Assembly (NCBI RefSeq): GCF_002854065.1
Contig: NZ_CP024147.1
DNA length: 64,000 nt
Source: Escherichia coli
Lineage (GTDB): Bacteria > Pseudomonadota > Gammaproteobacteria > Enterobacterales > Enterobacteriaceae
Strand: one strand, 5' to 3'
Below are positions 1-64,000 of the stretch, piece after piece. The notes beneath the pieces were generated by a model, which searched no databases, was not told the origin of the DNA, and was given only the letters and a program-made list of their open reading frames with translations. Made by a program: the position numbers and the translations under genes. Position 1 is the first letter of the stretch, and each line of letters begins with the position of its first letter.

Positions 1-8873: not shown

Positions 8874-10910
8874 ATGGTACCCTCAACATTTTCTCGTTTG
8901 AAAGCCGCGCGTTGTCTGCCTGTTGTTCTGGCAGCCCTGATTTTCGCCGGTTGTGGCACCCATACTCCCGATCAGTCCACTGCTTATATGCAGGGCACGG
9001 CGCAGGCTGATTCTGCCTTTTATCTTCAGCAGATGCAGCAAAGCTCTGATGATACCAGGATCAACTGGCAATTACTCGCCATTCGTGCACTGGTGAAAGA
9101 AGGTAAAACCGGGCAGGCGGTTGAGTTGTTTAACCAACTACCGCAAGAACTGAATGATTCTCAGCGTCGCGAGAAAACACTGCTGGCGGTAGAGATTAAA
9201 CTGGCGCAGAAAGATTTTGCTGGCGCGCAAAACTTGCTGGCGAAAATTACACCCGCCGATTTAGAACAAAACCAGCAAGCCCGTTACTGGCAGGCAAAAA
9301 TCGATGCCAGCCAGGGGCGTCCTTCCATTGATTTACTGCGCGCGTTAATTGCTCAGGAACCGCTGCTTGGCGCGAAAGAAAAACAGCAGAATATTGATGC
9401 CACCTGGCAGGCGCTCTCCTCCATGACTCAGGAGCAGGCGAATACGCTGGTGATCAACGCCGACGAAAATATTCTGCAAGGCTGGCTGGATCTGCAGCGC
9501 GTCTGGTTTGATAACCGTAACGATCCCGACATGATGAAAGCCGGGATCGCCGACTGGCAGAAACGTTATCCGAACAACCCGGGCGCGAAAATGCTGCCAA
9601 CGCAGTTGGTTAACGTAAAAGCGTTTAAACCAGCCTCGACCAACAAAATCGCCCTGCTGTTGCCACTGAATGGCCAGGCAGCGGTATTTGGTCGCACTAT
9701 TCAGCAAGGCTTTGAAGCGGCGAAAAATATCGGCACTCAGCCAGTGGCAGCTCAGGTAGCTGCCGCACCTGCCGCAGACGTAGCAGAACAACCTCAACCG
9801 CAAACCGTGGATGGCGTTGCCAGCCCGGCACAAGCCTCGGTTAGCGATCTGACCGGTGAACAGCCTGCAGCCCAGCCGGTGCCTGTAAGCGCCCCGGCGA
9901 CAAGCACCGCAGCGGTAAGCGCACCCGCAAATCCATCCGCAGAGCTGAAAATCTACGATACCTCATCACAACCACTTAGCCAGATCTTAAGCCAGGTTCA
10001 GCAGGATGGCGCGAGTATTGTGGTCGGTCCGTTGCTGAAAAATAACGTTGAAGAGTTGCTGAAGAGCAACACTCCGCTGAACGTACTGGCACTGAACCAG
10101 CCGGAGAATATCGAAAATCGCGTCAATATTTGTTACTTCGCGCTTTCACCGGAAGACGAAGCGCGCGATGCAGCGCGTCATATTCGTGACCAGGGTAAAC
10201 AAGCGCCGCTGGTGCTGATCCCACGCAGTTCATTGGGCGATCGCGTAGCCAATGCGTTTGCGCAAGAGTGGCAGAAACTGGGCGGCGGCACCGTTCTGCA
10301 ACAAAAATTTGGTTCCACCAGCGAATTACGCGCGGGTGTTAACGGCGGTTCTGGTATCGCTTTAACGGGTACCCCGATTACTCTCAGAGCGACAACCGAC
10401 TCCGGCATGACGACCAACAATCCAACGCTGCAAACCACGCCAACCGATGACCAGTTCACCAATAATGGCGGTCGTGTCGATGCGGTGTACATTGTGGCAA
10501 CGCCGGGTGAAATCGCTTTTATCAAACCGATGATCGCCATGCGTAACGGTAGCCAGAGCGGTGCAACGCTGTACGCCAGCTCCCGCAGTGCGCAAGGGAC
10601 CGCTGGCCCGGATTTCCGACTGGAGATGGAAGGCTTGCAGTACAGCGAAATCCCGATGCTGGCAGGCGGTAATCTGCCGTTAATGCAGCAGGCGCTCAGC
10701 GCGGTGAACAACGATTATTCGCTGGCTCGCATGTATGCGATGGGCGTTGATGCCTGGTCGTTGGCAAATCATTTCTCACAAATGCGCCAGGTTCAGGGTT
10801 TTGAAATCAACGGTAATACCGGAAGCCTGACGGCTAACCCGGATTGCGTGATTAACAGGAAGTTATCATGGCTACAGTACCAACAAGGTCAGGTAGTCCC
10901 CGCCAGTTAA
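8874..10910 (+). CDS. lpoA: penicillin-binding protein 1A activator lipoprotein LpoA
   Basis: ATG at 8874 gives 678 aa with lipoprotein signal ...LIFAGCG; matches LpoA (YraM). Confidence 0.92.
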
Positions 10911-11263
10911 CCACCAAACAGACCGGCGATGCGTGGGAAGTACAAGCGCGTCGCTGGCTGGAAGGCAAAGGACTGCGATTTGTCGCCGCTAACGTGAACG
11001 AGCGTGGCGGCGAGATCGATCTGATAATGCGTGAAGGCCGGACCACCGTTTTTGTCGAGGTGCGTTACCGCCGTTCTGCGCTTTATGGCGGCGCGGCAGC
11101 CAGTGTGACCTGCAGCAAACAACACAAATTATTACAGACTGCCCGCTTGTGGCTCGCGCGTCATAATGGGAGTTTTGATACTGTGGATTGCCGGTTCGAT
11201 GTGGTAGCCTTCACCGGGAATGAGGTTGAGTGGATTAAGGATGCCTTTAATGACCACTCATAA
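10868..11263 (+). CDS. yraN: UPF0102 family protein YraN
   Basis: ORF 131 aa overlapping lpoA 3' end as in E. coli. Confidence 0.9.
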
Positions 11264-11282
11264 TTAAGGTTTAAGGATTAGC

Positions 11283-11873
11283 GTGCAAGAAAGAATTAAA
11301 GCTTGCTTCACTGAAAGCATTCAAACTCAAATTGCGGCGGCAGAGGCGCTTCCGGATGCCATCTCCCGTGCGGCCATGACGCTGGTTCAGTCTCTGCTCA
11401 ATGGCAACAAAATCCTCTGTTGTGGTAATGGAACTTCCGCTGCCAATGCACAGCATTTTGCTGCCAGCATGATCAACCGTTTCGAAACGGAGCGGCCCAG
11501 CTTACCTGCCATTGCACTAAATACTGATAATGTTGTCTTAACGGCGATTGCCAACGATCGCTTACATGATGAAGTGTATGCAAAACAGGTGCGGGCGCTG
11601 GGTCATGCGGGAGATGTATTGTTAGCCATTTCCACCCGTGGCAACAGCCGCGATATTGTAAAAGCGGTAGAAGCTGCCGTTACGCGTGATATGACCATTG
11701 TGGCATTAACCGGCTATGACGGCGGTGAACTTGCAGGTTTGTTAGGGCCACAGGATGTGGAAATCCGCATTCCTTCGCATCGTAGTGCTCGCATTCAGGA
11801 AATGCATATGCTGACGGTAAATTGCCTGTGCGATCTGATCGATAACACGCTTTTCCCTCACCAGGATGATTAA
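11283..11873 (+). CDS. diaA: DnaA initiator-associating protein DiaA (SIS domain)
   Basis: GTG start, 196 aa, SIS-domain sequence matching DiaA. Confidence 0.92.
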
Positions 11874-11882
11874 GGAGAATAC

Positions 11883-12458
11883 ATGAAGGCATTATCGCCA
11901 ATCGCAGTCCTTATTTCCGCGCTGCTGTTGCAAGGTTGTGTTGCCGCTGCCGTAGTGGGTACTGCTGCTGTGGGTACCAAAGCCGCAACTGACCCACGCA
12001 GTGTCGGCACCCAGGTGGACGATGGTACCCTGGAAGTGCGCGTGAACAGCGCATTGTCGAAAGACGAACAGATTAAGAAAGAAGCGCGTATTAATGTAAC
12101 GGCCTATCAGGGCAAAGTGCTGCTGGTTGGGCAGTCACCAAACGCTGAACTTTCGGCTCGCGCCAAACAGATTGCTATGGGCGTAGACGGTGCCAACGAA
12201 GTGTATAACGAGATTCGTCAGGGCCAGCCGATTGGTCTGGGCGAAGCGTCTAACGATACGTGGATCACCACCAAAGTGCGTTCGCAGCTCTTAACCAGCG
12301 ACCTGGTGAAATCGTCCAACGTGAAAGTGACCACCGAAAACGGTGAAGTGTTCCTGATGGGGCTGGTGACTGAACGTGAAGCGAAAGCGGCGGCAGATAT
12401 TGCCAGCCGGGTGAGCGGCGTGAAGCGAGTAACTACGGCGTTTACGTTTATTAAATAG
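11883..12458 (+). CDS. dolP: outer-membrane lipoprotein DolP (YraP), dual BON domain
   Basis: ORF 191 aa with lipobox LLLQGC; matches YraP/DolP. Confidence 0.92.
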   Translation: MKALSPIAVLISALLLQGCVAAAVVGTAAVGTKAATDPRSVGTQVDDGTLEVRVNSALSKDEQIKKEARINVTAYQGKVLLVGQSPNAELSARAKQIAMGVDGANEVYNEIRQGQPIGLGEASNDTWITTKVRSQLLTSDLVKSSNVKVTTENGEVFLMGLVTEREAKAAADIASRVSGVKRVTTAFTFIK

Positions 12459-12472
12459 CAGCCCCTTGTAAT

Positions 12473-12556
12473 GCCTGATGCGACGCTTGCCGCGTCTTAT
12501 CAGGCCTACAACGATGCAAACCGTAGGTCGGATAAGGCGTTTACGCCGCATCCGAC
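12473..12556. repeat. REP/BIME palindromic units
   Basis: gcctgatgcgacgcttgccgcgtcttatcaggcctac and gtaggtcggataaggcgtttacgccgcatccgac. Confidence 0.7.
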
Positions 12557-12571
12557 ATGTTTTCCCTCAAA

Positions 12572-13612
12572 TCAGAATAACAGCGCCAGCCCGCCGACAA
12601 TCACGCCTGACACTGCCACCATCGCTCCCGTCAGCCATAAGGCTTTCGCCGGGAACGCTTTGCGCAGCATAATCAGTGACGGCAAACTCACCGCCGGGAG
12701 CGTCATCAACAATGCCAGCGCCGGAGCAGTTCCCATACCTGCCAGCATCATCGTTTGTACAATCGGAATTTCTGCTGCCGTGGGAATGACAAAAAAGCAT
12801 CCTGCTACCGCCATCGCCACCACCCACATCAGGCTGTTATCGACAGCACCATCGGCATGGGGGAATAACCAGACGCGAGCGGCACCCAACACCAGTACTG
12901 CAAGGATGTAAACCGGGATCGTACTCCAGAAAAGCGTCCATAGCGCCCTGCCCCAGCGGCTAAAAAAACCGCCCTGTGCTTCCGGTATGTCAATTTCGAC
13001 CGGTGCCTGCGTTTGCGGTGTTTCACGCACCCATTTTTGCACCAGCGTCGCAATCAGCAACACCATCACCAGCCCGGCCACCAGACGAATCGCCGCAAAA
13101 CCCCAGCCGAGGACAAACCCCATAAACACCAGCGTCGCCGGGTTTAACACCGGATTGCCCATCCAGAATGCCAGCGCACCGCCCATCGACACCTGTTGGC
13201 GACGCATTCCCGCCGCGACCGGAGCCGCACAGCAGGTACACATCATGCCCGGCAGCGAAAACAGCGTTCCCAGCAGCGTGCCGCGAAAGCGCGATTGCCC
13301 AAGCGTACGCAACAACCAGTCACGCGGGATCAGCACCTGAATCAACGAACCGAGGATCACCCCCAGCACCGCCGCTTTCCATACCGCGAGGAAATAGATC
13401 ATCGCGTAATCCAACGCCGCCTGCCATGGATTAGCATCCGCCTGCGCAAGGATAGATTTACCGATACTGTGGGTTTCGGCAGCAGTAAACGCTTTGCCGT
13501 AGTAAGGTTGCCATTTCACATACCAGAGACCGGCAATGACAACGAGAAAGAAAAGCGCGGGTTTCCACCACTGAATGGGCGTTGCCGCCTGAGATGAAGA
13601 CTGACCAGTCAT
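12572..13612 (-). CDS. yraQ: permease family inner membrane protein YraQ
   Basis: ORF 346 aa, polytopic membrane protein matching YraQ. Confidence 0.9.
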   Translation of the reverse strand: MTGQSSSQAATPIQWWKPALFFLVVIAGLWYVKWQPYYGKAFTAAETHSIGKSILAQADANPWQAALDYAMIYFLAVWKAAVLGVILGSLIQVLIPRDWLLRTLGQSRFRGTLLGTLFSLPGMMCTCCAAPVAAGMRRQQVSMGGALAFWMGNPVLNPATLVFMGFVLGWGFAAIRLVAGLVMVLLIATLVQKWVRETPQTQAPVEIDIPEAQGGFFSRWGRALWTLFWSTIPVYILAVLVLGAARVWLFPHADGAVDNSLMWVVAMAVAGCFFVIPTAAEIPIVQTMMLAGMGTAPALALLMTLPAVSLPSLIMLRKAFPAKALWLTGAMVAVSGVIVGGLALLF

Positions 13613-13684
13613 AGCATTCCCCAGGAATAAGTTATGATAATTGAGCGCGTGAATATTACGCTCACTATCAATCCTTGGGAATAA

Positions 13685-14945
<1,261 letters not shown>

Positions 14946-14966
<21 letters not shown>

Positions 14967-15389
14967 GTCGCGTAGCCAAATCATTTTTTTACCAAAGCCC
15001 AGCGTGTTGTCGGTGAATTTGATTTCATCGAGCCGGATTTCCCACACCGGGGCCGACAGCATTCTGGCAACCGGAAAGCGACGATTGTACGCCTTGCGCG
15101 CGAGGTCGCTTTCCTCACCTTCCAGCCTGCGGATCTCACCTTTAAACTGCACGCCGCGAATTAACGCTACCGTTTTCGGCTGACCGTTTACCGTTCCGGC
15201 AACCGCAGCCTGCGGCCCACTCATCTGCGCGTGGCGCGTTTTTTCTTCCGTCAAAATGTAGAAGGCGACTTTCTGCACATCAAACAGATAAAAGGCATTG
15301 GCGCACCAGAGTTCCCCTTCCTGCTGCACACACCAGGTGACAACATGTTGTTTTGCCAGCCAACGGCTGATGGCGGTGAGTGTTTCCAT
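14946..15389 (-). CDS. yhbP: UPF0306 protein YhbP
   Basis: ORF 147 aa matching YhbP. Confidence 0.9.
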
Positions 15390-15439
15390 TGCTGTTCTCT
15401 TTTATACTGTGGGCCTGACCTTAACATGCGACGCAGACG

Positions 15440-15742
15440 ATGACACCCTGGTTTCTTTACTTGATCCGTACCGCCGACAATAAGCTTTATACCGGGATCA
15501 CCACGGATGTCGAACGCCGCTATCAGCAGCACCAAAGCGGCAAAGGGGCGAAAGCACTGCGCGGGAAAGGAGAACTGACGCTGGCGTTTTCTGCGCCAGT
15601 GGGCGATCGTTCGCTGGCGTTACGGGCGGAATATCGCGTTAAGCAACTGACCAAACTGCAAAAAGAGCGTCTGGTAGCGGAAGGCGCAGGGTTTGCAGAG
15701 CTGTTAAGCAGTCTGCAAACCCCGGAGATTAAAAGCGATTGA
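15440..15742 (+). CDS. yhbQ: GIY-YIG nuclease superfamily protein YhbQ
   Basis: ORF 100 aa (…[22 protein letters not shown]…) GIY-YIG motif. Confidence 0.9.
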
Positions 15743-16232
15743 AATGCTCGTGATACTCAACCAGACCGGTTACGCCATTCAGCGCGTCATCCGCTAAACG
15801 ATGTACCTGGAAGGCGTTTTCAGTGCCCGGCCAGCGGCAACGCAGATCGTGATGCGCCGCCAGTTCAAAGCCGAAACGACTGTACAGCGCCGGATCGCCC
15901 AGCGTCACCACTGCGGCATAGCCGAACTCATTAAGCGAATCGAGTCCTTCATAGACCAGTTGGCGTGCCAGCCCCTGTCCACGGTATTTTTCATCTACCG
16001 CCAGCGGTGCCATGCCGACCCATTGCAGGTCTTCGCCCTGCACATCAACCGGGCTAAATGCCACATAGCCAATGACCTGACCTTCGTCATCTGTCGCCAC
16101 CAGCCCCAGCGTCAGAAAGCCATCTTCACGCAGATCGTGAACCAGCTTCGCTTCCGCATCACTTTCGAATGAACGACGCAGCAGGGCATCAATACCCGGG
16201 GCATCAATGGGAATTTCTACTCGAATTAGCAT
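15729..16232 (-). CDS. yhbS: GNAT family N-acetyltransferase YhbS
   Basis: ORF 167 aa with GNAT motif ...[10 protein letters not shown]... Confidence 0.9.
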
Positions 16233-16750
16233 GGTTCACCTACCGATGTCTGTTTGGTTTCAGGCGCGGTTTTCATTCCCGCCTCAACAAAATCCGCCAG
16301 TTGCAGCAGCATCATGCGTAAGGCTTTCGGCATTTGCTCCAGTTCAATGGCGTCCATCAGGTTTTTCACATACAGCCCCAGCTCCGTATCGCCTTCAATC
16401 ACCAGCCGACGCTGGAAGAAGAGCGTATCCGGATCCTGTTTACGCGCCGCAATCATCAGCAGATCGCTGGCGTCGGCACTAAAACTCACATCAGCTTGCG
16501 CGTTCTGGCTGACCACCAGTTTGCCATTCACCACCGAGGTAAACCATTGCAGGTCAATATCACGCACATGAATACTTAACCAGCGGCCTTCAAGAAACTC
16601 CAGCTCGCCATCATCCAGCGCCTGACGGAATTGCCAGCTTAAGACCTGCTCAAGAACCTGGCGTTTTAGCGCAAATGGCGTCAGTTTTACCGGTACACTC
16701 AACAGAGATGGCCCCAAATGCACAATACGGGAACGCAGTTTATCCAACAC
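16226..16750 (-). CDS. ubiT: SCP2-domain ubiquinone biosynthesis accessory factor UbiT (YhbT)
   Basis: ORF-track 16226..16774 trimmed to GTG at 16750 to give the 174-aa YhbT length; start uncertain. Confidence 0.85.
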   Translation of the reverse strand: MLDKLRSRIVHLGPSLLSVPVKLTPFALKRQVLEQVLSWQFRQALDDGELEFLEGRWLSIHVRDIDLQWFTSVVNGKLVVSQNAQADVSFSADASDLLMIAARKQDPDTLFFQRRLVIEGDTELGLYVKNLMDAIELEQMPKALRMMLLQLADFVEAGMKTAPETKQTSVGEPC

Positions 16751-16958
16751 GAGTTTTACTCCCTGTTTCAACAATCATCCTATTTTGCCATATCAGAAAA
16801 ATAACATAGCGGTATAAATCAACAATTCCATATGAAATTGCTGCTACCACCAATACAACTTTAACTGCCTTAAATCAAAAATTGTCGCAGCAAGGTTAAC
16901 TAAAATCCCAGTTCGTTAACATTTTTGCGTTTTGATAGCGCAACCTTCAGGAAAAATT

Positions 16959-17954
16959 ATGGAGCTGCTCTGCCCTGCCGGAAATCTCCCGGCGCTTAAG
17001 GCGGCCATCGAAAACGGCGCAGATGCTGTTTATATCGGGCTAAAAGATGATACCAATGCCCGTCACTTCGCCGGCCTTAACTTTACCGAGAAAAAATTGC
17101 AGGAAGCGGTGAGTTTTGTCCATCAACATCGCCGCAAACTTCACATCGCGATTAACACTTTTGCGCATCCGGACGGTTACGCCCGCTGGCAGCGCGCCGT
17201 GGATATGGCGGCGCAGCTGGGTGCCGACGCGCTGATCCTCGCCGACCTCGCCATGCTAGAGTACGCCGCCGAGCGTTACCCGCATATTGAGCGTCATGTG
17301 TCAGTGCAGGCTTCGGCGACCAATGAAGAGGCGATTAACTTTTATCATCGCCATTTTGACGTTGCTCGCGTGGTGCTGCCGCGCGTGTTGTCGATTCATC
17401 AGGTGAAACAACTGGCACGGGTCACACCTGTACCACTGGAAGTCTTTGCTTTCGGCAGCCTGTGCATTATGTCGGAAGGTCGTTGCTATCTGTCGTCGTA
17501 TCTGACGGGTGAGTCGCCCAACACCGTAGGCGCGTGTTCTCCGGCCCGTTTCGTGCGCTGGCAACAAACGCCGCAGGGGCTGGAATCCCGCCTGAACGAA
17601 GTGCTGATCGACCGTTATCAGGACGGCGAAAACGCAGGTTATCCGACGTTGTGTAAAGGGCGTTATCTGGTGGACGGCGAGCGCTATCACGCGCTGGAAG
17701 AACCAACCAGTCTCAATACCCTGGAACTGCTGCCGGAGTTAATGGCGGCGAATATCGCTTCGGTGAAAATTGAAGGCCGCCAGCGTAGCCCGGCGTATGT
17801 CAGCCAGGTGGCGAAAGTCTGGCGTCAGGCTATCGACCGTTGTAAGGCCGATCCGCAAAACTTCGTACCGCAAAGCGCGTGGATGGAGACGCTCGGGTCG
17901 ATGTCCGAAGGCACGCAAACCACCCTTGGCGCGTATCACCGTAAATGGCAGTGA
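16959..17954 (+). CDS. ubiU: U32-family protein UbiU (YhbU), O2-independent ubiquinone hydroxylation
   Basis: ATG at 16959 (MELLCPAGNL...), 331 aa, peptidase U32 family sequence. Confidence 0.9.
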   Translation: MELLCPAGNLPALKAAIENGADAVYIGLKDDTNARHFAGLNFTEKKLQEAVSFVHQHRRKLHIAINTFAHPDGYARWQRAVDMAAQLGADALILADLAMLEYAAERYPHIERHVSVQASATNEEAINFYHRHFDVARVVLPRVLSIHQVKQLARVTPVPLEVFAFGSLCIMSEGRCYLSSYLTGESPNTVGACSPARFVRWQQTPQGLESRLNEVLIDRYQDGENAGYPTLCKGRYLVDGERYHALEEPTSLNTLELLPELMAANIASVKIEGRQRSPAYVSQVAKVWRQAIDRCKADPQNFVPQSAWMETLGSMSEGTQTTLGAYHRKWQ

Positions 17955-17962
17955 GAAGAGCA

Positions 17963-18841
17963 ATGAAATATTCCTTAGGGCCAGTGCTGTGGTACTGGCC
18001 AAAAGAGACGCTGGAAGATTTTTATCAGCAGGCCGCCACCAGCAGCGCCGACGTGATTTATCTTGGCGAAGCGGTATGCAGCAAGCGCCGGGCAACCAAA
18101 GTTGGCGACTGGCTGGAGATGGCAAAATCGCTCGCCGGAAGTGGTAAGCAGATAGTGCTCTCCACGCTGGCGCTGGTGCAGGCATCATCTGAACTGGGCG
18201 AACTGAAACGCTATGTTGAGAACGGTGAGTTTCTGATTGAAGCCAGCGATCTCGGCGTGGTGAATATGTGCGCTGAACGCAAACTGCCGTTCGTCGCCGG
18301 ACACGCGCTGAACTGCTATAACGCGGTGACGCTGAAAATATTGCTCAAACAGGGCATGATGCGCTGGTGTATGCCAGTGGAGCTTTCCCGCGACTGGCTG
18401 GTGAATCTGCTTAATCAGTGCGATGAGCTGGGCATTCGTAACCAGTTTGAAGTGGAAGTCCTGAGCTACGGTCATCTGCCGCTGGCCTACTCCGCCCGCT
18501 GCTTTACCGCGCGTTCGGAAGACCGCCCGAAAGATGAGTGTGAAACCTGCTGCATTAAGTATCCGAACGGGCGCAACGTGCTGTCGCAGGAAAACCAACA
18601 AGTGTTTGTACTCAATGGCATTCAGACCATGAGCGGCTACGTTTACAACCTCGGTAACGAGCTGGCATCCATGCAGGGCCTGGTTGATGTGGTCCGCCTG
18701 TCACCGCAGGGTACTGACACTTTCGCGATGCTCGACGCCTTCCGCGCTAATGAAAATGGCGCTGCACCACTGCCGTTGACGGCGAACAGCGACTGTAACG
18801 GCTACTGGCGGCGGCTGGCAGGACTGGAGCTGCAAGCCTAA
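17963..18841 (+). CDS. ubiV: U32-family protein UbiV (YhbV)
   Basis: ATG at 17963 (MKYSLGPVLWYW...), 292 aa. Confidence 0.9.
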   Translation: MKYSLGPVLWYWPKETLEDFYQQAATSSADVIYLGEAVCSKRRATKVGDWLEMAKSLAGSGKQIVLSTLALVQASSELGELKRYVENGEFLIEASDLGVVNMCAERKLPFVAGHALNCYNAVTLKILLKQGMMRWCMPVELSRDWLVNLLNQCDELGIRNQFEVEVLSYGHLPLAYSARCFTARSEDRPKDECETCCIKYPNGRNVLSQENQQVFVLNGIQTMSGYVYNLGNELASMQGLVDVVRLSPQGTDTFAMLDAFRANENGAAPLPLTANSDCNGYWRRLAGLELQA

Positions 18842-18847
18842 GTAAAT

Positions 18848-18918
18848 AGCTCACTTTGTTAACAACTTTAACTACTCTTTAATGCAGTATTAAAGATTAA
18901 TCGGTAACAAAGTGAGCT
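18848..18918. repeat. 71-bp nested inverted repeat (16-bp outer arms with 1 mismatch, 7-bp inner hairpin) in ubiV-yhbW intergenic region
   Basis: agctcactttgttaac (18848-18863) pairs with ggtaacaaagtgagct (18903-18918); inner ctttaat-gcagt-attaaag (18877-18895); ends 3 nt before the yhbW ATG. Confidence 0.6.
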
Positions 18919-18921
18919 GTT

Positions 18922-19929
18922 ATGACTGATAAAACCATTGCGTTTTCGCTACTCGATCTGGCCCCCATTCCCGAAGGTTCTTCAGCGCGAGAAGCATTCT
19001 CCCACTCTCTCGATCTCGCCCGTCTGGCTGAAAAGCGCGGCTATCATCGCTACTGGCTGGCAGAACACCACAATATGACTGGCATTGCCAGTGCTGCCAC
19101 GTCGGTATTGATTGGCTATCTGGCGGCGAATACCACCACGCTGCATCTGGGGTCTGGCGGCGTGATGTTGCCTAACCACTCACCGTTGGTCATTGCAGAA
19201 CAGTTCGGCACGCTCAATACACTCTATCCGGGGCGAATCGATTTGGGGCTGGGTCGTGCTCCGGGTAGTGACCAGCGAACCATGATGGCGCTACGTCGTC
19301 ATATGAGCGGCGATATTGATAATTTCCCCCGCGATGTCGCGGAGCTGGTGGACTGGTTTGACGCCCGCGATCCTAATCCGCATGTGCGCCCGGTACCAGG
19401 CTATGGCGAGAAAATACCGGTGTGGTTGTTAGGCTCCAGCCTTTACAGCGCGCAACTGGCGGCGCAGCTTGGTCTGCCGTTTGCGTTTGCCTCACACTTC
19501 GCGCCGGATATGTTGTTCCAGGCGCTGCATCTTTATCGCAGCAACTTCAAACCGTCGGCACGACTGGAAAAACCATACGCAATGGTGTGCATCAATATTA
19601 TCGCTGCCGACAGCAACCGCGACGCTGAATTTCTGTTTACCTCAATGCAGCAAGCCTTTGTGAAGCTGCGCCGTGGCGAAACCGGGCAACTGCCGCCGCC
19701 GATTCAAAATATGGATCAGTTCTGGTCACCGTCTGAGCAGTATGGCGTGCAACAGGCGCTGAGTATGTCGCTGGTGGGCGATAAAGCGAAAGTGCGTCAT
19801 GGTTTGCAGTCGATCCTGCGCGAAACCGACGCCGATGAGATTATGGTTAACGGGCAGATTTTCGACCACCAGGCGCGCCTGCATTCGTTTGAGCTGGCGA
19901 TGGATGTTAAGGAAGAGTTGTTGGGATAG
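18922..19929 (+). CDS. yhbW: luciferase-like (LLM class) flavin-dependent monooxygenase YhbW
   Basis: ORF 335 aa matching YhbW. Confidence 0.9.
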
Positions 19930-19939
19930 TGTGTCTTAA

Positions 19940-20045
19940 CGCGGGAAGCCTTATCCGAGCTGGCAACGCTATCCTACGTAGGCCTGATAAGCGAAGCGCA
20001 TCAGGCATTGTGTAGGCAGCAGAAATGTCGGATAAGGCCCGCTGA
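19940..20045. repeat. REP/BIME palindromic units between convergent yhbW and mtr
   Basis: ccttatccgagctggcaacgctatcctacgtaggcctgataagcgaagcgcatcaggca ... gtcggataaggcccgctg. Confidence 0.7.
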
Positions 20046-21290
20046 TTACTGATACACCGGCAGCAAATTAAAGCTCGATAAGATATGGACCAGTGCGTTG
20101 CCGACGCCAAACACCAGAATCAGCGCAATCATCGGCTTGCCACCCCAGACGCGGAATTTCGGGCTGCCAAAGCGTTTACGCGATGCACGGGCTAACAGCG
20201 CCGGAACAATTGCCGCCCAGATGGTAGCCGCTAAACCAGCATAACCAATGGCGTACAGGAATCCGTTCGGGAACAACAGCCCCCCCACAACTGGCGGGGC
20301 AAAGGTCAGCAATGCCGTTTTAAAGCGGCCCACAGCCGAGTCGTCGAAACCAAACAGATCTGCCAGATAGTCAAACAAACCCAGCGTTACGCCGAGGAAC
20401 GAACTCGCTACCGCAAAGTTTGAGAACACGACCAGCAGCAGATCCAGACTACGGCTGTTCAGTACGCCGCTTAACGCCTGTACCAGCACATCAATATTAC
20501 CGCCCTTCTCTGCAATACCGATAAACTCCGGACGCGGGATGTTACCCATCGTCGCCAGCAACCAGATGGTATACAGCGCCAGCGCCATCAGCGTACCGTA
20601 CACCAGGCATTTCACGATGGTTTTCGGATCTTTGCCGTAATACTTCATCAGGCTTGGCACGTTACCGTGATAACCAAACGATGCCAGACAGAACGGCAGG
20701 GTCATCAACAGATACGGTGCATAAGACGCATTGCTTTCGGCGACGTTGAACAATGTCGCAGGCTGCACATGTCCCAGCAGGCTACCAAAGGTGAGGAAGA
20801 AGGTAATGACTTTCGCCCCCAGCACAATCGCTGTCATGCGACTGACGGCTTTAGTGCTCAACCACACCACAAACGCTACCAGCAATGCAAAACCAAAACC
20901 CGCCGCCCGTGCCGGGACGTTTAGTGACATCTCTGCGAAGGTGTGATGCAGAATCGAACCACTGGCAGAAATATAGGCATAGGTCAGGATATAGAGCACA
21001 AAGGCAATGGAAATGCCGTTGACCACGTTCCAGCCTTTGCCCAGCAAATCTTTGGTGATGGTGTCAAAACTCGAACCGATTCTGTAATTCAGGTTAGCTT
21101 CCAGAATCATCAAGCCGGAATGCAGCATACAGAACCAGGTAAAGATCAGCGCCGCCATTGACCAGAAAAACCACGCCCCGGACATGACCACTGGCAGAGA
21201 AAACATCCCTGCGCCAATAATGGTGCCGCCGATAATCACCACGCCGCCAAGCAGCGACGGTGACGTTTGGGTGGTGGTTAGTGTTGCCAT
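20046..21290 (-). CDS. mtr: tryptophan-specific permease
   Basis: ORF 414 aa, aromatic amino acid permease family matching Mtr. Confidence 0.93.
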
Positions 21291-21343
21291 GAGGGCTTCT
21301 CTCCAGTGAAAAATAGTGCGACTGCGTTGTTATGTATTGCACT

Positions 21344-21361
21344 GTACCAGTACACGAGTAC
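21344..21361 (-). promoter_or_regulatory. candidate TrpR operator in the mtr promoter
   Basis: On the mtr strand reads GTACTCGTGTACTGGTAC, a near-palindrome of the GTACT-type Trp repressor operator; mtr is a known TrpR/TyrR target. Confidence 0.4.
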
Positions 21362-21370
21362 AAAAGACAG

Positions 21371-21401
21371 AAAAAAAGCCCCGATGGTTCAAATCGGGGC
21401 T
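21371..21401 (-). terminator. intrinsic terminator downstream of deaD
   Basis: On the minus strand: agccccgatttgaaccatcggggct followed by a T7 run. Confidence 0.7.
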
Positions 21402-21443
21402 GTATATATTATTTTACAGACTGTGTTCGCTGTTCAGCGATGA

Positions 21444-23333
21444 TTACGCATCACCACCGAAACGACGACGACCGGTAGAGTCATCACGACGCGGAGCGCG
21501 GCCTTCACGACGTTCGCCGCTAAAACGACGACCATCACCACGACCACCTTCACGGCGTTCACCGCTGAAGTTACGACCACCTTCACGACGCTCGCCACTG
21601 AAACCACGACCACCGCCACGACGCTCTCCGCCAGTATGCGGCTGTGCATCGCCCAGTAATTGCATATTCATCGGCTTGTTCAGAATGCGAGTACGTGTAA
21701 AGTGTTGCAGCACTTCACCCGGCATACCTTTCGGCAGTTCGATGGTGGAGTGAGAAGCAAACAGCTTAATGTTACCGATGTAACGGCTGCTGATGTCGCC
21801 TTCGTTAGCAATCGCACCAACGATATGACGAACTTCAACACCATCATCGCGGCCCACTTCAATACGGTACAACTGCATATCGCCAACATCACGACGTTCA
21901 CGACGCGGACGATCTTCACGGTCGCCACGCGGACCACGGTCGTTACGATCGCGCGGACCACGGTCATCACGGTCACGGAATTCACGTTTCGGACGCATCG
22001 GCGCATCTGGCGGTACGATCAGAGTACGTTCACCCTGTGCCATTTTCAGCAGTGCCGCAGCCAGAGTTTCGAGATCCAGCTCTTCACCTTCTGCAGTCGG
22101 CTGAATTTTGCTCAGCAGTGCGCGGTATTGATCCAGATCGCTGCTTTCCAGCTGCTGCTGTACTTTAGCGGCGAATTTTTCCAGACGGCGTTTGCCCAGC
22201 AGTTCTGCGTTCGGCAGTTCTACTTCCGGAATAGTCAGCTTCATAGTACGTTCAATGTTGCGCAGCAGACGACGCTCGCGGTTCTCAACGAACAACAGCG
22301 CGCGGCCAGCACGACCCGCACGACCGGTACGACCGATACGGTGAACGTAAGACTCAGAATCCATCGGGATATCGTAGTTAACCACCAGGCTGATACGCTC
22401 AACGTCCAGGCCACGGGCTGCAACGTCGGTCGCAATCAGGATGTCCAGACGACCATCTTTCAGGCGTTCCAGTGTCTGCTCACGCAGCGCCTGGTTCATG
22501 TCACCGTTCAGCGCGGCGCTGTTGTAGCCGTTACGCTCAAGAGCTTCAGCCACTTCCAGAGTCGCATTTTTGGTACGAACGAAGATAATCGCCGCATCAA
22601 AATCTTCCGCTTCCAGGAAACGTACCAGTGCTTCGTTTTTACGCATACCCCAGACAGTCCAGTAGCTCTGGCTGATGTCAGGACGGGTAGTCACGCTGGA
22701 CTGAATGCGCACTTCCTGCGGCTCTTTCATAAAGCGGCGGGTAATGCGACGAATCGCTTCCGGCATGGTTGCAGAGAACAGAGCGGTCTGATGACCTTCC
22801 GGGATCTGCGCCATAATAGTTTCAACGTCTTCGATGAAGCCCATGCGCAGCATTTCGTCAGCTTCATCCAGAACCAGACCGCTCAGTTTAGAGAGGTCCA
22901 GAGTGCCACGTTTCAGGTGGTCCAGCAGACGGCCCGGAGTACCGACAACGATCTGCGGCCCCTGACGCAGGGCGCGTAATTGCACGTCATAACGCTGGCC
23001 GCCGTACAGGGCAACCACATTTACGCCGCGCATGTGTTTAGAGAAATCCGTCATTGCTTCAGCAACCTGTACCGCCAGTTCGCGGGTCGGTGCCAGCACC
23101 AGAATCTGTGGTGCTTTCAGCTCAGGATCAAGATTTTGCAGCAGAGGTAAAGAGAATGCTGCAGTTTTTCCGCTCCCCGTCTGGGCCATACCCAGAACGT
23201 CGCGGCCATTCAGCAGATGTGGAATACACTCTGCCTGAATTGGAGATGGTTTTTCGTAACCCAGATCGTTAAGGGCTTCAAGGATAGGAGCCTTCAGGCC
23301 CAGATCTGCAAAAGTGGTTTCGAATTCAGCCAT
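21444..23333 (-). CDS. deaD: ATP-dependent DEAD-box RNA helicase DeaD/CsdA
   Basis: ATG at 23333 ([13 protein letters not shown]...) gives 629 aa; DEAD-box motifs ([12 protein letters not shown]); Arg/Gly-rich repetitive C-terminal tail. Confidence 0.93.
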
Positions 23334-23512
23334 GTAGTACGTGTGCCTCAAAATTAATGGCGGCCAGTCTACATAACTCATCATGAAATTGATCAGCAAT
23401 TTTCATTGAAAAGTGTGAACCGGCTCAAAGTAGGTGTATTAACGAACAACAACGCCCTCACCCGTTAAGGTGATGGCAATCAAAAAAGATTACGGGCTGA
23501 TGTGTACGTCAG

Positions 23513-24397
23513 CTATTGCTGGTCCGATTCTGCCAGGTCATCTTGGTCCTGGCCCAGGAGCGATAATTCCAACAATGCGTATCGGTGCTCAACAAAGTTA
23601 TGAACGTTGTTGGCAACCGCCAGTTTGAACAGTGCCGTGGCGCTGTCCAAATCCCCCAGACTTAGGTAGTACTTACCTAAATAGAAGTTGGTTTCACTGA
23701 GATGCTCAGCGAGCGAGGTGTTATCCGTTGCGTCCGCCTTGAGCCTTTCCATTAACGTTTGTTCGCTAATGTTGCCCAGGTAGAACTCGACAATGTTCCA
23801 TCCCCACTGTTCCTTATCCGATTTTTCGAAGTGCTGTTTCAACACTTCTTTAGCCTGCTTCTCATCGAGCTTCTGCTCGGCGAGATAAAGCCACAGACTA
23901 CGGAAAGGATCATTGGGATCGTCTTGATAAAACGCCAGCAGATCATCTTGCGCTAACTTGTCACGACCGCCGTAATATAATGCGATCCCGCGATTCAAGT
24001 GCGCGTAGTTGTAAGTTGGATCAAGCTCAAGTACAGAATCAAACGCTTCATAGGCAGCATCAAAATTGCCTGCCTGCGTTAAATATATGCCTAAGTAATT
24101 GAATACTTCAGGCATATCCGGTCGGATTGCCAGCGCTTGCGAAAAATCGTTACGCGCTAATGCCCTCAGACCGAGACTATCATACAACACTCCGCGCTCA
24201 TATAAAAGCTGTGCGCGTTCGTCATCGGTTAAAGCCCGACTGGCAAGGATTTGTTCCATACGTGCCAGAATCACTTCCTGCTGTAAAGTCGGTTGCAATG
24301 GTACCGCGAGGACTTCACTTTTACGCCAGGAAGTATTACTGCATCCTGCAAGCGTAAGTGCTGTCGCAACGAAACACCAGCGCAAAAAAGGCTTCAT
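23513..24397 (-). CDS. nlpI: TPR-repeat lipoprotein NlpI
   Basis: ORF 294 aa with lipobox LTLAGCS and TPR repeats. Confidence 0.93.
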
Positions 24398-24505
24398 TTC
24401 CCACTCCCGAAGACCACGGTTGAATGAACGTCCTGTTCCCGGTTGCTAACAAGGCGTCCTGCCCGGTTAAAAGCCCCCCGCCGCAGCGGAGGGCAAATGG
24501 CAACC

Positions 24506-26641
24506 TTACTCGCCCTGTTCAGCAGCCGGAGCTTCCGGTGCTGCAGCAGGTTGAGACTGCTCAGTCGCTTCTTTAATGCTCAGACGGATACGGCCCTGGC
24601 GATCAACTTCCAGAACTTTCACCGGTACTTCCTGACCCATCTGCAGGTAATCGGTCACTTTCTCAACGCGTTTGTCAGCGATTTGAGAGATGTGTACCAA
24701 ACCTTCTTTACCGCCGCCGATGGCAACAAATGCGCCAAAGTCAACGATACGGGTCACTTTACCATTGTAGACGCGGCCCACTTCGATTTCTGCAGTGATC
24801 TCTTCGATACGACGAATAGCGTGTTTCGCTTTCTCGCCGTCGGTCGCTGCGATCTTCACAGTACCGTCATCTTCGATTTCGATGGTGGTGCCGGTTTCTT
24901 CGGTCAGGGCACGGATAACAGAGCCGCCTTTACCGATAACATCTTTGATCTTGTCCGGGTTGATCTTGATGGTATGGATACGCGGTGCGAACTCAGAGAT
25001 ATCGCCACGCGGCGCGTTGATCGCCTGTTCCATTACACCCAGGATGTGCAGACGCGCACCTTTAGCCTGGTTCAGTGCAACCTGCATGATCTCTTTGGTG
25101 ATACCTTCAATTTTGATATCCATCTGCAATGCAGAGATACCGTCGCGGGAACCCGCAACTTTGAAGTCCATATCGCCCAGGTGATCTTCGTCGCCCAAAA
25201 TGTCAGACAGTACAACGTAGTTGTCGCCTTCTTTCACCAGACCCATTGCGATACCCGCAACGGCAGCTTTGATCGGCACACCTGCGTCCATCAGCGCCAG
25301 AGACGCGCCGCACACGGAAGCCATAGAAGAGGAACCGTTGGATTCAGTGATTTCAGACACAACACGTACGGTGTACGGGAATTTGTCCATATCTGGCATG
25401 ACTGCCAGCACACCGCGCTTCGCCAGACGACCGTGACCAATTTCACGACGCTTCGGAGAACCGACCATGCCGGTTTCGCCTACGGAGTACGGAGGGAAGT
25501 TGTAGTGGAACAGGAAGGTGTCGGTACGTTCGCCCATCAGTTCATCAAGAACCTGTGCGTCACGAGCGGTACCCAGCGTTGCAGTAACCAGTGCCTGCGT
25601 TTCACCACGGGTGAACAGCGCAGAACCGTGAGTACGCGGCAGCACGCCAGTACGCACATCCAGACCACGGATCATATCTTTTTCACGACCGTCGATACGC
25701 GGTTCGCCTGCCAGTACGCGGCTACGAACAACGTTTTTCTCGATCGCGTGCAGAATCTCACCCAGTTCGTTTTCGTCCAGGGTTTCGTCTTCAGCAAGCA
25801 GCGTTGCGATGGTTTCAGATTTGATGACATCAACCTGCGCATAACGCTCTTGTTTGTCGGTGATGCGATAAGCATCGCTCAGACGAGCTTCAGCCAGTGC
25901 AGCAACGCGCGCGTTCAGCGCTTCGTTTACCGGCTCCGGCTGCCAGTCCCAACGCGGTTTACCGGCTTCTTTCACCAGTTCATTGATGTTCTGAATAACA
26001 ACCTGCTGTTGTTCATGACCGAACACTACTGCGCCCAGCATCTGGTCTTCGCTCAGCAGTTCAGCTTCAGATTCAACCATCAGTACAGCGGCTTCAGTAC
26101 CCGCAACAACCAGATCCAGTTTGCTCTCTTTCAGCTCGTCCTGAGTCGGGTTCAGTACGTACTGGTCATTGATGTAACCTACGCGGGCAGCACCAATCGG
26201 ACCATTGAACGGAATACCAGACAGAGACAGTGCTGCGGAAGCACCAATCATCGCGACGATATCCGGGTTAACTTGCGGGTTAACAGAAACCACGGTGGCG
26301 ATAACCTGAACTTCGTTGACGAAGCCTTCCGGGAACAGCGGGCGAATCGGGCGGTCAATCAGACGCGCGATCAGGGTTTCGCCTTCGCTTGGGCGGCCTT
26401 CACGACGGAAGAAGCTACCCGGGATACGACCAGCAGCGTAGGTACGCTCCTGATAGTTAACGGTCAGTGGGAAGAAATCCTGACCTGGTTTGGCTTTTTT
26501 CTGGCCAACAACGGTAACAAATACCGCGGTGTCATCCATGCTAACCATAACAGCGGCAGTAGCCTGACGAGCCATCATGCCGGTTTCCAGAGTCACGGTG
26601 TGTTGGCCGTACTGGAATTTACGAACGATCGGATTAAGCAA
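24506..26641 (-). CDS. pnp: polynucleotide phosphorylase (PNPase)
   Basis: ORF-track 740 aa trimmed to the TTG start at 26641 ([21 protein letters not shown]...) giving 711 aa; C-terminal KH/S1 domains. Confidence 0.93.
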
Positions 26642-26843
26642 TGTAATATCCTTTCTCTTTCTTAGACAGTACCTTACGGCACTGGTGTTAATACCCGATC
26701 TTCTGCGCATCCTCGCGACTAATGACAACCCTAACCCAGCCCAATGTGGGTAAAGCCTCTCATTAGCCGCGCGAACCTCTGCAACGGAAGATCATTCATA
26801 GCAACAATACATTAGTTTCCAGTGAATTGCTGCCGTCAGCTTG
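26642..26843 (-). promoter_or_regulatory. pnp 5' leader (autoregulatory, RNase III-processed region in E. coli)
   Basis: ~200-nt untranslated leader between the rpsO terminator and the pnp start; role assigned from established knowledge of the rpsO-pnp operon, not from a structure calculation. Confidence 0.5.
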
Positions 26844-26872
26844 AAAAAAGGGGCCACTCAGGCCCCCTTTTC
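26844..26872 (-). terminator. rpsO intrinsic terminator
   Basis: aaaaaaggggccactcaggcccccttttc: GC-rich hairpin flanked by A/T runs directly after the rpsO stop. Confidence 0.75.
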
Positions 26873-26887
26873 TGAAACTCGCAAGAA

Positions 26888-27253
<366 letters not shown>

Positions 27254-27305
27254 TTAAGCGGCAGTATTCTACTCGTAGCGACCTGTTATCGCAAGACGGT
27301 TAACA

Positions 27306-28250
27306 TTACGCCGGGTATTCAACCACCAGACGACGAGGCGCAACGCGGCCTTCATCGTCAATTTCGCCCATACCGATAAACTTGCCGTTCTCACCTTCCG
27401 TAACGCGAACCAGTCCTTCCAGCGGCGCGCCAGATGTACGAACCGGGTTACCATTTTTGAAGTAAACAGAAGACATTAACGGAAGATTCACCACCGTGTA
27501 GTCCGAAGCTGGACTGTCCATTGGCATCAGTAATGGATCAAGTAACTCCGCAGCCGGAATATCCTGCTGTTCGGCTTGTTCGACCAGTTCACGCAGATGT
27601 TCCAGGGTCACCATCCGTTCAACCGGATATTTACTTACCGCCAGACGACGCAGGTAAATAACATGCGCGCCACAACCGAGTTTTTCACCCAGGTCATCAA
27701 TGATGGTGCGGATATAAGTGCCTTTTGAGCAGTGAATTTCCAGCTCCAACTCATTGCCTTCATGGCGAATAAACAGCAATTCATAAACGGTAATTGGACG
27801 CGCTTCACGCGGAACTTCAATGCCCTGACGCGCATATTCGTACAGTTTTTTGCCCTGGTATTTCAGTGCTGAATACATCGATGGGATCTGTTCGATATCG
27901 CCACGGAAAGTATCCAGTGCCGCCGCCAGTTGTTCTGCACTAAAGGTTACCGGACGCTCTTCAACGATTTGTCCGTCGGCGTCAGAAGTATCGGTACGCT
28001 GTCCAAGACGCGCAATAACCCGATAGCGTTTGTCGGAGTCCAGCAGATACTGGGAAAACTTCGTCGCTTCCCCGAGGCAAATCGGCAACATGCCGGTCGC
28101 CAGCGGGTCCAGCGCACCGGTATGCCCGGCACGGTTGGCGTTATAAATCCGTTTCACTTTTTGCAGCGCATCGTTGCTGGACATACCCTGAGGTTTATCC
28201 AGCAACAAAACGCCGTTAATGTCGCGACCGCGACGACGAGGACGACTCAT
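27306..28250 (-). CDS. truB: tRNA pseudouridine(55) synthase
   Basis: ORF 314 aa matching TruB. Confidence 0.95.
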
Positions 28251-28651
28251 TAGTCCTCCTTGCTGTCGTCCGGGTTAACACGACGTTCTTCGTCATGTTT
28301 GACCACGCTGGTCACCAGGTTTGACATGCGCATCCCTTCAACCAGAGAGTTGTCGTAGAAGAAGGTCAGTTCCGGCACGATACGCAGGCGCATCGCTTTC
28401 CCCAGCAGGCTGCGGATGAAACCAGAAGCTTCTTGCAACGCTTTGATGCCCGCTTTAACCGCGTCTTCATCTTTGTCGTTGAGGAACGTCACATATACTT
28501 TGGCATACGCCAGGTCGCGAGACATTTCGACACCGGAAACGGTGGTCATCATGCCCAAGCGAGGATCTTTAATTTCACGCTGCAGGATGAGAGCGATCTC
28601 TTTTTGCATTTCCTGCGCTACGCGCTGCGGGCGACCAAATTCTTTCGCCAT
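28250..28651 (-). CDS. rbfA: ribosome-binding factor A
   Basis: ATG at 28651 ([11 protein letters not shown]...), 133 aa. Confidence 0.93.
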
Positions 28652-28668
28652 AATAAATTCTCCTGACA

Positions 28669-28697
28669 AAAAAGGGGCTGTTAGCCCCTTTTTAAAA
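28669..28697. terminator. hairpin with flanking A/T runs between infB and rbfA (possible attenuator/terminator)
   Basis: aaaaaggggctgttagcccctttttaaaa: perfect 7-bp GC-rich stem, 4-nt loop, T-run on both strands. Confidence 0.45.
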
Positions 28698-28729
28698 TTA
28701 ATTTCAGGTGGAAGGGCTGTTCACGTTGG

Positions 28730-28802
28730 CCTGATAAGACGCGCCAGCGTCACATCAGGCAATCCATGCCGGATGCGACGTAAACGCCTTATCCCGCATG
28801 GA
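28730..28802. repeat. REP/BIME palindromic units
   Basis: gcctgataagacgcgccagcgtcacatcaggc and gccggatgcgacgtaaacgccttatcccgcatgg. Confidence 0.65.
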
Positions 28803-28814
28803 ACCCTAAAAACC

Positions 28815-31487
28815 TTAAGCGATGGTACGTTGGATCTCGATGATTTCGAATACTTCGATCACATCGCCAGTGCGGACGTCGTTGTAGTTCTTAACGCCGA
28901 TACCACATTCCATACCGTTACGGACTTCGTTAACGTCATCTTTGAAGCGGCGCAGGGACTCCAGCTCGCCTTCATAGATAACCACGTTGTCACGCAGAAC
29001 GCGGATCGGGTTGTGACGTTTAACCACACCTTCGGTAACCATACAGCCTGCGATGGCACCAAATTTCGGCGATTTGAACACGTCACGAACTTCCGCCAGA
29101 CCGATAATCTGCTGTTTCAGTTCCGGAGACAGCATACCGCTCATCGCCGCTTTCACTTCGTCAATCAGGTTATAGATGACGGAGTAGTAACGCAGATCCA
29201 GGCTTTCCGCTTCAATCACTTTACGTGCAGAGGCATCAGCACGTACGTTAAAGCCAACCAGGATGGCGTTGGACGCCGCAGCCAGGGTGGCGTCGGTTTC
29301 GGTGATACCACCTACGCCAGAACCGATGATCTTCACTTTAACTTCGTCAGTAGACAGTTTCAGCAAGGAGTCGGAGATCGCTTCGACAGAACCCTGTACG
29401 TCTGCCTTGAGGACGATATTCACTTCGTGAACTTCGCCTTCGGTCATGTTGGCGAACATGTTCTCGAGTTTAGATTTCTGCTGACGCGCCAGTTTAACTT
29501 CGCGGAATTTACCCTGACGATAGAGTGCAACTTCACGCGCTTTCTTCTCGTCACGTACAACGGTAACTTCATCACCCGCAGCCGGAACACCGGACAAGCC
29601 GAGGATTTCCACCGGAATGGACGGACCCGCTTCCAGCACTTCCTGACCCAGTTCGTTACGCATCGCACGAACACGACCGTATTCGAAGCCACACAGAACG
29701 ATATCGCCCTTGTGCAGAGTACCTTCACGTACCAGAACGGTAGCAACCGGACCACGACCTTTATCGAGGAAGGATTCGATAACCGCACCGCTCGCCATAC
29801 CTTTACGTACCGCTTTCAGCTCCAGAACTTCCGCCTGCAGCAGGATAGCGTCCAGCAGTTCATCGATACCGGTACCCGCTTTCGCAGATACGTGTACGAA
29901 CTGGCTTTCACCGCCCCACTCTTCCGGCAGGATGCCGTACTGGGAGAGTTCGTTCTTAACGCGATCCGGATCGGCTTCTGGTTTATCGATCTTGTTCACT
30001 GCAACCACCACCGGTACCTGCGCCGCTTTCGCGTGCTGGATTGCTTCGATGGTCTGCGGCATTACGCCGTCGTCGGCAGCAACAACCAGGACTACGATGT
30101 CAGTTGCCTGCGCACCACGTGCACGCATTGAAGTAAACGCGGCGTGCCCCGGGGTGTCCAGGAAGGTGATCATGCCGTTTTCAGTTTCAACGTGGTATGC
30201 ACCAATGTGCTGGGTAATGCCGCCCGCTTCGCCAGAGGCCACTTTCGTTGAGCGAATGTAGTCCAGCAGAGAGGTTTTACCGTGGTCAACGTGACCCATG
30301 ATGGTCACAACCGGCGCGCGCGGTTCAGCCGCAGCACCCGTGTCACGGTCGCTCATTACCGCCTCTTCCAGCTCGTTTTCACGACGCAGGATAACTTTGT
30401 GGCCCATCTCTTCAGCAACCAGCTGTGCGGTTTCCTGATCGATAACCTGGTTGATGGTTGCCATTGCGCCCAGTTTCATCATCGCTTTGATGACCTGAGA
30501 GCCTTTAACCGCCATCTTGTTCGCCAGTTCGCCAACGGTGATAGTTTCGCCGATCACAACGTCACGGTTAACGGCCTGAGCAGGCTTCTGGAAGCCTTGC
30601 TGCAGCGAAGAACCTTTACGTTTTCCGCCCTTACCGCCACGTACTGCTGCGCGTGCTTCTTCACGATCAGCTTTTGATTCAGCGTGTTTGTTGCCTTTCT
30701 TCGGACGCGCTGCTTTCGCGTTACGACCACGGCCACGGCCGCCTTCGACTTCACGATCGCTTTCGTCTTCTGCCTGGCGAGCATGTTGAGAAGTAGTGAC
30801 GTGATAATCGCTGGAATCTTCAGTCGGTTCCGCGTTATCAGTCCATTTGTTTTCTTCCGCCATACGACGTGCTTCTTCAGCAACGCGACGTGCTTCTTCT
30901 TCGAGTTTACGACGCGCTTCTTCTTCGGCTTTACGCTTGAGCTCTGCAGCTTCCTGCTCACGGCGGGCTTTTTCAGCCTGGGCGTTTTTAGTCATATCGT
31001 CTTGTTGATTGCTCACTTTGTCTTTTTCCGCAGCTTCACGTTTCGCTTGTTCAGCAGCTTCACGCTTAGCTTGTTCTGCGGCCTCACGTTCAGCTTTTTG
31101 TTGCGCCTCGCGTTTAGCCGATTCTTCTGCCTCACGACGGGCTTGCTCTTCCGCTTCACGCTGCGCTTGCTCTTCCGCTGCAAGGCGTTCAGCCTCTTGC
31201 GGATCGCGTTTCACAAAGGTGCGTTTCTTGCGGACTTCGATTTGTACCGATTTGCTTTTTCCACCGGTACCAGGAATGTTAAGGGTGCTGCGTGTTTTAC
31301 GTTGCAGCGTCAATTTGTCCGGGCCTGAATTTTTCTGATTCAGGTGGTCAATCAAAGTCTGTTTCTCTTGTGCAGACACAGAGTCGTCAGCAGACTTCCG
31401 GATACCTGCATCAGCAAATTGCTGTACCAGGCGTTCCACGGAGGTCTGTCGCTCTGCGGCCAGCGTTTTAATCGTTACATCTGTCAT
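28815..31487 (-). CDS. infB: translation initiation factor IF-2
   Basis: ORF 890 aa; GTP-binding motifs (GHVDHGKT); repetitive acidic/basic N-terminal domain. Confidence 0.95.
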
Positions 31488-31511
31488 GCTGTTCCTTCCT
31501 GCTACAGTTTA

Positions 31512-32999
<1,488 letters not shown>

Positions 33000-33026
33000 C
33001 GCGGGCTTTTCACCTCATCCAGACTA

Positions 33027-33479
33027 TTAAAAGTGGGGAACCAGGTTCGCCTTCTGGATATTACTCAGCGCGAACACTTCATCTTTACCTTCGACGGTAA
33101 CTGTGATCATTTCACCGTCTACCGCTTTGATAACGCCCTGCCATTTACGACGGTTTTGTACCGCCATACGGAGAACCAGAGTCACCTCTTCTCCGACAAA
33201 ACGGGCGTAGTGTTCAGCCGTGAACAGTGGGCGATCGAGACCCGGTGAGGAGACTTCCAGGTTATAAGCAACGGTGATGGGATCTTCAACATCCAGCACA
33301 GCACTTACCTGGTGGCTCACATCAGCACAATCATCAACATTGATGCCATCTTCACTATCAATATAGATGCGCAGTGTGGATGTGCGACCGCGAATAAATT
33401 CGATGCCAACCAGTTCAAAACCCAGGGCCTCAACTGGCGCAGTAATCATCTCTGTTAATTTTTGCTCTAATGTGGACAA
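33027..33479 (-). CDS. rimP: ribosome maturation factor RimP
   Basis: ORF-track 33027..33491; three in-frame non-AUG starts (TTG 33491, GTG 33485, TTG 33479); TTG at 33479 gives the 150-aa RimP ([11 protein letters not shown]...). Confidence 0.85.
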
Positions 33480-33540
33480 GCCCACCCCCAAGACATAAAA
33501 AAAGGGCCTAAAGCCCAGTTATTCTGTAGTCAGATAACAA

Positions 33541-33565
33541 AAAACCCCGATAAATCGGGGCTTTA
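33541..33565 (-). terminator. intrinsic terminator/attenuator between metY and rimP
   Basis: On the minus strand: agccccgatttatcggggtttt, a stem-loop followed by a U-run. Confidence 0.6.
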
Positions 33566-33685
33566 TATAACTGAACCCTATAACCGCAACTGCGGTCTGG
33601 AGCACTTTCCAGAAGGATTTTTTCAAATCCCACTACGAAGGCCGAAGTCTTCACAGTATATTTGAAAAAGAACTCTAAGGGAAAG

Positions 33686-33762
<77 letters not shown>

Positions 33763-34019
33763 CCTGAAACGTGGCAAATTCTACTCGTTTTGGGTAAAAA
33801 ATGCAAATACTGCTGGGATTTGGTGTACCGAGACGGGACGTAAAATCTGCAGGCATTATAGTGATCCATGCCACATTTTGTCAACGTTTATTGCTAATCA
33901 CGTGAATGAATATCCAGTTCACTTTCATTTGTTGAATACTTTTGCCTTCTCCTGCTCTCCCTTAAGCGCATTATTTTACAAAAAACACACTAAACTCTTC
34001 CTGTCTCCGATAAAAGATG

Positions 34020-34068
34020 ATTAAATGAAAACTCATTTATTTTGCATAAAAATTCAGTGAGAGCGGAA
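34020..34068 (+). promoter_or_regulatory. candidate ARG boxes (ArgR operator) upstream of argG
   Basis: aatgaaaactcatttatt and tttgcataaaaattcagt resemble the ARG-box consensus TNTGAATWWWWATTCANW; argG is ArgR-regulated. Confidence 0.4.
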
Positions 34069-34094
34069 ATCCAGGCTCATCATCAGTTAATTAA

Positions 34095-35453
<1,359 letters not shown>

Positions 35454-35460
35454 TTCGACA

Positions 35461-37086
35461 TCAACCCTGCCCTTCAGGGGTGGGGTTACCTTGCTTATCC
35501 TCTGTAAACTCCTTTCTGAGCATCACATAATCGAAAACATCATGGTTTGCATCCACAACCCGTGAGTCTCCTTTATAGTGTGCAATCACTTCCTCAAGCG
35601 TTTGCGGCTGTTCCGGCTTTGTTACCCCCATCCACGCATTAATAAGGTAATTATTGTAAGCTGTAGAAAAGATGTTGTTTTCCGTTGTGCGATCCACACC
35701 ATCCCCAAGAACGGGGCTATACCAGATAAACATCGGAACATGATATGCCTGCTGGCTGGCCTCCCTGCCTCCATGAAAATAGACGTTCTTCTTCGTAGGG
35801 TCACGTTCCAGGCCGTGGTCGGCAAAATACATGACCGAGGCGCGGCGATCTTTTAATAATTCAAAAACCTGACCTAGCAAACTATCTGTGTAATGAATGG
35901 AGTTGTCATAGCAGGCATCCTGATCGTCCTGCGGTTGAAACACGGCGCTGGATTGCGGATAGGCGCTACAAGCCGGTTCATGGCTTCCATTTAAATGAAG
36001 AACAATCAGTTTCTTTTGCTGTGTATTTTGCTGTAATGCTTGCGATAAATGCGGCAACAACAATTCATCAAATCCTCTGACATAAACTGTTTCCATGGCG
36101 CGCATGGCGATACTGGTAACTGCTGTACCATTCTGCCGAAAAGCGGATTGCGAACTTAGCCAGAAAGTCTGAAATCCTGCTTGATTAGCCATATTAATAA
36201 TGTTGTCGGGGTAATTATGAATGTCATGGCTCAAAACAGAATCAGCAGTTAAAGAAAGGGGAACCGACAGCGCAGTGTAAGGTGCACCGCTTATTGCTTG
36301 ATTAAACAGTTTGATCTGTTTTCTTTGTGCTTCGATTTGCGGTGTCGTAGAGCGTGTATATCCATACAAAGACATATTGTCGACACGTACAGACTCCCCC
36401 ACAATCAACACGTAGGTATCAATACCTGTATCCCTGACTGATAATTGAAAATACGGCACTGTGTTTGCAATTGAGAGTAATCTTTGATGCTCTTTCGCTG
36501 CTAAAGCAAAATAATTGAGATTGAAAAACGGCGTATAGGTAGCAAATCGCGACGCTAGTATATATGGACTGAACGCATTTTTATTTTTGGCATCTTTATA
36601 AGCAAATTGACAAGCGGAAAATAAACTTCCCGAAATGACAATCAGCAATAATATTCCTGTCACTTTTTTTGTCGGCAAGGAAACATCATATTTTATTATT
36701 ACAGCCAAAAAAAGAAGGGATAAAAAGGCAAAAGCACATAGATAAGGGCTATACATTCCCAGCATTTTGACAACTTCATCCGGATCACTCTGCAGCACAC
36801 TAATCGCAAATCCATCATTGAAAGTTGTACCAAAGGTACACCATGAATAGAGGCTAATACTCATGTCTGCCGCAGTCAGTAACACAAATGGTGCGGCAAC
36901 AAGCAGGCGAAGCGGAAGGGATGATATACGTTTAACAACCAGGATGGTCAGAACGAAGAACAGCAATCGCTGAACCATATGCGCTCCGGAAGAGGCGACT
37001 AAGTTCGTAATACCAAAAACAATAACACTAAGATACAACAACCAATGAGATTTAAAACTTCTAGCAAATTTGTTGAATACTGTCAT
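35461..37086 (-). CDS. yhbX: sulfatase-domain phosphoethanolamine transferase family protein YhbX
   Basis: ATG at 37086 (MTVFNKFARSF...) gives 541 aa; N-terminal membrane segments plus sulfatase domain. Confidence 0.9.
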   Translation of the reverse strand: MTVFNKFARSFKSHWLLYLSVIVFGITNLVASSGAHMVQRLLFFVLTILVVKRISSLPLRLLVAAPFVLLTAADMSISLYSWCTFGTTFNDGFAISVLQSDPDEVVKMLGMYSPYLCAFAFLSLLFLAVIIKYDVSLPTKKVTGILLLIVISGSLFSACQFAYKDAKNKNAFSPYILASRFATYTPFFNLNYFALAAKEHQRLLSIANTVPYFQLSVRDTGIDTYVLIVGESVRVDNMSLYGYTRSTTPQIEAQRKQIKLFNQAISGAPYTALSVPLSLTADSVLSHDIHNYPDNIINMANQAGFQTFWLSSQSAFRQNGTAVTSIAMRAMETVYVRGFDELLLPHLSQALQQNTQQKKLIVLHLNGSHEPACSAYPQSSAVFQPQDDQDACYDNSIHYTDSLLGQVFELLKDRRASVMYFADHGLERDPTKKNVYFHGGREASQQAYHVPMFIWYSPVLGDGVDRTTENNIFSTAYNNYLINAWMGVTKPEQPQTLEEVIAHYKGDSRVVDANHDVFDYVMLRKEFTEDKQGNPTPEGQG

Positions 37087-37504
37087 CCAGAAATCCAAGT
37101 TCACAACCAATATAAACAATTATCAACAATGTGCAATTTTATATCAGACATGTTTTTCAACTCTGATCCATATCAGAACGAAACACTGTTAGTTTTTTCT
37201 TTTTAAATGATGCGGCCATTGCGTTCTCAGTAATTAAATAACATTATCAATGCGTCTCTAAACATTACGCAGAACGTAGCCATCAGTAGTTATACTGACA
37301 GGAGCAGGATGGTTTATCGAGAAGTAAACATATCCGTATTCGTACCGGAACTGGAGTTGACACAATAAAGTGCCAATTATGTCAGCAGTAGGGAAAAGTT
37401 TATAACGAAGGCGTACCGGCAACATCGTTTCAAGGTACCAGCTACGAGTAAAGCAACTGGACGAGATACAGATACCTGACAACCATTCCTCAGACCAGGA
37501 CCAA

Positions 37505-37532
37505 AACGAAAAAAGACGCTTTTCAGCGTCTC
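37505..37532 (-). terminator. intrinsic terminator downstream of leuU
   Basis: On the minus strand: agacgctgaaaagcgtct stem-loop followed by ttttt. Confidence 0.65.
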
Positions 37533-37544
37533 TTTTCTGGAATT

Positions 37545-37631
37545 TGGTACCGAGGACGGGACTTGAACCCGTAAGCCCTATTGGGCACTACCACCTCAAG
37601 GTAGCGTGTCTACCAATTCCACCACCTCGGC
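37545..37631 (-). tRNA. leuU: tRNA-Leu (anticodon GAG)
   Basis: Reverse complement reads GCCGAGGTGGTGGAATTGGTAGACACGCTACCTTGAGGTGGTAGTGCCCAATAGGGCTTACGGGTTCAAGTCCCGTCCTCGGTACCA; long variable arm, class II tRNA. Confidence 0.92.
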
Positions 37632-37645
37632 ACGGAAACTACTTT

Positions 37646-37978
37646 TTAGTTCGGGATATCGCTGGTCGGCTTAGCCGGAGCAGCTGGCTGAGTTTGTTCG
37701 GTTTTCGCCGGCGCACTCAGGTTTTCCCATTCGCTACCTTTATTGGTTTTGTTGCTATTGATGTTACCCAGCACCAGACTGATGATGAAGAATAACGTTG
37801 CCAGCAGCGCCGTCATGCGGGTCATGAAGTTACCAGAACCACTTGAACCAAACAGCGTAGCGGAAGCGCCTGCTCCGAAGGAGGCTCCCATATCAGCGCC
37901 TTTACCTTGCTGCAGCATGATCAGACCAACAAGGCCAATTGCCACAATAAGGAAAACTACCAAAAGAGCTTCGTACAT
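37646..37978 (-). CDS. secG: protein translocase subunit SecG
   Basis: ATG at 37978 (MYEALLVVFLIVAIG...), 110 aa. Confidence 0.93.
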   Translation of the reverse strand: MYEALLVVFLIVAIGLVGLIMLQQGKGADMGASFGAGASATLFGSSGSGNFMTRMTALLATLFFIISLVLGNINSNKTNKGSEWENLSAPAKTEQTQPAAPAKPTSDIPN

Positions 37979-38160
37979 AATCAACCTGTTCCTTGCGGAG
38001 TTGCCGCGTACCAATGCTTCAACCAATAAAGCGGGAGTTTTTAATCTTTCCCACTGAAGCGGGTGTGAATACTAACCAAAGCGAATGACCTTCGCAAGGG
38101 CAATTTTATCGCATTGTATCAACTGCGGAAAAAAACAGCAAAACCGATGTGTTCGCCGAG

Positions 38161-38188
38161 AAAAAAGGCGACAATCGCCGCCTTTTTA
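38161..38188 (-). terminator. intrinsic terminator downstream of glmM
   Basis: aaaaaaggcgacaatcgccgccttttta: GC stem-loop flanked by A/T runs. Confidence 0.65.
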
Positions 38189-38205
38189 GCCAGTTATCTA
38201 ACGCT

Positions 38206-39543
38206 TTAAACGGCTTTTACTGCATCGGCGATGCGGTGTGCAAATTCAGTCACCTGCGCTTCGTCTTCGCCTTCCACCATCACGCGAATTAACGGTTCGG
38301 TGCCGGATTTACGCAACAGCACACGTCCACGGCTACCCAGCGCCGCTTCAACTTCTGCGGTCACCGCTTTGACTGATTCATGCTCCAGCGGATCGCCGCT
38401 ACCTGCGGTGTAACGCACGTTTACCAGGATTTGCGGGAACATTTTCATGCCGCTGCAAAGGTCGTGCAGGCTCATATGGTTACGCGCCATCGCCGCCAGC
38501 ACCTGCAAACCAGCAACGATGCCGTCACCGGTAGTGGTTTCATCCAGCAGGATCACATGACCGGAATTCTCTGCACCGATACGCCAGCCTTTCTCCTGCA
38601 TTTTTTCCAGTACGTAGCGGTCACCCACTTTCGCGCGCGCAAATGGAATTCCTAACTGTTTCAGCGCCAGTTCAAGCCCCATGTTGCTCATCAATGTACC
38701 CACAGCGCCACCACGCAGCTGGCCCTGACGAAGACCTTCACGCGCGATGATATACATGATCTGATCGCCATCGACTTTATTGCCTTCATGGTCAACCATA
38801 ATCACGCGATCGCCGTCGCCGTCGAAGGCAATACCGAGATCCGCTTTTTCAGCCAGCACACGAGCCTGGAGCGCGCGAACGTCGGTAGCCCCCACTTCGG
38901 CATTGATGTTTACACCGTTCGGCTCACAACCGATAGCGATAACGTTCGCCCCGAGTTCACGCAGCACGTTCGGCGCGATGTGATAAGTCGCACCGTTTGC
39001 ACAATCCACCACAATCTTCAGTTCACTGAGGCTAAGTTCGTTCGGGAACGTGGCTTTGCAAAACTCGATATAGCGACCCGCGGCATCAACGATACGGCTG
39101 GCTTTACCCAGTTCTGCCGAATCAACGCAGCTGATCTCCTTTTCCATTTCCGCTTCGATGGCTTCTTCAACTGCATCCGGCAGCTTAGTACCGTCAATAG
39201 AAAAGAATTTAATGCCATTATCGTAGAACGGGTTATGCGATGCAGATATCACAATTCCGGCCTCTGCGCGGAAGGTACGCGTCAGATAAGCCACGGCCGG
39301 TGTTGGCATCGGGCCAGTGAAGAGTGCGGAAAGGCCCGCAGCCGCCAGCCCCGCTTCCAGTGCTGACTCCAGCATATAGCCAGAAATACGCGTATCTTTA
39401 CCAATAATAATCTTACGGGAGCCGTGGCGCGCCAGCACTTTACCCGCGGCCCAACCCAGCTTAAGCACAAAATCAGGTGTGATCGGCGCATCCCCTACAC
39501 GACCACGAATCCCATCGGTACCGAAATATTTACGATTACTCAT
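38206..39543 (-). CDS. glmM: phosphoglucosamine mutase
   Basis: ORF 445 aa with phosphohexomutase active site (…SASHNP…). Confidence 0.95.
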
Positions 39544-40384
39544 AGCGTTTGTTTTCCTTTGCAGACAGAGTAGCTTCCACCACTCGCATCGCTTCTACGG
39601 TTTCTTTGACGTCATGAACACGAATAATGTGCGCGCCTTGCATTGCGGCAATGACCGCACAGGCCAGACTACCGCTCAGGCGCTCGGACGGCCCCACGTT
39701 CAGCAGCTGCCCAATCATCGATTTTCGTGACATACCCACCAACAGCGGCAGGTTGAAATGGTGAAATTCAGCCAGGCGCGCCAGTAATGAATAGTTATGG
39801 GAGAGATTTTTACCGAAACCGAATCCGGGGTCGAGCAACAATTTCTCTTTTGCGATACCCGCCTGCTCGCAACGTGCTATTTGCTCAATAAAGTAGCGAT
39901 TCACTTCTGCAAAGACATCGTCATACTTCGGGGCTTCCTGCATGGTTTTTGGATTTCCCTGCATATGCATCAGACAAACCGGTAAACCGGTTTCTGCAGC
40001 CGCCTCCAGAGCGCCAGGTTCGGAAAGGGAGCGGATATCGTTAATAATGTGAGCGCCAACTTTCGCTGACTCACGGATGACTTCTGGTTTGGATGTATCG
40101 ACCGAGATCCAGACTTCGAAGCGTTGAGCAATTGCCTCAACCACAGGAATAACACGTTGCAACTCTTCTTCAACGCTAACTTCCGCCGCCCCTGGCCGCG
40201 TGGACTCGCCACCAACGTCAATGATCGTCGCGCCAGCGTTGATCATCAGATTCGCATGTTTCACCGCATCTATCAGCGAGTTATGCGTGCCACCATCCGA
40301 AAAGGAATCAGGCGTGACGTTGAGGATCCCCATTACGTGAGGATGGCTAAGGTCCAGTGAAGTACCCTGGGCAAAGAGTTTCAT
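39536..40384 (-). CDS. folP: dihydropteroate synthase
   Basis: ATG at 40384 ([32 protein letters not shown]...), 282 aa. Confidence 0.93.
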
Positions 40385-40410
40385 GATGTTATCCCTGGTA
40401 TGAATTGATA

Positions 40411-40443
40411 AGAAAAAACCCCGGAGCACGCCCCGGGGTTTTC
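40411..40443 (-). terminator. intrinsic terminator downstream of ftsH
   Basis: On the minus strand: aaaaccccggggcgtgctccggggtttttt. Confidence 0.65.
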
Positions 40444-40473
40444 GGTACAAATACAGTCATCTGATGCGGGAAC

Positions 40474-42408
40474 TTACTTGTCGCCTAACTGCTCTGACAT
40501 GGTGTTACCCGGGTTCGGCGTACGCGGTTCATCAACCGGACGAGGAGCCTTTGGACTACCATTGTCGCCAGAATTGTTAGAAGCGCCTGGTTCTTCCCAG
40601 CCCGCTGGCGGACGTACATCGCGACGTGCCATCAGGTCATCAATCTGCGGTGCGTCGATAGTCTCATATTTCATGAGAGCATCTTTCATCGCATGCAGAA
40701 TATCCATATTGTCGGTCAGAAGCTGACGCGCACGATTATAGTTACGCTCAATCAGTGCTTTCACTTCCTGGTCGATGATACGTGCAGTTTCATCGGACAT
40801 ATGTTTCGCTTTCGCTACGCTACGGCCGAGGAACACTTCACCTTCTTCTTCCGCGTACAGCAGTGGACCCAATTTCTCAGAGAAGCCCCACTGAGTCACC
40901 ATGTTACGTGCCAGGTTGGTCGCAACTTTAATATCGTTGGACGCACCGGTAGAAACATGTTCCGGCCCGTAGATGATCTCTTCTGCCAGACGACCACCGT
41001 ACAGCGTAGAAATCTGGCTTTCCAGTTTCTGACGGCTGGCGCTGATTGCGTCGCCCTCAGGCAAGAAGAAAGTCACACCCAGCGCACGACCGCGTGGGAT
41101 AATCGTCACTTTGTGCACCGGATCGTGCTCCGGCACCAGGCGACCGATAATCGCATGACCCGCTTCGTGGTAAGCCGTCGATTCTTTCTGCGCTTCCGTC
41201 ATCACCATGGAGCGACGTTCCGCACCCATCATGATTTTGTCTTTCGCTTTCTCGAACTCAACCATCGACACAACGCGTTTGTTGCCACGAGCAGCGAACA
41301 GTGCCGCTTCGTTCACCAGGTTCGCCAGGTCAGCACCGGAGAAACCAGGAGTACCACGGGCAATGATTGCCGCGTCGATATCGGGTGCCAATGGTACGCG
41401 ACGCATGTGAACCTTCAGGATCTGCTCACGACCGCGAACATCTGGCAAGCCAACCACAACCTGACGGTCGAAACGGCCAGGACGCAGCAGCGCTGGGTCG
41501 AGAACGTCCGGACGGTTAGTCGCGGCGATAACGATGATACCTTCGTTACCTTCGAAGCCATCCATCTCAACCAGCATCTGGTTCAGAGTCTGTTCACGTT
41601 CATCGTGACCACCGCCCAGACCTGCGCCACGCTGGCGGCCTACGGCGTCGATTTCATCGATAAAGATGATGCACGGTGCCGCTTTCTTCGCCTGTTCGAA
41701 CATGTCACGAACACGGGATGCACCCACACCGACGAACATTTCTACGAAGTCAGAACCGGAGATAGTAAAGAACGGAACTTTCGCTTCGCCTGCAATCGCT
41801 TTCGCCAGCAGCGTTTTACCGGTACCCGGAGGACCGACCATCAGGACGCCTTTCGGGATCTTACCGCCGAGTTTCTGGAAGCGGCTCGGCTCGCGCAGAT
41901 ACTCAACCAGTTCAGCAACTTCTTCTTTTGCTTCGTCGCAGCCCGCAACGTCAGCAAAGGTCGTTTTGATCTGATCTTCCGTCAGCATGCGCGCTTTGCT
42001 CTTACCAAACGACATGGCACCTTTGCCACCGCCGCCCTGCATTTGACGCATGAAGAAGATCCAGACACCAATCAGCAACAGCATCGGGAACCAGGAGATG
42101 AAGATAGAAGCCAGCAGGCTTGGTTCTTCAGGCGGTTCACCGACAACCTTGACGTTCTTGGTCAACAGGTTATCCAGTAATTTCGGATCCTGAACCGGAA
42201 TGTAAGTGGTATAACGGTTACTATCTTTCTTGGTAACGTTGATTTCACGTCCGTTGATACGCGCTTCACGAACCTGGTCGTTATTGACCTCTTGTAGGAA
42301 GGTAGAGTAATCCACCTTACGGCCATTAGACTCGCTGGGCCCAAAGCTCTGGAATACTGACATCAGCACAACGGCAATGACCAGCCAGAGTATTAGGTTT
42401 TTCGCCAT
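40474..42408 (-). CDS. ftsH: ATP-dependent zinc metalloprotease FtsH
   Basis: ATG at 42408 ([14 protein letters not shown]...) gives 644 aa; AAA+ Walker motifs (GPPGTGKT) and HEAGH zinc site. Confidence 0.95.
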
Positions 42409-42507
42409 GTCACTCAAGGGATTAACCTCTTATTACAACTGTGTTAAAAACAGCGTCAGGATACTCTATATCCAGCATCTTTCAAACTTTCGTCTGAAAT
42501 CTCCCGG

Positions 42508-43137
42508 TTAGGGTTTACGCCCGGTCGCTACAATATACACTTCCCGCGAACGTGCACGAGAAGAGTCCGGCTTACGAACTTTGACCTTCGTAAACAGGGA
42601 GCGAATTTCCCTTAGATACTCATCGAAACCTTCGCCCTGGAACACCTTCACTACAAAACTGCCACCTGGCGCTAATACATCACGACACATTTCTAGCGCC
42701 AGTTCCACCAGATACATGGCACGGGGGATATCCACCGCCGGTGTTCCGCTCATGTTTGGTGCCATATCGGACATGACAACCTGGACTTTGCTGTCGCCAA
42801 CGCGCTCCAGCAGTGCTTTCATCACCAGTTCATCACGAAAATCGCCCTGAAGAAAGTCCACACCAACGATAGGATCCATAGGTAAAAGATCGCAAGCGAT
42901 GATGCGGCCTTTGCCGCCAATTTGGGTGACCACATATTGTGACCAACCACCCGGAGCAGCACCAAGGTCGACAACCGTCATTCCCGGTTTAAAGAGTTTG
43001 TCACTTTGCTGTATTTCATCAAGTTTAAACCAGGCACGGGAACGTAACCCCTTTTTCTGTGCCTGTTGAACATATTTATCGCTAAAGTGTTCCTGAAGCC
43101 AGCGGCTGGAGCTGGCAGAACGCTTCTTACCTGTCAT
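42508..43137 (-). CDS. rlmE: 23S rRNA (uridine2552-2'-O)-methyltransferase RlmE (FtsJ)
   Basis: ORF 209 aa matching RlmE. Confidence 0.95.
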
Positions 43138-43262
43138 TTAACTTTCCCATGGGGATAACTCATCGTAACCAATTGCGTAAATTTTTACGCGCCTATTTGG
43201 TGATATATGGGAGATGGCGGTAGAATGACCCGTTTTCAATCCCAACGTAAGCAAAAAATACG

Positions 43263-43556
43263 ATGAATCTGAGTACTAAACAAAAACAGCACCTGAAAGG
43301 TCTGGCACATCCGCTCAAGCCAGTTGTTCTGCTTGGCAGTAATGGTTTGACCGAAGGGGTGCTGGCCGAGATTGAACAAGCGTTAGAGCACCATGAACTC
43401 ATCAAGGTGAAAATCGCCACCGAAGATCGCGAAACTAAAACCTTGATCGTGGAAGCTATCGTGCGCGAAACCGGCGCCTGTAATGTACAGGTCATCGGTA
43501 AAACGCTGGTGCTTTATCGCCCAACTAAAGAACGTAAAATCTCGCTGCCACGCTAA
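43263..43556 (+). CDS. yhbY: CRS1/YhbY-type RNA-binding protein
   Basis: ORF 97 aa matching YhbY. Confidence 0.93.
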   Translation: MNLSTKQKQHLKGLAHPLKPVVLLGSNGLTEGVLAEIEQALEHHELIKVKIATEDRETKTLIVEAIVRETGACNVQVIGKTLVLYRPTKERKISLPR

Positions 43557-43644
43557 GATTATCCTAAAGTTACACACATTTGCTGTGTAAAACGAGGGGT
43601 TTTCCGCAGGCAGGAGAGCAAAATGCCACGCTCTGTTCGTTGAT

Positions 43645-43668
43645 AAAAGGCCGCATAGCGGCCTTTTT
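43645..43668. terminator. bidirectional intrinsic terminator between convergent yhbY and greA
   Basis: aaaaggccgcatagcggccttttt: perfect 8-bp stem flanked by A-run and T-run. Confidence 0.65.
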
Positions 43669-43711
43669 CCTTTCTTTACAATACATCAACATTTTGAGTA
43701 TTGGGTAATTC

Positions 43712-44188
<477 letters not shown>

Positions 44189-44435
44189 TTGTTATACCTC
44201 TTGAATATTCCTGATGGGGCAAGTCTTCACCCACCCCGGCTGTTCGGCCTGCCCGGCATAACTCCTCACCGGGACCAGAAGCAAAAAAATACCGACCCGG
44301 GTACAAGTCCCAGGTCAGCTACAATTCACATTTTGATAGTCATTTTACCCTGAAGTTCCCGAAGGGTCATCGTTTACTTTATAGGGCGTTGCGCCGTAGT
44401 ATGACGGCTCGATTCCAGGTTGTTAGCGCGAGATT

Positions 44436-45869
44436 ATGCGATTTTCCAGATTTATCATCGGATTGACCAGCTGTATAGCGTTCAGTGTTCAGGCCGCGAA
44501 TGTTGATGAGTACGTTACTCAACTCCCCGCTGGTGCCAACCTTGCCCTGATGGTGCAAAAAGTCGGCGCGTCGGCCCCCGCTATTGATTACCACAGTCAG
44601 CAGATGGCGCTGCCCGCCAGTACCCAGAAAGTGATTACTGCGCTGGCGGCGTTGATTCAACTCGGCCCCGATTTTCGTTTCACCACGACGCTTGAAACCA
44701 AAGGCAATGTGGAAAACGGCGTACTTAAGGGTGACTTAGTGGCGCGATTTGGTGCCGATCCGACGTTAAAACGTCAGGATATTCGCAATATGGTCGCGAC
44801 TGTGAAAAAATCTGGCGTCAACCAAATCGATGGCAATGTGTTGATAGATACCTCCATTTTCGCCAGCCACGATAAAGCCCCCGGCTGGCCATGGAATGAC
44901 ATGACACAATGCTTTAGCGCTCCGCCTGCCGCTGCCATAGTTGACCGCAACTGTTTCTCCGTCTCGCTCTACAGTGCCCCAAAACCTGGTGATATGGCTT
45001 TTATACGCGTGGCATCTTATTACCCCGTTACGATGTTCAGCCAGGTACGCACCCTCCCCCGTGGTTCTGCCGAAGCGCAATACTGCGAACTGGATGTCGT
45101 ACCAGGCGACCTGAACCGCTTTACGCTGACGGGATGCCTGCCACAACGTTCTGAGCCGCTCCCGTTGGCTTTTGCCGTGCAGGATGGAGCCAGCTATGCC
45201 GGGGCAATTCTGAAAGATGAGTTAAAACAGGCAGGTATCACCTGGAGCGGAACACTGCTGCGCCAGACTCAGGTTAACGAACCTGGAACGATAGTTGCCA
45301 GTAAACAGTCGGCCCCGTTGCACGATCTGCTTAAGATTATGCTGAAAAAGTCGGACAACATGATCGCCGATACGGTTTTCCGCATGATAGGCCATGCGCG
45401 CTTCAATGTGCCTGGAACATGGCGGACCGGGTCGGACGCTGTGCGTCAGATCCTGCGCCAGCAAGCCGGTGTCGATATTGGAAACACCATTATTGCCGAT
45501 GGTTCAGGGCTTTCGCGGCATAACCTGATTGCCCCCGCCACCATGATGCAGGTGCTGCAATACATTGCCCAACACGACAATGAACTTAACTTTATCTCCA
45601 TGCTGCCGCTAGCGGGCTATGACGGCTCTTTGCAGTACCGTGCAGGTCTGCATCAGGCGGGCGTGGATGGAAAAGTCTCAGCGAAAACCGGTTCGTTGCA
45701 GGGGGTATATAACCTGGCGGGATTCATTACCACAGCGAGCGGGCAACGAATGGCGTTTGTACAATATCTTTCTGGCTATGCAGTAGAACCGGCGGATCAG
45801 CGTAATCGCCGTATTCCGTTAGTGCGTTTTGAAAGCCGTTTGTATAAAGATATTTATCAGAACAATTAG
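44436..45869 (+). CDS. dacB: D-alanyl-D-alanine carboxypeptidase/endopeptidase PBP4
   Basis: ORF 477 aa with signal peptide and STQK active-site motif. Confidence 0.95.
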   Translation: MRFSRFIIGLTSCIAFSVQAANVDEYVTQLPAGANLALMVQKVGASAPAIDYHSQQMALPASTQKVITALAALIQLGPDFRFTTTLETKGNVENGVLKGDLVARFGADPTLKRQDIRNMVATVKKSGVNQIDGNVLIDTSIFASHDKAPGWPWNDMTQCFSAPPAAAIVDRNCFSVSLYSAPKPGDMAFIRVASYYPVTMFSQVRTLPRGSAEAQYCELDVVPGDLNRFTLTGCLPQRSEPLPLAFAVQDGASYAGAILKDELKQAGITWSGTLLRQTQVNEPGTIVASKQSAPLHDLLKIMLKKSDNMIADTVFRMIGHARFNVPGTWRTGSDAVRQILRQQAGVDIGNTIIADGSGLSRHNLIAPATMMQVLQYIAQHDNELNFISMLPLAGYDGSLQYRAGLHQAGVDGKVSAKTGSLQGVYNLAGFITTASGQRMAFVQYLSGYAVEPADQRNRRIPLVRFESRLYKDIYQNN

Positions 45870-45871
45870 TC

Positions 45872-45906
45872 AAAAAGAACCCCCGGCACATGGCCGGGGT
45901 TTTGCT
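45872..45906. terminator. bidirectional intrinsic terminator between convergent dacB and obgE
   Basis: aaaaagaacccccggcacatggccggggttttgc. Confidence 0.65.
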
Positions 45907-45908
45907 GA

Positions 45909-47096
<1,188 letters not shown>

Positions 47097-48062
47097 TCAT
47101 TCGCCTGCGCGGGGTTGCGATACCACCGTTGTATGCTTACGTAATCCGCCCCAAATACGATGACCAATGGCGGAATACATCGCGCCCGCAACCACGACAA
47201 ACGCACCGAGATAACCTAAAAGGTTTAACATCGGTCTGGCGAAGAAATCGGGCCAGGCCAGTGATAAAAGATCTGAAAAAAACAGCGTAAACAGTGGGGT
47301 GAGCGTGATGATCGCGCTCACCTGCGCTGCCTGCCAGCGAGCCATCGCTTCCGCCAGGGCGCCATATCCTACCAAGGTATTCAGTCCGCAAAAAATTAAA
47401 CATGCGAGCTGCCAGTGGCTAAGCTGCGCTATCACTCCAGGCTTTGCCAGAGGGAAGAGCGCAATTGTACATAAAGTGTACAGTAAAAACAGGATCTGCG
47501 GTGAGGCCAACCGACGCAATAAAACCTTTTGCGCCACGCCATAACTCACCCACACCGTCGCCGCACCGACCCCAAAGATTACTCCCCAGGTGTAATCGGT
47601 GAGCTTGGTAAATATCTCGACCAGACTGGTGTTAAAAAACATCACCAGGCCGCTCAGGAGCATCAATGCCCCTACAACCTGAGTGCTGCGCATTTTCTCT
47701 TTCAGGATAAATACGCTGGCAACCATCATGCCAACTGGCGAGAGTTGCCCAATCACCTGCGAAGCGGTCGGACTCAGGTATTGCAAGGATGAGCTGAACA
47801 GGATGAAGTTCCCAAACAGCCCGGCGGTCGCCACTGCCAACAAAATCAACCAGCGTGGCTTACGAAACACGCGTAATGGCGGCAACCTCTTCTTCACCGC
47901 AAGAATGGCACCAAGGCCAATACTCGCCATCAAGAAACGGTAAAACACGATTGTCGGAGGTTCCATCACCTCCAGCACCTGCTTCATTGCAATTGGCAAC
48001 GCCCCCCAGCAAATTGCTGTGGTGAGCGCCAAAAGAATGCCAATGCCTGCCTGCTGCTTCAT
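47097..48062 (-). CDS. yhbE: EamA/DMT family inner membrane transporter YhbE
   Basis: ORF 321 aa, 10-TM EamA-type sequence. Confidence 0.92.
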   Translation of the reverse strand: MKQQAGIGILLALTTAICWGALPIAMKQVLEVMEPPTIVFYRFLMASIGLGAILAVKKRLPPLRVFRKPRWLILLAVATAGLFGNFILFSSSLQYLSPTASQVIGQLSPVGMMVASVFILKEKMRSTQVVGALMLLSGLVMFFNTSLVEIFTKLTDYTWGVIFGVGAATVWVSYGVAQKVLLRRLASPQILFLLYTLCTIALFPLAKPGVIAQLSHWQLACLIFCGLNTLVGYGALAEAMARWQAAQVSAIITLTPLFTLFFSDLLSLAWPDFFARPMLNLLGYLGAFVVVAGAMYSAIGHRIWGGLRKHTTVVSQPRAGE

Positions 48063-48134
48063 ACCGTATTCCCTGCAAAGCGCATTTGCGGATTAACGTC
48101 GCACCATGCGCATTTTTACCGGTTATCGAATGTA

Positions 48135-48165
48135 AAAAGCCCCGCAACGTGTTGCGGGGCTTTCA
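48135..48165 (-). terminator. intrinsic terminator downstream of rpmA
   Basis: aaaaagccccgcaacgtgttgcggggctttc. Confidence 0.7.
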
Positions 48166-48188
48166 TCCGTTACCGGGACGCGAAAAAC

Positions 48189-48814
<626 letters not shown>

Positions 48815-49036
48815 TCAGAGTGCGCTATAAATATTCACAATAGGGCGCGAATATTACGCAAAACGCACGCCTTTGACAAGTGCTACAGTCAATACACGAA
48901 GAAAAAAAACACAACTTGTACGGTAACGTTTATCTGTGCCATTTTTTCAGTACAATCACCCTATATTCCTAACCATAAACCCTAAGTTGCCTTTGTTCAC
49001 AGTAAGGTAATCGGGGCGAAAAGCCCGGCTTTTGCG

Positions 49037-50008
49037 ATGAATTTAGAAAAAATCAATGAGTTAACCGCGCAAGATATGGCGGGTGTTAATGCGGCAATCC
49101 TTGAGCAGCTTAATTCCGACGTCCAACTGATCAATCAGTTAGGCTATTACATCGTCAGCGGCGGCGGTAAACGTATTCGTCCGATGATTGCTGTACTGGC
49201 TGCACGAGCTGTTGGCTATGAGGGAAATGCGCATGTCACCATTGCTGCCCTGATCGAGTTTATCCACACGGCGACTCTGCTACACGACGACGTTGTGGAT
49301 GAATCAGATATGCGCAGGGGTAAAGCTACCGCCAACGCCGCATTTGGCAATGCCGCCAGCGTGCTGGTAGGCGATTTTATTTATACCCGCGCGTTCCAGA
49401 TGATGACCAGCCTCGGTTCGCTCAAAGTGCTGGAAGTCATGTCAGAAGCCGTAAACGTCATCGCAGAAGGTGAAGTTCTGCAACTGATGAACGTTAACGA
49501 TCCGGACATCACTGAAGAAAACTACATGCGCGTTATCTATAGCAAAACCGCGCGTCTGTTTGAGGCTGCCGCGCAGTGTTCCGGGATTCTGGCTGGCTGT
49601 ACGCCGGAGGAGGAGAAAGGCCTGCAGGATTATGGGCGCTATCTCGGCACTGCTTTCCAGTTGATCGACGATTTACTCGATTACAATGCCGATGGCGAAC
49701 AGTTAGGTAAAAACGTCGGCGACGATCTGAACGAAGGTAAACCGACGCTGCCGCTGCTGCATGCGATGCATCATGGCACACCAGAACAGGCACAGATGAT
49801 CCGTACCGCCATCGAACAGGGTAACGGTCGCCATCTTCTGGAACCGGTTCTGGAAGCAATGAACGCTTGTGGATCTCTTGAATGGACGCGTCAGCGCGCC
49901 GAGGAAGAAGCAGACAAAGCCATCGCAGCGTTACAGGTGCTCCCGGACACCCCTTGGCGAGAGGCACTCATCGGCCTCGCGCACATCGCTGTTCAACGCG
50001 ATCGTTAA
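49037..50008 (+). CDS. ispB: octaprenyl diphosphate synthase
   Basis: ORF 323 aa with polyprenyl synthase DDxxD motifs (LLHDDVVDESD, FQLIDDLLD). Confidence 0.95.
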   Translation: MNLEKINELTAQDMAGVNAAILEQLNSDVQLINQLGYYIVSGGGKRIRPMIAVLAARAVGYEGNAHVTIAALIEFIHTATLLHDDVVDESDMRRGKATANAAFGNAASVLVGDFIYTRAFQMMTSLGSLKVLEVMSEAVNVIAEGEVLQLMNVNDPDITEENYMRVIYSKTARLFEAAAQCSGILAGCTPEEEKGLQDYGRYLGTAFQLIDDLLDYNADGEQLGKNVGDDLNEGKPTLPLLHAMHHGTPEQAQMIRTAIEQGNGRHLLEPVLEAMNACGSLEWTRQRAEEEADKAIAALQVLPDTPWREALIGLAHIAVQRDR

Positions 50009-50235
50009 TCCCCTCCCCTCATCCCGCGCAGTGCGCGGGATGATTCCAGTAAACTCCATAAGAATACTTATTCAGCGTAATAATGCCTGAAAAACCAGTG
50101 TATACATCTTTATATATTCTGAATATTCACACTCTTTACAGGAACTTTTTAGAGCAATCGGCCATCAGGAGTATAGTGATGCTCGACAGAAGAAGTGTTC
50201 TGAATGAAAGCGACTAACTTAAGGAGTGAGGAAAG

Positions 50236-50514
50236 ATGGAAAGTAATTTCATTGACTGGCATCCCGCTGACATCATTGCGGGTTTGCGCAAGAAGGGAAC
50301 GTCAATGGCGGCGGAGTCTCGCAGAAATGGTTTGAGTTCCTCAACGCTGGCGAACGCATTATCGCGCCCATGGCCGAAAGGAGAGATGATTATTGCGAAA
50401 GCCCTGGGAACTGACCCCTGGGTTATATGGCCATCACGCTACGATGATCCGCAGACCCATGAGTTTATCGACAGAACGCAGTTGATGCGTAGCTACACTA
50501 AACCGAAAAAATGA
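50236..50514 (+). CDS. sfsB: Ner-like DNA-binding transcriptional regulator SfsB (Nlp)
   Basis: ORF 92 aa matching Nlp/SfsB. Confidence 0.9.
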   Translation: MESNFIDWHPADIIAGLRKKGTSMAAESRRNGLSSSTLANALSRPWPKGEMIIAKALGTDPWVIWPSRYDDPQTHEFIDRTQLMRSYTKPKK

Positions 50515-50561
50515 GTGGTCTGGCGGTAGCCCCGCGAACGGGGCTGCCAGCTCTCAGACGA

Positions 50562-51821
<1,260 letters not shown>

Positions 51822-51875
51822 TTAGTTTGTTCTCAGTTAACAATTCATATCCGCTACCGGCGAATCGCCCATAGC

Positions 51876-52130
51876 TCAAAAGCCGTTCAGTTTGCGATCG
51901 CGCGCCCACTCCGCAGGGGTATACGCTTTGATCGACACAGCATGAATGCGGTTATCCGCAATATATTCCATCAGCGGACCATAGACCGTCTGCTGTTTTT
52001 TAACCCGACTCATGCCGTCAAACAACTCACCCACGGCAATAACCTGAAAGTGGCTGCCATCGCCGGAAACGTGGACTTCCTGGAGGGAGAGAGCGTTCAT
52101 CAACACGCTCTGAATTTCATTATTTTCCAT
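51876..52130 (-). CDS. ibaG: BolA-family acid stress protein IbaG (YrbA)
   Basis: ATG at 52130 ([14 protein letters not shown]...), 84 aa. Confidence 0.9.
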
Positions 52131-52249
52131 GGGATCTTCAATCATCAGTTAATAAACCAGCGAAACATCTTAGAGCAAAGCTGCGCTGGCATAAATAAGC
52201 AAAAAGCCTCGCTGATAAATCAGACAAGGCTCGACTTGCAGGCAGGTTT

Positions 52250-52282
52250 GCCGGACAGGCGGTTAACGCCATATCCGGCCTG
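52250..52282. repeat. REP-like palindromic unit between mlaB and ibaG
   Basis: gccggacaggcggttaacgccatatccggcctg resembles the REP consensus. Confidence 0.5.
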
Positions 52283-52289
52283 AAAAAAT

Positions 52290-52582
52290 TTAACGAGGCA
52301 GAACATCAGCAGGCAAATTATACAATTTCGCCAGGGTATACACTTTGTCGTTTACCCCCTGAAGCGTCACGTTGTTGCCCTGCTTTTTCGCCAGATCGAT
52401 AAGATGGAGCAGCAGTGCCAGTCCACCCGTATCCACGCGGGACACACGGCTAAGATCGATGCAGGTAATCCCCTTCACCGCTTCCTCACGCATTTCCCAA
52501 AGCGGTAGCAGAACGTCCTGATCCAGCTCTCCGGATAACGCCAGCGTGTCACCCGTCTGCATCCAGCTCAGTGACTCGCTCA

Positions 52583-52583
<1 letters not shown>
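52290..52583 (-). CDS. mlaB: STAS-domain phospholipid ABC transporter accessory protein MlaB
   Basis: ATG at 52583 (MSESLSWMQTGDTL...), 97 aa. Confidence 0.9.
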
Positions 52584-53236
<653 letters not shown>

Positions 53237-53788
53237 TTATTTCGTTGTACCCACAGGTTCAGTGGTTTCATTATTACCTGGCGCAGCAGCTGGCGCATCG
53301 CCACTATTCTTATTGTCATCGCCTTTACTACCGTAAAGGAACTGACCAATGAGATCTTCCAGCACCATCGCAGACTTGGTGTCCTGAATTGTATCGCCAT
53401 CCTTCAGGATAGCAGTCCCCAGTTCCGGGTCTTCAAAACCGACGTTTAATGCCAGATATTGTTCCCCCAGCAGGCCGGAAGTACGAATGCTCAGCGAACT
53501 GGTATCAGGAATGTGGTTATAACGTTGTTCAATTTCCAGCGTTACGCGCGGCAGATAGGTTTTCGGGTCCAGCGTAATATCCGCCACCCGGCCCACAACA
53601 ACGCCACCAATGCTGACCGGAGAGCGCGCTTTCAGGCCGCCAATGTTATCGAACGTCGCATAAAGCGTGTAGGTCGGTTCAGTACGTATTGACGTCACGT
53701 TCGCCGCCTTCAGGCAAACAAACAGCGCCGCCAGCAGTGCTGCTAATAAAAAGATACCCACCCAAATTTCATTTTTTTTCGTTTGCAT
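53237..53788 (-). CDS. mlaD: MCE-domain phospholipid transport protein MlaD
   Basis: ATG at 53788 (MQTKKNEIWVGIF...), 183 aa. Confidence 0.93.
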   Translation of the reverse strand: MQTKKNEIWVGIFLLAALLAALFVCLKAANVTSIRTEPTYTLYATFDNIGGLKARSPVSIGGVVVGRVADITLDPKTYLPRVTLEIEQRYNHIPDTSSLSIRTSGLLGEQYLALNVGFEDPELGTAILKDGDTIQDTKSAMVLEDLIGQFLYGSKGDDNKNSGDAPAAAPGNNETTEPVGTTK

Positions 53789-53792
53789 GAAC

Positions 53793-55392
<1,600 letters not shown>

Positions 55393-55601
55393 AATTCACC
55401 CTTCGTCTTGCGTTGATTTTCTAAGCATGGCGCTCAATTTAACCTTGAACCCAACATATTTACAGAATATTACCCGCCGTGGTTAGCGAAAGCTGGCATT
55501 TGTTTTACTTTTTAGCCGCATAAAGTCAAAATTAAGAATCCGTTACGGCTTTCTGAAAATCTTCAGCGGACCGGCGAGTATACCTGAAGAAAGGACGTTA
55601 G

Positions 55602-56579
55602 ATGCTTTTAGCTACGGCACTGTTAATTGTTGGTTTACTTTTGGTCGTTTACAGTGCCGACCGCCTGGTTTTTGCCGCGTCTATTCTTTGCCGAACCTTT
55701 GGCATCCCGCCGCTGATCATCGGCATGACGGTGGTCAGTATTGGTACATCGTTACCAGAAATCATCGTCTCGCTTGCCGCGTCTCTGCACGAACAACGCG
55801 ATTTAGCCGTTGGTACAGCCCTCGGCTCAAACATTATCAATATATTGCTGATCCTCGGTCTGGCTGCGCTGGTTCGTCCTTTTACCGTCCATTCTGATGT
55901 TCTACGCCGTGAATTACCCTTAATGTTGTTGGTCAGCGTGGTGGCCGGTTCCGTACTCTATGACGGACAACTTAGTCGCAGCGATGGTATCTTTCTCCTC
56001 TTTCTGGCTGTGCTATGGCTGCTGTTCATTGTTAAACTTGCACGTCAGGCTGAACGTCAGGGGACTGACAGCCTGACCAGAGAGCAGCTTGCAGAGCTGC
56101 CGCGTGACGGCGGATTGCCCGTCGCGTTTTTATGGCTCGGCATTGCGCTTATCATCATGCCAGTGGCCACGCGGATGGTGGTTGATAACGCCACGGTGCT
56201 GGCGAATTACTTTGCCATCAGCGAGTTGACGATGGGGCTGACGGCAATTGCTATCGGAACCAGCCTGCCGGAACTGGCAACCGCAATAGCGGGGGTTCGC
56301 AAAGGTGAAAACGACATTGCTGTCGGAAATATCATTGGCGCAAACATTTTTAATATTGTCATCGTGTTGGGTTTACCCGCGCTGATAACGCCAGGAGAGA
56401 TTGATCCACTGGCGTACAGTCGTGACTACAGCGTGATGTTGCTGGTGAGCATTATTTTTGCGTTGCTGTGCTGGCGGCGCTCCCCGCAACCGGGCCGTGG
56501 TGTAGGGGTATTATTAACTGGCGGATTTATCGTATGGCTGGCGATGTTGTACTGGTTATCGCCAATACTCGTTGAATAA
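55602..56579 (+). CDS. yrbG: Na+/Ca2+ exchanger-like inner membrane protein YrbG
   Basis: ORF 325 aa with duplicated alpha-repeat motifs (GTSLPE). Confidence 0.92.
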   Translation: MLLATALLIVGLLLVVYSADRLVFAASILCRTFGIPPLIIGMTVVSIGTSLPEIIVSLAASLHEQRDLAVGTALGSNIINILLILGLAALVRPFTVHSDVLRRELPLMLLVSVVAGSVLYDGQLSRSDGIFLLFLAVLWLLFIVKLARQAERQGTDSLTREQLAELPRDGGLPVAFLWLGIALIIMPVATRMVVDNATVLANYFAISELTMGLTAIAIGTSLPELATAIAGVRKGENDIAVGNIIGANIFNIVIVLGLPALITPGEIDPLAYSRDYSVMLLVSIIFALLCWRRSPQPGRGVGVLLTGGFIVWLAMLYWLSPILVE

Positions 56580-56592
56580 CTGGAAACGCATT

Positions 56593-57579
56593 ATGTCGCA
56601 CGTAGAGTTACAACCGGGTTTTGACTTTCAGCAAGCAGGTAAAGAAGTCCTGGCGATTGAACGTGAATGCCTGGCGGAGCTTGATCAATACATCAATCAG
56701 AATTTCACGCTTGCCTGTGAAAAGATGTTCTGGTGTAAAGGGAAAGTTGTCGTCATGGGGATGGGGAAATCGGGGCACATCGGGCGCAAAATGGCCGCAA
56801 CGTTTGCCAGCACCGGTACACCTTCATTTTTCGTCCATCCTGGTGAAGCCGCGCATGGTGATTTAGGCATGGTCACCCCACAGGATGTGGTGATTGCTAT
56901 CTCTAACTCAGGTGAATCCAGCGAAATCACTGCCTTAATTCCAGTGCTTAAGCGTCTTCACGTACCGTTAATCTGCATCACCGGTCGCCCGGAGAGCAGC
57001 ATGGCGCGCGCCGCAGATGTGCATCTGTGTGTTAAAGTAGCGAAAGAAGCCTGTCCGTTAGGGCTGGCACCGACCAGCAGCACCACCGCCACGCTGGTTA
57101 TGGGCGATGCCCTCGCTGTCGCGCTGTTAAAAGCACGCGGCTTTACTGCTGAAGATTTTGCGCTCTCACACCCAGGCGGCGTACTGGGTCGTAAACTTCT
57201 GCTGCGCGTAAACGATATTATGCATACGGGCGATGAGATCCCGCATGTTAAGAAAACGGCCAGTCTGCGTGACGCGTTACTGGAAGTTACCCGCAAAAAT
57301 CTTGGTATGACTGTCATTTGCGATGACAATATGATGATTGAAGGCATCTTTACCGACGGTGATTTACGCCGTGTCTTCGATATGGGCGTGGATGTTCGTC
57401 AGTTAAGTATTGCCGATGTGATGACGCCGGGGGGAATACGCGTGCGCCCTGGCATTCTGGCCGTTGAGGCACTGAACTTAATGCAGTCCCGCCATATCAC
57501 CTCCGTGATGGTTGCCGATGGCGACCATTTACTCGGTGTGTTACATATGCATGATTTACTGCGTGCAGGCGTAGTGTAA
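56593..57579 (+). CDS. kdsD: D-arabinose 5-phosphate isomerase
   Basis: ATG at 56593 (MSHVELQPGFDF...), 328 aa, SIS plus CBS domains. Confidence 0.93.
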   Translation: MSHVELQPGFDFQQAGKEVLAIERECLAELDQYINQNFTLACEKMFWCKGKVVVMGMGKSGHIGRKMAATFASTGTPSFFVHPGEAAHGDLGMVTPQDVVIAISNSGESSEITALIPVLKRLHVPLICITGRPESSMARAADVHLCVKVAKEACPLGLAPTSSTTATLVMGDALAVALLKARGFTAEDFALSHPGGVLGRKLLLRVNDIMHTGDEIPHVKKTASLRDALLEVTRKNLGMTVICDDNMMIEGIFTDGDLRRVFDMGVDVRQLSIADVMTPGGIRVRPGILAVEALNLMQSRHITSVMVADGDHLLGVLHMHDLLRAGVV

Positions 57580-57599
57580 AGATTCAAGGATAAACAACA

Positions 57600-58166
57600 A
57601 TGAGCAAAGCAGGTGCGTCGCTTGCGACCTGTTACGGCCCTGTCAGCGCCGACGTTATAGCAAAAGCAGAGAACATTCGTCTGCTAATCCTCGACGTTGA
57701 TGGCGTACTGTCAGATGGCCTGATTTATATGGGCAATAACGGCGAAGAGCTGAAAGCGTTCAATGTTCGTGACGGTTATGGCATTCGTTGTGCGCTCACC
57801 TCTGATATTGAAGTCGCTATCATTACCGGGCGAAAGGCTAAACTGGTAGAAGATCGTTGTGCCACATTGGGGATCACTCACTTGTATCAGGGGCAGTCAA
57901 ACAAACTGATCGCCTTTAGCGATCTGCTGGAAAAATTGGCGATTGCCCCGGAAAATGTGGCTTATGTCGGCGATGATCTCATCGACTGGCCGGTAATGGA
58001 AAAAGTAGGTTTAAGCGTCGCCGTGGCCGATGCGCATCCACTGTTGATCCCGCGCGCCGATTACGTGACGCGCATTGCTGGCGGTCGTGGCGCAGTGCGC
58101 GAAGTTTGCGACTTATTACTCCTGGCGCAGGGCAAACTGGATGAAGCCAAAGGGCAATCGATATGA
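57600..58166 (+). CDS. kdsC: 3-deoxy-D-manno-octulosonate 8-phosphate phosphatase
   Basis: ORF 188 aa, HAD family (…LILDVDGVL…). Confidence 0.93.
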   Translation: MSKAGASLATCYGPVSADVIAKAENIRLLILDVDGVLSDGLIYMGNNGEELKAFNVRDGYGIRCALTSDIEVAIITGRKAKLVEDRCATLGITHLYQGQSNKLIAFSDLLEKLAIAPENVAYVGDDLIDWPVMEKVGLSVAVADAHPLLIPRADYVTRIAGGRGAVREVCDLLLLAQGKLDEAKGQSI

Positions 58167-58738
58167 GTAAAGCCAGACGTTGGGTTATCATTGTGCTATC
58201 ACTGGCGGTTCTGGTGATGATCGGCATTAATATGGCCGAAAAAGACGATACCGCCCAGGTGGTCGTCAACAACAATGATCCCACCTATAAAAGCGAGCAT
58301 ACGGACACGCTCGTCTATAACCCAGAAGGGGCGCTAAGCTATCGATTGATTGCTCAACACGTTGAATATTATTCCGATCAGGCCGTTTCGTGGTTTACGC
58401 AGCCGGTACTTACCACGTTTGATAAGGATAAAATCCCGACATGGTCCGTAAAAGCAGATAAAGCCAAGCTGACCAATGACCGGATGCTCTATTTATATGG
58501 ACACGTTGAAGTCAACGCACTCGTGCCGGACTCTCAACTTCGCAGAATCACGACGGATAACGCGCAGATCAATCTGGTGACGCAGGATGTTACCTCTGAA
58601 GACCTCGTCACGTTATACGGAACAACATTTAACTCCAGCGGTCTGAAAATGCGCGGCAACTTACGCAGCAAGAACGCCGAGCTGATTGAAAAGGTTAGAA
58701 CATCCTATGAAATTCAAAACAAACAAACTCAGCCTTAA
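58163..58738 (+). CDS. lptC: LPS export protein LptC
   Basis: ORF 191 aa overlapping the kdsC stop by 4 nt. Confidence 0.93.
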   Translation: MSKARRWVIIVLSLAVLVMIGINMAEKDDTAQVVVNNNDPTYKSEHTDTLVYNPEGALSYRLIAQHVEYYSDQAVSWFTQPVLTTFDKDKIPTWSVKADKAKLTNDRMLYLYGHVEVNALVPDSQLRRITTDNAQINLVTQDVTSEDLVTLYGTTFNSSGLKMRGNLRSKNAELIEKVRTSYEIQNKQTQP

Positions 58739-59264
58739 TCTTGTGCTTGCCAGCTCACTTCTGGCCGCCAGCATTCCGGCATTTGCCGTAACCGGAGACA
58801 CTGATCAGCCGATCCACATTGAATCGGACCAGCAATCTCTTGATATGCAAGGCAACGTGGTTACCTTTACCGGTAATGTCATCGTCACCCAGGGCACCAT
58901 AAAAATTAATGCCGACAAAGTGGTCGTTACCCGTCCGGGTGGCGAACAAGGTAAAGAAGTGATTGACGGCTACGGTAAACCGGCAACGTTCTACCAGATG
59001 CAGGACAACGGTAAACCCGTTGAAGGTCACGCTTCCCAGATGCACTACGAACTGGCAAAAGATTTTGTCGTTCTGACGGGTAATGCTTATCTGCAGCAGG
59101 TCGATAGCAACATTAAGGGCGATAAGATCACTTACCTGGTAAAAGAGCAGAAAATGCAGGCTTTCAGCGACAAAGGCAAGCGCGTAACCACCGTTCTGGT
59201 GCCGTCGCAGCTGCAGGACAAAAACAACAAAGGCCAGACCCCGGCACAGAAGAAGGGTAATTAA
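58707..59264 (+). CDS. lptA: LPS export periplasmic protein LptA
   Basis: ATG at 58707 (MKFKTNKLSLNLV...), 185 aa with signal peptide. Confidence 0.93.
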   Translation: MKFKTNKLSLNLVLASSLLAASIPAFAVTGDTDQPIHIESDQQSLDMQGNVVTFTGNVIVTQGTIKINADKVVVTRPGGEQGKEVIDGYGKPATFYQMQDNGKPVEGHASQMHYELAKDFVVLTGNAYLQQVDSNIKGDKITYLVKEQKMQAFSDKGKRVTTVLVPSQLQDKNNKGQTPAQKKGN

Positions 59265-59270
59265 TTCGTT

Positions 59271-59996
59271 ATGGCAACATTAACTGCAAAGAACCTTGCA
59301 AAAGCCTATAAAGGCCGTCGCGTGGTAGAAGACGTCAGCCTGACCGTCAACTCCGGGGAAATTGTCGGTCTGCTGGGGCCAAACGGTGCCGGTAAGACCA
59401 CCACTTTCTATATGGTTGTTGGCATTGTGCCGCGCGATGCGGGCAACATCATTATTGATGATGACGATATCAGTCTGCTGCCTCTGCATGCACGCGCGCG
59501 CCGCGGTATCGGCTATCTGCCGCAGGAAGCCTCCATTTTCCGTCGCCTCAGCGTTTACGATAACCTGATGGCGGTACTGCAAATTCGTGACGACTTGTCT
59601 GCTGAACAACGTGAAGACCGTGCGAACGAGCTGATGGAAGAGTTTCACATTGAGCACCTGCGTGACAGCATGGGGCAGTCACTCTCCGGGGGTGAACGTC
59701 GCCGCGTAGAAATTGCCCGCGCACTGGCTGCGAATCCGAAATTTATTCTGCTCGACGAACCGTTTGCCGGGGTTGACCCGATCTCGGTTATCGACATTAA
59801 ACGCATCATTGAGCACCTGCGCGACAGCGGCCTGGGCGTGCTGATCACTGACCACAACGTGCGTGAAACACTGGCGGTTTGTGAACGCGCTTATATCGTC
59901 AGTCAGGGGCATTTGATCGCCCACGGCACGCCTACAGAAATCTTACAAGACGAACACGTTAAGCGTGTATACCTTGGGGAAGACTTCAGACTCTGA
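59271..59996 (+). CDS. lptB: LPS export ABC transporter ATP-binding protein LptB
   Basis: ORF 241 aa with Walker [10 protein letters not shown] and signature LSGGERRR. Confidence 0.95.
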
Positions 59997-60043
59997 TAGG
60001 GTAGAAGTTTGCGACGTTTTAGCAGGAGAGTACGATTCTGAAC

Positions 60044-61477
60044 ATGAAGCAAGGTTTGCAACTCAGGCTTAGCCAACAACTGGCGATGACGCCACAGCTC
60101 CAACAGGCAATTCGTCTGTTGCAGTTGTCGACGCTGGAACTTCAGCAGGAGCTACAGCAGGCGCTGGAGAGTAATCCGCTGCTTGAGCAAATCGACACTC
60201 ATGAAGAAATCGACACCCGCGAAACGCAAGACAGTGAAACGCTGGACACCGCCGACGCGCTCGAACAAAAAGAGATGCCGGAAGAGCTGCCGCTCGATGC
60301 CAGTTGGGACACCATTTACACCGCTGGTACACCATCCGGCACCAGCGGTGACTACATTGACGACGAGCTACCGGTCTATCAGGGCGAAACGACGCAGACC
60401 TTGCAGGATTACCTGATGTGGCAGGTCGAGCTGACACCGTTTTCCGACACTGACCGCGCTATTGCTACCTCTATCGTCGATGCCGTTGATGACACCGGTT
60501 ATCTGACTGTCCCGCTGGAAGATATTCTCGAAAGTATGGGCGATGAAGAGATCGACATCGACGAAGTTGAAGCCGTCCTTAAGCGGATCCAACGGTTTGA
60601 TCCGGTCGGTGTGGCGGCAAAAGATCTGCGTGACTGCCTGCTGATCCAACTCTCCCAATTCGATAAAACCACGCCGTGGCTGGAAGAGGCCAGACTGATT
60701 ATTAGCGATCATCTCGATCTGTTAGCCAATCACGACTTCCGCACTTTAATGCGCGTCACGCGTCTGAAAGAAGATGTGCTGAAAGAAGCCGTCAATCTGA
60801 TCCAGTCGCTCGATCCGCGCCCCGGACAATCGATCCAGACTGGCGAACCTGAGTATGTCATTCCAGATGTGCTGGTGCGTAAGCATAACGGTCACTGGAC
60901 GGTAGAACTCAACAGTGACAGCATTCCGCGTCTGCAAATCAACCAGCACTACGCCTCGATGTGCAATAACGCGCGCAACGATGGTGATAGCCAGTTTATC
61001 CGCAGCAATCTGCAGGATGCCAAATGGTTGATCAAGAGTCTGGAAAGCCGTAACGATACGCTACTGCGCGTGAGTCGCTGTATCGTTGAACAGCAGCAAG
61101 CCTTCTTTGAGCAAGGTGAAGAATATATGAAACCGATGGTACTGGCCGATATCGCCCAGGCTGTCGAAATGCATGAATCGACGATATCTCGCGTGACCAC
61201 GCAAAAATACCTGCATAGTCCACGAGGCATTTTTGAACTGAAGTATTTCTTTTCCAGTCACGTCAATACCGAGGGCGGCGGCGAAGCTTCCTCCACGGCG
61301 ATTCGTGCGCTGGTGAAGAAATTAATCGCGGCGGAAAACCCGGCGAAACCGTTGAGCGACAGCAAGTTAACCTCTTTGCTGTCGGAACAAGGTATCATGG
61401 TGGCACGCCGCACTGTTGCGAAGTACCGAGAGTCTTTATCCATTCCGCCGTCAAACCAGCGTAAACAGCTCGTTTGA
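60044..61477 (+). CDS. rpoN: RNA polymerase sigma-54 factor
   Basis: ORF 477 aa with Gln-rich N-terminus and C-terminal RpoN box ([10 protein letters not shown]). Confidence 0.95.
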
Positions 61478-61499
61478 CCCAACCGATAAGGAAGACACT

Positions 61500-61787
61500 A
61501 TGCAGCTCAACATTACCGGAAATAACGTCGAGATCACCGAGGCACTGCGCGAATTTGTTACAGCCAAATTTGCCAAACTTGAGCAATATTTTGACCGAAT
61601 CAACCAGGTCTATGTTGTTCTGAAAGTGGAGAAAGTCACCCACACCTCAGATGCAACACTGCATGTAAACGGTGGTGAAATTCATGCCAGCGCGGAAGGT
61701 CAGGACATGTACGCTGCCATTGATGGCTTAATTGATAAGCTGGCACGCCAGTTGACCAAACATAAAGATAAACTGAAACAACACTAA
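61500..61787 (+). CDS. hpf: ribosome hibernation promoting factor
   Basis: ATG at 61500 (MQLNITGNNVEITEALREF...), 95 aa. Confidence 0.93.
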   Translation: MQLNITGNNVEITEALREFVTAKFAKLEQYFDRINQVYVVLKVEKVTHTSDATLHVNGGEIHASAEGQDMYAAIDGLIDKLARQLTKHKDKLKQH

Positions 61788-61904
61788 TTGTCCGGGCAAT
61801 TAGCATGTGCATGGCGGCCTGTTGTGCGGCACAACGGGCCATTTGTACGGTTAATGCTCCGAGCCTGTTCCACTGTTTGAGTGGGCAGGTTCTTAGGTGA
61901 AATT

Positions 61905-62396
61905 ATGACAAATAATGATACAACTCTACAGCTTAGCAGTGTTCTTAACAGGGAATGTACGCGAAGCCGCGTCCACTGTCAGAGCAAAAAACGCGCCCTG
62001 GAAATCATCAGCGAGCTGGCGGCGAAACAACTTAGCCTGCCGCCTCAGGTGGTTTTTGAAGCTATCCTGACGCGGGAAAAAATGGGCAGTACCGGTATCG
62101 GCAATGGTATTGCCATTCCGCATGGCAAACTGGAAGAAGATACTCTGCGTGCCGTTGGCGTTTTCGTTCAGCTCGAAACGCCTATAGCTTTCGATGCCAT
62201 CGACAACCAACCGGTGGACTTACTTTTTGCCCTGCTGGTGCCGGCAGACCAAACTAAAACGCACCTGCATACTCTGTCGCTGGTGGCAAAACGTCTGGCG
62301 GACAAAACCATCTGCCGCCGTTTACGCGCAGCCCAGAGCGATGAAGAGCTGTATCAAATCATTACGGATACCGAAGGTACTCCGGATGAAGCGTAG
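61905..62396 (+). CDS. ptsN: nitrogen-related PTS IIA protein PtsN (EIIA-Ntr)
   Basis: ATG at 61905 (MTNNDTTLQLSSVL...), 163 aa. Confidence 0.93.
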   Translation: MTNNDTTLQLSSVLNRECTRSRVHCQSKKRALEIISELAAKQLSLPPQVVFEAILTREKMGSTGIGNGIAIPHGKLEEDTLRAVGVFVQLETPIAFDAIDNQPVDLLFALLVPADQTKTHLHTLSLVAKRLADKTICRRLRAAQSDEELYQIITDTEGTPDEA

Positions 62397-62441
62397 TTAT
62401 TCGGTAATGTCTCTTTTAGACGTTGTGAGGAGAAACAGTAC

Positions 62442-63296
62442 ATGGTACTGATGATCGTCAGCGGACGTTCAGGTTCAGGTAAATCTGTCGCCCTGCGTGC
62501 GCTGGAAGATATGGGTTTTTACTGCGTGGATAACCTTCCCGTAGTGTTGTTACCCGATCTGGCTCGAACCCTGGCCGATCGCGAGATTTCTGCCGCCGTC
62601 AGCATTGATGTTCGTAATATGCCGGAGTCACCAGAAATATTCGAACAGGCGATGAGTAACCTGCCTGACGCTTTCTCACCGCAACTACTGTTCCTGGATG
62701 CCGACCGTAATACCTTAATTCGTCGTTACAGTGACACGCGCCGACTGCATCCGCTTTCCAGCAAAAACCTGTCGCTGGAAAGTGCTATCGACAAAGAAAG
62801 CGATCTGCTGGAGCCTCTGCGTTCGCGAGCGGATCTGATTGTCGATACCTCAGAAATGTCCGTTCACGAGCTGGCAGAAATGCTGCGTACCCGTCTGCTG
62901 GGTAAACGTGAACGCGAACTGACAATGGTCTTTGAGTCTTTCGGCTTCAAACACGGTATCCCTATCGATGCAGATTACGTCTTTGACGTGCGCTTCTTGC
63001 CGAACCCGCACTGGGATCCGAAACTGCGTCCAATGACAGGTCTTGATAAGCCTGTCGCCGCGTTCCTCGACCGCCACACAGAAGTACACAATTTTATCTA
63101 CCAGACGCGAAGCTATCTTGAGCTATGGTTACCTATGCTGGAAACCAACAACCGTAGCTACCTGACGGTCGCCATTGGTTGTACCGGCGGGAAGCACCGT
63201 TCGGTGTATATTGCAGAGCAACTGGCTGACTACTTCCGCTCGCGCGGTAAAAACGTCCAGTCACGCCATCGTACGCTGGAAAAACGTAAACCATGA
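62442..63296 (+). CDS. rapZ: RNase adapter protein RapZ (YhbJ), P-loop NTPase
   Basis: ORF 284 aa with Walker A GRSGSGKS. Confidence 0.93.
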
Positions 63297-63565
63297 CCGT
63301 CAAGCAAACTGTTGAAATCACAAACAAGCTGGGCATGCATGCCCGGCCTGCAATGAAGCTGTTTGAATTAATGCAGGGTTTTGACGCTGAAGTGCTGTTA
63401 CGTAATGACGAAGGCACCGAGGCTGAAGCCAACAGCGTTATTGCGCTGCTGATGTTGGATTCTGCCAAAGGACGGCAGATTGAAGTTGAAGCGACCGGTC
63501 CACAGGAAGAGGAAGCACTGGCCGCCGTTATCGCCCTCTTTAACTCTGGTTTTGATGAAGATTAA
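63293..63565 (+). CDS. npr: phosphocarrier protein NPr (PtsO)
   Basis: ORF 90 aa, HPr-like; overlaps the rapZ stop by 4 nt. Confidence 0.93.
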
Positions 63566-63710
63566 TCTTCATCACTTTGACATTCAAATCCCTTCAAGCT
63601 CCCCCGGCAATAAGAAAAGCGCGTACTGAAATCGTTCTCAATCAACGTCAATTGTACATTTCGTGCGCTTTTTACTTTCAGAAGAACCTTAAGAAAACCT
63701 TAAGAAGCAT

Positions 63711-63727
63711 TGTTTAGGTTTCGTTTA
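63711..63727 (+). promoter_or_regulatory. candidate PhoP box upstream of yrbL
   Basis: TGTTTA-ggttt-CGTTTA: direct hexamer repeat with 5-nt spacer matching the PhoP box (T/G)GTTTA-N5-(T/G)GTTTA, ~50 bp upstream of the yrbL ATG; yrbL is known to be PhoP-activated. Confidence 0.45.
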
Positions 63728-63777
63728 AGTTAATCGACCATACTGGAGATCGTCAGAAAATATTTCCAGGAGATGGC

Positions 63778-64000: not shown

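Follow-up and report, generated by a model that had tools for sequence, protein, structure and literature searches.

The npr-yrbL locus

The E. coli rapZ-npr-yrbL region occupies the last 700 bases of the window, by which we mean the whole 64,000-nucleotide stretch of DNA analysed here, and the allele that the window carries is O157-like. The features of this segment, in window coordinates, are as follows.

63293-63565, plus strand: npr (ptsO), with which the rpoN operon ends, and the upstream limit of the 212-bp intergenic region
63652-63671, no strand assigned: near-invariant block TTGTACATTTnGTGCkCTTT, upstream of the PmrA box
63685-63706, plus strand: exact tandem duplication of AACCTTAAGAA (copies at 63685-63695 and 63696-63706)
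63688-63704, minus strand: PmrA/BasR box by consensus match, CTTAAG-GTTTT-CTTAAG, forming the core of the tandem 11-mer and inverted relative to yrbL
63711-63727, plus strand: PhoP box TGTTTA-GGTTT-CGTTTA in direct orientation, overlapping the yrbL -35 (19-mer with flanks, 63710-63728)
63739-63744, plus strand: CATACT, the -10 of the PhoP-dependent promoter of yrbL, unchanged in 13 taxa and 11 nt past the PhoP box
63768-63772, plus strand: Shine-Dalgarno AGGAG of yrbL, from the sequence and conserved in Escherichia sequences
63778-64000, plus strand: yrbL coding sequence, ATG at 63778, truncated by the window end (annotation match and Pfam PF10707)

An earlier note, made from the sequence alone, had named the downstream gene yrbL, and the identification is secure: the gene is 100% identical to the annotated yrbL of O157:H7 TR01, where RefSeq gives it as "PhoP regulatory network protein YrbL", and the full-length protein of this allele matches Pfam PF10707 with E = 1e-67. 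The 235 bases at 63566-63800 have a match in 5,425 of 5,426 complete E. coli genomes, with 100% identity to O157:H7 TR01 and 94.9% to K-12. The 5' part of the intergenic region (63566-63625) shows seven differences from both K-12 and O157:H7 SS52. Because identity of at least 99% over the 235 bp is reached in only 381 of the 5,425 genomes, the sequence suggests that this differing part may be a recombination patch.

The -35 of yrbL is poor, and its promoter depends on an activator. A scan of 63400-64000 for sigma-70 promoters and terminators gave no match, and an Rfam search of the same bases found no family, returning one meaningless snoRNA match (E = 0.25). Transcription of yrbL would be expected to start at about 63746-63751, the lower bound being the Salmonella S1 position transferred to the window and the upper bound lying 7 nt after the -10. 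In E. coli 720632, an IS66-family element sits directly after the -10 (CATAC), at the equivalent of approximately 63744, and parts the PhoP/PmrA-controlled promoter from yrbL.

Several other structures and sequences were noted at the locus. The stop codon of npr, TAA at 63563-63565, lies within a perfect 9-bp hairpin, GATGAAGAT-TA-ATCTTCATC, seen by eye at 63554-63573; the hairpin is retained in Escherichia sequences and is followed by no T-run. An 8-bp stem, AAAAGCGC/GCGCTTTT (63615-22 / 63665-72), which arises from the divergent 5' part of the intergenic region, was considered as a conserved terminator and set aside, as it is confined to this allele and absent from K-12 and from other species. 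A fragment of E. coli YrbL (98% identical) is also encoded on a 420-bp contig bearing the label Tannerella forsythia ATCC 43037, which is almost certainly assembly contamination.

The PhoP box and the PmrA/BasR box

PhoP control of yrbL in E. coli was reportedly described in Minagawa 2003. The earlier note had placed a PhoP-like direct repeat at 63711-63727, and both its exact sequence and its coordinates are borne out. Judged against the strict consensus (T/G)GTTTA-N5-(T/G)GTTTA, the box deviates at one position, and a match with one mismatch is not rare, with 2 observed in the window against 0.99 expected. A better test was a position weight matrix (PWM) derived from the 25 activation boxes that Zwir 2012 (PMC3335776, Table 1) lists for the 22 Salmonella promoters apart from yrbL. 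With this matrix 63710-63728 scores 22.0 bits and ranks first among 127,964 window positions, above every training site (best, 19.8 bits) and above the best score in all 50 shuffles (maximum 19.9). The second-best match, at 55620-55638, lies within the yrbG coding sequence, at its start, where it encodes LLIVGLL, and for that reason was judged a chance match.

The geometry also agrees with a PhoP-activated promoter, since 11 nt separate the box from the -10 CATACT, within the 11-12 nt that define the class with a single direct box. The Salmonella yrbL promoter has the box TCGTTTAGGTTTTGTTTAA, likewise 11 nt from a -10 CATACT, and has been assigned to architecture I and predicted to be class II, with S1 mapping in support of PhoP control (PMC3335776). 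In Shigella the yrbL box is tTGTTTAggtttTGTTTAa; PhoP shifts it in EMSA, and expression drops 50-fold in a phoPQ deletion (PMC5775216). The statement in the earlier note that yrbL is PhoP-activated is therefore in agreement with the literature on the orthologues from both genera (PMC3335776, PMC5775216). The second half-site reads CGTTTA in the window and TGTTTA in K-12, at a PWM cost of 1.4 bits. C is allowed at this place in the (C/T/G)GTTTA subclass of half-sites, and Salmonella yrbL has C in its first half-site (PMC3335776). We conclude that 63711-63727 is the published PhoP box of yrbL; the action of PhoP upon it is taken from the literature, which concerns T-allele orthologues.

Immediately upstream, the earlier note had described a tandem repeat at 63686-63710. 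The exact duplication is real, while the coordinates were one base late at the left and ran four bases too far at the right. The repeat had also been called an unexplained addition, a description that no longer stands, since it is a PmrA/BasR box, matching the consensus perfectly and having published PmrA binding and repression. The PmrA consensus is a direct repeat of YTTAAK with a 5-bp spacer, with half-sites CTTAAG and xTTAAT in Salmonella and CTTAAT and CCTAAG in Klebsiella (PMC10927774, PMC3973317). CTTAAG-N5-CTTAAG can be read on either strand, with 0 mismatches to YTTAAK-N5-YTTAAK, and the yrbL repeat is the one match to that pattern in the 64-kb window, where 0.07 would be expected.

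The orientation of the box becomes apparent when its flanks are included. On the minus strand the yrbL repeat reads CTTAAGGTTTTCTTAAGGTT, and its extended half-site CTTAAGGTT is common to the K-12 boxes of eptA (CTTAAGGTTGGCTTAAT), pmrR (CTTAAGGTTCACTTAAT) and arnB (CTTAAGGTTAAGTTAAT), each of which is oriented toward its gene. Because it is the minus-strand reading that resembles these boxes, the box is inverted relative to yrbL. With a very small PWM, made from four known boxes, this reading tops the window at 19.2 bits. The second-best match to the same matrix, 55519-55537, is intergenic, upstream of yrbG, and was judged a chance match.

A gap of 6 bp separates the PmrA box from the PhoP box, and their starts are offset by 23 bp. 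The yrbL promoters of E. coli and Salmonella have been reported to hold PhoP and PmrA sites, with the boxes about 24 bp apart (PMC2681069). Given this distance, and given that the repeat is the sole consensus match in the window, we equate the footprinted PmrA site with this repeat. PMC3335776 states, citing Zwir 2005, that the E. coli yrbL promoter is bound and repressed by PmrA; elsewhere yrbL and pmrD are described as repressed by PmrA (PMC4196223), and the regulators of yrbL are tabulated as BasR and PhoP (PMC4145685). Wherever basR, eptA and arn rise in E. coli B adapted to iron, yrbL falls, and exactly there it ranks with the most strongly down-regulated genes (PMC13405929). On its sequence and position, then, the tandem 11-mer is the PmrA/BasR box already known at this promoter, with binding and repression supplied by the literature. 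The exactness of the 11-bp tandem follows from its being made of two identical, helically phased half-sites for a response regulator of the OmpR/PhoB family.

The repeat could alternatively be viewed as a second, reverse-oriented PhoP box, of the kind that stands upstream in architecture II promoters. It is 73% complementary to the PhoP box region, and the PhoP PWM places its minus-strand sequence TTCTTAAGGTTTTCTTAAG among the best 0.07% of window positions. Its score of 6.3 bits is nevertheless below that of the weakest of the 25 training sites (9.6 bits), the sequence is a perfect PmrA consensus, and footprinting makes yrbL a single-box promoter of architecture I (Zwir 2012, PMC3335776), so that we regard a second PhoP box as very unlikely. 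The complementarity arises because two related direct-repeat motifs stand head to head.

Conservation between species and variation within E. coli

A scan for YrbL with one genome per species gave 11 usable loci, from Escherichia whittamii, other Escherichia lineages, E. albertii, four Citrobacter and Salmonella enterica subsp. arizonae. The npr-yrbL spacer is mostly unalignable among them and contains four conserved islands, namely the PmrA box, the PhoP box, the CATACT hexamer and the block at 63652-63671. Read on the minus strand, the PmrA box fits the consensus without a mismatch in 12 of 13 taxa and with one in C. amalonaticus (CCTAAT); read on the plus strand, it deviates at 1-2 positions in taxa other than E. 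coli. The form that the box takes beyond Escherichia is the canonical CTTAAGGTTTTCTTAAT. The left copy of the 11-mer is AATATTAAGAA or AACATTAAGAA in E. albertii, Citrobacter and Salmonella, and AACATTAGGAA in C. amalonaticus. Since the minus-strand reading is conserved while the plus-strand reading decays outside E. coli, the duplication is superimposed on a conserved PmrA box, and the perfect 11-mer is, on these alignments, a peculiarity of Escherichia.

Spacing is conserved as well. Across the 13 taxa, 6 bp separate the PmrA box from the PhoP box (7 bp in one strain), and in all 13 the -10 follows the PhoP box after 11 nt. The PhoP box is fixed in position in the 13 taxa; most half-sites keep the GTTTA core, and some carry the single-base departures GTTGA and ATTTA.

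Of about 5,400 complete E. coli genomes, 603 carry the exact 70-bp window allele and 3,123 that of K-12; the rest are mostly one base off the window allele (B2-type, with a GATTT spacer). Both CTTAAG hexamers are invariant in every E. coli allele aligned; directly past the second 11-mer the window has A where K-12 has G. Position 63722, in the second PhoP half-site, is C in B2/O157-type alleles and T in K-12-type alleles; by sampling, C is carried by roughly 40% of complete E. coli genomes, and its effect on the PhoP site is predicted from the sequence to be negligible.

The comparison of the repeat among strains that had been proposed alongside its discovery bears on whether it might be a neutral product of replication slippage, a small VNTR without regulatory function. 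Taken alone, an exact tandem of two copies with period 9-13 is not rare (1 observed in the window against 0.33 expected from dinucleotide shuffles), the copies are perfectly identical in Escherichia only, and copy number does vary, with three copies of AACCTTAAGAA in O157:H7 493/89 and in HCP4S3_I4, on different allele backgrounds, against two in the other sampled genomes. Two copies are, however, nearly fixed in the approximately 5,400 genomes, among which no one-copy genome was detected by BLAST; these BLAST-based one- and three-copy counts are lower bounds, as the tool joins pieces and may hide a few variants. The half-sites moreover occupy the same position with the same spacing in Citrobacter and Salmonella, where the copies are not identical, and the repeat fits the consensus of a specific regulator, one otherwise absent from the window. 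With PmrA binding and repression also reported (PMC3335776, PMC4196223), mere slippage has very little probability as an account of the repeat. A phase-variable or contingency repeat was likewise considered and rejected, as two three-copy genomes in about 5,400 do not amount to frequent copy-number variation.

The fourth island, the block at 63652-63671, has 19 of its 20 positions kept across Escherichia, Citrobacter and Salmonella, in a spacer that is otherwise unalignable, and is conserved more strictly than the PhoP box in these genera. Its two sub-blocks begin 11 bp from each other. The block shows no conserved RNA structure and no RNA covariation, and in C. amalonaticus lies downstream of a clean intrinsic terminator. 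To our knowledge, neither the consensus sequences of RstA, OmpR, TorR, ArcA, PhoB and MarA nor those of FhlA, AtoC, Zur, NsrR and sigma-54 fit both sub-blocks. The block probably serves as an additional cis-element in the control of yrbL. We propose only tentatively that it provides a third, undescribed input to yrbL; if so, it would be a site for another response regulator or DNA-binding protein acting with PhoP and PmrA. Equally tentative, and separate, is the suggestion that the rare three-copy allele of the 11-mer, which would offer PmrA three phased CTTAAG half-sites, might alter repression.

Two regulators at one promoter

Taken together, these observations make it very probable that yrbL has a dual-input promoter, activated by PhoP through 63711-63727 and lowered by PmrA/BasR through 63688-63704. 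The matches, statistics, orientation and geometry behind this model come from the present analysis, and PhoP activation and PmrA binding and repression from the literature. At low Mg2+, a phosphorylated PhoP dimer would occupy 63711-63727, overlapping the -35, and bring about class II activation, a mode established for PhoP~P at promoters of the same architecture (PMC3335776). A dimer of PmrA (BasR) would bind at 63688-63704, 6 bp upstream and head to head with PhoP, and when PmrAB/BasSR is active, through Fe3+ or PmrD-mediated activation, its binding would reduce yrbL transcription. The PhoP tests in the literature used the TGTTTA alleles of K-12 and Shigella, and the model as drawn here is for the CGTTTA allele of the window.

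With a start at 63746-63751, the centre of the PhoP box would fall at about -27 to -32 and that of the PmrA box at about -50 to -55. Repression may act by steric interference with PhoP binding, or with the alpha-CTD and upstream contacts of RNA polymerase (approximately -50 to -60); interference with PhoP occupancy or an alpha-CTD block is the most likely physical mechanism. It is also conceivable that PmrA competes for the PhoP box itself, because that box, shifted two bases to the right (63713-63729, TTTAGG-TTTCG-TTTAAG), is a PmrA consensus with one mismatch.

An inverted box raises the question of a target on the other strand, namely a minus-strand promoter, antisense to the 3' end of npr, that BasR would activate in addition to, or instead of, repressing yrbL. 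The box does point away from yrbL, in the orientation that the eptA, pmrR and arnB boxes have to their genes, and on the minus strand the hexamer TAAAAA follows it, 13 nt downstream. This candidate -10, however, is without the final T and is TGAAAA in K-12, conservation of the segment between species is lacking, the promoter scan was negative, and no ORF or Rfam RNA lies downstream, all of which leaves such a promoter highly improbable. Least credible is a hairpin or cruciform of the repeat with the PhoP box, for example a terminator or attenuator for npr read-through: the two do form an imperfect 22-nt inverted repeat with a 3-nt spacer, but its folding energy of -5.1 kcal/mol (z = -1.3) is equalled in 24 of 200 shuffles, no T-run follows, and neither a terminator-like site nor an Rfam match was found.

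The PhoP and PmrA/BasR sites of yrbL are already known, and in that light the tandem repeat is an ordinary one. What is added here is that the repeat is the PmrA/BasR box and that its inversion and spacing are conserved across three genera, together with the frequency of the C-type PhoP half-site in E. coli and the conserved 20-bp block at 63652-63671. Beyond correct annotation the significance is small. The dual-input promoter of yrbL can be considered a textbook case of two regulators of the OmpR/PhoB family integrating Mg2+ and Fe3+/PmrD signals.

The yrbL promoter is reportedly presented in Minagawa 2003 and Zwir 2005 as a PhoP-activated promoter with an upstream PmrA box. Compared with the yrbL promoters of K-12, Salmonella and Shigella, the window has the same locus, elements and spacing (PmrA box, 6 bp, PhoP box, 11 nt, CATACT). 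Relative to K-12 its PmrA box is identical, and it is an allelic variant with CGTTTA for TGTTTA and A for G. The Salmonella pmrD promoter, too, is said to be PhoP-activated and PmrA-repressed (Kato 2003). It follows the same "bi-fan" logic, with a class II PhoP box and an upstream, repressing PmrA box (PMC3335776, PMC2681069). The two promoters differ in geometry, the boxes being about 38 bp apart in Salmonella pmrD versus 23 bp at yrbL, and pmrD closes a feedback loop on PmrA. A PmrA consensus was not found upstream of E. coli K-12 pmrD.

Nearer relatives of the box itself are found at K-12 eptA, pmrR and arnB, which have the same extended form, CTTAAGGTT-nn-(C/G)TTAAT. At the K-12 eptA promoter an identical AACCTTAAGAA stands directly upstream of the BasR box, giving a third CTTAAG and the palindrome CCTTAAGAACTTAAGG. 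The boxes of eptA, pmrR and arnB face their genes from 45-81 nt upstream of the start codon and are activating, whereas the yrbL box is inverted, lies upstream of the site of another activator and is repressing.
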